Notes: generated by a model not told the origin, from the letters alone. 64,000 bases of DNA from an uncultured Planctomycetales bacterium (GCA_964648665.1 CAZYOA010000006.1:24943-88942), one strand, 5' to 3'; counted from the stretch's first letter, positions 1 to 64,000 are shown. Numbers and translations are program-made.

Positions 1-876
1 GGACCAATTACAGCTTCTGCGCTAGATGCGATTTATCGAGAAATCATGTCCTCATCTTTATCTTTAGAAAAGTCTTTAAAGATTGGTTATTTGGGTCCTC
101 AAGCATCGTATACGCATTTGGCAGCACGGAAGAAATTTGGATCGCAAGTTTCTTATGTTCCTTGTAGTAGTATTCCAGAAGTTTTTCAGAGAGTTGAAAA
201 AAATGATTGTGACTATGGTGTTGTTCCTATCGAGAATTCAATCGAAGGTGCCGTAACACATACACTTGATCCTTTAATTGATTCAGATTTAAAGATTTGT
301 GCTCATGTGATGCTTAATATTTCACATAATCTTTTATCTAAGGGGCCAATAGATAAAATAAAAGAAATTTATTCAAATCCACAAGTTTTTGGGCAATGCC
401 GAAATTGGATCCAAAATAATCTTTCTAAGGCAGAGCTGATTGAAGTGTCTTCAACGACGCGGGCGGCACAAATTGCATCTAAGAAAAAAACTTCGGCTTG
501 CATTGCATCGGCACTTGCAGCACAAGTTTACAATTTAGATATTTTAAAAAAAGGCATCGAAGATTTTTCGCATAACATTACACGTTTTTTAGTTATTGCT
601 AAAGATGATGTTTCTCCGACAGGAAAAGATCGAACTTCATTTTTGTTTTCGATTAAAGATAGAGTTGGGGCACTTCATGAAATGCTGATGCCATTTAGCC
701 GCAATAAAATTAATTTAACAAAAATAGAATCTCGTCCTTCTAAGAAAAGGGCATGGGATTATTACTTTTTTGTAGATTGCGAAGGTCATCGCATGGACAA
801 GAAAGTTCAAAAAGCATTAACACAACTGGAGGGGAAGTGTAAGTATCTTAAAATTTTAGGATCATACCCACTTTAA
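1..876 (+). CDS. pheA: Bifunctional chorismate mutase / prephenate dehydratase (P-protein), 5'-partial
   Basis: Frame 1 is open from nt 1 (GPITASALDAIYREI looks like the end of a chorismate-mutase domain, so the true start is outside the window). Prephenate dehydratase core (IGYLGPQASYTH, ITRFLVI) and C-terminal ACT domain (TSFLFSIKDRVGALHEML...NLTKIESRP). Confidence 0.9.
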   Translation, partial: GPITASALDAIYREIMSSSLSLEKSLKIGYLGPQASYTHLAARKKFGSQVSYVPCSSIPEVFQRVEKNDCDYGVVPIENSIEGAVTHTLDPLIDSDLKICAHVMLNISHNLLSKGPIDKIKEIYSNPQVFGQCRNWIQNNLSKAELIEVSSTTRAAQIASKKKTSACIASALAAQVYNLDILKKGIEDFSHNITRFLVIAKDDVSPTGKDRTSFLFSIKDRVGALHEMLMPFSRNKINLTKIESRPSKKRAWDYYFFVDCEGHRMDKKVQKALTQLEGKCKYLKILGSYPL

Positions 877-879
877 GAA

Positions 880-1965
880 ATGAAGAGTATCGCAAATAAA
901 AATATTTTTAAAGTTAAGCCGTATCTACCGGGAAAACCAATTGACGAGGTTAAGAGAAGCCTTGGATTAAGCGAGGTTTTTAAGCTTGCATCTAATGAAA
1001 ATCCATACCCTCCGTCTAAGAAGGTTATTGCTGCGATTTCAAAAGATTTAAAGAATCTCAATCGATACCCGGATGGAAGCTGTTTTTATTTAAGACAGGC
1101 TTTGGCAAAAAGACTTAAAGTTTCGCAGAAGCAAATTATTTTTGGAAATGGATCTGATGAGATTATCGTTATGGCTGCGCGCGCTTTTGCGGGTCGCGGT
1201 GATGAAGTGATTGTTGCACAACCAACATTTTTAATTTATCAAATTGCTTCACGGGGTACAGGGGCGACGATTAAATCTGTGCCTCAAAGAAACTTTCGAT
1301 ATGATTTGAAAGCGATGAAAAAAGCGGTGACACCAAAAACTAAGATTATTTTTATTGCAAATCCCGATAATCCTACGGGAACGTATGTTACAAAAAAGGA
1401 AGTTGAAGCATTTTTAAAAGGATTGCGAAAAAATATTCTTGTATTCTTTGATGAAGCGTATTTTGAATTTGTAAAAAAGAGTGATTATCCGGATACGCTT
1501 AAACTTTTAGAGAAGTATAAAAATATTATTGTAACGCGTACATTCTCAAAATTCTATAGCCTTGCTGGTTTGCGCATTGGTTACGGAATTGCTTCGGAAG
1601 AGATTGTTGACATTTTAAGTCGAGTACGTGAGCCGTTTAATGTAAATTCAGCGGCACAAGCAGGGGCTTTAGCTGGGCTTAATGATAAAAAGTATTATGA
1701 TGATATCTTGAAGGCTTTTGAAAAAGAAAAGAGATATCTTTATCAGCAATTGGAAAAATTAGGTTTATCATTTGTTGAGAGTTTTACAAATTTTGTTTTG
1801 ATTGATGTTCGTCAAGATAGTGTTGACATTTTTCAGAAACTTTTACACAAAGGAATCATTGTTCGCGACATGTCTTCGTGGGGACTTGATGGTTTCATTC
1901 GCGTGAGCATTGGAAAACCGAAAGAAAATAAACATTTTATTAGGGTATTAAAGGAGATTTTATGA
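880..1965 (+). CDS. hisC: Histidinol-phosphate/aromatic aminotransferase (class II, HisC family)
   Basis: ASNENPYPP motif and PLP-lysine context TFSKFYSLAGLRIGYG. Embedded between pheA and aroF/tyrA as in other aromatic clusters. Confidence 0.85.
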   Translation: MKSIANKNIFKVKPYLPGKPIDEVKRSLGLSEVFKLASNENPYPPSKKVIAAISKDLKNLNRYPDGSCFYLRQALAKRLKVSQKQIIFGNGSDEIIVMAARAFAGRGDEVIVAQPTFLIYQIASRGTGATIKSVPQRNFRYDLKAMKKAVTPKTKIIFIANPDNPTGTYVTKKEVEAFLKGLRKNILVFFDEAYFEFVKKSDYPDTLKLLEKYKNIIVTRTFSKFYSLAGLRIGYGIASEEIVDILSRVREPFNVNSAAQAGALAGLNDKKYYDDILKAFEKEKRYLYQQLEKLGLSFVESFTNFVLIDVRQDSVDIFQKLLHKGIIVRDMSSWGLDGFIRVSIGKPKENKHFIRVLKEIL

Positions 1966-2978
1966 TTGTTATTTTAAAGAAAACAGCAACGGAAAAACAG
2001 ATAGACCATATTTTAAAGAAAACAAAAAGCTTGGGACTTAAGGCTCATGTTTCTCGAGGAGTTGAGAGAACGGTTATTGGGTTTATTGGACCTGAAGATG
2101 TCTTGCGGGTAACGCCTTTGGAAATTTTTCCAGGCGTTGAGCAGGTTATGCCGGTTTTAGCACCTTATCGTCTTGTTTCGCGTGAATTTAAGAAGACGAA
2201 TTCAAAAGTTACAGTTAAAAAGGGTGTTAAGGTTGGAGACAAGAAAATTGTTGTAATGGCAGGTCCGTGTGCTGTTGAGAATAAGAAATCGCTTTTGTCG
2301 ATTGCAAAAAGTGTAAAAGCATCTGGCGCTAATGTTTTACGTGGAGGAGCATTTAAGCCGCGAACTTCTCCTTATGATTTTCAAGGATTAGGAGAGGAAG
2401 GGTTGAAGTATTTAAAAGAGGCTTCTGAGGAAACAGGTCTTGCGACTGTTACAGAAGTTATTGATCCTCGTCATGTAGAGCTTGTTGCTAAAAATGTTGA
2501 TATTTTGCAGGTGGGTGCACGAAATATGCAAAATTTCATTTTACTTAAAGAAATTGGAATGACTAAAAAGCCAGTATTGCTTAAGCGAGGCATGAGCGCA
2601 ACGATTAAAGAATGGTTGATGAGCGCTGAATACATTTTATCTGAAGGAAATTTTAATGTTATTTTGTGCGAGAGAGGTATCCGAACTTTTGAACCGTATA
2701 CACGCAATACATTAGATATTAATGCTGTTGCTGTTGTAAAGCAACTTTCTCATTTACCGATTATTGTTGATCCAAGTCATGGAACGGGTAAATGGGGTCT
2801 TGTGGCGAGTGGAGCTAAAGCGGCTGTTGCTGCTGGTGCTGATGGACTTATGATTGAAGTGCATGATAAACCCGAATCTGCGATGAGCGATGGAGGACAG
2901 TCATTGCTTCCGAAGAATTTCAATCAACTTGTTAAAGATTTGAAAAAAATATCAAAAGCTGTATCGAGAGACTTGTAA
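1962..2978 (+). CDS. aroF: 3-deoxy-7-phosphoheptulonate (DAHP) synthase, class I-beta with N-terminal ferredoxin-like regulatory domain
   Basis: GPCAVEN, KPRTSPY and VDPSHGTG motifs. The ~65-aa N-terminal domain MIVILKKTATEKQIDHILKK...ERTVIGFIG resembles Thermotoga-type DAHPS. ATGA overlap with hisC stop. Confidence 0.9.
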   Translation: MIVILKKTATEKQIDHILKKTKSLGLKAHVSRGVERTVIGFIGPEDVLRVTPLEIFPGVEQVMPVLAPYRLVSREFKKTNSKVTVKKGVKVGDKKIVVMAGPCAVENKKSLLSIAKSVKASGANVLRGGAFKPRTSPYDFQGLGEEGLKYLKEASEETGLATVTEVIDPRHVELVAKNVDILQVGARNMQNFILLKEIGMTKKPVLLKRGMSATIKEWLMSAEYILSEGNFNVILCERGIRTFEPYTRNTLDINAVAVVKQLSHLPIIVDPSHGTGKWGLVASGAKAAVAAGADGLMIEVHDKPESAMSDGGQSLLPKNFNQLVKDLKKISKAVSRDL

Positions 2979-2979
2979 A

Positions 2980-3840
2980 ATGAAAACAAAACAAAATTCT
3001 GTATTCTTTAAGAAAGTAACAATTATTGGAATCGGACTCTTAGGAGGCTCGATTGGTATGGCAATGAAAAAGAATCGCCTTTCTAGTGAAGTGACAGGAG
3101 TTTCTAGAAGACAAGCCACGCTAGGGTATGCTTTAAAGAAGAAGATTGTCGATAAAGCTTCGAGTAATATTGTTAAGTCTGTTCAGGGCGCAGACCTTGT
3201 TATTTTAGCGACTCCTGTTCAGACAATCGTTACACTTCTAGCAAATATTGGTAAACATCTTAAAAGAGGTTGTATTGTTATGGATGTGGGAAGTACGAAG
3301 ACGAGCATTATTGAGAATGCTGAGAAAAATTTGCCTCCACATGTTTATTTTGTTGGCACGCATCCTTTAGCTGGATCAGAAAAAAAAGGTGTGGAGTTTA
3401 GCAATCCAGATTTATTTAGAAATAGTTTTTGTGTTATGACGCCAACAGACAAAACAAATGCGCAAGCTAAGGAAAAGATAGCAACGCTTTGGTCTTTAAT
3501 TGGATCTGTTGTTAAAACAGTTTCGCCTGATGAGCATGATAAAATTTTAGCGTTTACAAGTCACGTTCCTCATCTTTTGGCGTATGCGTTGATTGATGCT
3601 ATTCCTGGAAAATATCTAGAATATGGATCAACAGGGTTAAAAGATACAACGCGTATTGCTGGATCAAGTCCTCAGTTATGGAATGATGTCTGCATGGAAA
3701 ACTCTAAAAATACTTTATTTGTCTTGGATGAAGTTGTTAAAGTTTTGTCTGGATACAGAAAAGCAATTGCATTGAAGGATCAACCGATTTTAATTGAAAG
3801 TTTTAAAAGATCAAAAAGTAAGCGCGATGGACTCAAATAA
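2980..3840 (+). CDS. tyrA: Prephenate dehydrogenase
   Basis: Rossmann motif IIGIGLLGGSIG, catalytic region GTHPLAGSEKKG; position in aromatic cluster. Confidence 0.85.
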   Translation: MKTKQNSVFFKKVTIIGIGLLGGSIGMAMKKNRLSSEVTGVSRRQATLGYALKKKIVDKASSNIVKSVQGADLVILATPVQTIVTLLANIGKHLKRGCIVMDVGSTKTSIIENAEKNLPPHVYFVGTHPLAGSEKKGVEFSNPDLFRNSFCVMTPTDKTNAQAKEKIATLWSLIGSVVKTVSPDEHDKILAFTSHVPHLLAYALIDAIPGKYLEYGSTGLKDTTRIAGSSPQLWNDVCMENSKNTLFVLDEVVKVLSGYRKAIALKDQPILIESFKRSKSKRDGLK

Positions 3841-4519
3841 CGAAATGCAAAAGAATGTGATTGTAGCTATTGATGGCCCGGCGGGTGCGGGCAAAAGTAC
3901 AATTGCAAAAGAAGTTTCAAAGCAGCTCGGATTTACATATCTTGATACCGGAGCGATGTATCGATCGTTGACTTTGAAAGCTTTGAATCAAGGTGTTAAT
4001 CTTGAAGATGATAAAGCGCTCGTTGTTTTGGCAAAAGATACGCATATTGATCTGCGTGCAGATGAAAGTCATAAGCTTAAGGTTTTTCTTGATGATAAAG
4101 ATGTTACAGATGATATCAGAACGACAGAAGTGACAAATAATACGTTTTATATTGCACGTGTTGCAGGTGTCAGAGAGATTATGGTTCATCGTCAACGCGA
4201 GATTGGTTCAGCCAGTAATATTGTTGCGGAAGGCCGAGATATTGGCACTGTTGTTTTTCCGAGTGCAGCCAAAAAGTTTTATCTTGATGCAAATCTTGAA
4301 GAGCGTGCTCAAAGACGCATTAAAGAGCTTCGTGAAAAAGGAAAGTTAGTTGAAGCAAATGAGATTCAAAATGATCTTAAGGATCGAGACACAAAAGATT
4401 TTACTCGCAAAGTAGGCCCTCTTAAGAAAGCCGAAGATGCGATTGTTATTGATTCGACGCACATGAGCATAGAACAAGTGACCCAAAAAATAATTGAATC
4501 TATTCGGCAAGATGGATAA
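3827..4519 (+). CDS. cmk: Cytidylate kinase
   Basis: P-loop IAIDGPAGAGKST and the cytidylate kinase family pattern. Start set at ATG 3827 because the ORF-track start at 3794 lies well inside tyrA; ATG 3845 is also possible. Confidence 0.9.
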   Translation: MDSNNEMQKNVIVAIDGPAGAGKSTIAKEVSKQLGFTYLDTGAMYRSLTLKALNQGVNLEDDKALVVLAKDTHIDLRADESHKLKVFLDDKDVTDDIRTTEVTNNTFYIARVAGVREIMVHRQREIGSASNIVAEGRDIGTVVFPSAAKKFYLDANLEERAQRRIKELREKGKLVEANEIQNDLKDRDTKDFTRKVGPLKKAEDAIVIDSTHMSIEQVTQKIIESIRQDG

Positions 4520-6302
4520 ATCCCTCATACGTAATTTTTCAATCATCGCCCATATCGATCACGGCAAGTCAACCTTGGCGGATCGTCTGATGTTGTCTAC
4601 GGGTGCGATCGACGAGCGTAAATTTCATAATCAAGTTTTAGATGATATGGATTTAGAGCGCGAGCGGGGCATTACAATTAAGGCTTCTGCTGTGCGTTTA
4701 AAGTATAAAGCAAATGATGGCAAAGAATATATTCTAAATCTTATTGATACTCCAGGGCATGTTGATTTTACTTATGAAGTTGAAAAATCATTGCGTGCAT
4801 GTGAAGGTGCTCTTTTAGTAGTTGACGCTTCTCAAGGCGTTGAATCACAAACAATCGGAAATTATTATCTTGCGATTGATAGTAATTTGGAGATGATTCC
4901 AGTTGTTAATAAAATTGATATTGCTAATATTGATATGAATATTGTTAAAACAGAGCTTAAAGAAATTTTTAATTTTAAGGAAGAAGATACTATCTTTGTT
5001 TCAGCAAAAGAGGGAATTGGAATTGAAGATGTTTTAGAAAAGATTGTTGAGTTTATTCCTTGCCCAGAAGGCAACGACGAAGATCCTACTCAAGCTCTAA
5101 TTTTTGATTCTAAATATGATACATATAAAGGGGTAGTTATTTATGTTCGCGTTATTAATGGTGTTTTAAGAAGCAACATGCGTATTAAAATGATGAATTT
5201 GGATAAAGAAGTAACAATTGAAGAGGTTGGTGTTTTTAATCCTGAAGTGCAAAAAGTAAAAGAGTTAACAAGCGGAGAAGTTGGATATATTACATGCAAT
5301 ATTCGCGATCCGCATGAAGTGCATGTTGGTGATACAGTTACAGATTCAAAAAATCCATGCAAAACCCCTTTAGACGGATATCGACAATTGAAGCCACTTG
5401 TTTTTGCTGGTGTTTATCCGGAGAATCCGGGTGAGTTTATGAATTTACGTGAATCTTTGGAGAAACTAAATTTAAATGATCCAAGCTTTGTGTATGAACC
5501 AGAATCTTCACAATCTTTTGGTCATGGATTTAGATGTGGATTTTTAGGTCTTTTACATATGGAAATTGTTCAGGAGCGTTTGCAGAGAGAATATAATTTA
5601 AACCTTATCTTAACAACGCCAAACGTAAGCTATCGAATTACGAAGAGAAATAAAGAAGTTGTCGAGATTGAAAGCCCTGCACAGCTTCCTGATCCCGCTG
5701 AGATTGCACAAATTGAAGAACCATATCTTTCGGTTTCCGTTTTTACTCCAGTGTCAATGATGGACGCTGTTATGGAAATGTCTAAACGTAAAAGAGCTGT
5801 TTATCAAGAGAGCTCATATGTTTCTGATCGTATGAAAATTATTTTTGATGTTCCATTATCAGAAGTTATTGTTGATTTTAATGATCTTGTTAAGTCGGCA
5901 ACAAGAGGATATGGGTCGATTGATTATGAGTTTAAAGGATACATGGTGACACAAGTTTTAAAATTAGATATTTTAATTAATGAAAAGATTTGTGATGCTT
6001 TTTCTTGTCTTGTTCACAAAGATCGTTCATATGAAAAAGGATCAAATCTTGTTTCGAAGTTAAAAGATTTGATTCCGCGACAACTTTTTGAGATTAAGAT
6101 TCAGGCGGCATGCAACGGTCGTATTCTTTCGAGTGCAAAAGTTAAATCTGTTGGTAAAAACGTAACAGCAAAATGTTACGGTGGAGATATTACGCGAAAA
6201 CGAAAATTATGGGAAAAGCAAAAAGAAGGTAAAAAACGTCTTAAACAAGTTGGAAGGGTAGAAATTCCGCAAGAAGCTTTTCTTGCTGTATTAAAAATAT
6301 AA
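4512..6302 (+). CDS. lepA: Elongation factor 4 (LepA)
   Basis: GTPase motifs AHIDHGKST, DTPGHVDF, NKID; LepA-specific C-terminal region. Start at ATG 4512 (MDKSLIRNFSIIAHIDHGKST), an 8-nt overlap with the cmk stop. Confidence 0.95.
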   Translation: MDKSLIRNFSIIAHIDHGKSTLADRLMLSTGAIDERKFHNQVLDDMDLERERGITIKASAVRLKYKANDGKEYILNLIDTPGHVDFTYEVEKSLRACEGALLVVDASQGVESQTIGNYYLAIDSNLEMIPVVNKIDIANIDMNIVKTELKEIFNFKEEDTIFVSAKEGIGIEDVLEKIVEFIPCPEGNDEDPTQALIFDSKYDTYKGVVIYVRVINGVLRSNMRIKMMNLDKEVTIEEVGVFNPEVQKVKELTSGEVGYITCNIRDPHEVHVGDTVTDSKNPCKTPLDGYRQLKPLVFAGVYPENPGEFMNLRESLEKLNLNDPSFVYEPESSQSFGHGFRCGFLGLLHMEIVQERLQREYNLNLILTTPNVSYRITKRNKEVVEIESPAQLPDPAEIAQIEEPYLSVSVFTPVSMMDAVMEMSKRKRAVYQESSYVSDRMKIIFDVPLSEVIVDFNDLVKSATRGYGSIDYEFKGYMVTQVLKLDILINEKICDAFSCLVHKDRSYEKGSNLVSKLKDLIPRQLFEIKIQAACNGRILSSAKVKSVGKNVTAKCYGGDITRKRKLWEKQKEGKKRLKQVGRVEIPQEAFLAVLKI

Positions 6303-6304
6303 TC

Positions 6305-7243
6305 ATGAAAAATAAAAAATTTGAATTTATATTAGGTGATTTAAACGTCGAGATGTTTCGAGACGTATTAAAAAAAAGAGTAAATATTAATGATATCTTG
6401 CTCAAGAATATCGTTGTAAATATTAACGAAATTGATCAGATTCCAGAAGAAGATTTTATTCGAAGCCTTAATTCTGTTTTGACAATGCGTTACTTGTATA
6501 AGCAAATTGATTTAGATTTGTATAAGAACTTTTTTAATGGAAGAACTAAGAAGTTGCTTAAGCGGGTTTCTTCGAAAGATGCCGTTCTTGAAGATCAGGA
6601 TCTTAGATATTTAAATAGATTTTTGCTTCAGACAATTTATCCTTATGCAATACGAAGAAAAATAATTGGATTCTTCGATAAAAATTCTCCTGCTCGAGAA
6701 TGGACAGAGTCTTTGATTATTGCTTTTGTTTTAGCCATGGTGATTCGCACTTTTGCGATTCAAGCATTTAAAATTCCTACGGGTTCAATGCGCATGACTT
6801 TAATCGAAGGGGATCGTATTTTGGTAAATAAGTTAAAGCTTGGACCAATGATTCCATTTAAGGATAAGCGAATTAAAGGGTATGGTGCTTTAAGTAGAGG
6901 AGATGTTGTTGTTTTTAAATATCCTGAGAATCCTAAAAGGGATTTTATTAAGCGTCTGATTGCGTTTCCAGGTGAAATTATTTCGATTCGAAATGGAGAT
7001 GTTTATATTGATGGTAAAAAAGTTGAGGACGAAGAAATAAAGAATATTTTTTATTATAATCGTGGTGATTATGGAGCATATAATCAGATTGTCAAAGTTC
7101 CAGAAAACTATTATTATGTTCTTGGAGACAATAGCGCTTCAAGTATGGATAGTCGGTTTTGGGGATTTGTTCCAGAAAACTATTTAATCGGTAAGGCTGA
7201 GGTTATTTATTGGCCTCCCAATAGAATTCGTGCTATAAAATAA
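6305..7243 (+). CDS. lepB: Signal peptidase I (S26 family) with long N-terminal extension
   Basis: TM WTESLIIAFVLAMVI, catalytic Ser in PTGSMRMTL, catalytic Lys in FIKRLIAFPGE, and the GDNSASSMDSRFWGFV box. The first ~130 aa have no recognisable motif. Confidence 0.85.
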   Translation: MKNKKFEFILGDLNVEMFRDVLKKRVNINDILLKNIVVNINEIDQIPEEDFIRSLNSVLTMRYLYKQIDLDLYKNFFNGRTKKLLKRVSSKDAVLEDQDLRYLNRFLLQTIYPYAIRRKIIGFFDKNSPAREWTESLIIAFVLAMVIRTFAIQAFKIPTGSMRMTLIEGDRILVNKLKLGPMIPFKDKRIKGYGALSRGDVVVFKYPENPKRDFIKRLIAFPGEIISIRNGDVYIDGKKVEDEEIKNIFYYNRGDYGAYNQIVKVPENYYYVLGDNSASSMDSRFWGFVPENYLIGKAEVIYWPPNRIRAIK

Positions 7244-7246
7244 ATT

Positions 7247-7498
7247 ATGAAAAATAAGCTTTATATCGTCATCTTTCTTTTTGTTTTTTTTCTTGGGTGT
7301 CAGACGGCATCTTCAGATAAGAATATTAAGAATTCTAATGAAACGATGCAGGATATGCATTCTGCGATTGAAGCTGTTGCCGATATTATGACAACAAATG
7401 AAATTAAAATTAAATATTGTCCAGTTTGTGGCAAACGTTTTAGCCCGAGTGTTGAAACTTGTCCGTATGATGGAGCAACTTTAAGATTGGTTGAGTAA
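7247..7498 (+). CDS. Small exported/lipoprotein-like protein with C-terminal zinc-ribbon-like motif
   Basis: N-terminal MKNKLYIVIFLFVFFLGCQ (signal peptide with a lipobox-like FLGC). C-terminal CPVCGKRFSPSVETCPYDGATL (CPxCG...CPxDG). Packed 3 nt from lepB and 2 nt from pgsA. Confidence 0.5.
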   Translation: MKNKLYIVIFLFVFFLGCQTASSDKNIKNSNETMQDMHSAIEAVADIMTTNEIKIKYCPVCGKRFSPSVETCPYDGATLRLVE

Positions 7499-7500
7499 TC

Positions 7501-8064
7501 ATGGGCATGACACTTGCAAACAAGCTAACTATTGGTCGCATTCTAGCGGTTCCTTTTTTTATTGCGGCATTAGTTTATTATACCCCGGAGTATGATTATC
7601 TTAGACATTGTGCGCTTTGGATTTTCTTAGTTGCTATTGTCACGGATGTTATTGATGGATACGTGGCTCGTAAACATCATCAAAAGACAGTTGCTGGAGC
7701 GATTTTAGATCCTTTGGCAGATAAGCTTTTGGTGATTAGCGCATTTGTTTGTTTATATTTTGTTCCAGGAGTTGCAACGGGTTTATTTCTTGTTCCAAAG
7801 GCTGTCTTGATTATTGTTATTAGTAGAGATGTTATTTTGCTTGTTGGATCGGCAATTATTTATCTTGTTAACGGATCTATTGATGTTGTTCCGACAAAAT
7901 GGGGAAAAGCAACAACGTTTTTTCAGGTAACTTCTATTGCTGCGATTCTTCTTCAAATACCTATTTTTCCAGCATTTTGGTATGGGATGTATTTTGTAAC
8001 GATTATTTCAGGATTAGGCTATATTAAAAATGGAGTAAAGGCGATCAATGCTTCAGCTTATTAA
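7501..8064 (+). CDS. pgsA: CDP-diacylglycerol--glycerol-3-phosphate 3-phosphatidyltransferase (CDP-alcohol phosphatidyltransferase family)
   Basis: CDP-alcohol transferase motif DVIDGYVARKHHQKTVAGAILDPLADK; polytopic membrane protein. Confidence 0.8.
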   Translation: MGMTLANKLTIGRILAVPFFIAALVYYTPEYDYLRHCALWIFLVAIVTDVIDGYVARKHHQKTVAGAILDPLADKLLVISAFVCLYFVPGVATGLFLVPKAVLIIVISRDVILLVGSAIIYLVNGSIDVVPTKWGKATTFFQVTSIAAILLQIPIFPAFWYGMYFVTIISGLGYIKNGVKAINASAY

Positions 8065-8683
8065 AATTATTCTTGGTTTAGGATTATCATATGTTCTTGG
8101 ATCTATCCCGACTGCATATATTGCAGGAAAATTTTATAAGGGCATTGATATTAGAGAACATGGTTCTCGAAATGTGGGTGCAACAAATGTTTTTAGGGTC
8201 TTAGGAAAAACTCCTGGAATCATTGTTCTTTGTGTTGATATTTTAAAAGGAGTTTTAGCCGTTGCGCTTGTTTCGAGCTTGCTAGGGCTTAATGAAAACA
8301 TTTTTTATATCTTATTTGGATTAGCGTCTGTTTGTGGGCATAATTGGACTTTATTTCTAAACTTCAAAGGAGGCAAGGGTGTTGCTACAAGCCTTGGAGT
8401 TTTGATTGGTCTTACTATTAAAGTTTCTTCAATTCGGGCTGTTTTGGCGTTGTCTCTTTTAATATGGTCGATTGTATTTGCTGGATTTGGTTACGTGTCT
8501 TTAGCTTCTATTGTATCTGTTATTTTTCTTCCTATTTTGATGCTTGTTTTCACCTCTTCTTTTGAGCTTATTGTTTTGGGAGTTGTTTTTTGTGTCTTTG
8601 TTGTGATTCGACATAGGCCTAATATTCAAAGACTTCTAGATGGCAAAGAGTCAAAAGTCAAAATGCCTTTTTTAAGGAGATAA
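8048..8683 (+). CDS. plsY: Glycerol-3-phosphate acyltransferase PlsY
   Basis: PlsY family motifs GSIPTAY, GSRNVGATN, HNWTLFLNFKGGKGVAT. Confidence 0.9.
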   Translation: MLQLIKIILGLGLSYVLGSIPTAYIAGKFYKGIDIREHGSRNVGATNVFRVLGKTPGIIVLCVDILKGVLAVALVSSLLGLNENIFYILFGLASVCGHNWTLFLNFKGGKGVATSLGVLIGLTIKVSSIRAVLALSLLIWSIVFAGFGYVSLASIVSVIFLPILMLVFTSSFELIVLGVVFCVFVVIRHRPNIQRLLDGKESKVKMPFLRR

Positions 8684-8709
8684 TCTTTAAAAATAGGGTT
8701 TTTAATCTG

Positions 8710-8749
8710 CGTTTTCTTTTTTAAAAAGAAAACGTTTTCTTTTTGTTTT
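8710..8749 (+). terminator. Rho-independent terminator candidate after plsY
   Basis: CGTTTTCTTT (8710-8719) pairs with AAAGAAAACG (8725-8734), followed by TTTTCTTTTTGTTTT. The stem is AT-rich and therefore weak. Confidence 0.55.
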
Positions 8750-8992
8750 ACCAAAATTTAATCAAAAATAGCTATTTTTTCTTAAGAAAATACATCTGTT
8801 ATTTCTTAATGTAGGCAAATTATTGATATTTCTCGACGAGAACATAGTTTTATCTATATTTCAAGAAAACGCTTTCTTCATATGGGTCATATGCGGTTGT
8901 TTTCGATATCTGCGATGATATACTCTCAATAGATTTGAAGCCACGGGAGAAAAAGAAATTATTAGTAATTGTCCCCACCAGCCATGGAGGGC

Positions 8993-9043
8993 AAAGTCGA
9001 GTTGCCCGAGGTGAAGAGCCGAAAAGCAACTCGGCTTTATTTT
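8993..9043 (+). terminator. Strong terminator-like hairpin (possible attenuator) immediately upstream of the SD of ORF 9064
   Basis: AAAGTCGAGTTGC (8993-9005) pairs over 13 bp (one G.U) with GCAACTCGGCTTT (9026-9038), around a 20-nt loop, then ATTTT. Competing helices GGGCAA 8989-8994/TTGCCC 9002-9007 and AGCCGA 9017-9022/TCGGCT 9031-9036 reuse the same bases. Confidence 0.55.
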
Positions 9044-9063
9044 AAACTTGGAGGAAGAAGGAT

Positions 9064-9384
9064 ATGATGATGAAAGAAATAGCATTCAAAAATATAACGT
9101 CAACAGAGCGTAGGCGAAAAATCATCTCTTTACGGGAAACAGCCGAAAGGGATGGGTGCGCTGTTTCTTCTTCGAAAACCTTAGTTTACATGGTTAGCCC
9201 TCAGCCTACCAAGGTTCGAAATATTCAAAGTCCAGAGTATCACATTGGAAAGTCATATGATTCTGCTACCAAAGAGGAGCGATTCTCGCTTCGCGTTAAA
9301 GGCACTTCATATATTATTCAAGATTCAAAGCTTCTAAAAGTCGATTTTTGTCATTCATTAAAAATCGAAATCAAACCTCTTTAA
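9064..9384 (+). CDS. Hypothetical protein (106 aa), no recognisable motif
   Basis: ORF preceded by a good SD (GGAGGA 9050-9055, 8-nt spacing). Composition is slightly more G+C-rich than neighbours. The product is not recognisable to me; it could instead be part of a structured RNA. Confidence 0.4.
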   Translation: MMMKEIAFKNITSTERRRKIISLRETAERDGCAVSSSKTLVYMVSPQPTKVRNIQSPEYHIGKSYDSATKEERFSLRVKGTSYIIQDSKLLKVDFCHSLKIEIKPL

Positions 9385-9454
9385 TTAATAAAAAGATTAA
9401 TATTAATAATAATGCAGATGGAATTCGTTTGTCTGTGCGATTTCTATATATTAA

Positions 9455-9483
9455 TTGACGGACAAAACGATTTGTGATAATTT
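9455..9483 (+). promoter_or_regulatory. Sigma-70-type promoter candidate for yggS (TTGACG-17-TAATTT with TG extended -10)
   Basis: TTGACG 9455-9460, TG 9475-9476, TAATTT 9478-9483. The -10 abuts the annotated ATG, which implies a leaderless transcript. Confidence 0.4.
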
Positions 9484-10179
9484 ATGTCAATGATTCAAGA
9501 TAATATTTTGCGTCTAAAGGATAATATCTCTTTGATTTGTTGTCGTTTGGGAAGAAATCCTGATGAGATTACACTTGTTGCGGTTACAAAATATGTTGAT
9601 ATCGAGCGAATCAAAGAAGCTTTAAATCTTGGTATTTCTGATTTAGGAGAAAATAAGGTTCAAGAAGGATTAAAGAAGTATCAGGGTTCTGAATTTCAGC
9701 CGCCAAAAATTACTCGGCATATGATTGGGCATTTGCAAACCAATAAAGTTAAATCAACTTTAGAGGTTTTTGATTTTATTCAATCGGTAGATAGTTTTCG
9801 TTTGGCTCAAGAAATAGATAAACAGTCGTTAAAATTAGATAAAAAAACACGCATTCTTGTTCAGGTAAATACTTCTGGAGAAGAGCAAAAGTTTGGTGTT
9901 CCTAGGGGCAATGCGTATTCTTTAGTTGAAAAAATAATAGATTTAAAGAATGTTCAACTTCAGGGGCTTATGACGATTGCTCCTTGGACAGAAGATAAAA
10001 TAATTATTCGTGATTGTTTTAAGCGCTTGAGTGAACTAAGAGAGAAGATTTCAAACCAGCTGTGTCGTGATGAGCATGCAGAAATGAAGTTTTTATCTAT
10101 GGGAATGTCAGATGATTATGAAATTGCTCTCGAGCAAGGATCGAACATGATTCGAATTGGACGAGCAGTTTTTTCTTAA
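9484..10179 (+). CDS. yggS: YggS-family pyridoxal-phosphate homeostasis protein (PLPBP)
   Basis: LVAVTKY (PLP lysine), HMIGHLQTNK, LSMGMSDDYEIALEQGSNMIRIGRAVF. The true start may be ATG 9490. Confidence 0.85.
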   Translation: MSMIQDNILRLKDNISLICCRLGRNPDEITLVAVTKYVDIERIKEALNLGISDLGENKVQEGLKKYQGSEFQPPKITRHMIGHLQTNKVKSTLEVFDFIQSVDSFRLAQEIDKQSLKLDKKTRILVQVNTSGEEQKFGVPRGNAYSLVEKIIDLKNVQLQGLMTIAPWTEDKIIIRDCFKRLSELREKISNQLCRDEHAEMKFLSMGMSDDYEIALEQGSNMIRIGRAVFS

Positions 10180-10201
10180 AATATCCTTTGGGAGAAAAAT
10201 T

Positions 10202-10990
10202 ATGAAAAAAATAGGTATTATTGGTTGCGGAAACATGGGAGAGGCAATTATTGCAGGCGCAAGGCGAAAATTTTCTCTTGTTGTGAGCGAAACATGTCGA
10301 AAGCGCCAGGCCTATCTAAAAAAAGCTTATCGTATAACAACGAGGAACCTTAAAGATCTTTTAAATGTTTGTGATGTTGTTATTTTAGCTGTGAAGCCGC
10401 AAAGCATAGATGGTCTTTTGAGTCAGTTAAAAGATTTTGATCTTAAGGGCAAGCTTTTAGTTTCCATTGCAGCGGGGATTACAACTAAATATTTAGAAAA
10501 GCGTGTTGATAAGAAGACGCGCATCGTTCGTGCTATGCCAAATTTACCTGCAAAGGTGAAAAAAAGTGTAACAGCTTTATCCTCTGGAACGCTTTCAACG
10601 CGCAAAGATTTGAAATTTGTTCAGTCTATTTTCGATACTATTGGAACAACGGTTGTTGTTCAAGAAAATCTTATGGATTCGATTACTGCTGTTTCTGGAA
10701 GCGGTCCAGGATATATTTATCTTTTTGTTGAACAGATGATTTCCGCGGCAAAAACGTTAGGCCTTAGCGAAAAGGTGGCAACGAGTTTGGTTGTGCAGTC
10801 TTTTGATGGAAGCATTGAGCTTTTAAAAAGCAGTAAAGATGATGCAAAAACACTTCGAGATAAAGTGACTTCTAGGGGGGGAACGACGCAGGCTGGAATT
10901 TCTGTTTTTGAGCAAAAGAAAATTGGTTTGATATTTAAGCAAGCGTTAAAGGCAGCTCAAAAAAGATCAAAGATGTTGTCAAAAGGATAA
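10202..10990 (+). CDS. proC: Pyrroline-5-carboxylate reductase
   Basis: Rossmann IGIIGCGNMGEAI and C-terminal TSRGGTTQAG. Start moved to ATG 10202 (preceded by gggagaaaaatt); the ORF-track start at 10157 overlaps yggS. Confidence 0.9.
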   Translation: MKKIGIIGCGNMGEAIIAGARRKFSLVVSETCRKRQAYLKKAYRITTRNLKDLLNVCDVVILAVKPQSIDGLLSQLKDFDLKGKLLVSIAAGITTKYLEKRVDKKTRIVRAMPNLPAKVKKSVTALSSGTLSTRKDLKFVQSIFDTIGTTVVVQENLMDSITAVSGSGPGYIYLFVEQMISAAKTLGLSEKVATSLVVQSFDGSIELLKSSKDDAKTLRDKVTSRGGTTQAGISVFEQKKIGLIFKQALKAAQKRSKMLSKG

Positions 10991-10995
10991 TTACT

Positions 10996-11850
10996 ATGAA
11001 AAAGATTGGAATTATTGGCGGAAGTGGACTTTATGACATTGAAGGTATTGAAGGTGTTAAAGAGGTAGAAATTAAAACACCTTTTGGAGAACCTTCTGGA
11101 GCATATGTTACAGGTAGCCTAGAAGGAGTTGAGGTTGTTTTTTTGCCACGTCATGATAAAGGACATAAAATTTCTCCAAGTGAAATTAATTATCGTGCCA
11201 ATATATATGGCATGAAAAGGTTAGGGGTTAGCGCAATTTTTTCTGTTTCTGCTTGTGGAAGTTTTAAGGAAGAATTAAAGCCAATGGATTTTGTCGTTCC
11301 GGATCAATTTATCGACCGAACCGTTAAAAGGCAATCGAGCTTTTTTACAGATGGAATTGTTGCACATGTTGGATTTGCTAATCCTATTTGTTCGCAGCTT
11401 GCAGATATTTTAGAAAAAAGCGCTAAAGCTATTGGTTCTACTGTTCATCGGGGAGGAACATATCTGAATATGGAAGGTCCTCAATTTTCAACTCGAGCAG
11501 AATCTAATTTATATCGATCGTGGGGATTAGATATTATTGGCATGACCAATGCAACAGAAGCAAAGCTTGCGCGAGAAGCTGAAATTGCGTATGCAACGTT
11601 AGCGGCAGTGACAGATTATGATTGCTGGCACAGTTCTCATGAAAGTGTGACAACTGATATGATTGTTGAATGCTTAACGAGAAATATTGATAATGCAAAA
11701 AAGATTTTAAAAAAGGCTATTGTTGAGGCAGCAAAAATTGAAAGCTTTTCTGCAGAAAATGCACTTCAGTTTGCTTTGATTACAGATAAAGCAAAGATTT
11801 CTGAGAAAACTAAAAAAGATTTAGATATTATTATCGGAAAGTATATTTAA
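10996..11850 (+). CDS. mtnP: S-methyl-5'-thioadenosine phosphorylase
   Basis: PNP/MTAP family: IGIIGGSGLY, FLPRHDKGH, GMTNATEAKLAREAEI. Confidence 0.9.
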   Translation: MKKIGIIGGSGLYDIEGIEGVKEVEIKTPFGEPSGAYVTGSLEGVEVVFLPRHDKGHKISPSEINYRANIYGMKRLGVSAIFSVSACGSFKEELKPMDFVVPDQFIDRTVKRQSSFFTDGIVAHVGFANPICSQLADILEKSAKAIGSTVHRGGTYLNMEGPQFSTRAESNLYRSWGLDIIGMTNATEAKLAREAEIAYATLAAVTDYDCWHSSHESVTTDMIVECLTRNIDNAKKILKKAIVEAAKIESFSAENALQFALITDKAKISEKTKKDLDIIIGKYI

Positions 11851-11856
11851 CTAATT

Positions 11857-14655
11857 ATGAATTATAAAGACACATTAAATCTTCCAAAAACAGAATTTTC
11901 TATGCGCGCAGGTCTTGCAAAAAAGGAGCCTGAGTTTTTAAAGAAATGGGAAGAGCAAAATCTTTATCAGGCGATTCGAGAGAAATCTAAGGGCAAAAAA
12001 GAATTTATTCTTCACGACGGACCTCCTTATGCTAATGGTAACATTCACATGGGCCATGCTTTAAATAAAATCTTAAAAGATATTATTGTTAAATTCAAAA
12101 CGATGCAGGGTTTTGATAGCTTGTATGTTCCTGGCTGGGATTGTCATGGGCTTCCAATCGAACACCAACTTTTAAAAGAAATGAAAGCGCACAAGTCTGA
12201 AGTTGAGGTAGTTGATTTTCGAAGGAAAGCTCGTGACTATGCGATGAACTATGTTTCAATTCAAAGAGAGCAATTTAAAAGATTGGGTATTTTTGGAGAG
12301 TGGGATGATCCTTATCTGACTCTTGATCCGGAATACGAATATTGGATTTTAAAGTCGTTAGCACAGCTTAATGCAAAAGGATATATTTATCGAGGATTAA
12401 AACCAGTTAACTGGTGTTCAGTGTGCGAGACGGCTCTTGCTGAAGCTGAAGTTGAATATGATGATCATGTTTCACCATCGGTTTTTGTAAAGTTTAAGAT
12501 TGAAAATCCTGAAATCCGCAAAGAGATTAATTCAGAGAAAGTGCTTTCATTCTTAGTTTGGACGACAACGCCGTGGACACTTTTAGCGAATGTTGCGGTG
12601 GCAGTACATCCTAGTTATCGATATGTATTTGTTGACACTGGCGATGAGATTCTTATTCTTGAGAAAACTTTGTCTGTGTCTGTACTGGAGCGTGGCGGAG
12701 TTAAAGATTTTAAAATTGTTGATGAGTGCGATGGAAAAGATTTGGAAAAGTTTGTTTATGCACATCCGCTTGATTTACGAAATAGTTGTCCGGTTGTTAG
12801 TGTTGATTATGTAACAAAAGAAGATGGTACGGGAATTGTACATACAGCTCCTGGTCACGGACAGGACGATTTCGAGACAGGTTTAAAATTTAAACTGGAC
12901 GTTGTTGTTCCTGTTGATCATAGAGGCATTTTTACTGATGAAGGGGCTGAGTTTAAGGGAATGCATGTTTTTAAAGCGAACTTTAAAATTATTGAAAAAC
13001 TTGATGATAAGAAAATTCTTTTTTTAAGAGAAGATATCACTCATTCTTATCCGCATTGTTGGCGTTGTAAGAAGCCAATTATTTTTAGAGCAACTAAACA
13101 ATGGTTTGTTTCTATCGATCACAACCACTTGCGTTCAAAATTAATAAGCTCTATCAAGGAAGATGTTAAATGGATTCCGGATTCTGGCGAAGACCGTATC
13201 TTGAGCATGGTAAAGACTCGTCCAGATTGGTGTTTATCTCGGCAGCGTTATTGGGGCGTTCCGATTCCAGCGCTTGTTTGTCATGGATGTGGAGGTGAAC
13301 AAAAATTATTTTTTGATGTCATTGAGCATTTTGCTAATCTTGTTAAAAAAGATGGAACGGATATTTGGTTCAAGAAAGAGGCTAAAGATCTTTTGCCTGA
13401 CGGTTTTGTTTGTCCGGATTGCGGGAAATCTGATTTTGAAAAAGCAAATGATATCCTAGATGTTTGGTTTGATTCTGGCGTAAGCCATCAAGCTGTGATT
13501 AAGGGAAAAATGAAGAAATCGATTCCAACGGATTTGTATTTGGAAGGGTCTGATCAGCATAGAGGATGGTTTCAGTCTTCTTTGATTCCAGGAGTAGCGA
13601 TGGAAGGTCATCCGCCGTTTAAGGCCGTCTTAACTCATGGATTTGTTGTTGATGGTGATGGCCGCAAGATGTCAAAATCTCTCGGTAATGTTATGTCTCC
13701 TTTGGATGTTGTTAAGAATTTTGGAGCAGATTTCTTAAGGCTTTGGGTCGCATCAAGTAATTATAATGAAGATATCCGTATTTCTAAAGAGATTATGGAT
13801 AGGCTTATTGACGCGTATCGGAAAATTCGAAATACGACTCGTTTTATTTTAAGTAATTTGTTTGATTTTGATTCTGAAAAAGATATTGTAAGTTATGATC
13901 AAATGAGCGGGCTTGATCGTTGGGCTTTGGGTAAAACGGCAACAATGGCTAAAGAAGTAGAGGAAGCTTTTGACCAATATAATTTTTCAGATGCATATAA
14001 GAAGATTTATTCATTTTGTAACGAGCAAATGTCGGGCAAATATCTTGACATCTTAAAAGATAGATTGTATACTTCTGACTCAAATTCACCTGAAAGACGT
14101 TCAGCGCAAACTGCTCTTTTTTATATTTTAAATATTTTGGTTAAGATTATGACTCCGATTTTGAGTTTTACGGCACAAGAGATTTTTGAAGCAATGCCGA
14201 AAGAAGAAGAGATAAGAAATATTTCTAATGTTCATCTTTTAAGCTGGCCGAAGAATTTAGAGCAATGGCAGGATCAAGAAGTTGAAAAGAAATTCTCGGA
14301 TCTTGAAGAGCTTAGACCAAGTGTGCTATCTTCTTTAGAGGAAAAGCGGCAAGAAGGTCTTGTTGGAAGTTCTCTTGAGGCAAGAATTATTCTTAGTATT
14401 GTTAGGGAAGAGGATTTTCAGAAGTGGCAAGATATTGATAAAATGTTTGATCTTAAAAGCTTTTTTATTGTTTCTCAGATTGAAATTAAAAAAGGCGGAG
14501 AAAAAGGCATTAGCGTTGTTGTTGAAAAGGCAGATGGGAAAAAATGCGATCGATGTTGGAATTATAGTGTGAGGGTCGGAGAGAATAGTGATCATCCGCA
14601 ATTGTGTGAACGTTGTTTGCCTGTTGTTTTAAATATAAAAAAAGAAGTAAAATAA
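11857..14655 (+). CDS. ileS: Isoleucine--tRNA ligase
   Basis: Class I signature PYANGNIHMGHALNK (HIGH) and KMSKS; editing domain; C-terminal zinc finger CDRCWNY...CERC; 932 aa. Confidence 0.97.
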   Translation: MNYKDTLNLPKTEFSMRAGLAKKEPEFLKKWEEQNLYQAIREKSKGKKEFILHDGPPYANGNIHMGHALNKILKDIIVKFKTMQGFDSLYVPGWDCHGLPIEHQLLKEMKAHKSEVEVVDFRRKARDYAMNYVSIQREQFKRLGIFGEWDDPYLTLDPEYEYWILKSLAQLNAKGYIYRGLKPVNWCSVCETALAEAEVEYDDHVSPSVFVKFKIENPEIRKEINSEKVLSFLVWTTTPWTLLANVAVAVHPSYRYVFVDTGDEILILEKTLSVSVLERGGVKDFKIVDECDGKDLEKFVYAHPLDLRNSCPVVSVDYVTKEDGTGIVHTAPGHGQDDFETGLKFKLDVVVPVDHRGIFTDEGAEFKGMHVFKANFKIIEKLDDKKILFLREDITHSYPHCWRCKKPIIFRATKQWFVSIDHNHLRSKLISSIKEDVKWIPDSGEDRILSMVKTRPDWCLSRQRYWGVPIPALVCHGCGGEQKLFFDVIEHFANLVKKDGTDIWFKKEAKDLLPDGFVCPDCGKSDFEKANDILDVWFDSGVSHQAVIKGKMKKSIPTDLYLEGSDQHRGWFQSSLIPGVAMEGHPPFKAVLTHGFVVDGDGRKMSKSLGNVMSPLDVVKNFGADFLRLWVASSNYNEDIRISKEIMDRLIDAYRKIRNTTRFILSNLFDFDSEKDIVSYDQMSGLDRWALGKTATMAKEVEEAFDQYNFSDAYKKIYSFCNEQMSGKYLDILKDRLYTSDSNSPERRSAQTALFYILNILVKIMTPILSFTAQEIFEAMPKEEEIRNISNVHLLSWPKNLEQWQDQEVEKKFSDLEELRPSVLSSLEEKRQEGLVGSSLEARIILSIVREEDFQKWQDIDKMFDLKSFFIVSQIEIKKGGEKGISVVVEKADGKKCDRCWNYSVRVGENSDHPQLCERCLPVVLNIKKEVK

Positions 14656-14708
14656 ACTTTAAAGATTGTTTTGATCAAGACGATCAGTAAAGACAAAGGA
14701 GTTTTTAG

Positions 14709-15089
14709 ATGAAGAAAAAGGTTTTAGATAAAAAGAAAATTGCGCAATATCAAAAAAGTTTGTTTGAGCTTAAGGAAAAAATCGTTAATGATATTAAGCA
14801 GATTTCTAAGAATTCATCTTCTTCAGACAGAGGAGAATCAGGTGACATTTCTGGTCATGTTATGCATTTAGCTGATGTGGCAACAGATATGTATGATCGT
14901 GAATTTTCTCTTGGACTTGCTTCTAATGACCGAGAGCTTCTTTCTAAAATTGATAAATCTCTAAAGCGTATTGAAGATGGAGAATTTGGTGTTTGTGAAG
15001 AATGTGCATGTTCTATTCGAGAAATTCGTCTTAAAGCTATTCCGTATGTTAATAATTGTTTGAAATGTCAAGAAAAGCTAGAGTCTTAA
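14709..15089 (+). CDS. DksA/TraR-family C4-type zinc-finger protein
   Basis: C-terminal CEEC-x17-CLKC zinc finger after a coiled-coil-like N-half; located between ileS and lspA. Confidence 0.75.
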   Translation: MKKKVLDKKKIAQYQKSLFELKEKIVNDIKQISKNSSSSDRGESGDISGHVMHLADVATDMYDREFSLGLASNDRELLSKIDKSLKRIEDGEFGVCEECACSIREIRLKAIPYVNNCLKCQEKLES

Positions 15090-15109
15090 TAAACAGTTTA
15101 GTTTGATAC

Positions 15110-15580
15110 ATGACGAAATCTCAACTAACTATCTTTATTGCATCTTTAACGATTACAACAATTGTTCTTTTTGATAGAATTCTAAAGATATTCTTTTCTC
15201 ATCTATTGTCTTTAGATGAATCTGTTCAGGTTGTTCGAAATTTCTTTTATTTCACCCTTGTTCATAATACAGGTATTGCATTTGGGTTCTTTAAGAATCA
15301 AAGTATTATCTTTGTTGTGATTTCAACAATTGCAATTATTTTATTTAGTGTTTATTTGTATCTTCATAGAAAAGATGAATACTTCGGATTGCTTGAGGTT
15401 TTTGGTTTTTCTTTAATTATCGGAGGCGCTTTAGGAAATCTTATTGATCGTATTCTTTTCGGGCATGTGATTGATTTTATTGATTTTCGAGTTTGGCCTG
15501 TATTTAACTTAGCTGATAGTGCAATTACCGTCGGAACGGTTATTATCTTAATAAAATGTATCCCATCCTCTTCAAAATAG
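15110..15580 (+). CDS. lspA: Lipoprotein signal peptidase (signal peptidase II)
   Basis: Peptidase A8 motifs NTGIAFG and FNLADSAI; four hydrophobic segments; ileS-lspA linkage. Confidence 0.9.
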   Translation: MTKSQLTIFIASLTITTIVLFDRILKIFFSHLLSLDESVQVVRNFFYFTLVHNTGIAFGFFKNQSIIFVVISTIAIILFSVYLYLHRKDEYFGLLEVFGFSLIIGGALGNLIDRILFGHVIDFIDFRVWPVFNLADSAITVGTVIILIKCIPSSSK

Positions 15581-16284
15581 GACCTTTAGCAGTTTATTCT
15601 TACGGGGCGATGCTTGCGCTTGCGCTTGTGACTTGCTCATTTCTTCTTCAGCGACAAGCAAAAAAACAGGGTATAAATCCGGAATTAATCTTTGATTTTG
15701 TATTTTGGGTTGCTGTTTTTGGTATTTTAGGAAGTCGCATATTTTTTATTCTTTTAAACTTGTCTTATTTTAGTGATAACTTGCTGGAAATGATTATGAT
15801 TCATCATGGTGGCCTTGCTTGGCAGGGAGGCTTAATCTTGGGATCTTTGGTAGGGTTTCTTTTTATTAAAAAGAAAAGGATGCCTCTTTGGCAGACTGTT
15901 GATTTAATCGTGCCATACATTGCTTTAGGGCAAGCTATTGGGCGCATTGGATGTTTCTTAAATGGGTGTTGTCATGGTAAGCAAGCAGGCTGGGGAATCT
16001 TTTTTCCTGTTCATGATTCATTCTTGCAACCAACTCAGCTGTATTCATCAGCTAGCCTTTTTGTTATATTTTTTATTTTGAAATATTTTCAAAACAAGAA
16101 ATTAAAGCCTGGAATGATTTTTATACTTTACTTAATTTTTGCATCGACTCAAAGATTTTTTATTCAATTCTTACGCGCAGATTATGATCCAATTTTCTTG
16201 AATTTAGGAATTTTTCAAATTGTTAATATCTGCATTATCTTCTTGGCTGCTTATGGATACCTATACTCTAAATATCAACGATAA
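15556..16284 (+). CDS. lgt: Prolipoprotein diacylglyceryl transferase
   Basis: MYPILFKIGPLAVYSYG N-terminus and the GRIGCFLNGCCHG signature. Confidence 0.9.
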   Translation: MYPILFKIGPLAVYSYGAMLALALVTCSFLLQRQAKKQGINPELIFDFVFWVAVFGILGSRIFFILLNLSYFSDNLLEMIMIHHGGLAWQGGLILGSLVGFLFIKKKRMPLWQTVDLIVPYIALGQAIGRIGCFLNGCCHGKQAGWGIFFPVHDSFLQPTQLYSSASLFVIFFILKYFQNKKLKPGMIFILYLIFASTQRFFIQFLRADYDPIFLNLGIFQIVNICIIFLAAYGYLYSKYQR

Positions 16285-17146
16285 TCAAGCTGATCAGCGA
16301 TTAGATATCTTTTTGGCGTCTAATTTAGAAGATTGTCCTTCTCGAAACTTTGCAAAACATTTAATTGAAAATAATCTTGTTTCTGTAAATAAAAGAATTC
16401 TTAAGCCTCACTATAAAGTTCAAATTGGTGATGTTGTTGAGGTTTCTGTCGATATGCCAAGAAATCAGACGATTAGTCCTGAAAATATTGATTTAGATAT
16501 TTTTTATGAAGATGAAGATATTATTGTTGTTAACAAGCCTATTGGTATGGTTGTTCATCCTGGGGCTGGATGTCGTGGAGGTACGCTTGCCAATGCACTG
16601 TTATTCTATTGTCAACAGCTTTCTGATGTTAGTGATCCTTTGCGTCCAGGGATTGTGCACCGTCTTGATAAAGAAACTTCAGGATTGATTATTGCAGCAA
16701 AAAATAATAAATCTCATGTTCGCCTTTCAAGGCAATTTGAAAAGCGGAGAATAAAAAAATGTTATGTTGCTTTGGTGGAGAAACTGATTGAATTTGATGA
16801 AGGCCTTATTGATGTTCCGCTTGGTCGTGATCCGAAGCATAGAGAAAAAAGATGCGTTCTTGCTCCTGGCGCTAAAAGTGCGCAGACGATTTATAAAGTG
16901 ATGAGACGGTTTAATAAAACAACCCTTGTTTCACTTATGCTTAAAACAGGACGCACTCATCAGTTGCGTGTTCATATGGCTCATTTGGGCCATTCGATTT
17001 TAGGTGATGAAAAATATGGACGTAAAAATAATTTTCCAAGACTAGCCTTGCACGCACGTTCGATTGGCTTTAAACATCCAACCAATATGCATTGGCTTGA
17101 ATTTTCCTCGCCAATTCCAAAAGAATTTCTTGAAAGTGATCTTTAG
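16253..17146 (+). CDS. rluD: 23S rRNA pseudouridine synthase, RluD subfamily
   Basis: S4-like N-domain (QRLDIFLA), catalytic HRLDKETSGL, GRTHQLRVH. Start set at ATG 16253 (MDTYTLNI...). Confidence 0.9.
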   Translation: MDTYTLNINDNQADQRLDIFLASNLEDCPSRNFAKHLIENNLVSVNKRILKPHYKVQIGDVVEVSVDMPRNQTISPENIDLDIFYEDEDIIVVNKPIGMVVHPGAGCRGGTLANALLFYCQQLSDVSDPLRPGIVHRLDKETSGLIIAAKNNKSHVRLSRQFEKRRIKKCYVALVEKLIEFDEGLIDVPLGRDPKHREKRCVLAPGAKSAQTIYKVMRRFNKTTLVSLMLKTGRTHQLRVHMAHLGHSILGDEKYGRKNNFPRLALHARSIGFKHPTNMHWLEFSSPIPKEFLESDL

Positions 17147-17241
17147 GAAAGAGTTCATTTCTTTAGTGAATCTGCTTTACTTATCAATTCTTTAATCTAT
17201 AATAATATTAGTTAAGAATTTGAAAATTTAGGAGTAAAAAT

Positions 17242-18060
17242 ATGAATAAAATAGCAAAAACGTCTACAATTTTTCTTGTTGTCTTTTTGGTTTTGCTTTT
17301 ATCTTTAACTGCAATTACGATGTTTTTCTTTCATAAAGAGAGGGAGCTTCGAAAAATAGCTGAAACGACAGCGGAAAATTTGCAGCAAGAAAAAACTAGT
17401 CTTACGGGGCAGCTTGAAGAGTCCACAGGAAAGAATGTTTTGTTTGAAGAAAAATTAAAAGAAGCAGATGAAAAGATTAATAGCCTTCTTGATGATATTG
17501 ACTTAGAAAAAGCTTTGAAAGAAGAAATTAAAAAAGAAAATTTAACTTTTAAAACTGATATTGATTCTTTGTCTGAAGAAAAAAATAAATTTCAAAAAGA
17601 AACAATTGATTTGAGGGGAAAATCTTTAGGATTAGAAAAAGAGCTTTTGACCTCTAAGGAGCTGAGAGAAGAATTATCTGAGAAGCTGAAGAAAGCTCGT
17701 GAAGAAATTGGATCTTTGCAGGAATCGGCAGATGCAACAAAAGTTGAGCTTGATAAAATTGTTATCACTCCTGGTGATGCTTTATCATTATCTGAACTTG
17801 GTGACGAGAGCCCCGATATAGTTTTTAGCTTAGTTGAGGGAAAAGTTTTAAAAATTAATAAAGAAAATAATTTTATTATTATTGATTTGGGTGAAGAAGA
17901 GAATTTAAAAAATGATATGATCATTGATATCTTTCGCGAAGAATTATTACTTGGTCAAGCTAAAGTGACGCGTGTTCAGGCAACTATGTCGGTTGCAGAT
18001 GTCCTACTTCCCCTAGTGACAAGTAAAATAAAGGTTAGCGACAGGGTTGTTGCAAAATAA
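17242..18060 (+). CDS. Membrane-anchored coiled-coil protein, function unknown
   Basis: N-terminal TM IFLVVFLVLLLSLTAITMFFF, ~150 aa of E/K/L-rich heptad-like sequence, and a C-terminal ~70-aa beta-rich domain (VEGKVLKINKENNFIIIDLGEEENLKNDMIIDIF...AKVTRV). SD aggag lies upstream. Confidence 0.6.
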   Translation: MNKIAKTSTIFLVVFLVLLLSLTAITMFFFHKERELRKIAETTAENLQQEKTSLTGQLEESTGKNVLFEEKLKEADEKINSLLDDIDLEKALKEEIKKENLTFKTDIDSLSEEKNKFQKETIDLRGKSLGLEKELLTSKELREELSEKLKKAREEIGSLQESADATKVELDKIVITPGDALSLSELGDESPDIVFSLVEGKVLKINKENNFIIIDLGEEENLKNDMIIDIFREELLLGQAKVTRVQATMSVADVLLPLVTSKIKVSDRVVAK

Positions 18061-19349
18061 TGATTGTCTCCGTTCGGCCTTCTATAAAATTCAAAGGGAC
18101 TGTTAACCTTCCATCTTCAAAATCTTATTCTATTCGTGCGGCTATGATTAGCGCTTGTGGTGCTTGGTCACAAATTAAAAATCTTTCATCTTGTGAAGAT
18201 GTTAAAGCAGCGCTTCAAACAGCAAAACATTTAGGTTGTAAAATTTCTTGTGTTTCAAAGAATTCTTATCATATTGATGCAAATCCTTTTAAAAAAAAGA
18301 AATTCTCAAGAATTAATGTTGATGAATCGGGAACGGTTTTAAGATTTGTCTTGCCTCTATTAGCCTTAAAAGATTATGAAAGCCGAGTCGAAGGGAAAGG
18401 AACACTTTGCTCTCGACCTAATCAGTTTTTGACAAGCGTCTTGCGTGAAATGGGACGAGAGATTAAAGGGAAGGGCTCAAAAGAAACAGTTCCTATTTGC
18501 ATAAAGGGAGGAAAGCTCAAGGGTGGTACCGTTTCTATTGACGGGTCGCTAAGTTCTCAGTTTATTTCTGCACTTTTGATTGCGGCTCCTTTTCTTAATG
18601 AAGATTTAAAGCTTGTTGTTAAGGGGAAAGATTTTGTTTCTCAGACGTATATTGTCATGACGATTAATATTTTGAAAAAAGCCGGAATTTTAGTTGAGCG
18701 GATATCAGAAAGATCTTTTTTAGTTAAATCTAACCAAAAATTTAAAGGACTTAGAAGTTTTACTGTTCCGTCGGATTATGGTCTAGCTGCTTTTTCTCTT
18801 GCGGCAGGAGCATTGCTTGATTCTGATTTGAGGCTAAAAGGATTTTTAGATGAAAGTTTGATTCAGGCTGATGGAAAGATTATTGATCTTTTAGAATCTT
18901 TAGGGGTAAAGATAAAAAAGACTAAGAATGAGTTGAGCCTTAAAGGTCCTTTTCTTCTTAATGGGGGTTCGTTTTCTTTGAAAGATTGTCCTGATCTTTT
19001 GCCAATTATGAGCATCTTGGCATTGTTTGCTCAAAAAAAGACACGGCTTTATGGGATTGAACATGCGCGGATTAAAGAATCAGATAGAATTAGTGATCTT
19101 CGAAAAGAGTTGCTTAAAATTGGAGCAAAGATTGTTGAGAAAAAAGGGGAGATGATTATTTATCCTCAAAAGGCATATAAAGAAAATGTTTTGCTTGATC
19201 CTCATCGGGATCATCGTTTGGCAATGTCGTTTTGTGTCTTAGGGTTGAAACTTGGTGTGCGCGTTAAGGATATAAAATGTATTGATAAATCATATCCGGA
19301 ATTTATCTCAGATTTTAAAAAACTTGGGGCAAAATTTAAGAAAATATAA
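18060..19349 (+). CDS. aroA: 3-phosphoshikimate 1-carboxyvinyltransferase (EPSP synthase)
   Basis: LPSSKSYSIRA, DESGTVLRF, KESDRI motifs; TAATG overlap with the preceding gene. Confidence 0.93.
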   Translation: MIVSVRPSIKFKGTVNLPSSKSYSIRAAMISACGAWSQIKNLSSCEDVKAALQTAKHLGCKISCVSKNSYHIDANPFKKKKFSRINVDESGTVLRFVLPLLALKDYESRVEGKGTLCSRPNQFLTSVLREMGREIKGKGSKETVPICIKGGKLKGGTVSIDGSLSSQFISALLIAAPFLNEDLKLVVKGKDFVSQTYIVMTINILKKAGILVERISERSFLVKSNQKFKGLRSFTVPSDYGLAAFSLAAGALLDSDLRLKGFLDESLIQADGKIIDLLESLGVKIKKTKNELSLKGPFLLNGGSFSLKDCPDLLPIMSILALFAQKKTRLYGIEHARIKESDRISDLRKELLKIGAKIVEKKGEMIIYPQKAYKENVLLDPHRDHRLAMSFCVLGLKLGVRVKDIKCIDKSYPEFISDFKKLGAKFKKI

Positions 19350-19362
19350 AAAGCCTTTGGGA

Positions 19363-19391
19363 TTGACACTGCTTTTCTTTTCATATAAGAT
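19363..19391 (+). promoter_or_regulatory. Sigma-70-type promoter candidate for mreB operon (TTGACA-17-TAAGAT)
   Basis: TTGACA 19363-19368, 17-nt spacer, TAAGAT 19386-19391, in the 68-nt gap before mreB. Confidence 0.55.
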
Positions 19392-19417
19392 GTTTTTGTT
19401 ACTATAGGAGTGATACT

Positions 19418-20491
19418 GTGTTACGAAAATTCTTTAAACGAGTTAAAAGATTTATTAATTATATTCTTGGTCTTTTTTCAAATGATATGGGAATCGATCT
19501 TGGAACAGCTACGACCTTAATTTATGTTAAGGGACAAGGTGTTGTTTTATGCGAACCATCTGTTGTTGCTTTGCATAAAGAGAGCGGACAAGTTTTGGCT
19601 GTTGGTGAAGAGGCAAAACGAATGCTTGGTCGAACGCCTGGATCTATTGTTGCTGTTAGGCCGATGCGCGATGGTGTTATATCAGATTTCGAAATCACAG
19701 AAGCGATGCTTCGTTATTTTATTAAGAAAGTTCATTCTCGTAGAGTTTTAGTTCGTCCAGCAATGGTTGTTGCTATTCCTTCTGGGATTACTGAAGTTGA
19801 AAAAAGGGCAGTCAAGGATTCTGCTGAACGAGCTGGAGCGCGTTCAGTTGAATTGATCGAGGAACCAAAAGCTGCTGCAGTCGGTGCAGGGTTACCGGTT
19901 GAAGATCCTGCTGGTAATATGATTGTTGATATTGGAGGAGGAACAACGGAATTTGCTGTGCTTTCTCTAGGGGGCATTGTTTATTCTCAGTCGATTCGAA
20001 TTGCAGGTGACGAAATGGATACAGCTATCATTGATTATTTAGGAAAGACTTATAATTTAATGATTGGTGAGCGCACTGCAGAAGAAATTAAAATTCGTAT
20101 TGGATCTGCCTATCCACTTGATGAAGAATTAAGTATGGATGTTCGAGGACGAGATCTTATTTCTGGTTTGCCAAAAACGATTACAGTTACATCTGTTGAA
20201 ATTAGAGAAGCCCTTCAGCCGCCTGTTAGAGCTATTGTTGATGCTTCAAAAACTACACTTGAGCAAACCCCTCCAGAGCTTGCTGCAGATTTGATTGATC
20301 GAGGAATTGTTATGGCAGGCGGAGGCGCAATGCTAAGAGGTCTTGATAAATTGATTGCTGAAGAAACTGGTTTGCCTGTTCATATCGCTGACGATCCTCT
20401 CACAGCTGTTGTTTTGGGGACAGGGGCGACATTAGATATGCCGGCTCGTTTGCGACGAGGTCTTGTTGTTCCTGCTAAACTTGATTTTTAA
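19418..20491 (+). CDS. mreB: Rod shape-determining protein MreB
   Basis: Actin-fold motifs GIDLGTATT and [11 protein letters not shown] start with aggag SD 8 nt upstream; N-terminal amphipathic extension. Confidence 0.95.
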
Positions 20492-20509
20492 TATCTAAAA
20501 GAAATTGAT

Positions 20510-21301
20510 GTGTTTCGAATTTCATCCAAAAAAGCCACTTATTTATTAATTGTCATTCTGGCATTCTTTGTTTTATTTTTTGCTCAGGGTGCATCCTCCG
20601 GTTTGCGCATGGGCGTTGTTTCTGCTTTTTCACTTCCAATTAAAATTGTAACTTTTCCATTTAAAGAAATTAAGAAAATTTGGTTTTATCGAAAAACGTT
20701 TGATGAGAGTAAGTCTTTGAAAGAGGAGTTTCAGACGCTAAGAAGGCGTTTATTTGAGCAAGAAGAAGTTTTAAAGGAAAATAGTCGATTTAAAAAATTG
20801 CTAGATTTTCAATCAACATCTGTTTTTTCATCTGTGGCAGCTAGTGTTGTCGGTAGAGATCCTTCAAATTGGAATGCTGTTATTATTATTGATCGGGGAA
20901 GCGAAGATGGGCTTGAGCAAGGAATGCCGGTGATTAGTCCTTTGGGCGTTGTTGGTCGAATTTTAGAGGTCGGATCTCACATAAGCAAAGTTATGCTTTT
21001 AACAGATCCAAGTTTTAGTGTTGCAGCGGTAGTTCAGCGTAATCGAGAGCAGGGTTTAATTTCTGGAACATTGCAAGGTGTGTGCCGTATGCAGTATTTA
21101 TCTCCAAAAACACGGTTTAATATTGGAGATCCTGTAATCACTTCTAATCTGAGTTCGTTTTTTCCAGAAGGACTTTTGGTTGGAAAGATTGTCGCTATTG
21201 AAGATAGCACCAGTAGCCCTACTATTGAGTGTCTTGTTGAGCCCGTTGTTATTCTTTCGCAAATGGAAGAAGTGATTGTTCTTAAAATTCCGCAGGAATA
21301 A
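20510..21301 (+). CDS. mreC: Rod shape-determining protein MreC
   Basis: N-terminal TM, coiled-coil segment, two beta-barrel-like repeats (GMPVISPLGVVGRILEV; GDPVITSNLSSFFPEGLLVGKIV); GTG start; follows mreB. Confidence 0.85.
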   Translation: MFRISSKKATYLLIVILAFFVLFFAQGASSGLRMGVVSAFSLPIKIVTFPFKEIKKIWFYRKTFDESKSLKEEFQTLRRRLFEQEEVLKENSRFKKLLDFQSTSVFSSVAASVVGRDPSNWNAVIIIDRGSEDGLEQGMPVISPLGVVGRILEVGSHISKVMLLTDPSFSVAAVVQRNREQGLISGTLQGVCRMQYLSPKTRFNIGDPVITSNLSSFFPEGLLVGKIVAIEDSTSSPTIECLVEPVVILSQMEEVIVLKIPQE

Positions 21302-21320
21302 AATCAGGTAATTAAAGCTT

Positions 21321-21806
21321 ATGAGAAAAATCTTTGGTATTATTTTCTTTTCTATTTTTTTATTTTTAATCGAGATTGCTTTATTCCAGATATTTGGTTT
21401 ATGGTTTAAACCAAATCTTTTGGTTATTTTTATTATTTTCGTTAATTTAAGATTTGGTCTTCGTTATGGAGTTTTTGTTTCTTTGTTTTGCGGTATTTTA
21501 GCTGATAGTTTTAGTGCAGGAATTTTTGGTGTCCACATTATTTCTTTTATTATTTGTTCGTATATTTTGGCGATTGTTAAAAAATATTTTTTGCAATTTG
21601 ATGCGCTGTCGTTTAAGCTCGTGATTGCTTTTGTGTTTAGTTCCTTGTTTGTTTTATTAATGTATTTTTTTAATGCTATGTTTTTAAAAATTAACTTTAG
21701 CGGTGTTTTCACTTTTATATTTCTGCCAGAAGTGGCGGCAACTGTGGCAGTGTCTCCGCTTTGTTTTGATTGGTTTAAAAAATGCGACTCAAAATTATTA
21801 AATTAG
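21321..21806 (+). CDS. mreD: Rod shape-determining protein MreD
   Basis: 161-aa polytopic membrane protein directly after mreC; call rests on position and hydrophobicity. Confidence 0.7.
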   Translation: MRKIFGIIFFSIFLFLIEIALFQIFGLWFKPNLLVIFIIFVNLRFGLRYGVFVSLFCGILADSFSAGIFGVHIISFIICSYILAIVKKYFLQFDALSFKLVIAFVFSSLFVLLMYFFNAMFLKINFSGVFTFIFLPEVAATVAVSPLCFDWFKKCDSKLLN

Positions 21807-23497
21807 TTATTATAGGTCTTTTTCTTAGCTTAATTTTCGGTCTTGTTCATTTGCAGATAATTAAGGGTCAAGAATTTTATGATCTTAGTCGGTATAATCG
21901 TATCCGAATTGTGCCGATTGATGGAAATCGAGGTCGCATTCTTGATCGAAATGGTGTTGTTTTAGCTGATACGCGCATTTCTTTCGATGTAGTTGTTATT
22001 CCTCAGGAAATTAAAAATAAAGAGGATCTCTTTTCTTTCTTAGGCACGACTCTTGAAATTGAAAATGATAAATTGTTAAAACTTTTTCGAGAGAGATCGG
22101 CTGCACCTTTTGTTCCCGTTGTTATTCAGGAAGATCTTTCTAGAGAAAAAGCAATTATTTTAGAGGAAAACAAATTTAGATTTCCTGGGCTACTTGTTAA
22201 TGTTGGCGCTAAAAGAGAATATCCTTTCGGTAAAGTTGGTGCTCATATCCTGGGATATGTTTCTAGAATTAATCAAGATAAGTTGAAAAAGTTTAAAGAT
22301 TATGGTTATTCTGTTCAAGATGTTACAGGATATTCTGGTGTAGAGGAATATTATGATAACTTTTTGCGGGGACGAGATGGAGGGGTTCAGGTTGAAGTGA
22401 ATAATCGCGGCAAACAAATGAGACTTTTAGGAATGAAAGAGTCTTTGAAGGGGCAAGATTTAATTCTTGGTATTGATGCTCGAATTCAAAAGATTGCTTC
22501 TGATGTTTTATCTGAGAAAAAGGGAGCAATTGTAGTCCTTGATCTTAACACAGGAGAAGTTTTAGCTATGGTGAGTTCTCCGTCTTTTGATCCTAATGCT
22601 TTTGTTGATTCAGCGAAATCAAAAGAAAGAGCTGAATTAATTTTTGATTCTGACGCACCTATGATGAATAGGGCTATTAGTGGACAGTATCCTCCTGGAT
22701 CAATTTTTAAAATTCCGATGGCACTTGCGGTATTAGATCAAAAAAAAGTTTCGCTAGATAAAACATTTTTTTGTAATGGATCGTATCGGCTAGGTCGAAG
22801 ATCGTTTCGTTGTTCTCATTCTCATGGTATGCAAAGTTTTACAGAGGCGATTGCACATTCATGTAATGTTTATTTTTATAATGTTGGTTTGCTCTTGGGT
22901 CCAGAAGCCATGAGAGAATATGCGTTTCTTTTTGGACTTGGAATCCCTACGAATATTGATCTTCCTTACGAGAGGGTAGGGCTTGTTCCTGATGCAACGC
23001 AGTTTTTTAAGCGCGCAGGTCGTTCGTGGAGCAGAGGAGATACGCTTAATTTCTCAATTGGTCAAGGAGATGTTTTAACAACGCCGATTCAGATTGCTAA
23101 TATGATTTCAACGGTTGCTCGCGGCGGAAGAGAAATTACTCCGCATATTATGATTTCTATTGGAGATGTCGATAAAAAAGAATTAATTTTAGCTAGAAAT
23201 ATTGATATTTCAGAGAAATATTTTGAAGATGTTAAGGTGGGGATGAAAGCTGCTGTTGAGGAATATTCTGGAACGGCACATTTGTTGGCGATACCTGGTA
23301 TTTCGGTCTCGGGTAAAACAGGAACAGCTCAAACTTCTGGTGGGAAAAAGCACCATGCTTGGTTTTCTGGATTTTGTCCTGAAACAAAGCGAAGAATATC
23401 TTTTTGTGTTTTCTTGGAACACGGAGGATCAAGCTATTATGCTTGCCGTGCAGCGCGCAAGCTTTTAATAGCTATGCGGAAGCAGAAAATTATATAA
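21782..23497 (+). CDS. mrdA: Penicillin-binding protein 2 (elongasome transpeptidase)
   Basis: PBP dimerisation domain plus transpeptidase motifs SxxK (PGSIFK) and KTGTA; between mreD and rodA. Confidence 0.9.
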   Translation: MRLKIIKLVIIGLFLSLIFGLVHLQIIKGQEFYDLSRYNRIRIVPIDGNRGRILDRNGVVLADTRISFDVVVIPQEIKNKEDLFSFLGTTLEIENDKLLKLFRERSAAPFVPVVIQEDLSREKAIILEENKFRFPGLLVNVGAKREYPFGKVGAHILGYVSRINQDKLKKFKDYGYSVQDVTGYSGVEEYYDNFLRGRDGGVQVEVNNRGKQMRLLGMKESLKGQDLILGIDARIQKIASDVLSEKKGAIVVLDLNTGEVLAMVSSPSFDPNAFVDSAKSKERAELIFDSDAPMMNRAISGQYPPGSIFKIPMALAVLDQKKVSLDKTFFCNGSYRLGRRSFRCSHSHGMQSFTEAIAHSCNVYFYNVGLLLGPEAMREYAFLFGLGIPTNIDLPYERVGLVPDATQFFKRAGRSWSRGDTLNFSIGQGDVLTTPIQIANMISTVARGGREITPHIMISIGDVDKKELILARNIDISEKYFEDVKVGMKAAVEEYSGTAHLLAIPGISVSGKTGTAQTSGGKKHHAWFSGFCPETKRRISFCVFLEHGGSSYYACRAARKLLIAMRKQKII

Positions 23498-23503
23498 TAC
23501 ATT

Positions 23504-24610
23504 ATGACTCGAAATTTAAATAAAATTATCTGGATTACAACAATTGTGATTATCGTTGTTGGTCTTGCTGCTTTATATAGCGCTTCTTATCAAAATTCGA
23601 GAATTTCTCAGAAAGTTTTTTTTGATCAGCTAATCTTAGCTTCAGTTGGGATTTTGGCTATTTTTGGATTAAGCTATATTGACTATCGAAAGTTTTATGA
23701 TTTAGCATATGTTTTCTATATTGTTAATGTTATTTTCTTATTGGCTATTTTTATTTTTGGACGCTATGCCTTGGGAGCAAAAAGGTGGATTGAATTTTTC
23801 GGTTTAAATTTTCAGCCATCTGAAATGATGAAATTTTCAATAATTTTGGTTTTAGCTCGATATTTCTCTGATACAAAACCAAAGATTGAATTTAGTCGCT
23901 ATGGGTTAAGGTCTGAATTCTTTTCTGATTTTTTGATTCCTTTGGTTATTGTTTCGTTTCCGGCGTTATTAGTTTTTAAACAGCCTGATCTTGGGACAGC
24001 ATTATTATTATTTGGAATTTTTGTTGTTGTTTTGTATGCTAGCGGAATTAGTTATAAATATTTCTTTAGTTTCTTAGGCTGCGGCCTTGTGCTTGTTCCT
24101 GTGCTTTGGAGTTTTATGAAGCCGTATCAGAAAGATCGTTTGCTCGTATTTTTAAATCCAAACATTGATCCTTTGGGTGCAGGATATACGATTATTCAGT
24201 CAAAAATTGCTGTTGGATCAGGGCAGATGTTTGGCAAGGGATGGCTTTCGGGAACGCAAAATCAACTTAATTTCTTACCTGAACGGCATACAGATTTCAT
24301 TTTCTCTGTTATTGGAGAAGAATGGGGGCTAGCAGGAGCATTCTTTTTGATTGCTTGCTTTTTTATTTTAATTATGACTACGTTAAACCTTGTTGACCGA
24401 GCAAATGAGAAATTTGGATATCTTGCAGGTATTGGCATTGTTTCAATACTGACTCTTCAAACAGTTATCAATATCGGAATGGTTTTAGGCCTTTGTCCAA
24501 TCGTTGGATTGACGCTTCCGTTTGTTAGCTATGGCCGATCGTCATTTGTTGTTTTTGTTCTTATGATTGGATTTCTCTTGAGCTTGGGTAAGCGTAGAAC
24601 AGTTTTTTAA
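23504..24610 (+). CDS. rodA: SEDS-family peptidoglycan polymerase RodA
   Basis: FtsW/RodA/SpoVE family (QPSEMMKF, PERHTDFIFSVIGEEWG); ten hydrophobic segments; follows mrdA. Confidence 0.9.
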   Translation: MTRNLNKIIWITTIVIIVVGLAALYSASYQNSRISQKVFFDQLILASVGILAIFGLSYIDYRKFYDLAYVFYIVNVIFLLAIFIFGRYALGAKRWIEFFGLNFQPSEMMKFSIILVLARYFSDTKPKIEFSRYGLRSEFFSDFLIPLVIVSFPALLVFKQPDLGTALLLFGIFVVVLYASGISYKYFFSFLGCGLVLVPVLWSFMKPYQKDRLLVFLNPNIDPLGAGYTIIQSKIAVGSGQMFGKGWLSGTQNQLNFLPERHTDFIFSVIGEEWGLAGAFFLIACFFILIMTTLNLVDRANEKFGYLAGIGIVSILTLQTVINIGMVLGLCPIVGLTLPFVSYGRSSFVVFVLMIGFLLSLGKRRTVF

Positions 24611-24626
24611 ATAGTAATGATAAAAA

Positions 24627-24655
24627 TTGTAATATTTTAGGTTTTAGAGTAGTAT
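24627..24655 (+). promoter_or_regulatory. Weak sigma-70-type promoter candidate for pilus ATPase operon (TTGTAA-17-TAGTAT)
   Basis: TTGTAA 24627-24632, 17-nt spacer, TAGTAT 24650-24655, in an AT-rich 78-nt gap where chance matches are likely. Confidence 0.3.
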
Positions 24656-24688
24656 ATTTATTAAATACTTTTACTTATATTAATAACT

Positions 24689-25141
24689 ATGTCAGATTAT
24701 AAAAGAATTAATAAAAAATTTCTAGGGGAACTTCTCATCGAAAGAGGCGTGATCAATGAGAACCAACTTAATGAGGCCATCGAGTATCAAAAAGAAAAAG
24801 GCGGCCTGGTTGGGGAGGTTCTTGTAATTCTTAAATATGCCTCAGAAGAAGATATTGCTCAGGCTTTGACGTCTCAATACGGATTTCCGTATTTACCATT
24901 ATCAAATTATGAAATCGAAGAAGACGTTCTTTCATCGGTTCCTTTTGAGGTTTGCAAGAAATCTTGTCTTATTCCAATTGATAAAATTGGAGGAAGCTTG
25001 ACTTTAGCCATGGCAAACCCGTTGGTTTTAGAGGCGATTGAAGAAGTCGAGGAGTTGACGAAGTGTTCTGTTCAGACCTTTGTGAGTACATCAACGGATA
25101 TTCGAAATACGATTGATCGATATTATCGCGTAAACAAATGA
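24689..25141 (+). CDS. Stand-alone T2SSE_N / MshEN-like domain protein (150 aa)
   Basis: Residues 11-63, FLGELLIERGVINENQLNEAIEYQ-KEKGG-LVGEVLVILKYASEEDIAQALTSQ, followed by YGFPYLPL and the rest of a GspE/PilB N-terminal domain. There is no ATPase domain. The stop overlaps the pilB-1 start (ATGA). Confidence 0.75.
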   Translation: MSDYKRINKKFLGELLIERGVINENQLNEAIEYQKEKGGLVGEVLVILKYASEEDIAQALTSQYGFPYLPLSNYEIEEDVLSSVPFEVCKKSCLIPIDKIGGSLTLAMANPLVLEAIEEVEELTKCSVQTFVSTSTDIRNTIDRYYRVNK

Positions 25142-26859
25142 TTTCGCCAATTCAAAAATTAAAAACTATACTGATCGAACAAAAAGATATAAATTCGTCT
25201 GTCTTTGATGATGCAAAGGCAAAAGACGTTTTTTTTGTAGATTATATTATTGAAAATGCATTCCTTCCTGAGTCAGAGATTGTTAATTGTTTCATTGAGG
25301 CTTTAGGTGCACAGCCTGTTGATGTTTCTGAATTAAAGATTTTTGCTCAATTGCTTGAAATTATCCCAAAACCTATTGCTCTTAATTATCAAGTTATGCC
25401 GATTGTTTGTATTGGTCAAACGCTTGTTTTAGCAACAGCAAATCCGGCTGATATTGTGATGATTGATAATCTTAATGCTTTAACGGGACTTCAGATTCGA
25501 TTTGTAGAAGCAACGGCTCAAAACATTGAGAAAGCAATTGGATTTTATTATTCCGAGGACGCTAATATTGCTTTTGAGCAGATCATGAAAGACATATCTG
25601 ATTCTGAAGAGCTTGAGCTAGTTAGAGATTCTGATAAAGTTACAGAAAAGCAGCATGTTGAGAATTTGATTCAAGATGCGCCAACAATACGATTAACGGA
25701 TGCGATTATTAAGCAAGCCATTATTGCTAAAGCTAGTGATATTTTTATTGAGCCGTTAGAAAAATCTTTACGTATTCGCTATCGCATTGATGGCATTATC
25801 CGGGAAGTGGATCGGATGTCAAAAACATTACATTTTCCGGTTGTTTCTCGTATAAAAATTATGTCAAATTTAGATATCTCTGAGCATCGTTTACCGCAAG
25901 ATGGACGCTTTAAGGTTGTCACTGATCGTAAAAGACAAGTTGATTTTCGAGTTAGTATTTTGCCAGCTGCATTAGGAGAAAAAGTTGTATTACGTGTTTT
26001 GGATAAAGATGCGGCGATGCTTGATATTGCAAAGCTTGGATTTAAGCCGAAAGCCTTAGAGATGCTTAAACAATGTTCTTTGAAGCCACATGGAATGATT
26101 TTAACGTGTGGGCCAACAGGAAGTGGAAAAACAACAACGTTATATTCAATCTTAAAATTTATTGATTCTTCTGAAAAAAATATTATTACTGTTGAAGATC
26201 CTGTGGAATATCAAATGAAGGGAATCAATCAAGTTAATATTAAGCCGCAAGTTAACTTGACATTTTCATCGACACTGAGATCTATCTTAAGACAAGATCC
26301 TGATGTTATTATGATTGGAGAAATTCGTGATTTTGAAACTTTAGATGTAGCAATTAAAGCTGCATTAACGGGTCATTTAGTTTTAAGTTCTTTGCATACA
26401 ACAACAGCAGCGGGATCTGTTGTTCGAATGATGAATATGGGTGTTGAGCCTTTTCTAATTTGTTCGTCTGTTTTAGGAGTGGTTGCTCAGCGTCTTGTTA
26501 GAAAGCTTTGCGATAAATGCAAGGAACCTTATGACGTTCCAAATTATGTGGCTAAGAAAATTGGTTTAACAAAAATGAAATTTGATCAAGATCCAACATT
26601 CTTTAAAGCAAAGGGCTGCAAGCATTGTCGTGATTTAGGATATCGAGGTCGGATCGGCATTACAGAGATTATGGTTTTAACATCTGCTGTTAAGAAATGT
26701 ATTTTAGAGCGAGCAGGAGAGCTTAAGATTAAAGAAGCGGCTCGAAAAGAGAGAATGGTTACGATGAGAGAAGATGCTTTAGATAAAGTTGCGCTAGGTC
26801 TGACATCCATTGAGGAAGTTTTAAGAGTAACTGCTTTAGATGAAGAGTTGAAAAAATAA
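25138..26859 (+). CDS. pilB: Type IV pilus assembly ATPase, PilB/GspE family, paralog 1
   Basis: Walker A GPTGSGKTT, Asp box ITVEDPVEY, Walker B VIMIGEIRD, His box TGHLVLSSLHT, tetracysteine CDKC...CKHC; degenerate T2SSE_N N-domain. Confidence 0.9.
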   Translation: MISPIQKLKTILIEQKDINSSVFDDAKAKDVFFVDYIIENAFLPESEIVNCFIEALGAQPVDVSELKIFAQLLEIIPKPIALNYQVMPIVCIGQTLVLATANPADIVMIDNLNALTGLQIRFVEATAQNIEKAIGFYYSEDANIAFEQIMKDISDSEELELVRDSDKVTEKQHVENLIQDAPTIRLTDAIIKQAIIAKASDIFIEPLEKSLRIRYRIDGIIREVDRMSKTLHFPVVSRIKIMSNLDISEHRLPQDGRFKVVTDRKRQVDFRVSILPAALGEKVVLRVLDKDAAMLDIAKLGFKPKALEMLKQCSLKPHGMILTCGPTGSGKTTTLYSILKFIDSSEKNIITVEDPVEYQMKGINQVNIKPQVNLTFSSTLRSILRQDPDVIMIGEIRDFETLDVAIKAALTGHLVLSSLHTTTAAGSVVRMMNMGVEPFLICSSVLGVVAQRLVRKLCDKCKEPYDVPNYVAKKIGLTKMKFDQDPTFFKAKGCKHCRDLGYRGRIGITEIMVLTSAVKKCILERAGELKIKEAARKERMVTMREDALDKVALGLTSIEEVLRVTALDEELKK

Positions 26860-28565
26860 TGGTAAATACAATTAAAGAAAAAGTTTTAGATGCATTGTCA
26901 AATCTTCATGGAATTAGCAAAAAGGATTTAGACGATGCTGTGGCTATGCATCAGCAGAGAGGTATTGGTCTTGATAAAATTTTAATTGAAAAAGGATTGA
27001 TTTCCGAACAAGATTTATTGAGTCTCTTGGTTAAAGAATTTAGCATCCCAACAATTAATCTTTCAAAATATAAAATTGATCCCTCTTTGAAAGAATTAAT
27101 TCCTGCTCGCATAGCAAGACAGCATCATTTAATTCCAATTTCAAAACTTGGAAAAACAATTACTGTTGCCTTGTCTGATCCATTTAATATTTTTGCAGTT
27201 GATGATTTAAAAACATTAACGAATAAAAATATTGATGTTGTTATGAGCGAAGAGTCTAAGATTGCACAAGCTCTTGATAATTATTATGGTGATGATAGTG
27301 TGGAAAGCGTTGCTGATGTTAGTCGTGAGATTGATATTGGTGATTTTGAGGTTATTGGCGATACGCAGACCGATAATCCTCAAGAAGCGAACCTGGAAGA
27401 AAGTGCACGCGCTCCAATCGTGCGTATGGTCGATTTGATTATTCGGGAAGCTTTAAAAGAGAGAGCTTCAGATATTCATATTGAGCCTAGTGAAACGACA
27501 GCTAGGGTTCGTTATCGGATTGATGGTGTTTTAAGAGAAGTTTTAAGCATTCCGCGAATTAATCAAAATGCTGTTATTGTACGCATTAAGATTATGGCTG
27601 GTATTAATATTACAGAAAATCAAATTCCTCAAGATGGACGTTTTAAAATGCGGCTTTCATCAAAGCAAGTTGATTTTCGCGTTTCACTTCTTCCAACAAC
27701 GTTTGGGCAAAAGATTGTTATGCGTATTCTTGATAAGAGCAATTTGGCTGGGGGTTTAGATGGATTAAAATTCTTACCAAAACCTCTTGAGAAATTAAAA
27801 GAAGCAGTTTCTAAGCCTTTTGGGATGATTTTAATAACAGGACCGACAGGAAGTGGAAAATCAACAACCCTGTATTCAATTATTAATCAGCTAAATACAG
27901 TGGATAAAAACATTATTACAGTTGAAGATCCTGTTGAATATTTGATTGATGGACTCACTCAGATTCAGGCAAGAACAGAAATTGGTCTTACGTTTGCCTT
28001 AGGATTAAGAGCAATTTTGCGTCAAAGTCCAGATGTTGTCATGATTGGAGAAATTCGAGACTCGGAGACCGCGGATATTGCTATTAAGGCTGCTTTGACA
28101 GGACAGCTTGTTTTATCTACTTTGCATACGAATGATGCCTCGGGAGCGTTGACTCGCCTGGTAGATATGGGAGTTGAATCTTTTTTAGTTTCTTCTAGCG
28201 TTGTTGCAATTTGCGCACAAAGATTATGTCGAACAATTTGTCCAAAATGCCGTGAAGAGATTAAGATTCCTGATAATGTTTTAAAAGAAAATAATATTGT
28301 AGTTAACCTTGGAACAAAATTTTATCATGGAAAAGGGTGTGAGTTTTGTCGGGAAACAGGTTATTATGGACGTGTTGCCGCAGTTGAGATTTTGGAAGTT
28401 GATGAAAATATTCGCGAGCTATTAGTTAGGGGATCTTCTGCGTCAGAAATTAAGGATTATGCGATTAACCATGGGATGATAACGCTTTGGGATGATATGG
28501 TTGAGAAGTTTTTATCTGGAATAACAACGATTGAGGAAGTTCTTAGAGTTGCAAGCTCAGAATAA
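26859..28565 (+). CDS. pilB: Type IV pilus assembly ATPase, PilB/GspE family, paralog 2
   Basis: Walker A GPTGSGKST, ITVEDPVEY, VVMIGEIRD, His-box variant TGQLVLSTLHT, tetracysteine CPKC...CEFC. TAATG overlap with paralog 1. Confidence 0.9.
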   Translation: MVNTIKEKVLDALSNLHGISKKDLDDAVAMHQQRGIGLDKILIEKGLISEQDLLSLLVKEFSIPTINLSKYKIDPSLKELIPARIARQHHLIPISKLGKTITVALSDPFNIFAVDDLKTLTNKNIDVVMSEESKIAQALDNYYGDDSVESVADVSREIDIGDFEVIGDTQTDNPQEANLEESARAPIVRMVDLIIREALKERASDIHIEPSETTARVRYRIDGVLREVLSIPRINQNAVIVRIKIMAGINITENQIPQDGRFKMRLSSKQVDFRVSLLPTTFGQKIVMRILDKSNLAGGLDGLKFLPKPLEKLKEAVSKPFGMILITGPTGSGKSTTLYSIINQLNTVDKNIITVEDPVEYLIDGLTQIQARTEIGLTFALGLRAILRQSPDVVMIGEIRDSETADIAIKAALTGQLVLSTLHTNDASGALTRLVDMGVESFLVSSSVVAICAQRLCRTICPKCREEIKIPDNVLKENNIVVNLGTKFYHGKGCEFCRETGYYGRVAAVEILEVDENIRELLVRGSSASEIKDYAINHGMITLWDDMVEKFLSGITTIEEVLRVASSE

Positions 28566-28592
28566 AGAATTTTTTACAAGAGGAGTTTAAAC

Positions 28593-29801
28593 ATGCCAAC
28601 ATATAAATATATTGCAAAAGATGAGAATGCAGCAACGATTAGTGGAAAAGTAGTTGCAGAGGATCAAGATTCTGTTATTCAAGAATTGCGCAAACGTAAC
28701 CTTACTGTTGTTAATGTTGAAGAAACCAAGAGCTTTGATTTGAGAAATATTTCTTTTGGAGGAAATAGAGTTAAGCCTGATGAGTTGGTTATATTTTCGC
28801 GTCAGCTTTCAACAATGATTGAGGCGGGTATCCCAATTTTGCAGAGCTTAGAAGCGCTTGAAGAGCAAACAACAGATCGATATTTTAAAGAAGTTGTAGC
28901 GACTGTTCGAGAAGATGTTTCTGTTGGAAACAGTCTTTCGGCAGCATTTGGAAAGCATCCTAAAGTTTTTGATACTCTTTTTGTGAGTATGGTTAAGGCT
29001 GGAGAAACGGGAGGTGCTTTAAATGAACTTTTGGATCGAGTTGCTGGATATATGGAAAAAACATTAAAATTAAAACGCAAAGTTAAAGCAGCGATGGTCT
29101 ATCCACTTGTTGTTATTTCTATGGCACTTATTATAACATTGATTTTGCTTATTAAAGTTGTTCCAACGTTTAAAGAAATATATGCTTCACTCGGTCATGA
29201 ATTACCTGGATTGACACAAGTGTTGATTCATATTAGTGATAATTTACGTTCGAATTTTTTAATAGGAATTATTTTGATGGTTGTTTCTTTTGTTGTTTTT
29301 GTTAATTATAAGAAAACTCCAAGAGGAAGTCTTCAATTTGACAGTCTTAGTCTTAAGGTGCCGGTTTTTGGGCCGCTGATTAAGAAAGTAGCGATTAGTC
29401 GATTTAGCCGAACCCTTGCAACGTTAATTCAAAGTGGTGTTCCAATCTTGACGTCTTTAGAAATTGTTGGAAAAAGTTCTGGAAATCGCGTTATTGAGTT
29501 GATAGCTGATGATGCATGTGAGCATATTCGAGACGGAGAAAGCATTTCTGAGCCACTTGCCAATAGTAAAGTTTTTCCTCAAATGGTTATTCGCATGATT
29601 TCTGTTGGAGAAAAGACAGGAAAGATGGAGACTATGCTAACAAAAATCGCAGAATTTTATGAAGATCAGGTTGATGCGGCTGTTTCTGGTCTTACGAGCA
29701 TGATTGAACCTCTTATTATTGGATTTTTAGGAATTGTTGTTGGTTTTATTGTTATTGCTTTGTTTATGCCAATTATAAATTTAACAACCATGGTTGGGTG
29801 A
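28593..29801 (+). CDS. pilC: Type IV pilus platform protein PilC (GspF family)
   Basis: Two T2SSF repeats (FSRQLSTMIEAGIPILQSL; FSRTLATLIQSGVPILTSL); three TM segments; 402 aa. Confidence 0.92.
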   Translation: MPTYKYIAKDENAATISGKVVAEDQDSVIQELRKRNLTVVNVEETKSFDLRNISFGGNRVKPDELVIFSRQLSTMIEAGIPILQSLEALEEQTTDRYFKEVVATVREDVSVGNSLSAAFGKHPKVFDTLFVSMVKAGETGGALNELLDRVAGYMEKTLKLKRKVKAAMVYPLVVISMALIITLILLIKVVPTFKEIYASLGHELPGLTQVLIHISDNLRSNFLIGIILMVVSFVVFVNYKKTPRGSLQFDSLSLKVPVFGPLIKKVAISRFSRTLATLIQSGVPILTSLEIVGKSSGNRVIELIADDACEHIRDGESISEPLANSKVFPQMVIRMISVGEKTGKMETMLTKIAEFYEDQVDAAVSGLTSMIEPLIIGFLGIVVGFIVIALFMPIINLTTMVG

Positions 29802-29803
29802 CA

Positions 29804-30838
29804 ATGAAATTCTTTTTAATTTCTATATTTAGCTTGCTGGTTTTATTAATAAATCCTTCTATGGCACATTCGCAAAATGAGAGCGACTCTTTGAATCTTG
29901 TTGATTATTGGGCTCAAAATGTTACTGAGTTAAAGATGAGCATGAATAATCTCTCTGCGGAAAATGATATATTTTTTCAAGAAAATCAAGACTTGATTAG
30001 GCAGATTAATATTTTATCTGGTCAAATAAAAGAAATGAATGCGCAAATAAAAAAGTTTGGGTCTTCTGGAGATTTGGCTTCTAAAGAAATTAAGAAAATA
30101 CGCAATGAAATTCTGAGGCTAGAGGAGAAGTTGAATCATTCTTTAAAGAAAAAGAGTAATCTTGAAGATAAGACAGAAAAGTTTAAAAATTATATTGATC
30201 AAAAACAAGTAGAAAATCAACAAATTGAATCAAGAATTGAACGCATTAGGAAGAATATAGGGCTTCTTGACGAAAAGAATGATTCTAAAGTTCATCGAGA
30301 TCAGCAGGATTTCGATAAGCATGAAGGTCAAGAAGTGCGTCTTGTTGAGATGCTTGAGATGAGCGAGACTGATTTATCTGACTGGAAAAGCAGGATTGAG
30401 AATCTTAATGGTGAGTTTTTGTCTTTTCGTCAGCGTTTTCAAGTACTAAATAAAGAAAATCAGGAAATTTATCAGGAAATGTTAAGTATTTATGAGAATT
30501 TAAAAGAATTTTCGCCTCAGCAGCATTCGTTAACAGAAGAACGTGATGTTCTTTTGGGGCAATATCAGACACAGATTGATGCTTTCTCAAAAGAGGTTTC
30601 TAATGTTGCGAAAGGCAAGAAGCATCTTCAAAATGAGTTTATGCAAGTTCAGCAGGATATTGAGAAATTTAAGCATCAGGTAGATACTGAGAAAATTCGT
30701 ATGCTTCAATCTGAGTCTCTGGCTCTTGAGAATGAAAATAGGGATTTGAAGAAGCAATTTAAGAAACTTCAGAAAGATCTTGTCCGAGTTCAAAAACAAA
30801 GAAAAAATATGGAAAATCGGATTAAAAGTCGAAAGTAG
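29804..30838 (+). CDS. Exported coiled-coil protein, function unknown (pilus-locus embedded)
   Basis: Signal peptide MKFFLISIFSLLVLLINPSMAHSQ, then ~320 aa of E/K/Q/N-rich heptad-like sequence. ATG 29804 is preferred over the GTG at 29798. Confidence 0.6.
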   Translation: MKFFLISIFSLLVLLINPSMAHSQNESDSLNLVDYWAQNVTELKMSMNNLSAENDIFFQENQDLIRQINILSGQIKEMNAQIKKFGSSGDLASKEIKKIRNEILRLEEKLNHSLKKKSNLEDKTEKFKNYIDQKQVENQQIESRIERIRKNIGLLDEKNDSKVHRDQQDFDKHEGQEVRLVEMLEMSETDLSDWKSRIENLNGEFLSFRQRFQVLNKENQEIYQEMLSIYENLKEFSPQQHSLTEERDVLLGQYQTQIDAFSKEVSNVAKGKKHLQNEFMQVQQDIEKFKHQVDTEKIRMLQSESLALENENRDLKKQFKKLQKDLVRVQKQRKNMENRIKSRK

Positions 30839-30916
30839 TAATGATTTCCCTTATCTTGGTAAATGAAAATTTTCCGTGATATACTTTTAGTGGAATAAAG
30901 GTTTCTTAAAAAGAAA

Positions 30917-30945
30917 TTGACACTGAAAGGGGGAAAGGTTAAAAT
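30917..30945 (+). promoter_or_regulatory. Sigma-70-type promoter candidate for pilA (TTGACA-17-TAAAAT)
   Basis: Perfect -35 TTGACA 30917-30922, exact 17-nt spacer, TAAAAT 30940-30945. This predicts a ~120-nt 5' UTR. Confidence 0.65.
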
Positions 30946-31015
30946 AATATGGATTAGAGCTATTGGTAGGAATCCTGAAAATGTGAGCTTTAAAATGTTC
31001 TTATATGTTCAATCA

Positions 31016-31059
31016 TTCTTTCAGGGTTTTAAAATAGTTTATTCTGAATCCTGAAAGGA
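31016..31059 (+). promoter_or_regulatory. Candidate SD-sequestering hairpin in pilA leader
   Basis: TTCTTTCAGGGTTT (31016-31029) can pair with GAATCCTGAAAGGA (31046-31059); the core is 8 Watson-Crick bp, CTTTCAGG/CCTGAAAG, extended by G.U/A-U pairs. This covers the 5' part of the SD AAAGGAGG. Checked by hand only. Confidence 0.35.
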
Positions 31060-31070
31060 GGTCGAGAATT

Positions 31071-31475
31071 ATGAATAAAAAAGGTTTTACGCTAGTCGAG
31101 GTTATGATCGTAGTTGCGATCATCGCTTTATTGGCTGCAATCGCTATCCCTAATTTACTCAGGGCAAAGATTTCAGCTAACGATGCATTGGCACAAAGTA
31201 CGCTTCGCACTATTTCAACAGGTGCAGAAACATACGGAACTGCAAATTCTGGAAATTATCCAGCAGATATCGCGTCGCTTACAACAGGTGCAACTCCACC
31301 ATATTTAAATGCGCCATATTGTGATCAAACAATATCTGGTTATACGTATGATTGTTCTGGAATGACCGAAACTGGATATACGCTAATAGCAGCACCTGTG
31401 ACAAATAACACAACTGGTTCTTCATCGTATACGATGACTACAGGTGGTGTTTTGACAGCAGCAGCTCCTCAGTAA
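31071..31475 (+). CDS. pilA: Type IV pilin (prepilin with N-terminal cleavage/methylation motif)
   Basis: MNKKG|FTLVEVMIVVAIIALLAAIAIPNLL class III signal (Gly-1, Phe+1, Glu+5); Cys84/Cys95 pair; strong SD aaaggagg. Confidence 0.9.
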   Translation: MNKKGFTLVEVMIVVAIIALLAAIAIPNLLRAKISANDALAQSTLRTISTGAETYGTANSGNYPADIASLTTGATPPYLNAPYCDQTISGYTYDCSGMTETGYTLIAAPVTNNTTGSSSYTMTTGGVLTAAAPQ

Positions 31476-31508
31476 TAGGAGTAATTTTTTTGTTGGTTGT
31501 TTTTATAG

Positions 31509-31540
31509 GCGAGAGGTCTTTTGGACCTCTCGCTTTTTTT
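31509..31540 (+). terminator. Rho-independent terminator after pilA
   Basis: GCGAGAGGTC (31509-31518) pairs with GACCTCTCGC (31524-31533), 5-nt loop, then TTTTTTT. Confidence 0.9.
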
Positions 31541-31732
31541 ATTAAGGAAGTTAGATAGAAAATGGTGTTTAATTTTCTTAAAATAATTTCTCTCTTTAAG
31601 AAAGTGTAATTTAAGAATTAAAAACTTGGATAGAAATTTCTTATTATTTAATAGGGAAAATATGATATTCAATGTATAATACATTTAAATATATCCTTTA
31701 TTATTAAAATACTTTATAGATAAAATATTTTT

Positions 31733-32815
31733 ATGAAAAAAATTGTAGAAAAATACTTCTCGTTTGTTAGAGCCCATCTTCCTCAGAAGCCTCAAGAGTC
31801 GTGTGTTGGTTTAGATATCGGTCCTCGATCATGTAGAGCTGTTGAAGTGATTAAATCTAATGGGGATGATATTAAAGTTGTTAATTGGGTGGTTGAGCCT
31901 TATAGCAATGGGGATTTAAAAGGTGCTATTCGCAAGATTTTGTCTCGTTTTGAATTTTCATCAAAGAATGTTTTTACAGGGCTAACTGGTCAGGGAATAT
32001 TGATTCGCTTTATCAAGATGCCTCGTATGTCATTAAAGCAATTGAGACAGTCAATTTATATTGAAATCGATAAATATTTTCCTTTTTCTAAAGATCAGGT
32101 TTCGATGGATTGTCATATTATTGATGACGACAAGGCAAAAGATAATAAAATCTTAACATTAGTTGCTGTTGCAAAAAAAGAGCTTATTAAGCAACGCCTG
32201 GATCTTATTTTATCTTTAGATTTACAGTCAAATTCTCTTGGGTTAAATGCAATAGCATTGTCAAATGTTTTTACAAAGTTTCAGCTGAAGAGAAAAGATC
32301 TTGATGACGCTGATCATCCGTCAGAGAAAACAGTTGCTGTTTTGGATATTGCAGAGGCAAAAAGCACCCTTGTTGTTTTAGAGAAGAATATGCCAAAGTT
32401 CACTAGGGATATTTCTGTTGGCGGAAAAAATTTTGCACAGAAAGTTGCAAATGTTTTAAATTTAGATTCTCAAAAGCTCGAGGATGTTCGAAAAGATATT
32501 AGTCCTGAGACGGCTAGTGAGATTCTTTCTGCATGTCGAGAAACATTGTCAAGTTTGGTTTCTGAAATTCGACTTTCATTTGATTATTTTACATCAGAAA
32601 ATACGTCGGAGGTTTCAAAATTATATTTAACCGGGGAATCTTCAAATTTACCTGGAATGAATGATTTCTTTTTTAAAGAACTAGGCATTTCTGTGGAATA
32701 TTGGAATCCGGTGAACGCTTTAAGTTTTTCAGATAAGGTTTCTCAAGAACAGTTTTCTGAAAATATTTATCAATTATCTATTGCTTTAGGGCTCTGTCTT
32801 TCTAACAATGATTAA
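31733..32815 (+). CDS. pilM: Type IV pilus assembly protein PilM (actin-like ATPase fold)
   Basis: VGLDIGPRSCRAVEV phosphate-1-like motif, size 360 aa, followed by pilNOPQ. Confidence 0.85.
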   Translation: MKKIVEKYFSFVRAHLPQKPQESCVGLDIGPRSCRAVEVIKSNGDDIKVVNWVVEPYSNGDLKGAIRKILSRFEFSSKNVFTGLTGQGILIRFIKMPRMSLKQLRQSIYIEIDKYFPFSKDQVSMDCHIIDDDKAKDNKILTLVAVAKKELIKQRLDLILSLDLQSNSLGLNAIALSNVFTKFQLKRKDLDDADHPSEKTVAVLDIAEAKSTLVVLEKNMPKFTRDISVGGKNFAQKVANVLNLDSQKLEDVRKDISPETASEILSACRETLSSLVSEIRLSFDYFTSENTSEVSKLYLTGESSNLPGMNDFFFKELGISVEYWNPVNALSFSDKVSQEQFSENIYQLSIALGLCLSNND

Positions 32816-33410
32816 AATTAATTTAGTTCCAGAAGATTTACAAAAGAAACAAAAAGGACAAGCTTTTCAGCAGGTTTTAAAAGGTGTTCCTTTGGAAGTT
32901 TTAGTAGGTGTTTCGGTGGGGGTAATTGTGTTTTTGGTTGTTATCCATATTGCTTTAGAATCGTTAATTTTTGTAAATTTGATAAATCACCAAAATCAGA
33001 AATCTGAATGGTCTTCAATCGCTCCAGAAAGAGAGCGAGTTGATAAGGTTTTGGAAAATCTTGATATTTTAAGAAAAAAAATAGATGCAGTTGAAAAAAT
33101 TACAGTTGAACAAAGGATTTCTTGGTCAGAAAAATTAAATGTGATTAGCAATGTAATGCCTCAAGGTGTTTGGCTTGAAAAAATATCATTAAGTGATAAT
33201 GTTTTTTTAATTAGAGGAAGTGCAGTTTCTAAGAAAAGTGATGAGATGACAATCGTAGGAAATTTTAGTTCGAATTTAAAGAAACAAAAAGAGTTCATGG
33301 ATGGTCTTCAAGATATTGAAGTCGGTTCGATACAAAGGCGAAATATTCAGTCAACTCAGGTTGCTGATTTTGTTATTAGCTTAAAGCTGGATGAGAAATT
33401 TAATGAATAA
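32808..33410 (+). CDS. pilN: Type IV pilus assembly protein PilN
   Basis: MIKINLVPEDL N-terminus (the INLLP-type motif that binds PilM), single TM, periplasmic coiled coil; overlaps the pilM stop. Confidence 0.75.
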   Translation: MIKINLVPEDLQKKQKGQAFQQVLKGVPLEVLVGVSVGVIVFLVVIHIALESLIFVNLINHQNQKSEWSSIAPERERVDKVLENLDILRKKIDAVEKITVEQRISWSEKLNVISNVMPQGVWLEKISLSDNVFLIRGSAVSKKSDEMTIVGNFSSNLKKQKEFMDGLQDIEVGSIQRRNIQSTQVADFVISLKLDEKFNE

Positions 33411-33987
33411 GATACCTTTTGAAATTCCTGAAATGACTAATAAAACAAAGTATTATTTGTTTGCAGGTATCATTGTTATTGTTTTTCTTCTTGATTATAC
33501 TTTGTTTATGCGTTTTCGAATCAAAGCGCTTAATTCTCTCGCTCCTGAAATTTCTAAGTTTTCGGAGAGCTTGAAAAATACAAAATATAATTTTGAACAT
33601 CAGCCTGCATATCAAAAAGAAGTTTCCGGTCTAAGAGAAAAACTTTCTAAAGTTGAGAAAAGTATTCTAGCTCGAGAAGAAATTCCAATGCTGCTTGAAA
33701 ATATTTCAAGACTTGCTACAAGTTCAAATGTTCAAATTGATCAAATTATGCCTTTGAAAGATTCTCAAAGTCTTGTTTTAGAGAATGAAGATGCTCGATT
33801 TTATGCTTTGCCGATTTATGTTAAGGGGCAAGGAGGCTATCATTCGATCGGAGAATTCTTTAATCGCATTGAAAGCAATCAAGTTTTTATGAACATAGAA
33901 GATTTTGATATCTTTAGTAGTCCTCAAAATCCTAGAAAGCATATTGTCAAGACCGCAGTTACGATTTTTGTCATGGAGAGAAAATAA
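33391..33987 (+). CDS. pilO: Type IV pilus assembly protein PilO
   Basis: Single TM (YYLFAGIIVIVFLL), coiled coil, ferredoxin-like C-domain; position after pilN. The start could be ATG 33403. Confidence 0.7.
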   Translation: MRNLMNKIPFEIPEMTNKTKYYLFAGIIVIVFLLDYTLFMRFRIKALNSLAPEISKFSESLKNTKYNFEHQPAYQKEVSGLREKLSKVEKSILAREEIPMLLENISRLATSSNVQIDQIMPLKDSQSLVLENEDARFYALPIYVKGQGGYHSIGEFFNRIESNQVFMNIEDFDIFSSPQNPRKHIVKTAVTIFVMERK

Positions 33988-33989
33988 AA

Positions 33990-34346
33990 ATGATTTTACG
34001 CGTTTTAATTTTGATTAGCTGTATCATGTTGTCTGTTACAACTTTGCTTGCCAATCAAAATAAAAATTTTGTTTATGATGCAAAAGAAAAAAGAGATCCG
34101 TTTTGGCCTCTGGTTACTTCGAGCGGAACAATCTTGAGTTATGATGAAGACTTAAATTATGAAGATTTGATTGTTGAAGGAATTGTTTATGATTCCGCTG
34201 GAAATAGCTTGGCCATTATTAATGGCAAAATTTTTAAGACGGGAAGTAAAATTACGGGATATCTTATTTCTCAGATTGAAGAAAATAGGGTTATTTTAAT
34301 TAAAGATAATAAAGAATTTATTTTAAATTTAAGAAAGGGGCGATAA
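33990..34346 (+). CDS. pilP: PilP-like pilus assembly protein
   Basis: Signal/anchor sequence, RDPFWPL motif, beta-rich C-domain (GIVYDSAGNSLAIINGKIFKTGSKITGYLISQIEENRVIL); sits between pilO and pilQ. Confidence 0.6.
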   Translation: MILRVLILISCIMLSVTTLLANQNKNFVYDAKEKRDPFWPLVTSSGTILSYDEDLNYEDLIVEGIVYDSAGNSLAIINGKIFKTGSKITGYLISQIEENRVILIKDNKEFILNLRKGR

Positions 34347-34347
34347 A

Positions 34348-35736
34348 GTGATCCGTAAGCTATTTATTTTTATAGTTATTTTCGGTCTTATTGCAGGGGC
34401 AGGGTATGCGCAAGAGCAAGATCTTCAGATTCAGTCAGATGAGGAAATTCTTAAAGTTTTTGGTGAAGCGTGTGAAGGTTGTGTTTCTTTAGATTTTCGA
34501 GATGCGGACATTAGAAATGTATTGCAAATTCTTTCTTATCGAAGCGGTGTTAATATTGTTGCTGGTCCAGAAGTCAAAGGTCTTGTAACTATCCATTTGA
34601 CGAATGTTCCATGGAAAGATGCTTTAGATGTTATTTTACGTACGTATGGATACGGGTATGAAGAAACAGGAAACATTATTATCGCAACGACTGTTGAAAA
34701 CTTAAAAAAGCTTCGAGAAGATGCTCTTATTTTAAAAGATCAAGAATCAATTGTTACAAAAACATTTGTTATGAATTATGCAAACGCTTCGGATGTTGTT
34801 GTTTCTGTTGAAAAGATGATCACTCCTAGAGGATCTCTTAATTTTGATCAAAGGACAAATACAATTATTATTACAGATGCGGCAGGCAGTGTTCAGCTAA
34901 TTTCTGATGTTATTGAACGGCTAGATGCGACAACGCCTCAGATTTTAATTGAAGCAAAAATTATAGAAACAACATTGGCTGATTCTGAGAATTTAGGTAT
35001 TGATTGGTTTTTAGAGGCTTCAGCAACAGGTGCAAATAGGCCAACGGTGTGGCCTTTTACCCAGGAATCTCAAAATAAATATCTTAAGACAATGCCGTTT
35101 CCTTCTCCAGATAGCGATTTATTTTCATTCGGAACTTTAAATTTTAGTCAAGTTCAGGCGGTTATGGAAATTTTAAAATCACGATCAAATACAAATATTT
35201 TGTCAAATCCACGGATTGTCACTCTTGATAATCAAACAGCGAATATTGTTGTGGGAAGCCAGTATCCGTTACCTCAATATACATACAATGAAGAGCAGGC
35301 AAAATTACAAGTTTCAGGATGGGAATACAAGGATATCGGAGTTATTTTTGAAGTAACGCCGCATGTTAATAGTGCAGGATTTGTAACGTTAGACGTAGAT
35401 CCAAAAGTAACAGCTATTTTGGATTTCGTTCAAGTTGAAAATACAAGTGTACCGCAACTTAGTACAGAATCAGCCTCAACGCGGGTTATGGTTGAAGATG
35501 GGAAGACATTAGTTATTGCAGGACTCATCAAAAATCAATGGACCAAGTCTACTAGGAAAGTTCCTCTTTTAGGAGACATTCCACTTCTCGGACTTTTGTT
35601 TCAAAAGAAAGACAAAACATTATCAAAAACAGAGTTGCTTATTTTCATAACCCCTCATATTATTACGGATAATATTCCTGATGATAGTGATGAGCTGAAG
35701 AGACGACTTGAAAACTTCGAAAGTCCAGCACAATAA
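34348..35736 (+). CDS. pilQ: Type IV pilus secretin PilQ (compact, 462 aa)
   Basis: Signal peptide; N0/STN-like domain (VSLDFRDADIRNVLQILSYRSGVNIV); secretin core (NLGIDW, VPLLGDIPLLGLLF...LLIFITPHI). GTG start with aaagggg SD. Confidence 0.88.
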   Translation: MIRKLFIFIVIFGLIAGAGYAQEQDLQIQSDEEILKVFGEACEGCVSLDFRDADIRNVLQILSYRSGVNIVAGPEVKGLVTIHLTNVPWKDALDVILRTYGYGYEETGNIIIATTVENLKKLREDALILKDQESIVTKTFVMNYANASDVVVSVEKMITPRGSLNFDQRTNTIIITDAAGSVQLISDVIERLDATTPQILIEAKIIETTLADSENLGIDWFLEASATGANRPTVWPFTQESQNKYLKTMPFPSPDSDLFSFGTLNFSQVQAVMEILKSRSNTNILSNPRIVTLDNQTANIVVGSQYPLPQYTYNEEQAKLQVSGWEYKDIGVIFEVTPHVNSAGFVTLDVDPKVTAILDFVQVENTSVPQLSTESASTRVMVEDGKTLVIAGLIKNQWTKSTRKVPLLGDIPLLGLLFQKKDKTLSKTELLIFITPHIITDNIPDDSDELKRRLENFESPAQ

Positions 35737-35737
35737 T

Positions 35738-37036
35738 ATGTCAAAAGAAATCTTAATAAATATCAAAGCGAGCGAAAAGCGCGTCGCTATTATCGAAAAT
35801 GGCATCTTGGATGATTTTTATATCCAAATGGATCGTCAAGATTTTCTGCTTGGCAATATCTATAAAGGTGTTGTTGATTCTATCATGCCATCGATTAATG
35901 CTGCATTTGTTAATATTGGACAAGAAAAGAATGGGTTTCTTTATTTAACAGATGCAATTAATCCGTTAGTTGAAGAGGAACTTACAGGTCCAAAAGGGTT
36001 TATTGGTCGAATCTTAAAGGGAAAACCAAAGAAAACAAAGCGAAAAAAGAAAGAAAAGATTTCCTTGAAAAAAGGGGACGAAATTTTGGTTCAAGTTGTT
36101 AAGGAACCTTTTTGTAATAAAGGAGCAAGGTTAACAACGCATATAAGTTTGCCAGGGCGATTTGTTGTTTTTATGCCTTACGATAAGCATCTTGGGATTT
36201 CAAAGAAAATTGAATCTTCGGATGATCGTCAGCGATTAAGAGAAATCTTAAAGGGGCTAGATTTTGGTGAAGAAAGTGGATTTATTGTCCGTACGGTTGC
36301 TTCTCAAAAAGGAAAACGGGAAATTGTAAGGGATGCAAAGTTTTTATTTAAAATCTGGAGTCGAATCAAGAAACTTTCAGATGAACGCAAAGCTCCATCG
36401 CTTATTTATAAAGAATATGATCTTGTTTGGCGCATTGTTCGTGATTTTCTAAGAGAGGATGTTGATAAGCTTATTGTTGATTCTCTAGAAGAATATGGAC
36501 GTATTAAGAAATTTGTTCATATGCTTATCGGCAGAGAGATGGTTGGAAAGATTCATCATCATAAAAGTGAAACACCTTTATTTGAAAGTAAGAACGTAGC
36601 GAAACAGCTTAATAAAATTTATGATCGAAAAGTATATCTTAAGTCGGGTGCTCATATTGTAATTGAACCTACAGAGGGTCTTATTGTTGTAGATGTTAAT
36701 AGCGGACGCTTTAAAGTTAACGCATCTCCTGAAGAGGCTGCTTTTATGGTTAATATTGATGCAGCAGCTGAAATTGCAAGACAGTTGCGTTTAAGAGATT
36801 TAGGTGGTATCATTGTCATCGATTTTATTGACATGGGGAGAGAGTCTCATCGTAGGCAAGTTTTGCAAGCGCTTCAAAAGGGACTTGTAAAAGATCATTC
36901 AAAGACAGAAATTACAAAGATATCTTCTTTGGGGCTTTTAGAGATGACTCGAGCCAGAGCAGGAAAAACAATAGAATCAATGGTGTTTGATTCTTGTCCA
37001 TATTGTAATGGGCGAGGTAGACTGAAAATTGAATAA
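35738..37036 (+). CDS. rng: Ribonuclease G/E family endoribonuclease
   Basis: S1 domain GNIYKGVVDSIMPSINAAFVNIG, RNase E/G catalytic core (IVIEPTEGLIVVDVNSG, GGIIVIDFIDM), Zn-link CPYCNGRG. Start at ATG 35738. Confidence 0.88.
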   Translation: MSKEILINIKASEKRVAIIENGILDDFYIQMDRQDFLLGNIYKGVVDSIMPSINAAFVNIGQEKNGFLYLTDAINPLVEEELTGPKGFIGRILKGKPKKTKRKKKEKISLKKGDEILVQVVKEPFCNKGARLTTHISLPGRFVVFMPYDKHLGISKKIESSDDRQRLREILKGLDFGEESGFIVRTVASQKGKREIVRDAKFLFKIWSRIKKLSDERKAPSLIYKEYDLVWRIVRDFLREDVDKLIVDSLEEYGRIKKFVHMLIGREMVGKIHHHKSETPLFESKNVAKQLNKIYDRKVYLKSGAHIVIEPTEGLIVVDVNSGRFKVNASPEEAAFMVNIDAAAEIARQLRLRDLGGIIVIDFIDMGRESHRRQVLQALQKGLVKDHSKTEITKISSLGLLEMTRARAGKTIESMVFDSCPYCNGRGRLKIE

Positions 37037-37068
37037 GATTAATTTAAAAATATTTTAAGGAGGAAAAG

Positions 37069-37386
37069 ATGTACGCAATCGTTGAAGTTGGTTCGCAGCA
37101 ATTTAAGGTGTCAGAAGGTGACATCATTGATGTCCAGACCATTGATAGTGAAATAGGAAAAACACTGACGTTGAACCCCGTACTTCTCTATTCAAAAGGA
37201 TCAACTGTGAAGGTTGGTCAACCGCACTTAAAGGATGTCAAAGTTACAGTTAAAGTTATTGATCATAAAAAAGATAAGAAAGTTATCGCTTTTAAATATT
37301 GGCGTAGAAAAGATAGCGCGCTTAAAAAAGGTCATAGACAAAAACTGACAGCCCTTAGCATTGTTTCGATTGAAACAAAAGAGTAA
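37069..37386 (+). CDS. rplU: 50S ribosomal protein L21
   Basis: MYAIVEVGSQQFKVSEGD N-terminus, KKGHRQ; SD aaggagg. Confidence 0.95.
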   Translation: MYAIVEVGSQQFKVSEGDIIDVQTIDSEIGKTLTLNPVLLYSKGSTVKVGQPHLKDVKVTVKVIDHKKDKKVIAFKYWRRKDSALKKGHRQKLTALSIVSIETKE

Positions 37387-37403
37387 TTAATAAAAGGATA
37401 AGC

Positions 37404-38387
37404 ATGGCAGCTTTTGTTGATGAAGCAAGAATATTTGTAAGCGCTGGCAAAGGCGGCAACGGATGCGAAAGTTTTTATTCGGACAAGCGAACACGACATC
37501 CTAGGCCTGATGGAGGAGATGGTGGCAAGGGTGGTGATATTGTTTTTGAAGCAAGCCGATCCATTCAAACTCTTTTAGATTATAAATTTCGACAGCATCA
37601 TAAGGCAAAAAAGGGTGGTCACGCTTCTAGCAAGGGGAAGAGTGGTAGGACAGGAGAAGATTGCATTTTAAGAATTCCTGTTGGAACCACTATTCGCGAT
37701 GTTGACACAAATCTTGTTATTAAAGATTTGGTTCGTGATGGTCAAAGAATTATTGTTGCATATGGAGGGCGTGGCGGTATTGGAAACAATCAGAAGCGAA
37801 CGCCGAAACTTCCTCAAGAAGGTCAAGACAAGACAATTCTTCTTGAGCTTAAAATCCTGGCAGATGTTGGTCTTATTGGATTTCCAAATGTTGGAAAATC
37901 AACAATCGTTTCTGCAATATCAAAAGTCCGTTCCAAAATTGCCAACTACCCATTTACGACTAGACAGCCAATTTTAGGTTTTGTTTCGCAGGATGATTTT
38001 GAGTTTGTCGTTGCTGATCTTCCTGGACTCATCGAAGGTGCTCATGAAGGGAAAGGCTTGGGAGATAAATTTTTAAAGCACGTAGAGCGCACTAAGATTT
38101 TGGTTCATGTTCTTGATATGGCAGGAGTTGAAGGGCGAGACCCTTTAGAAGATTATGAGAAAATAAACTATGAGCTTCAAGAATATAGTCATAAAGTATT
38201 TTTAAAAAAGAGAATTGTTGTTGCGAATAAGATGGATTTACCTGAAAGTCGAGCTAATCTTAAAAGATTTCAGAAAAAGTTTTCAGATAAAATATTTTCG
38301 GTCTCAGCTAGCGAAAAACAAGGTCTAAAGAATTTAATCAACGAGATTAAGAGAACATTATGCCAAGAAAATTTGGACGCAAAATAA
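37404..38387 (+). CDS. obg: GTPase Obg/CgtA
   Basis: Glycine-rich Obg fold (FVDEARIFVSAGKGGNGCESF, GGDGGKGGDIVF); G-domain GFPNVGKST, DLPGLIEGA, NKMD. Confidence 0.95.
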   Translation: MAAFVDEARIFVSAGKGGNGCESFYSDKRTRHPRPDGGDGGKGGDIVFEASRSIQTLLDYKFRQHHKAKKGGHASSKGKSGRTGEDCILRIPVGTTIRDVDTNLVIKDLVRDGQRIIVAYGGRGGIGNNQKRTPKLPQEGQDKTILLELKILADVGLIGFPNVGKSTIVSAISKVRSKIANYPFTTRQPILGFVSQDDFEFVVADLPGLIEGAHEGKGLGDKFLKHVERTKILVHVLDMAGVEGRDPLEDYEKINYELQEYSHKVFLKKRIVVANKMDLPESRANLKRFQKKFSDKIFSVSASEKQGLKNLINEIKRTLCQENLDAK

Positions 38388-39448
38388 AAAGAGTTGTCAT
38401 CAAAGTTGGCTCTGGTATCATTGCAAACTTTTATATGAAACCGCGTGCTTCAGGTTTGCGTTTTATTGTTAAAGAAATTTCAAATCTTCGCAAAAAAGGT
38501 ATTGAGGTTGTTTTAGTAAGCTCAGGATCAATTGTTTTAGGGTTGGGAGAAATTCGCGGGCATGTCAGACCTTCGGATGTTTCTTCTTTGCAGGCTTTGG
38601 CGGCTATTGGTCAAAATGTTTTGATGCGTATGTATACAGATCAATTTGGAAAGAACAAATTACGTTGTGCTCAAGTATTGTTGACTTGGGAAGATTTTGA
38701 CGAGAGATTGCGTTACAATAATGCACGTAGCACAATTAATAAAATATTGGGTTATGGTGTTGTCCCGATTATTAACGAGAATGATACTATCTCCACAGAT
38801 GAAATCAAGTTTGGCGATAATGACAAGCTTTCAGCGCTTGTGGCAAGCTTGATTGGTGCTGATTTACTTTTGATTCTATCGGATGTTGATGGTTTGTATA
38901 ATCTTAAAGATAAAGATAAAAAGGTTTTTAAAGAAATTAAAGAAATTACAAAAGAAATTGAGAATTTAGCACTCGGAACAACAAGAAAGAATGTTTCAAA
39001 AGGTGGCATGGTTACAAAAATTGAGGCTGTCAAGATTGCAACACATGCTAAAATTCCGTGTGTTATTGCAAATGGAAATACACGCAATATTGTACGCGAC
39101 GTTGTTAATGGAAAGCAAGTTGGGACGTTTTTTGTTGAGAAAGAGGAAAAGCTTTTAGCTAGACGACATTGGATTTCGTTCGGGGCGAAACCAAAAGGAA
39201 AACTTGTTGTTGATAGAGGAGCAAAAGAAGCTCTTTTAAAAGGTGGAAAAAGTCTTTTATTACCAGGCGTTGTAAGTTGGGAAGGACATTTTAAGAAGGA
39301 AGATGTTGTTATTATTGTTGATCAGGCAGATCTTGAGATCGCGCGAGGAATTATAAATTATTCTGTTGGTGATTTACATAAAATAGATGACAAGAAGCAT
39401 AAGATGGAAGTTGTTCATTGCAGTGATATGGTTTTGTGTCAAAGATAA
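38360..39448 (+). CDS. proB: Glutamate 5-kinase (with PUA domain)
   Basis: VIKVGSG, NENDTISTDEIKFGDNDKLSA, C-terminal PUA (VVDRGAKEALLKGGKSLLLPGV). Confidence 0.93.
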   Translation: MPRKFGRKIKRVVIKVGSGIIANFYMKPRASGLRFIVKEISNLRKKGIEVVLVSSGSIVLGLGEIRGHVRPSDVSSLQALAAIGQNVLMRMYTDQFGKNKLRCAQVLLTWEDFDERLRYNNARSTINKILGYGVVPIINENDTISTDEIKFGDNDKLSALVASLIGADLLLILSDVDGLYNLKDKDKKVFKEIKEITKEIENLALGTTRKNVSKGGMVTKIEAVKIATHAKIPCVIANGNTRNIVRDVVNGKQVGTFFVEKEEKLLARRHWISFGAKPKGKLVVDRGAKEALLKGGKSLLLPGVVSWEGHFKKEDVVIIVDQADLEIARGIINYSVGDLHKIDDKKHKMEVVHCSDMVLCQR

Positions 39449-39461
39449 ATAAGGGAAGAAT

Positions 39462-40718
39462 ATGGTTTTAGAGAAAAAAATTGTATCCATGGCAAAAGCA
39501 ACGCAGATTGCATCAAGAAAAATGGCGCTTGTTTCAACAAGCGAAAAGAATCAAGCATTGCGCTTAATGGCGAAAGCTATTTTGACAAATAAAAATTTTT
39601 TAATTAAAGAAAATAAAAAGGATTTAGACACTGCCATTAAGAGTAATTATTCAAAGGCTTTAGTGGATCGGCTAACATTGGATGATAAGCGGATCAAGAG
39701 CATGGCTGATTGTCTTTTGGGTACGGCAAAGCTTAAGGATCCTGTGGGGGAAGTTATTTCAAGCTTTAGACGTCCGAATGGTTTGAAAATTAATAAGATT
39801 AGAACGCCTATTGGTGTTGTTGGTATTATTTATGAATCTCGACCAAATGTTACAAGTGATTGTATTGGTTTGTGTTTAAAATCAGGCAATGCAGTGATTC
39901 TCAAAGGGGGCAAAGAAGCTCTTTATTCGAATAAGGCAATTTTTGATGTGCTCAAGAAATCTTTAAAAAAGACAAGGATTCCGCTAGATGCAATTCAGAT
40001 GATATCATCTACGGATCGCAAGTCTGTTAATATCCTTTTAAAGCTTAACGAGTATGTTGATGTGATCGTGCCTAGAGGAGGAGAAGGGTTAATTAAATTT
40101 GTAACAGAAAATTCTCGTATTCCTGTAATTAAGCATTATAAGGGAGTTTGTCATACTTATGTCAGTCATTTAGCAAATTTAAAAATGGCACACAATATTT
40201 GTTTGAATGCAAAAATTCAGCGTCCAGGCGTTTGTAATGCTATGGAAACTATGATTGTTCATGAAAAGATTGCTAAAAAGTTTTTGCCTTTAATGATTAA
40301 TGATTTTATTAAAGCTGGTGTTGAAATCAGAGGATGCGCAGATACGCAAAAGTTTGTTTCTGGCGTTAAGAAAGCAACAAAGAATGACTGGAGCGAAGAA
40401 TACCTTGATTTAGTTCTTTCAGTTAAAGTGGTTAAGAGTTTGACCCAGGCCTTTGACCATATAAATACTTTTGGTTCAAAGCATTCCGATGCGATTATTA
40501 CAAAGAGTAAAAAAGAAGCTGATGAGTTCTTCAGAGCAGTTGATTCGTCTTGTGTCTATGCTAACGCATCAACACGCTTTACAGATGGATACGAGTTTGG
40601 GTTTGGTGCAGAAGTTGGTATTAGCACAGATAAGCTTCATGCGCGTGGTCCAATGGCTTTACCTGAGTTGACGACATACAAGTATGTTATTTTAGGTAGT
40701 GGTCAAGTTCGAACATAA
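39462..40718 (+). CDS. proA: Glutamate-5-semialdehyde dehydrogenase
   Basis: IYESRPNVT, catalytic Cys in PGVCNAMETMIVH, ASTRFTDG. Confidence 0.93.
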   Translation: MVLEKKIVSMAKATQIASRKMALVSTSEKNQALRLMAKAILTNKNFLIKENKKDLDTAIKSNYSKALVDRLTLDDKRIKSMADCLLGTAKLKDPVGEVISSFRRPNGLKINKIRTPIGVVGIIYESRPNVTSDCIGLCLKSGNAVILKGGKEALYSNKAIFDVLKKSLKKTRIPLDAIQMISSTDRKSVNILLKLNEYVDVIVPRGGEGLIKFVTENSRIPVIKHYKGVCHTYVSHLANLKMAHNICLNAKIQRPGVCNAMETMIVHEKIAKKFLPLMINDFIKAGVEIRGCADTQKFVSGVKKATKNDWSEEYLDLVLSVKVVKSLTQAFDHINTFGSKHSDAIITKSKKEADEFFRAVDSSCVYANASTRFTDGYEFGFGAEVGISTDKLHARGPMALPELTTYKYVILGSGQVRT

Positions 40719-40740
40719 AATTTAGAAAAAGGTATGAGAC

Positions 40741-41319
40741 GTGCAAAGAGTAGGTGTATTAGGAGGAACTTTTAATCCAATTCATATTGGTCACCTGGCT
40801 ATTGCTCAGATGGCATTGGAGAGGATGCATTTAAATAAAGTTATTTTTGTTCCTGCATATATTCCTCCTCATAAAAATAGAAAAGTAGTTGCAGGCGCTA
40901 AATATCGTTTTGAAATGGTGTGTTTAGCTATTAAAAATAATCCTTTCTTTGAGATTTCAGATTTTGAAATCAAGAAAAAAGGGAAATCGTATACGATTAA
41001 TACGATGCGGTATTTTAAAGAAGTTTATCCGCCAGATACAAAATTATTTTTTATCATTGGTGAAGATGCACTTTCTCAGCTTTCAAAATGGAAATATATT
41101 AATAAAATTTTAGGAATTTCAGATTTTATTGTTGTTAATCGTCCTGGATATGTTAAAAAAAGTACAGACGCTAAACATCATAGCGTTATTATGCCGGGCA
41201 TTGATATTTCATCGTCATATGTGCGTATGCGGATGTTTCAGAACAAAACAATAAAATATTTTGTGCCGGACAAAGTGTTAGATTATGTTTTTGAGAATAA
41301 ACTCTATGGAGTTCAATAA
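40741..41319 (+). CDS. nadD: Nicotinate-nucleotide adenylyltransferase
   Basis: GGTFNPIHIGHL (HxGH) and ISSSYVR (ISSTxxR-type) motifs; GTG start. Confidence 0.9.
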   Translation: MQRVGVLGGTFNPIHIGHLAIAQMALERMHLNKVIFVPAYIPPHKNRKVVAGAKYRFEMVCLAIKNNPFFEISDFEIKKKGKSYTINTMRYFKEVYPPDTKLFFIIGEDALSQLSKWKYINKILGISDFIVVNRPGYVKKSTDAKHHSVIMPGIDISSSYVRMRMFQNKTIKYFVPDKVLDYVFENKLYGVQ

Positions 41320-41347
41320 TTAAGGAAAAAAGCAAGGGAGTTGTCTT

Positions 41348-42775
41348 ATGTGCGAAAATGCAAGAAATGAAATTCGATTTGGAACAGATGGTTGGAGAGC
41401 AATCATTTCAAAGGAATTTACATTTAAAAATGTTGAAATTTTAGCTCAAGCGATTAGTGAATGGATTAATCGTGATATTCGAAAGAAGGCAGGAATTCGA
41501 AAAAGAGTTGCGGTTGGATATGATACAAGATTTCTATCTAAGGAATATGCAGAAACTGCTGCAGCTATTTTAGCAAAGAATAATATTGAGGTTTATCTTT
41601 CTGACGCGGCAATACCAACACCAACATTAAGCTTTGGTGTAACGCGTAAGAAATGTGTTGCTGGTCTTATGATAACAGCAAGTCATAATCCTGCTGCTTT
41701 TAATGGCTTAAAGATTAAAACAGCTGAAGGTGGCGCTGCTTCTCGAGAGATTACAGATATTGTTGAAGAATATTTATGTAAAACAGAAGTCAAAAAATTT
41801 AATTTTGATGATTCTGTTAAGAAGAAAGATTTAATTCTTCATGATTTTAAGGAAGATTATATTAATTTCTTACGAAATTACATTGACTTAAAAGCTATCA
41901 AGAAGACTCGATACAAGGTTTTAACTGATGCGATGCATGGTAGCGGAAATTCTTTAATACTACGTGTTTTAAAAGGGACGAATATTCGCGCTCAGGTTAT
42001 GCGTGGCGAGGTCAATCCTTCGTTCGGAGGTGGAAAGCCAGAACCTGTTGAAGAATACGTATCAGAGCTTAAGGAGCGAGTTAAAAAAGAAAAGTTTGAT
42101 CTTGGTCTTATTCTAGACGGAGATGCTGATCGCATCGCAGCCGTTACAGGTGACGGAGAATATATTAATCCGCAAAAAATATTGGGACTGATTATTTTGC
42201 ATCTTGCTCGGAATAGAGGACGTAGCGGTGGGATTGTAAAAACGATTTGCGGGACAACTATGCTTGATAATATTGCAAAATCTTTAGGTCTTAAACTTTA
42301 CGAGACTCCTGTTGGATTTAAATATATTTCTGATTTAATGATTTCAGAAGATATTCTTGCCGGTGGCGAAGAAGCAGGTGGCGTTGGCGTTCAGAGCTAT
42401 ATTCCTGAAAGGGATGGAACTTTAGCCGGTCTTCTTTTGCTTGAAATGATGGCTTATCGCAAAAAAAGCATAAAAAAACTTATTCAAGAGATGGAAAAAG
42501 AATTCGGACGTTATTATTATCAAAAGGCAGGTCTTAAAACAGAAAAGAAGAAATTTGATCTTAAAAAAATCAAATCAATGAAAAAAATTCTTGGAAAGAA
42601 AGTTATTGATATAAAGACGTTTGATGGTGTTAAACTTATTTGTGAAGATGACAGTTGGATTATGTTTAGACCTTCAGGGACAGAACCTTTGGTTCGATCT
42701 TATGTTGAGGCAAAATCTCAAGTTAAGGCAAAGGCTTTAATTGATTACGGAAAAATAGTACTAAAAAAGCTTTAA
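41348..42775 (+). CDS. Phosphoglucomutase/phosphomannomutase family protein
   Basis: Phosphoserine loop TASHNPAAFNGLK, metal loop DGDADR, sugar loop GEEAGG, RPSGTEPLVR. Confidence 0.85.
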   Translation: MCENARNEIRFGTDGWRAIISKEFTFKNVEILAQAISEWINRDIRKKAGIRKRVAVGYDTRFLSKEYAETAAAILAKNNIEVYLSDAAIPTPTLSFGVTRKKCVAGLMITASHNPAAFNGLKIKTAEGGAASREITDIVEEYLCKTEVKKFNFDDSVKKKDLILHDFKEDYINFLRNYIDLKAIKKTRYKVLTDAMHGSGNSLILRVLKGTNIRAQVMRGEVNPSFGGGKPEPVEEYVSELKERVKKEKFDLGLILDGDADRIAAVTGDGEYINPQKILGLIILHLARNRGRSGGIVKTICGTTMLDNIAKSLGLKLYETPVGFKYISDLMISEDILAGGEEAGGVGVQSYIPERDGTLAGLLLLEMMAYRKKSIKKLIQEMEKEFGRYYYQKAGLKTEKKKFDLKKIKSMKKILGKKVIDIKTFDGVKLICEDDSWIMFRPSGTEPLVRSYVEAKSQVKAKALIDYGKIVLKKL

Positions 42776-42776
42776 A

Positions 42777-43376
42777 ATGATTTATTGGTTCGGGCACGGA
42801 TTATTTTGGATCTTATTTAAGAGCTTGTTGTTTTTAAAAGCTTTTGGAGCAAAACAAATACCAAAGGATAGTGGGTATATTCTTGCGAGTAATCATTTAA
42901 GCAATTTAGATCCCATGATTCTGGGTATTGCTTCTGGGCGGCGTCTTAGCTATTTTGCGAAATCATCGTTATTTAAAGGAAGAATTACATCCTTTATCCT
43001 ATCTCAAGTTGGAGCTTTCCCTGTTAAAAGAGGATTTTCTGACCCAAAATCTATTAAAGAATCAATAAAGCGACTTCGCAACAATCAGGGTCTTGTTATG
43101 TTTCCACAAGGGACAAGACAAGGTGGAAAGATTGATCCTGATAATTTTAAACCTGGCGTTGGAATGCTTGCTGCAAAGGCCGAAGTTCCAATTATACCCG
43201 TTTATATTTATGGATCTGACAAAGCCATGGCTCCTAAAACAAAAATGATTCGACCTGCAAAAACAACAGTATATTTTGGTTTACCGATTTATGCTCAAGA
43301 AAATAGCTCTTATGAGCAAACGACTTATCGGGTCATGAAGTCTATTGAAGAATTATCCTTTCAAGCACACCGCTAA
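42777..43376 (+). CDS. plsC: 1-acyl-sn-glycerol-3-phosphate acyltransferase
   Basis: HX4D motif NHLSNLDP and FPQGTR block. Confidence 0.85.
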   Translation: MIYWFGHGLFWILFKSLLFLKAFGAKQIPKDSGYILASNHLSNLDPMILGIASGRRLSYFAKSSLFKGRITSFILSQVGAFPVKRGFSDPKSIKESIKRLRNNQGLVMFPQGTRQGGKIDPDNFKPGVGMLAAKAEVPIIPVYIYGSDKAMAPKTKMIRPAKTTVYFGLPIYAQENSSYEQTTYRVMKSIEELSFQAHR

Positions 43377-43424
43377 ACCCTTTCGCAACATTCATCTTAT
43401 AGCTTTATCAAAAAAAGATTTTAG

Positions 43425-43453
43425 TTGACAAGATAGGTCTTTTCGTTGATAAT
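43425..43453 (+). promoter_or_regulatory. Sigma-70-type promoter candidate for rpsA (TTGACA-17-GATAAT)
   Basis: TTGACA 43425-43430, 17-nt spacer, GATAAT 43448-43453; ~80-nt leader to ATG 43539. Confidence 0.65.
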
Positions 43454-43538
43454 CGTGGAACTTTTGCTTGAGCCAATTATCAATTGCTGATTGATTTGGT
43501 TCTGCGAAAGAATTCCTAAGGAAAGAGGTAAGTTATTT

Positions 43539-45131
43539 ATGTCAGCAGAAAAAAAATCAATCATGGCAGAGCTTTACGAAGATACTCTGCGAGAAATTAA
43601 TGAAGGGGAGATCGTCAAGGGTGAGATCGTCGGTGTTACCGAAAAAGATGTCATTGTTGATATTGGATTTAAATCTGAAGGATTTATTCCCATTAGTGAG
43701 TTTCGAGATCCTGATCAAACAAAGGAAGGAAATCATGTTGACGTTTTAATTGAGTCAACTGAAGATGAAGCCGGAAGATTGGTTCTTTCTTATTCTAAGG
43801 CGCAAAAACTTAAGGGATGGCAAAAAATCGTTGATGAAGTTAACGAGGGATCTCCTATTGAAGGTCGCGTTGTTAAACAGGTTAACGGTGGGTACATTGT
43901 AGATATACAAGGTGCTGATGCATTTTTGCCAAGATCTTTGTCTGCTTTTAAAGGCATTGCACCTAAAGATATTATTGGAAACAAGTATAAATTTATTGTG
44001 ACCAAGATGAATAAACAACGACGTAACATTATTCTTTCTAGACGAGAAGTTGTTCAAAAAGAGCGTGATGAGGTTAGAGAAAAGCTTTGGGACAAGATTG
44101 AAAAAGGACAAAACAGAGTCGGTACTGTTAAAGGAATCACAGATTTTGGTGCTTTTATTGATCTTGGGGGAATTGATGGACTTTTACATATCACAGATAT
44201 GAGCTGGTCTCGTATTAATCATCCATCAGAGTTGGTGGCGGCGGGTGATGAAATTGAAGTTTTAATCCTTGATTTTGATAAAGAAAATTCAAAGGTTTCT
44301 TTAGGGCTTAAACAAATTACAGCAAATCCATGGGAAGGTATTGAGGGCAAATATCCTGTAGGATCTAAAATTCAGGGTAAGGTTGTTAATATCATGCCTT
44401 ATGGAGTTTTTGTTGAAATTGATAAGGGCATCGAAGGGCTTTTGCATTCTTCTGAAATTTCTTGGCAAAAAAAGATGATTAATCCTCAGGAAATGTTTGC
44501 TATTGGAGACATGATCGAGGTTCAAATTATTAATATTGACCGTGATACAAAACGGATTTCTTTAAGTTTAAAGCAACTGGAAAAGAATCCATGGCTTGAG
44601 GCTGAAGAAAAGTTTCCTATAAGTTCTAAGGTCGAGGGTAAGATCCGAGGATTTACAGATTACGGAGCTTTTGTTGAACTTGATGGCAACATCGAAGGCA
44701 TGATTCATGTTTCGGATATGTCTTGGACTCGCAAAGTTAATCATCCTCAGGAAATTTTTAAAAAGGGTCAATCTGTAGAGATTGTTATTTTAGCTGTAGA
44801 TCCTGATCAAAGAAAGATTACATTAGGATACAAACAAGTTAAAGATAACCCTTGGTCTGAAATTGCAGAGAAATATCCTGTTGGAAAAGATCTAGAAGCA
44901 GAAGTTGTTATGAATTCTGAGTTTGGTGTTTTTGTTAAATTGGAAGAAGAGCTTGAAGGGCTTATTTATGCTTCCGAGATTGATAAAACATCTGCTGAGA
45001 ATTTAAAGGCTGCAGACAAGATTCAAGTTAAGGTTATTAAGGTTGATGTTGATCAAATGAAGATTGGCTTAAGTGCTAAAATATCTGATGATCAAGCTGA
45101 TAGCCAGACGCAAGAAGCTGAACAAGAATAA
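43539..45131 (+). CDS. rpsA: 30S ribosomal protein S1
   Basis: Six S1 repeats (e.g. VGTVKGITDFGAFIDLGGIDGLLHITDMSW). Start set at ATG 43539 with aaggaaagagg SD; the ORF-track TTG start at 43491 is unlikely. Confidence 0.93.
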   Translation: MSAEKKSIMAELYEDTLREINEGEIVKGEIVGVTEKDVIVDIGFKSEGFIPISEFRDPDQTKEGNHVDVLIESTEDEAGRLVLSYSKAQKLKGWQKIVDEVNEGSPIEGRVVKQVNGGYIVDIQGADAFLPRSLSAFKGIAPKDIIGNKYKFIVTKMNKQRRNIILSRREVVQKERDEVREKLWDKIEKGQNRVGTVKGITDFGAFIDLGGIDGLLHITDMSWSRINHPSELVAAGDEIEVLILDFDKENSKVSLGLKQITANPWEGIEGKYPVGSKIQGKVVNIMPYGVFVEIDKGIEGLLHSSEISWQKKMINPQEMFAIGDMIEVQIINIDRDTKRISLSLKQLEKNPWLEAEEKFPISSKVEGKIRGFTDYGAFVELDGNIEGMIHVSDMSWTRKVNHPQEIFKKGQSVEIVILAVDPDQRKITLGYKQVKDNPWSEIAEKYPVGKDLEAEVVMNSEFGVFVKLEEELEGLIYASEIDKTSAENLKAADKIQVKVIKVDVDQMKIGLSAKISDDQADSQTQEAEQE

Positions 45132-45138
45132 TTTTAAG

Positions 45139-45177
45139 ATGCGCGATTGCTTTTATGAGTAGTCGCGCATTTTATTT
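45139..45177 (+). terminator. Rho-independent terminator after rpsA
   Basis: ATGCGCGA (45139-45146) pairs with TCGCGCAT (45163-45170), followed by TTTATTT. Confidence 0.75.
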
Positions 45178-45213
45178 ATCTGTTGATAGCAGATTCAATC
45201 CATACCAATCATC

Positions 45214-46401
45214 ATGCAAATCGAAAATATTATTAAAGAGCTTTCTTTTGGAACGACTGAAATTATTAATGTCGAAATTCTAAAAGATAAGCTTCTAAAA
45301 TCTCAAAAAGAAAAAAAGCCGTTACATGTCAAAGCTGGTTTTGACCCAACGGCTCCAGATCTTCATTTAGGACATGTTGTTTTGCTTAAGAAGTTACGAC
45401 AATTTCAAGATCTTGGGCATAAAGTTCTTTTCTTGATAGGAGATTTTACAGCTCAAATCGGTGACCCAACAGGGCGCGATCAGCTTCGAGTAAGAATGAC
45501 TCCTTCAGAAATTCTAAAGAATGCAAAAACGTATGAGCGACAGGTTTTCAAAGTTTTAGATAAAAAGAAAACTAAAGTTGTTTTTAATAGCAAATGGCTT
45601 AACAAATTATCAAGCCGTGATATTTTAGATTTGTCTGCTCGATGCACAGTAGCTCAGATGTTGGCTCGTGCTGATTTCAAGAAGCGAATCGATGAAAATA
45701 AAGAAATTAGCATTTTAGAATTTATTTATCCTTTGATGCAGGGATACGACTCTGTTCACTTAGAGGCAGATGTTGAGCTTGGGGGATCAGATCAGAAATT
45801 TAATCTTTTAATGGCGCGTCAGTTGCAAGAATCATTTGGACAAAAACCACAGGCGGTTATTATGATGCCGCTTCTAGAAGGCACTGATGGTGTTCAGAAG
45901 ATGAGTAAGTCGTTAAATAATTATATTGGGATTGAAGAGTCTTCTAAAGAAATTTTTGGAAAAATTATGTCTATTAGTGATGAAATGATGTTTCGCTATT
46001 ATGAGCTTTTGACAGACTTTGATATTTGTAAAGTTAAAGAGATGCATCCTAAAGAAGCGAAAATGATACTTGCTCAAGAAATTGTTGGTCAATTCTACTC
46101 TAAAGAAACAGCTCAAAAAGAGCGAGAAAGTTTTGAGAAACAATTTTCTCAAAAAAAAGCGCCAGAGAATATGCAAGAATTTGATGTTTCTAAAATTCTG
46201 TCATCAACGACAATCTCAGCAATTGTATCAAAAGTGTCTACTTCTCCTTGTTCAATTTCAGCAAATGAAGTACGACGTCTTTTAAAGCAGGGGGCAGTTA
46301 GCTTTAATAATGAGAAGGTCAGTGAGGATATTTTACCTTTAAAACCTGGAATACTTAAGCTTGGAAAGCGGCGTTTTTTAAAATTAATTAATAATAATTA
46401 G
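45214..46401 (+). CDS. tyrS: Tyrosine--tRNA ligase
   Basis: HLGH (HIGH) and KMSKS motifs; C-terminal S4-like domain ([20 protein letters not shown]). Confidence 0.95.
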
Positions 46402-46460
46402 AAATGCGCTAACCCGTTTATTTTTAATACTTTTAGTTTTAGAAATAATTAATAAAAAAC

Positions 46461-46489
46461 TTGACAAAAATTATACGAGACAGTATACT
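46461..46489 (+). promoter_or_regulatory. Sigma-70-type promoter candidate for the tRNA-Thr/rpmG/secE/nusG block (TTGACA-17-TATACT)
   Basis: TTGACA 46461-46466, exact 17-nt spacer, TATACT 46484-46489; 17 nt before the tRNA-Thr 5' end. Confidence 0.7.
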
Positions 46490-46506
46490 TGTGTTTCCTA
46501 TTATTT

Positions 46507-46579
<73 letters not shown>

Positions 46580-46605
46580 TAAAGAAGAATAACGAGATTC
46601 TTAAA

Positions 46606-46758
46606 ATGCGTGAAAATATTCAATTTCAGTGTACTGAATGTAAACAGCTTAATTATACAAGTACAAAAGATAAAAAGAAAAAACCAGAACGTATTGAACT
46701 TAAGAAGTTCTGTCGTTTTTGTCGTCGACATACATTACATCGGGAAAAGAAAAAATAA
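46606..46758 (+). CDS. rpmG: 50S ribosomal protein L33 (50 aa; absent from ORF track)
   Basis: Translates to [50 protein letters not shown], the canonical L33 zinc-ribbon pattern (CxxC...CxxC). Confidence 0.9.
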
Positions 46759-46761
46759 CTT

Positions 46762-46835
46762 AGGCCTGTAGCTCCAATGGCTAGAGCATCGGTCTCCAAA
46801 ACCGAGTGTTGTAGGTTCGAGTCCTACCAGGCCTG
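46762..46835 (+). tRNA. tRNA-Trp (anticodon CCA)
   Basis: Acceptor AGGCCTG/CAGGCCT, D stem GCTC/GAGC, anticodon stem TCGGT/ACCGA with loop CTCCAAA, T arm GTAGG-TTCGAGT-CCTAC. No encoded CCA. Confidence 0.93.
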
Positions 46836-46851
46836 TGGAAACAACAATAAA

Positions 46852-47037
46852 ATGGTCGGAAAGATACAAAAGTTTTTTTCAGAAGTCGTCATAGAACTTA
46901 AAAAGGTTAACTGGCCAACACGCCCAGAACTTATTGAGGCTACGTGGGTTGTTTTAGTCAGTACATTCTTTTTAGGTTTATTTATTGGCTCATCGGACTT
47001 CATTCTTTCTAGACTATTGGGATTGATAATTAAATAA
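46852..47037 (+). CDS. secE: Preprotein translocase subunit SecE
   Basis: MVGKIQKFFSEVVIELKKVNWPTRPEL plus a single TM. Start trimmed from ORF-track 46777 because those codons are the tRNA-Trp gene. Confidence 0.85.
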   Translation: MVGKIQKFFSEVVIELKKVNWPTRPELIEATWVVLVSTFFLGLFIGSSDFILSRLLGLIIK

Positions 47038-47042
47038 ATATT

Positions 47043-47567
47043 ATGAAATGGTACGTTGTCCATACACAAACCGGATGTGAAGAGCGGGCAAAAGCCGGTC
47101 TAGAAAAGCGAATGGCTACAACTAGCTTAAAGCAGTATATTAAAGAAGTTGTTGTTCCTACTGAGCAGGTTTCTGAAGTTCGTCGCGGGAAAAAATGTAT
47201 TTCAACGCGAAAATTCTTTCCTGGCTATATCATACTTAATATGGAAATGAATAATGAAAGCTGGTATTTGGTTAAAACAACACCAGGTATTGCTGGATTT
47301 ATCGGTCCAGGAAGAAAACCTTCGCCACTTTCAGAAAAAGAAGTTGAAAATATTTTAAAGAAGACTGAAGAAACAGAAGCAAAGCCAAGCCCGAAGACAA
47401 TTTTTGAAATTGGTGAACCAATTCAAATCATCGAGGGTCCTTTTGCAAGCTTTAATGGTGTAGTAATGGAGATCCATCCGGATCGAGGAAAATTAAAAGT
47501 GAGTGTTTCGATTTTTGGTCGAGCAACACTCGTTGAACTAGAATACTGGCAAGTCGAGAAGGTGTAA
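47043..47567 (+). CDS. nusG: Transcription termination/antitermination factor NusG
   Basis: NGN domain [24 protein letters not shown]-terminal KOW ([18 protein letters not shown]). Confidence 0.95.
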
Positions 47568-47568
47568 G

Positions 47569-47997
47569 ATGGCAAAAGAAGTAGTCGCTCAAATTAAATT
47601 ATATGTTCCTGCAGGTCAAGCAAATCCTGCCCCACCTGTTGGTCCTGCTTTAGGTCAACATGGTGTTAATATTATGATGTTTTGTAAGCAATTTAATGAA
47701 AAAACAAAAGGCAGAGAAGGTTTAATTTTACCTGCCGTCATTAGAGTTTACAAAGACAAATCTTTCGATTTCATTCTTAAGACTCCACCAAGCTCAGTTC
47801 TTATTAAAAAAGCTGCTAATTTGGCTAAAGCTTCTGGTTTGGCTGGAAAAGAAAAGATTGGTACGATTAATATGAAGCAAGTTCAGGAAATTGCTAAGAT
47901 AAAAATGGAAGATTTAAACACTGTTAGCATGGATCAAGCTGTTAAGACTATTAAGGGAACAGCGCGTAGCATGGGAATTGAGGTTTCTGATGGTTAA
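47569..47997 (+). CDS. rplK: 50S ribosomal protein L11
   Basis: [29 protein letters not shown] signature. Confidence 0.97.
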
Positions 47998-48670
47998 ATT
48001 AAGTAAACGAATGACAAAAGCTATTGAAAAAGTTGAAAAAGGAAAAGCTTATTCTCTAAAAGAGGGCCTTGAAATTCTGCTAAAGGTTGATCGAGCTAAA
48101 TTTGATGAAACGGTAGAGCTTCATTTTAGATTAAATATTGATCCTAAGAATTCGGAACAAATTGTACGCGGAACAGCTGTTTTGCCTAATGGAACAGGAA
48201 AAAAGATAAAAATTGCTGTTTTTTGTAAAGGCGATCAAGCTTTAAAGGCTAAAGAGATCGGCGTTGATCATGTTGGTGCAGAAGATTTAATTGAAAAAGT
48301 TTCAAAAGGTTTTCTAGATTTTGATTGTGTTGTTGCGACTCCAGATATTATGCGCGATTTAAGTAAACTTGGAAAGGTTTTGGGACCTCGCGGTTTGATG
48401 CCAAGTCCAAAATCAGGTACGGTTACTACAGACATAGAGAAAGCAGTTAACGAGCTTAGAGCAGGTAAGATTGAGTTTAAGTCTGATAAGCAAGCTGGTG
48501 TTCATGTTGGCATTGGTAAGTGCTCTTTCTCTGCAGATAAAATTCTTGAAAATATAAAATATTTAATTGATGCAATTGAGAATGTTAAGCCTCAGGCAGT
48601 CAAGGGTGATTTGATTAAAAATGCTTCATTGTCAACAACTATGGGTCCAGGGGTTAGGGTGTCAATATGA
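47990..48670 (+). CDS. rplA: 50S ribosomal protein L1
   Basis: [15 protein letters not shown] start (ATG 47990, 8-nt overlap with rplK); L1 family ([31 protein letters not shown]). Confidence 0.95.
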
Positions 48671-49197
48671 AAAAAGTTGGACGATTAATTAGAGAAAGTG
48701 TTATTAATCGAATTTCTAAAGGTGTTAAGGATCGACAGAATACTTTTTTAGTTAGTTATTCTAGGGTTTCTTCTTTAGAAATGAGCGATTTTAGAAAAGC
48801 ATTGACCCAAGCTGGAGCAGAGATTTATGTTTCAAAGAATCGTATCGCTCAGAAAGCATTAAAAGATTTAGATGTTGTTGAGCTTGGAAATAAAATCCAA
48901 GATCAAATCGCTTTTGTTTGGAGTGACAAAGATTCTGGTGAGGTTGCAAAAGTTTTAGTTAAATTCGCCAAAGACCTTGAAGGTCTTAATGTTCAAGGTG
49001 GCGTTTTAGAGGGAAGGGCTGTTACGGAATCTGAAGTTCAAAAACTTTCAGATCTTCCAAGTCGAGAGGTATTGTTGACAATGCTTGTTCAGACGATACA
49101 AGCTCCATTAACACGATTAGCTGGTGCCTTAACAGGAAAAACCAGAGACTTATTATCATTATTAAAGCAATTAAGCGAGAAAGCAGGAGGAAAATAA
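48667..49197 (+). CDS. rplJ: 50S ribosomal protein L10
   Basis: L10 family pattern and position between rplA and rplL; ATGA overlap with rplA. Confidence 0.93.
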
Positions 49198-49198
49198 G

Positions 49199-49657
49199 AT
49201 GTCAGAAAATACAATAGAAGAAAAGGTTGAGCAACAACCAGTAGTAGAAGAAAAAAAAGAAAGCAAAGCTCTTTCACAAAAATTGGAAGATGTTCTTAAA
49301 ACAATCGAAGGGCTAACCGCTCTTGAGCTTTCTGAATTAGTAAAAGCAATTGAAGATAAGTTTGGTATTACAGCTGCTGCTCCTATGATGGCCGCTCCTA
49401 TGATGGCTGCTGGCGCAGGTGCTGGAGCTGCAGAAGCTGAAGAAAAAACATCTTTTGATGTTGTTCTCAAAGAATTTGGTGCTACTAAAATTGCTGTCAT
49501 CAAAGAAGTTAGAGCTGCAACAAACTTAGGGCTTAAGGAAGCAAAAGATTTAGTCGAAGCTGCTCCAAGTGTCGTTAAGGAAGGCGTTACAAAAGAAGAG
49601 GCAGAGGAATTAAAGAAGAAATTATCTGATGTCGGCGCTGTTGTTGAAATTAAATAA
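49199..49657 (+). CDS. rplL: 50S ribosomal protein L7/L12 (152 aa, N-terminally extended)
   Basis: [15 protein letters not shown] dimerisation helix, Ala/Met/Pro hinge, C-terminal domain [13 protein letters not shown]...VVEIK. Strong SD gcaggagg before ATG 49199. Confidence 0.93.
49379..49408 (+). repeat. Tandem 15-nt duplication in the rplL hinge (encodes APMMA x2)
   Basis: GCTCCTATGATGGCC (49379-49393) is followed directly by GCTCCTATGATGGCT (49394-49408). Confidence 0.9.
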
Positions 49658-49688
49658 AACGCTCAAAACTTCAACCAAGAAATAAAAT

Positions 49689-52600
49689 ATGAAAAAACTA
49701 AAAATTAAAAATTTTAGCAAATTTAAAGATAATTTTCAACTTCCTAATTTGCTTGACATCCAGGTTGTAGCTTACGCTAAATTTTTACAAAGATATGATA
49801 ATCCTGAACAGAGAGATTGTCATGGCCTTGAAGAGGCGTTTCAAGAAGCATTTCCACTGGAGAGTTATGACGGACAAGTTCGCCTAGAATATGTTAGCTA
49901 TCATTTAGGAAAAGAAAAATATTCTTCAAGAGAGTGCCAAAGACGTGGAATGACTTATTCGGCACCGTTGAAGGTAAAGCTTCGCCTGATTACACCGGTT
50001 GAAGTTAAAGAGCAAGAAGTTTATTTTGGTGATTTTCCTTTAATTACTGAGACAGGAACATTTATTATCAATGGTGATGAGCGTGTTGTTGTTTCTCAAA
50101 TTCAGAGACCGCCAGGAGCTTCTTTTGAACAAGAGATGCATCCAACAGGAAAAAGTATTTATCAAGGACGAATCATTCCTTCTCGCGGAGCTTGGTTTGA
50201 AATTAAATATGATTTAAATGATGTTCTTTTAGCTTATATTGATCGTAGAAGGAGTTTTCCTGCGACTCAAATTTTACGCATCATGGGACTTTCAACTGAA
50301 GAAGAGATGAGACATCTTTTTGGAGATGATTTTGATAAGCTTGCTAATACATTAGAAAAAGATCACACTACGACTAAAGAAGAGGCGCTTCTTGATTTTT
50401 ATCGCAAAATGCGTCCAACAGAACCAGCGACAATTGAAGTTGCAGATAGCTTATTTTTTAGATTATTTTTTGAGCCAAAACGTTACGAGTTAAGCAAAGT
50501 TGGTCGTTTTATCATTAATCGTAAATTGAAAATGAATGTGGATTTAGATAACCGCATTTTAGATTTAGCAACGGTTGCTCAAGTTATTAAATATTTATTT
50601 AAATTGAGAGAAGGTCAAGGCGAAACAGATGATATTGATCATCTTGGAAATAGACGTATTAAAACGGTTGGAGAGCTTGTTCAAAATCAAGTTCGAATAG
50701 GTCTTGCTCGCATCGAAAGATCTGTTAAAGAGCGCCTTGTTGTTATGAATACATTTGAGAATTTAACAGCACATCATTTAATCAATTCTCGATTATTTTC
50801 AAGCCAAGTTCAAGATTTCTTCGCACGGAGTCAGTTATCTCAGTTTTTAGATCAAGGTAATCCGTTAGCTGAAACAACACATAAGAGGCGCTTAAGTGCT
50901 TTGGGTCCAGGCGGTCTTTCTCGGGAGCGAGCCGGTTTTGAAGTTCGCGATGTCCACCATACGCATTATGGTCGTGTTTGTCCGATTGAAACACCAGAAG
51001 GCCCAAATATTGGACTGATTGCTTCTCTGGCAACATGTGCACGTGTTAATGATTTAGGTTTTATCGAAACGCCATATCGAAAAGTTGTTGATGGTCGCGT
51101 TACAAGCAAAATTGAGTATTTGACAGCTGATGTTGATCAAGAAAAATATATTGCACAGGCGAATACGCCTATCGATAAGACAGGTAATTTTTTAGAAAAA
51201 GATATTTCTTGTCGTTATCGTGCTGATTTTCCATATGCTGGTCCTGAAAAAGTTGAGTATATGGATGTTTCTCCAAAACAGCTTGTGTCAGCTGCGACAT
51301 CATTAATTCCATTCTTAGAGCATGATGATGCTAATCGTGCTTTGATGGGGTCAAATATGCAACGTCAGGCTGTTCCTCTGATGGTTACTGAAGTTCCTTA
51401 TGTTGGAACTGGCATGGAGGGTATCGTTGCTAAAGATTCTGGGACTGTTGTTGTTGCTAAAAATTCTGGAAAAGTTGTAAAAGTTGACGCTACAGAGATC
51501 ACTGTTGGTAAGACAGTATATAGTTTAAAGAATTATGTTCGGTCAAATTCAAATACGTGTACGCAGCAAAAGCCTCTTGTTAAGATAGGTGATCAGATTC
51601 AAGTAGGGCAGGTTATTGCAGATGGAATGGCGACGAAAGATGGTAAATTATCATTGGGTCGAAATATTTTAGTTGCTTTTATGTCTTGGCGAGGATACAA
51701 CTTTGAAGACGCAATTATTTTAAGTCAAAAATTAGTTAAAGAAGATAAATATACTTCGATTCATATTGAAAAGTTTGAAGTTGATTCACGTGAAACACGT
51801 CTTGGAAACGAAGAAGTTACAAGAGATATTCCAAACGTTGGTGAAGAGGCTCTTAAAGATTTAACAGAAAATGGCATTGTTCGTGTTGGTGCTGAAGTTA
51901 AATCTGGAGATATTTTAGTTGGAAAAGTAACACCAAAAAGTGAAAAAGAACTTTCTCCTGAAGAAAGACTTCTTCGTGCTATTTTTGGCGAAAAAGCCGC
52001 TGATATCAAAGATTCATCTTTAACTCTTCCTCCGGGAGAGCACGGTGTTGTTGTTAACGTGGAAGTTTTTCAGCGTAATGAACGAGGACGAAAATCCAAA
52101 GAAGATAAGAAAAAAGAGGTAATCGCGATTGAAAAGGTTAAAAAATATTATACTCAAGAGCTTCAGTTTTTAGAAGAAGAAAAAGAAAAAAAGCTTTGCA
52201 GTGTTTTTGGTATCAACAGCAAGAAGCTTGAGAATATGAATCTTCGAGAAATTAAAAAGAACGAAGATGCTGTTGATGCTTTAAGATTTTTTGAAGACCG
52301 AACTGAAGAATTGATTCAAGAGCAGGAGCATGAAATAGAGAAGGTTAAGCGTGGCGATGAACTTCCAGCAGGTGTTCTAAAAAAGGTTGTTGTTTATATT
52401 GCAACAAAAAGAAAAGTTTCCGAAGGTGATAAAATGGCAGGACGGCATGGAAATAAGGGTGTTGTCGCTCGCATTTTACCAGAAGAGGATATGCCTTTCT
52501 TGGAAGATGGAACACCAGTCGAAATTGTTTTAAATCCTCTAGGCGTTCCGTCTCGTATGAATGTTGGTCAGCTGCTAGAAACACATCTTGGATGGGCTGC

Positions 52601-53138
52601 TCATGTCTTAGGGCTTGAATGTCAAACGCCTGTATTTAATGCGGCAACGGAAGAAGAAATCCGCGATCATTTAAGAGAAGCAAATTTACCAGAGGACGGA
52701 AAGACAACTCTTTATGACGGGCACACGGGATTGCCGTTTGACCAGAGAGTTACAATTGGATATATTTATATGTTAAAATTGATTCATCTTGTTGATGAGA
52801 AAATTCATGCTCGATCTATTGGTCCTTATTCTCTTGTTACGCAGCAGCCGTTGGGTGGAAAAGCTCATTTTGGTGGACAGCGTTTTGGAGAAATGGAAGT
52901 TTGGGCTTTAGAAGCTTATGGAGCCGCTTATACCTTGCAAGAAATGTTAACGGTTAAAAGTGATGATGTTGCCGGACGCAGCCGTATTTATGAGGCAATC
53001 GTGAAAGGTGAACAAAAATTAACACCAGGAACTCCAGAATCATTTAATGTTCTTATAAAAGAATTGCAAGGCTTATGTTTGGATATACGTATGGAAAATT
53101 CCCAAGCAGAGTCTCAAGAGCGAAAAAAAGGAAAATAG
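49689..53138 (+). CDS. rpoB: DNA-directed RNA polymerase subunit beta
   Basis: Conserved blocks [41 protein letters not shown]; 1149 aa. Confidence 0.98.
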
Positions 53139-53144
53139 AATACT

Positions 53145-56100
53145 ATGAACCAAGAGAAAAGTTACGATAGTATTAGTATTAAATTAGCATCTCCAGAAAT
53201 CATTATGTCATGGTCAAAAGGGGAAGTTAAAAAAGCTGAAACATTAAACTATCGAACGCTTAAGCCCGAAAAAGACGGTCTTTTTTGCGAAAAGATTTTT
53301 GGTCCTGTTCGCGATTGGGAATGTAATTGCGGAAAATATAAAGGTATTAAGTTTAAGGGTATTGTTTGCGATCGTTGTGGTGTTATGGTTACACGTTCTG
53401 CTGTTCGACGAGAGCGTATGGGTCATATTGAGCTGGCATGTCCAGTTACTCATATTTGGTTTTATAAAGCTGTTCCTAGTCGTCTTTCAGCTCTTCTGCA
53501 AATTACATTAAAAGAACTTGAGAAAATTATTTATTATGAAGAATATGTTGTTGTTGATCCTGGAGATACACAGTTAAAACTTAAGCAATTTTTATCTGAG
53601 GATAAATATCAGGACTGTTTAGCTAAATATGGTGATTCGTTTAAAGCTAAAATTGGTGCAGATGCGATTCTTGATCTTTTACATCAAGTTGATTTAGAAG
53701 TGTTATGTCGACAGCTTCGTAAAGATCTCGATAAAGCAAATCCAGCTGGAACAAATGCAAAGAAATTAGCTAAGACATTAAAGACAGCAGAAGATTTTAA
53801 GAAATCTGGAAATGATGTCGGATGGATGATTTTAAAAACAGTTCCAGTTATCCCACCAGATCTTCGCCCACTAGTTCCTCTTGAAGGAGGAAGATTTGCA
53901 ACTTCTGATTTAAATGATTTGTATCGACGAGTTATTAATCGAAATAATCGATTAAAGAAATTGATTAATCTTAATGCTCCTGAAATTATTATTCGTAATG
54001 AAAAGCGCATGCTTCAAGAAGCAGTTGATGCCCTTTTAGATAATGGTCGTCATGGTCGTCCAGTTTTGGGATCAAACAATCGTCCTTTAAAATCACTTTC
54101 TGATATGTTGAAAGGAAAACAAGGTCGATTCCGTATGAATTTATTAGGTAAACGTGTTGATTATTCTGGACGATCAGTTATTGTTGTTGGTCCAGAACTT
54201 AAGCTTCATCAGTGCGGTTTGCCAAAGAAGATGGCATTAGAATTATTTGAACCCTTTATTATTCGAAAGCTTAGAGAACGTGGATTTGTTCATACGATTA
54301 AGGGTGCTAAAAGAATGGTCGAACGTGCAAAGAATGAAGTTTGGGATATCCTAGATGAAGTTATTCAAGATCATCCTATTATGTTAAATCGTGCACCAAC
54401 GCTTCATCGTTTAAGTATTCAAGCTTTTCAGCCAATTTTGGTTGAAGGAAAAGCTATTCAGTTGCATCCTTTGGTTTGTGCGGCTTTTAACGCTGACTTT
54501 GATGGGGATCAGATGGCTGTTCATGTTCCTCTTTCTTTAGAAGCTCAAATGGAATGTCGACTAGAGCTTTTATCAGTTAATAATGTTTTTTCACCAGCTG
54601 ATGGAAGGCCACTTCTTTCACCGACGCAGGATATTGTTTTAGGTCTTTATTATTTAACGAAAGATAAAGCTGATGGTCCTGGTCAAGGAAGACTTTTTTC
54701 AACACGTCAAGAAGCGATTATTGCATATAATGATAAGTTTGTAGGACTGCATTCTCGAATTAAACTTCGATTAAGAAATGAAAAAGTTTGGGGTGAAGAG
54801 AGGCCGTCGCTAGTTATTTCACAGCAGGAGGCACTCGGTGAGGTTGGCGATAAAGAAGACCGCTCGAATTTAGTTATTGAAACAACAATTGGACGAATTA
54901 TTTTTAATAATCTTTTACCTAAGAATTTTGGATTTGTTAATGACACAATGGCAAAGAAGAAAATTGGAGCCGTTATTTCAGATTGTTATAAACGTTTTTC
55001 TCAGAGCGCAACTGTTGTTCTTTTAGACGCATTAAAAGAATTAGGTTTCTATTCTGCGACGGCAGCAGGCATTTCGATTAGTATTTCTGATATGACAATT
55101 CCTGAAGAGAAAAAAGTATTAGTTAAGAACTCTAAGAAAGAAGTTGCAAAAGTTGAAGATCAATATCGAAAAGGTATTATTACGGCACGTGAACGCTACA
55201 ATAAAATTATTGATATTTGGACACATACAACAGAATCGATTTCAGATTTAGTTTTTAAAGGCATGGATCCATTTAACCCAGTTTTCATTATGGCAGATTC
55301 AGGTGCTCGTGGATCTCGATTGCAGATTCGTCAGCTTTCAGGAATGCGTGGCTTGATGGCAAAGCCGTCTGGGGAAATTATTGAGAATCCTATTATCGCA
55401 AGTTTTCGCGAAGGGCTAACAGTTTTAGAGTATTTTATTTCTACTCATGGTGCTCGAAAAGGTTTAGCAGATACGGCTCTTAAAACAGCAGACGCTGGAT
55501 ATCTTACACGACGCCTTGTTGACGTTGCTCAAGAAATTGTTGTTGTTGAAGAAGATTGCGGCACGGTTAACGGTATTACTGTTTCGGCTATTATCGAAGG
55601 CGATGAAATTGTTGTTAGTTTAAGAGAGCGTATTGTTGGACGTGTTGCTTTAGATAATATTGTTGATATCGTAACTGATCAGCTTGTTATTGAATCTGGA
55701 CACGAAATTACAGAAGAAAAAGCAGAGATTATTGAACAGCTTGGTATTGAAAAAGTACGTATTCGCAGTGTTTTAACTTGTGAATCTGAACGTGGTGTTT
55801 GTGTTCATTGTTATGGACGAAATTTAGCGACTCAAAGATTGGTTGAGATTGGAGAGGCTGTTGGACCTATTGCGGCGCAAAGTATTGGTGAGCCAGGAAC
55901 ACAGCTAACAATGAGAACGTTTCATATTGGTGGCACTGCAAGTCGTTCAGTTGAGCAATCATTTACTCGTTCAAAAAATAATGGTATTGTTCATTATCAT
56001 AAACTTCGCGTTGTGCAAAAAGGAAACGAATTTGTTGTTTTAAATCGAAATGGATCGATTAGCGTTAATGATGAATTCGGTCGTGAATTTGAGCGTTATC

Positions 56101-57248
56101 CTCTTTTGCAGGGTTCAACGATTAAGGTTGCCGACGGATCAGAAATTAAAAAAGGTGTTATTTTCGTTAATTGGGATCCGTATACAATTCCAATTATTAC
56201 AGAGGTTAAGGGTGTTGTTAACTTTGAGGATATTAAAGAAAATGTTACTATTCAGGAAGAGCAAAATCCAATTACAGGTGTTGTAGAACGTGTTGTTGTT
56301 GAGCATAAGCAAGAATTTCATCCACAGATTATTGTTACTGATGAGAAAAAAGAAGTTCTTGGAATTTATTCAATTCCTGTTGGTGCGCATATTCTTGTTC
56401 GAGATAAAAAAGACGTTGGTGCTGGTCAACTTTTAGCAAAGATTCCTCGAGCATCGGGTAAGACACGAGATATTACTGGTGGTCTTCCACGAGTTGCTGA
56501 ATTGTTTGAAGCTCGACGACCAAAAGATCCTGCGGTTATTAGTGAGATTGATGGCTTTATTGAATTTGGTGAAGACAAAAAAGGACTTCGACAAATTATT
56601 GTTCGCAGCGAAACCGGTATGAGCAAAGAATATGTTCTTCCTCATGGAAAGCATCCTAATGTTTACAAGGGGGATCGTGTTTTTGCTGGTCAACAATTGA
56701 CAGAAGGGCCAGTTGTTCCGCATGATATTTTAAGAGTTTCTGGAGATAAGGTTCTTCAGGAATATCTTTTAAATGAGGTTCAAGAAGTTTATCGTTTACA
56801 GGGTGTTAACATTAGTGATAAACATATTGAGCTTATTATTGGACAGATGCTTAAGAAGGTTAAGATTGAAGAATCAGGAGATACAGAATTTCTTATTGGA
56901 CAACAAGTCGATCGCACTGCTTTTAAAAAGTCTAATGAAGCTGTCTTAAAAAAGAAGGGCAAGCCTGCTTCAGCAACACCACTACTTTTGGGCATTACAA
57001 AGGTTTCTTTGTCGACGGACAGTTTTATTTCTGCTGCAAGTTTCCAGGAGACAACAAGAGTCTTGACAGACGCAGCGACTTCTGGTAAAGTGGACAATTT
57101 ACGTGGCCTAAAAGAGAACGTTATCGTGGGACATTTGATTCCTGCTGGGACGGGCTACAAAACTTATCATAATATAGAAATGGTTAAATATGCCGACAAT
57201 AACACAGTTAATCAGGAAGAGAAGAACACAGAAGAGCAAAAAGGGTAA
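53145..57248 (+). CDS. rpoC: DNA-directed RNA polymerase subunit beta-prime
   Basis: Zn motif [20 protein letters not shown], catalytic [12 protein letters not shown], trigger loop/bridge helix blocks; 1367 aa. The 3' end overlaps the rpsL start. Confidence 0.98.
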
Positions 57249-57561
57249 ATCCCCTGCTCTGATGAATTGCCCTCAACGCAGAGGGGTCTGTCTTCAAGTT
57301 AAGACAATGACACCTAAAAAGCCAAATTCGGCTTTGCGAAAAATTGCTAGGGTTAGACTTTCAAACAAGATGGAAGTCACTTCTTATATTCCAGGCGAAG
57401 GACATAATCTTCAAGAACATTCCATTGTTCTTGTTCGTGGCGGCCGCGTTAAAGATTTGCCAGGCGTTCGATATCATATTGTTCGTGGAACTCTTGATAC
57501 AACCGGTGTAAAGGGTCGTAAGAAATCACGATCAAAATATGGAGCAAAAAGAGAAAAATAA
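57190..57561 (+). CDS. rpsL: 30S ribosomal protein S12
   Basis: Canonical [10 protein letters not shown]...[14 protein letters not shown]...[10 protein letters not shown] sequence. Confidence 0.97.
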
Positions 57562-58031
57562 TGAGAAGACGCAGAGCAGAAAAAAGACCAGTACGACCAG
57601 ATCCAAAATATAAGAGTCCCTTGGTTTCAACTTTCATTTGCATGATTATGGCTGAAGGTAAAAAAACATTGGCTGAGCGTATTGTTTATGGAGCTTTTGA
57701 TATATTAAAGAAAAAAACAAATGAAGAAGATGTTGTTAAAACTTTTTCAAAGGCAATTGATAATGTTCGCCCCAAATTGCAGGTTAAGTCTAGACGTGTG
57801 GGCGGCTCTACATATCAGATTCCTATGGAAGTATCTCCATTAAAAGGTAATTCAATTGCTCTTCGATGGCTTAGAAATTTTGCATTAGCGAAAAAAGGAA
57901 AACCAATTCAAGTTAAATTAGCTGACGAACTTTATGCTGCATTTAAAGGTGAAGGACCAGCTGTTAAAAAACGTGACGAAACTCATAAAATGGCTGAAGC
58001 TAATCAGGCTTTTGCACATTTAAGATGGTAA
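57561..58031 (+). CDS. rpsG: 30S ribosomal protein S7
   Basis: S7 family (RRVGGSTYQIPMEV, AHLRW C-terminus); TAATG overlap with rpsL. Confidence 0.97.
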   Translation: MRRRRAEKRPVRPDPKYKSPLVSTFICMIMAEGKKTLAERIVYGAFDILKKKTNEEDVVKTFSKAIDNVRPKLQVKSRRVGGSTYQIPMEVSPLKGNSIALRWLRNFALAKKGKPIQVKLADELYAAFKGEGPAVKKRDETHKMAEANQAFAHLRW

Positions 58032-58037
58032 GAAAAA

Positions 58038-60128
58038 ATGGCAGATAAACATACATTAGATCAAGTTAGAAATATTGGAATTATCGCGCATATTGATGCA
58101 GGTAAGACAACGACAACGGAACGTATTCTTTTTTACGCTGGCGTTATTCACCGCATGGGTACTGTTGACGAGGGAACTGCTGTTATGGATTGGATGGCAC
58201 AAGAGCAAGAAAGAGGAATTACGATTACCTCTGCAAACACAACATGTTTTTGGCAAGATTGCAAAATTAATATTATTGACACACCAGGACACGTTGATTT
58301 TACTGTTGAAGTTGAACGTTCTTTGAAAGTTTTAGATGGTGCTGTTGTTGTGCTTTGTGCAACAAGCGGTGTTCAGCCACAAACAGAAACTGTTTGGCGT
58401 CAAGCAGATCGCTACTCAGTGCCTCGAATTATTTTTATTAATAAAATGGATCGCCTTGGAGCTAGTTTTGAAAATGTTTTAGAGCAAACTCGTGATCGAT
58501 TAGGCGCTCATTCGGCAGCGATTCAGTTTCCGGTTGGAGCTGAAGATGATTTTTCTGGCATCGTCGATGTTATCGATGAGAAATTGATTACTTATGAAGA
58601 CAAAGAAGGTGCAACACGAATTATTAAAGACCTTCCAGAAGAGCTAAAAGCTAAAGCTAAAGAGCATAAGCGTACGCTTATTGAAAAAGTTTCTGAAGTA
58701 GACGATCAATTGATGGAAAAGTTTCTTGAAGAACAAGAAATTACAAATGAAGAACTTTGCGCAGCAATAAGACGTACAGTTATTGCTAATACATTTATTC
58801 CTGTTCTTTGTGGAACAGCACTTCGCAACAAGGGTGTTCAGATGGTTTTGGATGCTGTCTGTGCTTATCTTCCGTCTCCATTAGATGTTCCTCCAATTAA
58901 GGGAATAGATCCGAAAACAGAAGAAGAGATTACACGTCAACCAAAAGAGTCTGAACCACTGGCTTCTTTAGCGTTTAAGATTGCCATGGATCCATATGTT
59001 GGAAAATTATTTTTTACACGCATTTATTCCGGAAAAATTATTTCTGGAGTTCCACTTTATAATTCAACTCAAGGTGTTAAAGAAAAAGTTTCAAAAATCG
59101 TTGTTATGCATTCTAATAAACAAGAAATTGTGAGTCAAGCTAGTGCTGGTGATATTGTTGCTTTAGTTGGATTAAAGCAATCAAAATCTGGCGACACTCT
59201 TTGCAATGAATCAGACAAAATTGTTTTAGAAAATATGAAAATTCCTGAGCCTGTTGTCTCTATGGCTGTTGAGCCTTTAACAAAAGCTGATCAGGATAAA
59301 ATGGGTATGACTTTGAGAAAGTTTTTAGACGAAGATCCTTCTTTTAGAGCTCAGTACGACAAAGAGACAGGTGAAACAATTATTTCGGGTATGGGAGAAC
59401 TTCATCTTGAAATTATTGTTGATCGCATGAAACGTGAATTTGGTCTTGAGACAAAAGTAGGACGTCCACAAGTTGCTTACAAGGAAACGATTACGCAAAA
59501 AGCAATGGGAATCACAGGAAAACACATTACTCAGTCTGGTGGTCGTGGTCAATACGGACATGTTATTATTAATGTTGAGCCTCAAGAAGAAAAAGGAAAG
59601 GGTGTTACTTTTATTGACAAGATTAAAGGTGGCGCTATTCCTCGAGAGTATATTAAACCTGTTGAACAGGGTATTCGTACGGCTGCGCTTAATGGTGTAT
59701 TGGGTGGTTATCCTGTTGATGATATTCAAGTGACACTTGTTGATGGGTCTTATCATGATGTTGATTCTAGCGAGCTAGCTTTTAAACTAGCTGCAAGGCA
59801 TGCATTGTATGAAGCTCTTAGAAAAGGAAAATCTGTTTTTCTAGAGCCGATCATGGATATCGAAGTCGTTGTTCCAGAAGATTTTATGGGAACAGTTGTT
59901 GGTGATTTAAATACAAGACGAGCAAAAATTACCGAGATGGGTAACAGAGGTATTTTAAAAACAACTCGTTGCGAGGTTCCGTTAGCAGAAATGTTTAATT
60001 ATGCTGGTGCAATTCGATCACTATCTCAAGGACGTGCTACATTTTCAATGGAACCAGCTTATTATGCAGAAGTTCCGTCTTTTGTGGCCGAAAAAATACA
60101 GGGACGAGATACAGGAAAATCAAAGTAG
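58038..60128 (+). CDS. fusA: Elongation factor G
   Basis: AHIDAGKTT, DTPGHVDF, NKMD; domains III-V (GELHLEIIVDRMKREF). Confidence 0.98.
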   Translation: MADKHTLDQVRNIGIIAHIDAGKTTTTERILFYAGVIHRMGTVDEGTAVMDWMAQEQERGITITSANTTCFWQDCKINIIDTPGHVDFTVEVERSLKVLDGAVVVLCATSGVQPQTETVWRQADRYSVPRIIFINKMDRLGASFENVLEQTRDRLGAHSAAIQFPVGAEDDFSGIVDVIDEKLITYEDKEGATRIIKDLPEELKAKAKEHKRTLIEKVSEVDDQLMEKFLEEQEITNEELCAAIRRTVIANTFIPVLCGTALRNKGVQMVLDAVCAYLPSPLDVPPIKGIDPKTEEEITRQPKESEPLASLAFKIAMDPYVGKLFFTRIYSGKIISGVPLYNSTQGVKEKVSKIVVMHSNKQEIVSQASAGDIVALVGLKQSKSGDTLCNESDKIVLENMKIPEPVVSMAVEPLTKADQDKMGMTLRKFLDEDPSFRAQYDKETGETIISGMGELHLEIIVDRMKREFGLETKVGRPQVAYKETITQKAMGITGKHITQSGGRGQYGHVIINVEPQEEKGKGVTFIDKIKGGAIPREYIKPVEQGIRTAALNGVLGGYPVDDIQVTLVDGSYHDVDSSELAFKLAARHALYEALRKGKSVFLEPIMDIEVVVPEDFMGTVVGDLNTRRAKITEMGNRGILKTTRCEVPLAEMFNYAGAIRSLSQGRATFSMEPAYYAEVPSFVAEKIQGRDTGKSK

Positions 60129-60165
60129 TTAAAAGAATTTAGTTTTTAAAGGGAGGAAAAATAGC

Positions 60166-61359
60166 ATGGCAAAAGAAAAATTCGTAAGAAATAAGCCTCA
60201 TCTAAACGTTGGAACCATTGGTCACGTTGATCATGGAAAAACAACTTTGAGCGCGGCGATTACAACGATTTTAGCAAAAAAAGGTTTAGCTACGATTCGT
60301 AGTTATGATTCAATTGATAATGCTCCTGAAGAAAAAGAAAGAGGCGTTACAATTAATATTGCTCATCTTGAGTATGAAACAGAAAATCGTCATTATGCTC
60401 ATATCGATTGTCCAGGCCATGCTGACTACATTAAGAATATGATTACAGGTGCTGCACAGATGGACGGTGCTATTCTTGTTGTATCTGCAGCTGATGGAGC
60501 TATGCCTCAAACAAGAGAGCATATCCTTTTAGCTCGTCAGGTAAACGTTCCAAAGCTTGTTGTCTTTTTAAACAAATGTGACCAAGTTGAAGACAAAGAA
60601 CTTCTAGAGCTTGTAGAGCTAGAACTTAGAGAGCTTCTTTCAAAATATAAATATGACGGAGACAATGTTCCAATTGTCATGGGAAGCGCTTTAGATGCAT
60701 TAAATAATCTAGAAGATGAAACAAAAACAAAGCCAATTATGGATCTTATGGCAGCTGTTGATTCTTATATTCCAGCTCCAGAACGAGAATTAGATAAGCC
60801 ATTTTCTATGGCCGTTGAAGATGTTTTTTCAATTTCTGGTCGTGGTACTGTGGCGACAGGACGAATTGAAAGAGGTGTTGTTAAAGTTGGTGAAGAAGTA
60901 GATATCGTTGGTCTTAGACCAGATGTTGGAAAAACTGTTGTTACAGGTGTCGAAATGTTCCGCAAAGAACTTGATCAGGGACAAGCTGGTGACAATGTTG
61001 GACTTCTTCTTCGAGGTGTTGATAAAACGTCTATTGAGCGTGGAATGGTTTTGGCTAAGCCAGGTTCAATTTCACCACATACAAAGTTTAAAGCATCTGT
61101 TTATATTTTAACAAAAGAAGAGGGTGGACGACATACTCCTTTCTTTAAGGGATATCGACCACAATTTTATTTTAGAACAACAGACGTTACAGGTACAGCG
61201 CAGCTTCCAGCAGGTGTTGAGATGGCTATGCCAGGTGATAACGTTGAACTTGAAATCGAATTGATTATGCCAGTTGCTATGGAAAAAGAGCTACGTTTTG
61301 CTATCCGTGAAGGTGGTCGAACTGTTGGTGCTGGTGTCATTTCAGAAATTATTACATAA
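60166..61359 (+). CDS. tuf: Elongation factor Tu
   Basis: [21 protein letters not shown]; 397 aa; SD gggagg. Confidence 0.98.
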
Positions 61360-61368
61360 GAAAAAAGT

Positions 61369-61671
61369 ATGCAAAAAATAAGAATAAAACTCAAAGCTTT
61401 TGACCATCGATTGATTGATCAATCTACAGAAGAGATTGTTGAAACAGCAAAGCGAACCGGAGCTAAAATTTCTGGTCCTGTTCCTCTTCCAACAAAGAAA
61501 GAATTGTATACAGTTCTTCGTTCACCTGTGGTTGATAAAAAATCAAGAGAGCAATTTAGGCTCGCAACACATAAGCGTTTGATTGACCTTGTAGATCCAA
61601 CAGCAAAAACTGTTGAAGCTCTACGAAAGCTTAATCTTCCAGCTGGTGTTGATGTTGAGATTAAACAATAG
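61369..61671 (+). CDS. rpsJ: 30S ribosomal protein S10
   Basis: [16 protein letters not shown]...GPVPLPT signature. Confidence 0.97.
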
Positions 61672-61680
61672 GAGATTTAA

Positions 61681-62388
61681 ATGGTTCGTGGTTTGCTAGG
61701 AAAAAAAATAGGCATGACTCAAATTTTTAATAAAGACGGTAACGTTATTCCTGTGACCGTTGTAGAGGCAGGGCCATGTTATGTTCTTGAGCTTCAAGAA
61801 TCTCCTGAAAAGATTAAGCTTGGATATGAAGAGATTAAAGAGTCTAGATTGAACAAGGCTCAGCTTGGACTTTTTAAGAAAACTGGCGTTAAGCCTCTAA
61901 GAGTTGTCAAGGAAGTTGAGCCGCAAGAAGGTGATGTTTGTGAAGTTGGCCAAGAAATTAAGGCTGACATGTTCAAGCCTGGCGATTTTGTTGATGTTTC
62001 CGGTGTTTCTATCGGAAAAGGATTTCAGGGTGGTATGAAGAGATGGAATTGGGATGGCGGTCCGGCAGCACATGGATCTAAGCATCATAGACGAGTTGGT
62101 TCTATTGGTTCAAGCGCAGACCCTTCTCGCACGTTTAAAGGACGACACATGCCAGGTCATATGGGAGCGAAGAAGACGACGATACAAGGCTTGCGCATTA
62201 TGGATATAGACATTGAAAATAACCTTCTAATGATCAAAGGTGCAGTTCCTGGTCATAAAAGAGGATATATTGTTATTAATAAATCGAAAAGAAAAACATT
62301 TCGCGCGTTGGATGAACAAAAAACAGTACATGCTGTTAAAAGAAATCCGATGAAGCAAAGTAAGTCAAAAGCAAAAGGTAAGAAGTAA
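61681..62388 (+). CDS. rplC: 50S ribosomal protein L3
   Basis: GLLGKKIGMTQIF, GKGFQGGMKRWN motifs. Confidence 0.97.
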   Translation: MVRGLLGKKIGMTQIFNKDGNVIPVTVVEAGPCYVLELQESPEKIKLGYEEIKESRLNKAQLGLFKKTGVKPLRVVKEVEPQEGDVCEVGQEIKADMFKPGDFVDVSGVSIGKGFQGGMKRWNWDGGPAAHGSKHHRRVGSIGSSADPSRTFKGRHMPGHMGAKKTTIQGLRIMDIDIENNLLMIKGAVPGHKRGYIVINKSKRKTFRALDEQKTVHAVKRNPMKQSKSKAKGKK

Positions 62389-62389
62389 A

Positions 62390-63013
62390 ATGCCAGCATG
62401 CACAATACACGATATTAAGGGAAAAAAAGTAGAAGAATTTGATCTTCCAGAAAATATTTTTGGTGGTCATATTAATAAAGCGGTTTTATATCAAACTATG
62501 TTAATGTATCAAGCAAATCTTCGACAGGGAAACGCTTCTACTAAAGAACGTGCTGATGTTTCTGGTGGTGGAAAGAAACCACATCGCCAAAAAGGAACTG
62601 GTCAAGCTCGTGCTGGATCTCGACGATCTCCTCTTTGGAAGGGCGGCGGAACTACATTTGGTCCACATCCAAGAGATTTTAGTTATACATTATCTAAGAA
62701 AATTCGAGACGCAGCTCTTAAGGCTAGCTTAAACGCAAAATATAAAAGTGATGACCTTGTTTGTGTGGATAAAATAGATGTGAAGTCAGCAAAGACAAAA
62801 GATTTTGCAAATATGCTAAAAGGATTAAATTTAAGAGGTAAGGTTTTAGCTCTTGTTGATGGAGTTGATAAGGATGCAGTTTTAGCTTCTAGAAATCTTC
62901 CATTCTTTAACATGATACGCTCTTGCGATGTTACAGCATACGACATTTTAAAAAACAAAAAGATTTTATTTACAAAAGTAGCTTTAGATCAGCTTCTGAA
63001 GCGAATCAAATAA
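62390..63013 (+). CDS. rplD: 50S ribosomal protein L4
   Basis: GGGKKPHRQKGTGQARAGSRRSPLWKGGG signature. Confidence 0.97.
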   Translation: MPACTIHDIKGKKVEEFDLPENIFGGHINKAVLYQTMLMYQANLRQGNASTKERADVSGGGKKPHRQKGTGQARAGSRRSPLWKGGGTTFGPHPRDFSYTLSKKIRDAALKASLNAKYKSDDLVCVDKIDVKSAKTKDFANMLKGLNLRGKVLALVDGVDKDAVLASRNLPFFNMIRSCDVTAYDILKNKKILFTKVALDQLLKRIK

Positions 63014-63068
63014 GAAATATTTTCTAAAAACGAAAAAAAGAAAATATAAAAGAGAGTTTTACGAAAAA

Positions 63069-63347
63069 ATGATTACTAATTACGATATTGTTAAAACTTT
63101 AATTCGAACTGAAAAAGGAACTTTCTTAGAACCGCAAAGAAAATATCTTTTTCAGGTTGATAAACGTGCAACAAAAATTGATATTCAAAAAGCAATTGAA
63201 GGAATTTATAGCGTAAAAGTTCAAGATGTTAATACAATTATTGTTCCAGGAAAGAAAAAGCGCGTAAGACAAGCTTTAGGTCGCACTCCGGATTGGAAGA
63301 AGGCAGTTGTAACGCTTAAAGAAGGAAGCAAAATCGAGGTTACATAA
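63069..63347 (+). CDS. rplW: 50S ribosomal protein L23
   Basis: L23 family ([29 protein letters not shown]) and its position. Confidence 0.95.
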
Positions 63348-64000
63348 TGGGAATAAAGAAATTTCGTCCAACAACAAATCCATTACGACATACAATTATT
63401 TCTGACTTTGCAGAAATTACAAAATCAAAGCCTGAAAAATCGCTTTTGACTCCTTTAAAGAAGTCAGGTGGACGTAATAATCGCGGACGCATTACTGCGC
63501 GTTATCGTTCTGGTGGACACAAGAGAATGTATCGCTTAGTTGATTTTAAGCGTAATCGTATTGATGATCCTGCGGTTGTATTGGCGATTGAATATGATCC
63601 AAATCGTTCAGCACGCATCGCATTGATTGAATATCAAGACAAAACAAGATCCTATATTTTAGCACCGCTGGAATTAAAAGTTGGAAGCACGATTACAAGC
63701 ACGCATGAACAGAATGCAGAAATTTTACCTGGTAATTGCATGCCGATTCAAAAGATTCCTTTAGGAACAGCGGTTCATAATATTGAACTTTTACCTGGTA
63801 GGGGCGGAAAGATTGTTCGCTCTGCTGGAACATCAGCTCAAATTATGGCTAAGGAAGGACAGGAGGCGCATGTTCGTCTTCCGTCTAGTGAAGTAAGAAA
63901 AGTAAAGGTTAACTGTCGGGCAACAATTGGACAACTTGGTAATGTTGAGCATGAATCAAAGTCTATTGGTAAAGCCGGACGATCTCGTTGGCTAGGTCGA
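63347..64000 (+). CDS. rplB: 50S ribosomal protein L2, 3'-partial
   Basis: [15 protein letters not shown]..., [25 protein letters not shown] overlap with rplW. The frame stays open to the window end, which is why it is missing from the ORF track. Confidence 0.95.

Follow-up and report, generated by a model that had tools for sequence, protein, structure and literature searches.

The first gene of a type IV pilus (pilB) operon in the window, which is the whole 64-kb stretch of DNA that was analysed, encodes a complete stand-alone member of the MshEN domain family. The gene is referred to here as mshEN, and it is coupled to pilB1, the first of two adjacent genes for PilB-type ATPases. MshEN is the c-di-GMP-binding sensor domain that is usually attached to the pilus motor; without an ATPase domain, the mshEN product is not itself a PilB. 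In the aligned sequences of the family, the glycines and glutamines that contact the ligand are kept in the stand-alone proteins, and the glycines are almost always lost from the neighbouring PilBs. It appears probable that the mshEN product is a receptor for c-di-GMP. A more specific reading is preferred here on balance, namely that the protein is a trans-acting c-di-GMP receptor that acts on two PilB motors without a binding site of their own; in this reading, that the protein binds the ligand, which partner it acts on, and in which direction it regulates are all inferred.

The stand-alone gene and its operon

Two profile models match the mshEN product. Residues 12-63 match positions 2-53 of NF053729 ('c-di-GMP_motif') with 61.7 bits against a cutoff of 38 (E=4e-17). 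NF053729 is a curated NCBIfam model ('cyclic di-GMP-binding domain, MshE-related') of a 53-residue tandem motif, in which two half-motifs are separated by a short spacer (24 + 5 + 24), and its cutoff was also passed by all members of the mshEN family that were tested (50/50). Residues 64-147 match Pfam MshEN (PF05157), a model that represents the C-terminal subdomain only, with 70.5 bits against a cutoff of 23.1. No Pfam match to the T2SSE ATPase core (PF00437) was found in the mshEN product, which ends at residue 150. Likewise, the PilB equivalog model TIGR02538 aligns to the protein only over positions 2-138 of 564. An earlier note on this DNA had described the ORF as a complete domain of this kind with no ATPase attached, and the profile matches bear this out. 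The match is far beyond chance, as judged from the HMM E-values and the 3161 homologues of the protein.

The window has a G+C content of 36%, and all genes in the mshEN region are on the + strand (Table 1). The gene order is mreB-mreC-mreD-pbp2-rodA, a 78-nt spacer, mshEN-pilB1-pilB2-pilC, genes for a coiled-coil protein and a pilin, and pilM-N-O-(P)-Q. In the rodA-mshEN spacer, no terminator was found, and the promoter-like matches are weak. The stop codon of mshEN overlaps the start codon of pilB1 in an ATGA, as had been reported, and the start of pilB2 in turn overlaps the stop of pilB1 by 1 nt.

Table 1. Features of the mshEN region, with positions counted from the first letter of the window
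Feature	Position	Strand	Basis
rodA-mshEN intergenic spacer, 78 nt	24611..24688	.	sequence
mshEN, 150-aa stand-alone MshEN domain protein without ATPase domain	24689..25141	+	ORF, profile matches, AF2 model
Half-motif I, residues 11-34, FLGELLIERGVINENQLNEAIEYQ; G13 and Q34 are predicted ligand contacts	24719..24790	+	gapless register with VcMshE R9-Q32
Spacer between half-motifs, 5 residues, KEKGG	24791..24805	+	sequence, VcMshE alignment
Half-motif II, residues 40-63, LVGEVLVILKYASEEDIAQALTSQ; G42 and Q63 are predicted ligand contacts, L40 at position 1	24806..24877	+	family conservation
MshEN_C / T2SSE_N1-like alpha/beta subdomain, residues 64-147	24878..25129	+	Pfam PF05157; secondary structure of AF2 model
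ATGA overlap of the mshEN TGA stop (25139-25141) with the pilB1 ATG (25138-25140)	25138..25141	+	sequence
PilB1, 573-aa PilB-type ATPase with its own MshEN-fold N-domain	25138..26859	+	T2SSE 466.7 bits, MshEN 47 bits
PilB2, 568-aa PilB-type ATPase	26859..28565	+	T2SSE 435.4 bits, MshEN 77.7 bits
PilC platform protein	28593..29801	+	T2SSF 222.9 bits; synteny

PilB1 and PilB2 are both probably active motors because their Walker A (GPTGSGK[T/S]), Asp-box, Walker B, His-box, and tetracysteine motifs are intact. The N-domains of the two ATPases fit the c-di-GMP motif poorly. The N-domain of PilB1 shares 25% identity with the stand-alone protein, has a 4-residue deletion in the spacer between the half-motifs, and gave no match to NF053729. 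In the N-domain of PilB2 the motif is degenerate, with Asp in place of Gly and Glu in place of Gln, and it scores 26.7 bits on NF053729, below the cutoff of 38. The poorer motif fit of the ATPases that was described in the earlier note is therefore confirmed for both motors. The accompanying suggestion that a sensor had been split from its motor does not stand, since both PilBs keep a full MshEN-fold N-domain and the mshEN ORF is an extra, paralogous MshEN. In other words, mshEN is an additional domain and not the detached N-terminus of PilB1, because PilB1 keeps an MshEN domain of its own.

The 3161 homologues of the mshEN product were found among 5.8 billion proteins. Most of the closest ones are of the same size: among the best 120 of the 3161, 114 are 147-153 aa long. 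In a search of cluster representatives, 52 of the best 150 are 200 aa or shorter. There are also variants of 213-221 aa in which the four-helix sensor bundle alone is duplicated. The closest named relatives are Candidatus Aceula MAGs of the phylum Omnitrophota, with 81% identity for the mshEN product, and cluster look-ups for taxa beyond Omnitrophota returned either Omnitrophota names or none. The homologues are named 'hypothetical protein' at NCBI, and several of 147-149 aa are named 'type IV pilus assembly protein PilB' at JGI.

How often does such a gene precede pilB, as the earlier note had asked? A sample of ~95 related loci was surveyed, which comprised 15 species-representative Omnitrophota genomes and 80 metagenome loci; the metagenome scan used a narrower alignment, and the locus survey is biased to copy-1 relatives at at least 59% identity. 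The order rodA-mshEN-pilB1-pilB2-pilC, with an mshEN of 147-153 aa, is kept in the 15 Omnitrophota genomes down to a PilB identity of ~50%, and the 80 metagenome loci have the same gene arrangement. In the ~95 non-redundant loci, mshEN is a separate gene (59-81% identity) under strong purifying selection. A pilB gene is located directly downstream of mshEN in 55 of the 58 non-redundant loci with downstream sequence. mshEN and pilB1 overlap at stop and start in 24/58 of these relatives and are separated by a gap of 0-20 nt in another 18/58 (together 42/58).

Natural fusions also exist. In one of them, a 765-aa protein (P0132), an N-terminal MshEN that is 41% identical to the stand-alone protein is followed by a linker and then by a PilB1-like part (45% identity) whose own N-domain is degenerate. 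The fusion argues for functional coupling of the mshEN and PilB products. Its architecture is (MshEN)2-T2SSE, as listed for Clostridia.

The tandem motif and the predicted pocket

The mshEN product, which is 28% identical to the MshEN domain of Vibrio cholerae MshE (VcMshE), aligns with the motif of that domain without gaps and at an offset of +2. Identical residues (VcMshE followed by mshEN) are L10 and L12, G11 and G13, G18 and G20, L25 and L27, Q32 and Q34, G40 and G42, L58 and L60, and Q61 and Q63. The changes from L29 to I31, L39 to V41, and L54 to I56 are conservative, and those from R9 to F11, R38 to L40, and G47 to K49 are non-conservative. Both halves of the mshEN motif therefore have Gly at motif position 3 and Gln at motif position 24 (G13, Q34, G42, and Q63). 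In the VcMshEN structure 5HTL, the Gly at position 3 and the Gln at position 24 make the polar contacts with c-di-GMP, and the substitutions G11L and G40I abolished c-di-GMP binding (PMC5013675). The tandem motif with a 5-residue spacer was recognized from the sequence in the earlier note, and both the gapless VcMshE register and the NF053729 score uphold that description; across the family, the spacer is 5-6 residues long. The deviations from the motif that it listed were correct, but two changes from Leu to Ile (I31 and I56) were missing from the list.

The residue at position 1 differs from Arg in both halves. Arg is found at this position in the original MshEN consensus, and an extended consensus reads (R/K/L)LG (PMC11731258). 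In the GSPII-B domain of Thermus PilF, position 1 is taken by K167 and L196; binding occurs at 6 nM, and at 2 nM in the K167L mutant (PMC11731258). A hydrophobic first motif residue is regarded by the PilF authors as a predictor of high affinity (PMC11731258). L40, at position 1 of half II, fits the extended consensus and is the same residue as L196 of the high-affinity GSPII-B. F11, at position 1 of half I, is outside both the original and the extended consensus. Across the family, this position is occupied by H, Q, F, or R after an invariant K10. By analogy with PilF, Leu at position 1 would be compatible with c-di-GMP binding, and Phe may be as well. No data on R9A, R38A, G18, or G47 mutants were found in the supplement of Wang et al. 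2016.

The mshEN product is predicted to have the two-subdomain MshEN fold. An AF2 model, for which an alignment of 50 members of the mshEN family was the input, has a pLDDT of 88.8 and a pTM of 0.75. It consists of four N-terminal helices (residues 12-18, 24-37, 41-47, and 53-64) followed by an alpha/beta subdomain. The best PDB fold match of the model is 5HTL, the V. cholerae MshEN with c-di-GMP (TM 0.80/0.86, rmsd 2.1 A over 139 residues). The next structural matches are the Thermus PilF GSPII domains and the Xanthomonas PilB N-domain from its PilZ complex (7LKM, TM 0.80), and partial matches are found with 2BH1 and 4PHT. Helix alpha1 begins at residue 12 in the model, so the predicted pocket would not be occluded. 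In the C-terminal subdomain, Cys89, Cys93, and Cys126 are conserved in the family, and the stretch 64-YGFPYLPL-71 is a conserved surface.

Conservation across the family and linked GGDEF genes

An alignment of 28 stand-alone proteins (35-81% identity) has only five invariant columns, which are G13, L16, Q34, G42, and Q63. Four of these five columns are exactly the residues with polar c-di-GMP contacts in 5HTL. In a larger set of stand-alone proteins encoded at the first position (copy 1, n=92), G13, G42, and Q63 are each present in 92/92, Q34 in 89/92, and L40 in 87/92. A second stand-alone MshEN paralogue is encoded between pilB2 and pilC in 21 relatives, and all four Gly/Gln residues are present in 21/21 of these paralogues as well.

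The N-domains of the adjacent motors show the opposite pattern. The motif Gly is found at position 3 of half I in 0/60 and at position 3 of half II in 3/60 of the adjacent PilB1 N-domains. In the adjacent PilB2 N-domains it is found in 0/49 in both halves, and position 24 of half II is Glu in 41/49. It appears that the motif Gly is not needed for the fold, because the PilB1 and PilB2 N-domains keep the MshEN fold without it. Some PilB1 N-domains in other lineages score 40-57 bits on NF053729 despite the missing Gly. The same split of the motif between stand-alone protein and PilB is present in three distant loci (L018, L020, and L023). A Firmicute PilB without a stand-alone partner (L017) has a perfect RLG...Q/RLG...Q motif in cis. 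This pattern of conservation and selection is the evidence that is weighed most heavily here, and it points to a working site in the stand-alone proteins.

Genes of the GGDEF family are linked to mshEN in a number of relatives. A TM-HAMP-GAF-GGDEF gene (~475 aa) is located between rodA and mshEN in 30 of the 71 loci with enough upstream sequence, and the upstream genes of relatives match Pfam GGDEF at 93-114 bits. Of these 30 upstream genes, 29 have a degenerate GGDEF signature ([GAS]DHEF, GDNDF, and others), and the degenerate proteins are probably not diguanylate cyclases. In a more distant relative (L018, 42% identity), a 304-aa HAMP-GGDEF protein has both a canonical GGDEF and an RxxD; its gene overlaps mshEN, and pilB-pilC-pilS-pilR follow. 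In the window, the HAMP-GAF-GGDEF gene is absent from the rodA-mshEN spacer. No GGDEF, EAL, or HD-GYP gene and no c-di-GMP riboswitch was found within the 64 kb, and no PilZ or EAL domain was found in the mshEN ORF or the neighbouring genes that were scanned.

Proposed mechanism, alternatives, and known systems

How might a stand-alone MshEN domain control a pilus? In the proposed mechanism, the mshEN product would be a soluble single-domain MshEN-type receptor that is made together with PilB1 and PilB2, and its N-terminal four-helix bundle would bind one c-di-GMP. The backbone amides of G13-E14 and G42-E43 would face the Hoogsteen edges of the guanines, Q34 and Q63 would contact ribose and phosphate, and the triads L12/I56/L60 and V41/L27/I31, together with F11 and L40, would stack on the bases. 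In PilF GSPII-B, a helical turn unwinds and the subdomains reorient on binding (PMC11731258), and binding to the mshEN product may likewise reorient its N- and C-subdomains. The liganded protein would then dock on PilB1 and/or PilB2, or on the PilM/PilC platform via its N1-like C-subdomain, and this docking would gate pilus assembly. The mshEN product would thus be the functional counterpart of the first domain of the (MshEN)2-PilB ATPases, in the form of a separate polypeptide.

An alternative that is possible but unlikely places the target elsewhere. In this alternative, c-di-GMP is bound, but the receptor acts on PilM (GspL-like) or PilC, where it competes with the motors or recruits them, or on something outside the pilus machine. 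The MshEN_C fold is a binder of GspL/EpsL in type II secretion (2BH1 and 4PHT; PMC8389850), and the genes for PilM, PilN, and PilO are in the same operon as mshEN. Furthermore, two related stand-alone mshEN genes (L021 and L022) are located away from pilB, and the stand-alone MshEN protein PA3740 is linked to swarming. However, mshEN is immediately upstream of pilB1 in most loci and often overlaps it, and natural fusions join MshEN to PilB and not to PilM or PilC. The loss of the motif is also specific to the PilBs, which fits a motor-directed function.

It is rather improbable that the protein binds no nucleotide and is instead a structural accessory, like Thermus PilF GSPII-A, that helps to assemble or stack the N-domain ring of PilB1/PilB2. 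[quoted passage not shown] Motif conservation is therefore insufficient as proof of binding. Both halves of the mshEN motif are without Arg at position 1, and the turn of half II has Lys and not Gly. Binding by GSPII-A, however, is prevented by a stable N-cap (L4-T5...D8) and by contacts between its subdomains (PMC12002112), and the blocking features of GSPII-A (H33, R62, S39, and the N-cap) are absent from the mshEN product. The mshEN product has Gln (Q34 and Q63) and not His/Arg at both position-24 sites and has L40 and G42 where GSPII-A has S39 and A41; it lacks an N-cap residue of the Ser/Thr/Asp type, and the first helix is predicted to start at residue 12. Conservation also speaks against a purely structural role, since the invariant columns are the ligand-contact Gly/Gln residues plus L16 and the Gly is dispensable for the fold. 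The linkage to GGDEF-family genes and the duplication of the sensor bundle alone in some variants argue in the same direction.

A ligand other than c-di-GMP, such as 3'3'-cGAMP, seems very improbable. VcMshEN is reported to bind cGAMP too (PMC5013675), and most of the linked GGDEF domains are degenerate. On the other hand, the two half-sites are alike in their Gly, Gln, and hydrophobic make-up, pointing to a symmetric ligand that has two guanines, and in one relative a gene for a canonical GGDEF cyclase overlaps mshEN. Finally, hardly any credence can be given to the idea that mshEN is an artefact, either a pseudogene or a frameshifted or truncated PilB1 N-terminus of the kind that the earlier note had allowed for: several 147-149-aa homologues carry the name PilB at JGI and mshEN overlaps pilB1 in a different frame, but the full-length PilB1 fits TIGR02538 from model position 12 and has its own MshEN domain, homologues of 147-153 aa make up almost all of the best 120 of 3161, and the separate gene is under strong purifying selection in ~95 non-redundant loci, which refutes such an origin.

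The preferred reading, a receptor that acts in trans on the two motors, could be one part of a larger system. One speculative and doubtful extension is a three-part c-di-GMP relay at the base of the Omnitrophota pilus. Such a relay would consist of a membrane HAMP-GAF-(degenerate)GGDEF sensor, one or two diffusible MshEN adaptors, and two PilBs without a site. The liganded adaptor would pick the motor for PilC/PilM, so that c-di-GMP would control motor choice, and the lineage of the window would be a reduced one in which the GGDEF partner and the second adaptor have been lost.

The significance of the arrangement lies partly in what it would allow. The effect of c-di-GMP binding to MshEN on PilB activity is still poorly understood, and with sensor and motor on separate polypeptides, in vitro reconstitution and titration could separate ligand binding from motor function. 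The proposed role also provides a function that can be tested for a large family with thousands of members that go by the name of 'hypothetical protein' (NCBI) or 'PilB' (JGI), and it suggests that the pili of the uncultured phylum Omnitrophota probably receive input from a second messenger. Furthermore, a site that is kept in a stand-alone protein and lost in its partners is a pattern that could predict trans-acting sensors elsewhere.

The best characterised relative is the MshEN domain of VcMshE (5HTL; Wang et al. 2016, PMC5013675). It shares with the mshEN product the two-subdomain fold, the 24+5+24 motif, the Gly/Gln contacts, and the hydrophobic triads, which are kept as L/I/V. Unlike VcMshE, the mshEN product has no ATPase, has Phe and Leu for Arg at position 1, and has Lys for the Gly of the alpha3-alpha4 turn. 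Stand-alone MshEN proteins are also known. Pseudomonas aeruginosa PA3740 ('MshEN - xT2SSE_N1') and Cyanothece cce_1044 ((MshEN_N)2) are listed as such (Wang et al. 2016, PMC5013675), and PA3740 is described as a c-di-GMP-binding protein with an LxxxLxxQ motif that is involved in swarming. Like the mshEN product, both have MshEN without a catalytic output domain, but the C-subdomain of PA3740 is highly diverged. For the stand-alone domain, the statement in the earlier note that the arrangement was not known to be characterised needs correction. No literature report was found of PA3740 or cce_1044 heading a pilB operon or paired with motif-less PilBs. More generally, neither full-text literature searches nor a 2024 review of PilB cofactors (PMC11656802) gave a description of a stand-alone MshEN that is conserved as the first gene of a pilB operon whose PilBs have lost the site.

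The occurrence of two PilB-type motors for one pilus machine has a parallel in Acinetobacter baylyi, which has PilB and TfpB (review PMC11656802). In contrast to that pair, the two motor genes of the window are neighbours with a 1-nt overlap, and such motors are accompanied, among the relatives, by one or two stand-alone MshEN proteins. An extra MshEN in front of a PilB with its own MshEN is likewise found in Thermus PilF ((MshEN)3-T2SSE) and in clostridial (MshEN)2-T2SSE ATPases. In the window, unlike in these ATPases, the extra domain is a separate polypeptide, with a TGA stop and a change of frame between the ORFs, and this separation is conserved in ~95 loci.

The trans c-di-GMP sensing for a motif-less PilB is already known from the FimX-PilZ-PilB system of Xanthomonas and Pseudomonas (PMC8389850). 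There, too, the PilB N-domain has the MshEN fold without the motif, c-di-GMP is sensed by a separate docking protein, and the system includes a degenerate GGDEF protein. The components differ, however: sensing falls to the EAL domain of FimX, with a PilZ protein as adaptor, whereas in the window the candidate sensor is itself an MshEN and no PilZ or EAL gene is present. What the two systems share is only the logic of sensing in trans.

Genomic setting of the pilus operon

The pilus operon is located directly 3' of mreBCD-pbp2-rodA on the same strand, and a scan of 24400-25300, an interval that takes in the rodA-mshEN spacer, gave no terminator-like site. Most of the related loci (L001-L103) keep this adjacency of elongasome and pilus genes. 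Three of these loci (L004, L009, and L016) come from MAG records labelled 'uncultured Planctomycetales' and display a typical Omnitrophota rodA-mshEN-pilB1-pilB2 arrangement at 64-75% identity; the labels are probably wrong. Another match, L015, is labelled 'uncultured Clostridia', shows 44% identity, and lies at the extreme end of its contig.

Downstream of mshEN, two full-length PilB-type ATPases are encoded in tandem with a gene overlap of 1 nt at 26859. The Walker and tetracysteine motifs are intact in both ATPases, and Omnitrophota loci keep this pairing. The 64-kb window lacks a PilT-type retraction ATPase. A further gene, whose GTG start overlaps the pilC stop, codes for a 346-aa coiled-coil protein, and its homologues at the equivalent position are weak only (24-41% identity in L001, L005, L014, and L029).

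Coordinates of features in the window and in related loci (locus handle before the colon)
Feature	Position	Remarks
mreBCD-pbp2-rodA	19418-24610	elongasome genes
rodA-mshEN spacer	24611-24688	empty
Pilus operon	24689 onward	begins with mshEN
Cys89, Cys93, Cys126 codons	24953-24955, 24965-24967, 25064-25066	C-terminal subdomain of mshEN product
Tandem PilB-type ATPases	25138-28565	
pilB2-pilC gap	28566-28592	27 nt
346-aa protein gene	29798-30838	between pilC and pilin gene; signal-peptide-like N-terminus, long coiled coil
Copy 2, examples	L007:6240-6740, L010:8475-8930, L012:9943-10410, L016:10101-10568, others	between pilB2 and pilC
Copy 2, Cys-rich start	L010:8475-8930, L011:8913-9413, L012:9943-10410, L013:9949-10404	one sublineage
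Response regulator	L020:5489-5962	single-domain
PilS/PilR-type pairs	L018:9374-12379, L023:8181-9509	directly 3' of pilC

Paralogues and variant architectures of the MshEN protein

A second stand-alone MshEN paralogue (copy 2) of about 150-166 aa is present in 21 relatives. It is 35-41% identical to the mshEN product (copy 1), its Gly and Gln contacts are intact, and it passes the c-di-GMP_motif model NF053729 at 45-55 bits. Copy 2 is absent from the window, where only a short gap separates pilB2 from pilC. In one sublineage, the N-terminus of copy 2 is rich in Cys (MGSCCH, MAKCCL, MTKSCL, or MTKCCL).

The C-terminal subdomain of copy 1 carries three cysteines that are invariant or nearly so, namely C89 (117/117), C93 (114/117), and C126 (116/117). 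All three are missing from the N-domains of PilB1 and PilB2, and C126 ('TGC') is the only one common to copy 1 and copy 2. In copy 1, the three could form a metal or redox site.

Some homologous proteins are larger. In P0014, P0054, and P0124 (213-215 aa), an additional complete four-helix tandem-motif bundle precedes the full MshEN (MshEN_N-MshEN), and two ligand sites per protein are predicted. In the 723-aa protein P0167, an N-terminal MshEN (47% identity to the query) precedes a stretch carrying PilZ-like motifs (RxxxR and DxSxxG), after which come hydrophobic segments; this protein may be a double c-di-GMP receptor.

Regulatory genes adjoining mshEN in relatives

In 30 of the 71 related loci (L006, L007, L009, L016, L032, L037, and others), rodA and mshEN are separated by a gene for a TM-HAMP-GAF-GGDEF protein of about 475 aa, which lies directly 5' of mshEN. 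Its GGDEF signature is degenerate in 29 of the 30 ([GAS]DHEF, GDNDF, DDDEF, and others), and the RxxD site is missing from most of these 29 proteins; only L018 displays a canonical GGDEF. The window lineage is without this gene.

In more distant relatives, a response regulator lies directly upstream of mshEN (L020), and PilS/PilR-type two-component pairs follow pilC (L018 and L023). These adjoining genes suggest that the mshEN-pil module receives further regulatory inputs.
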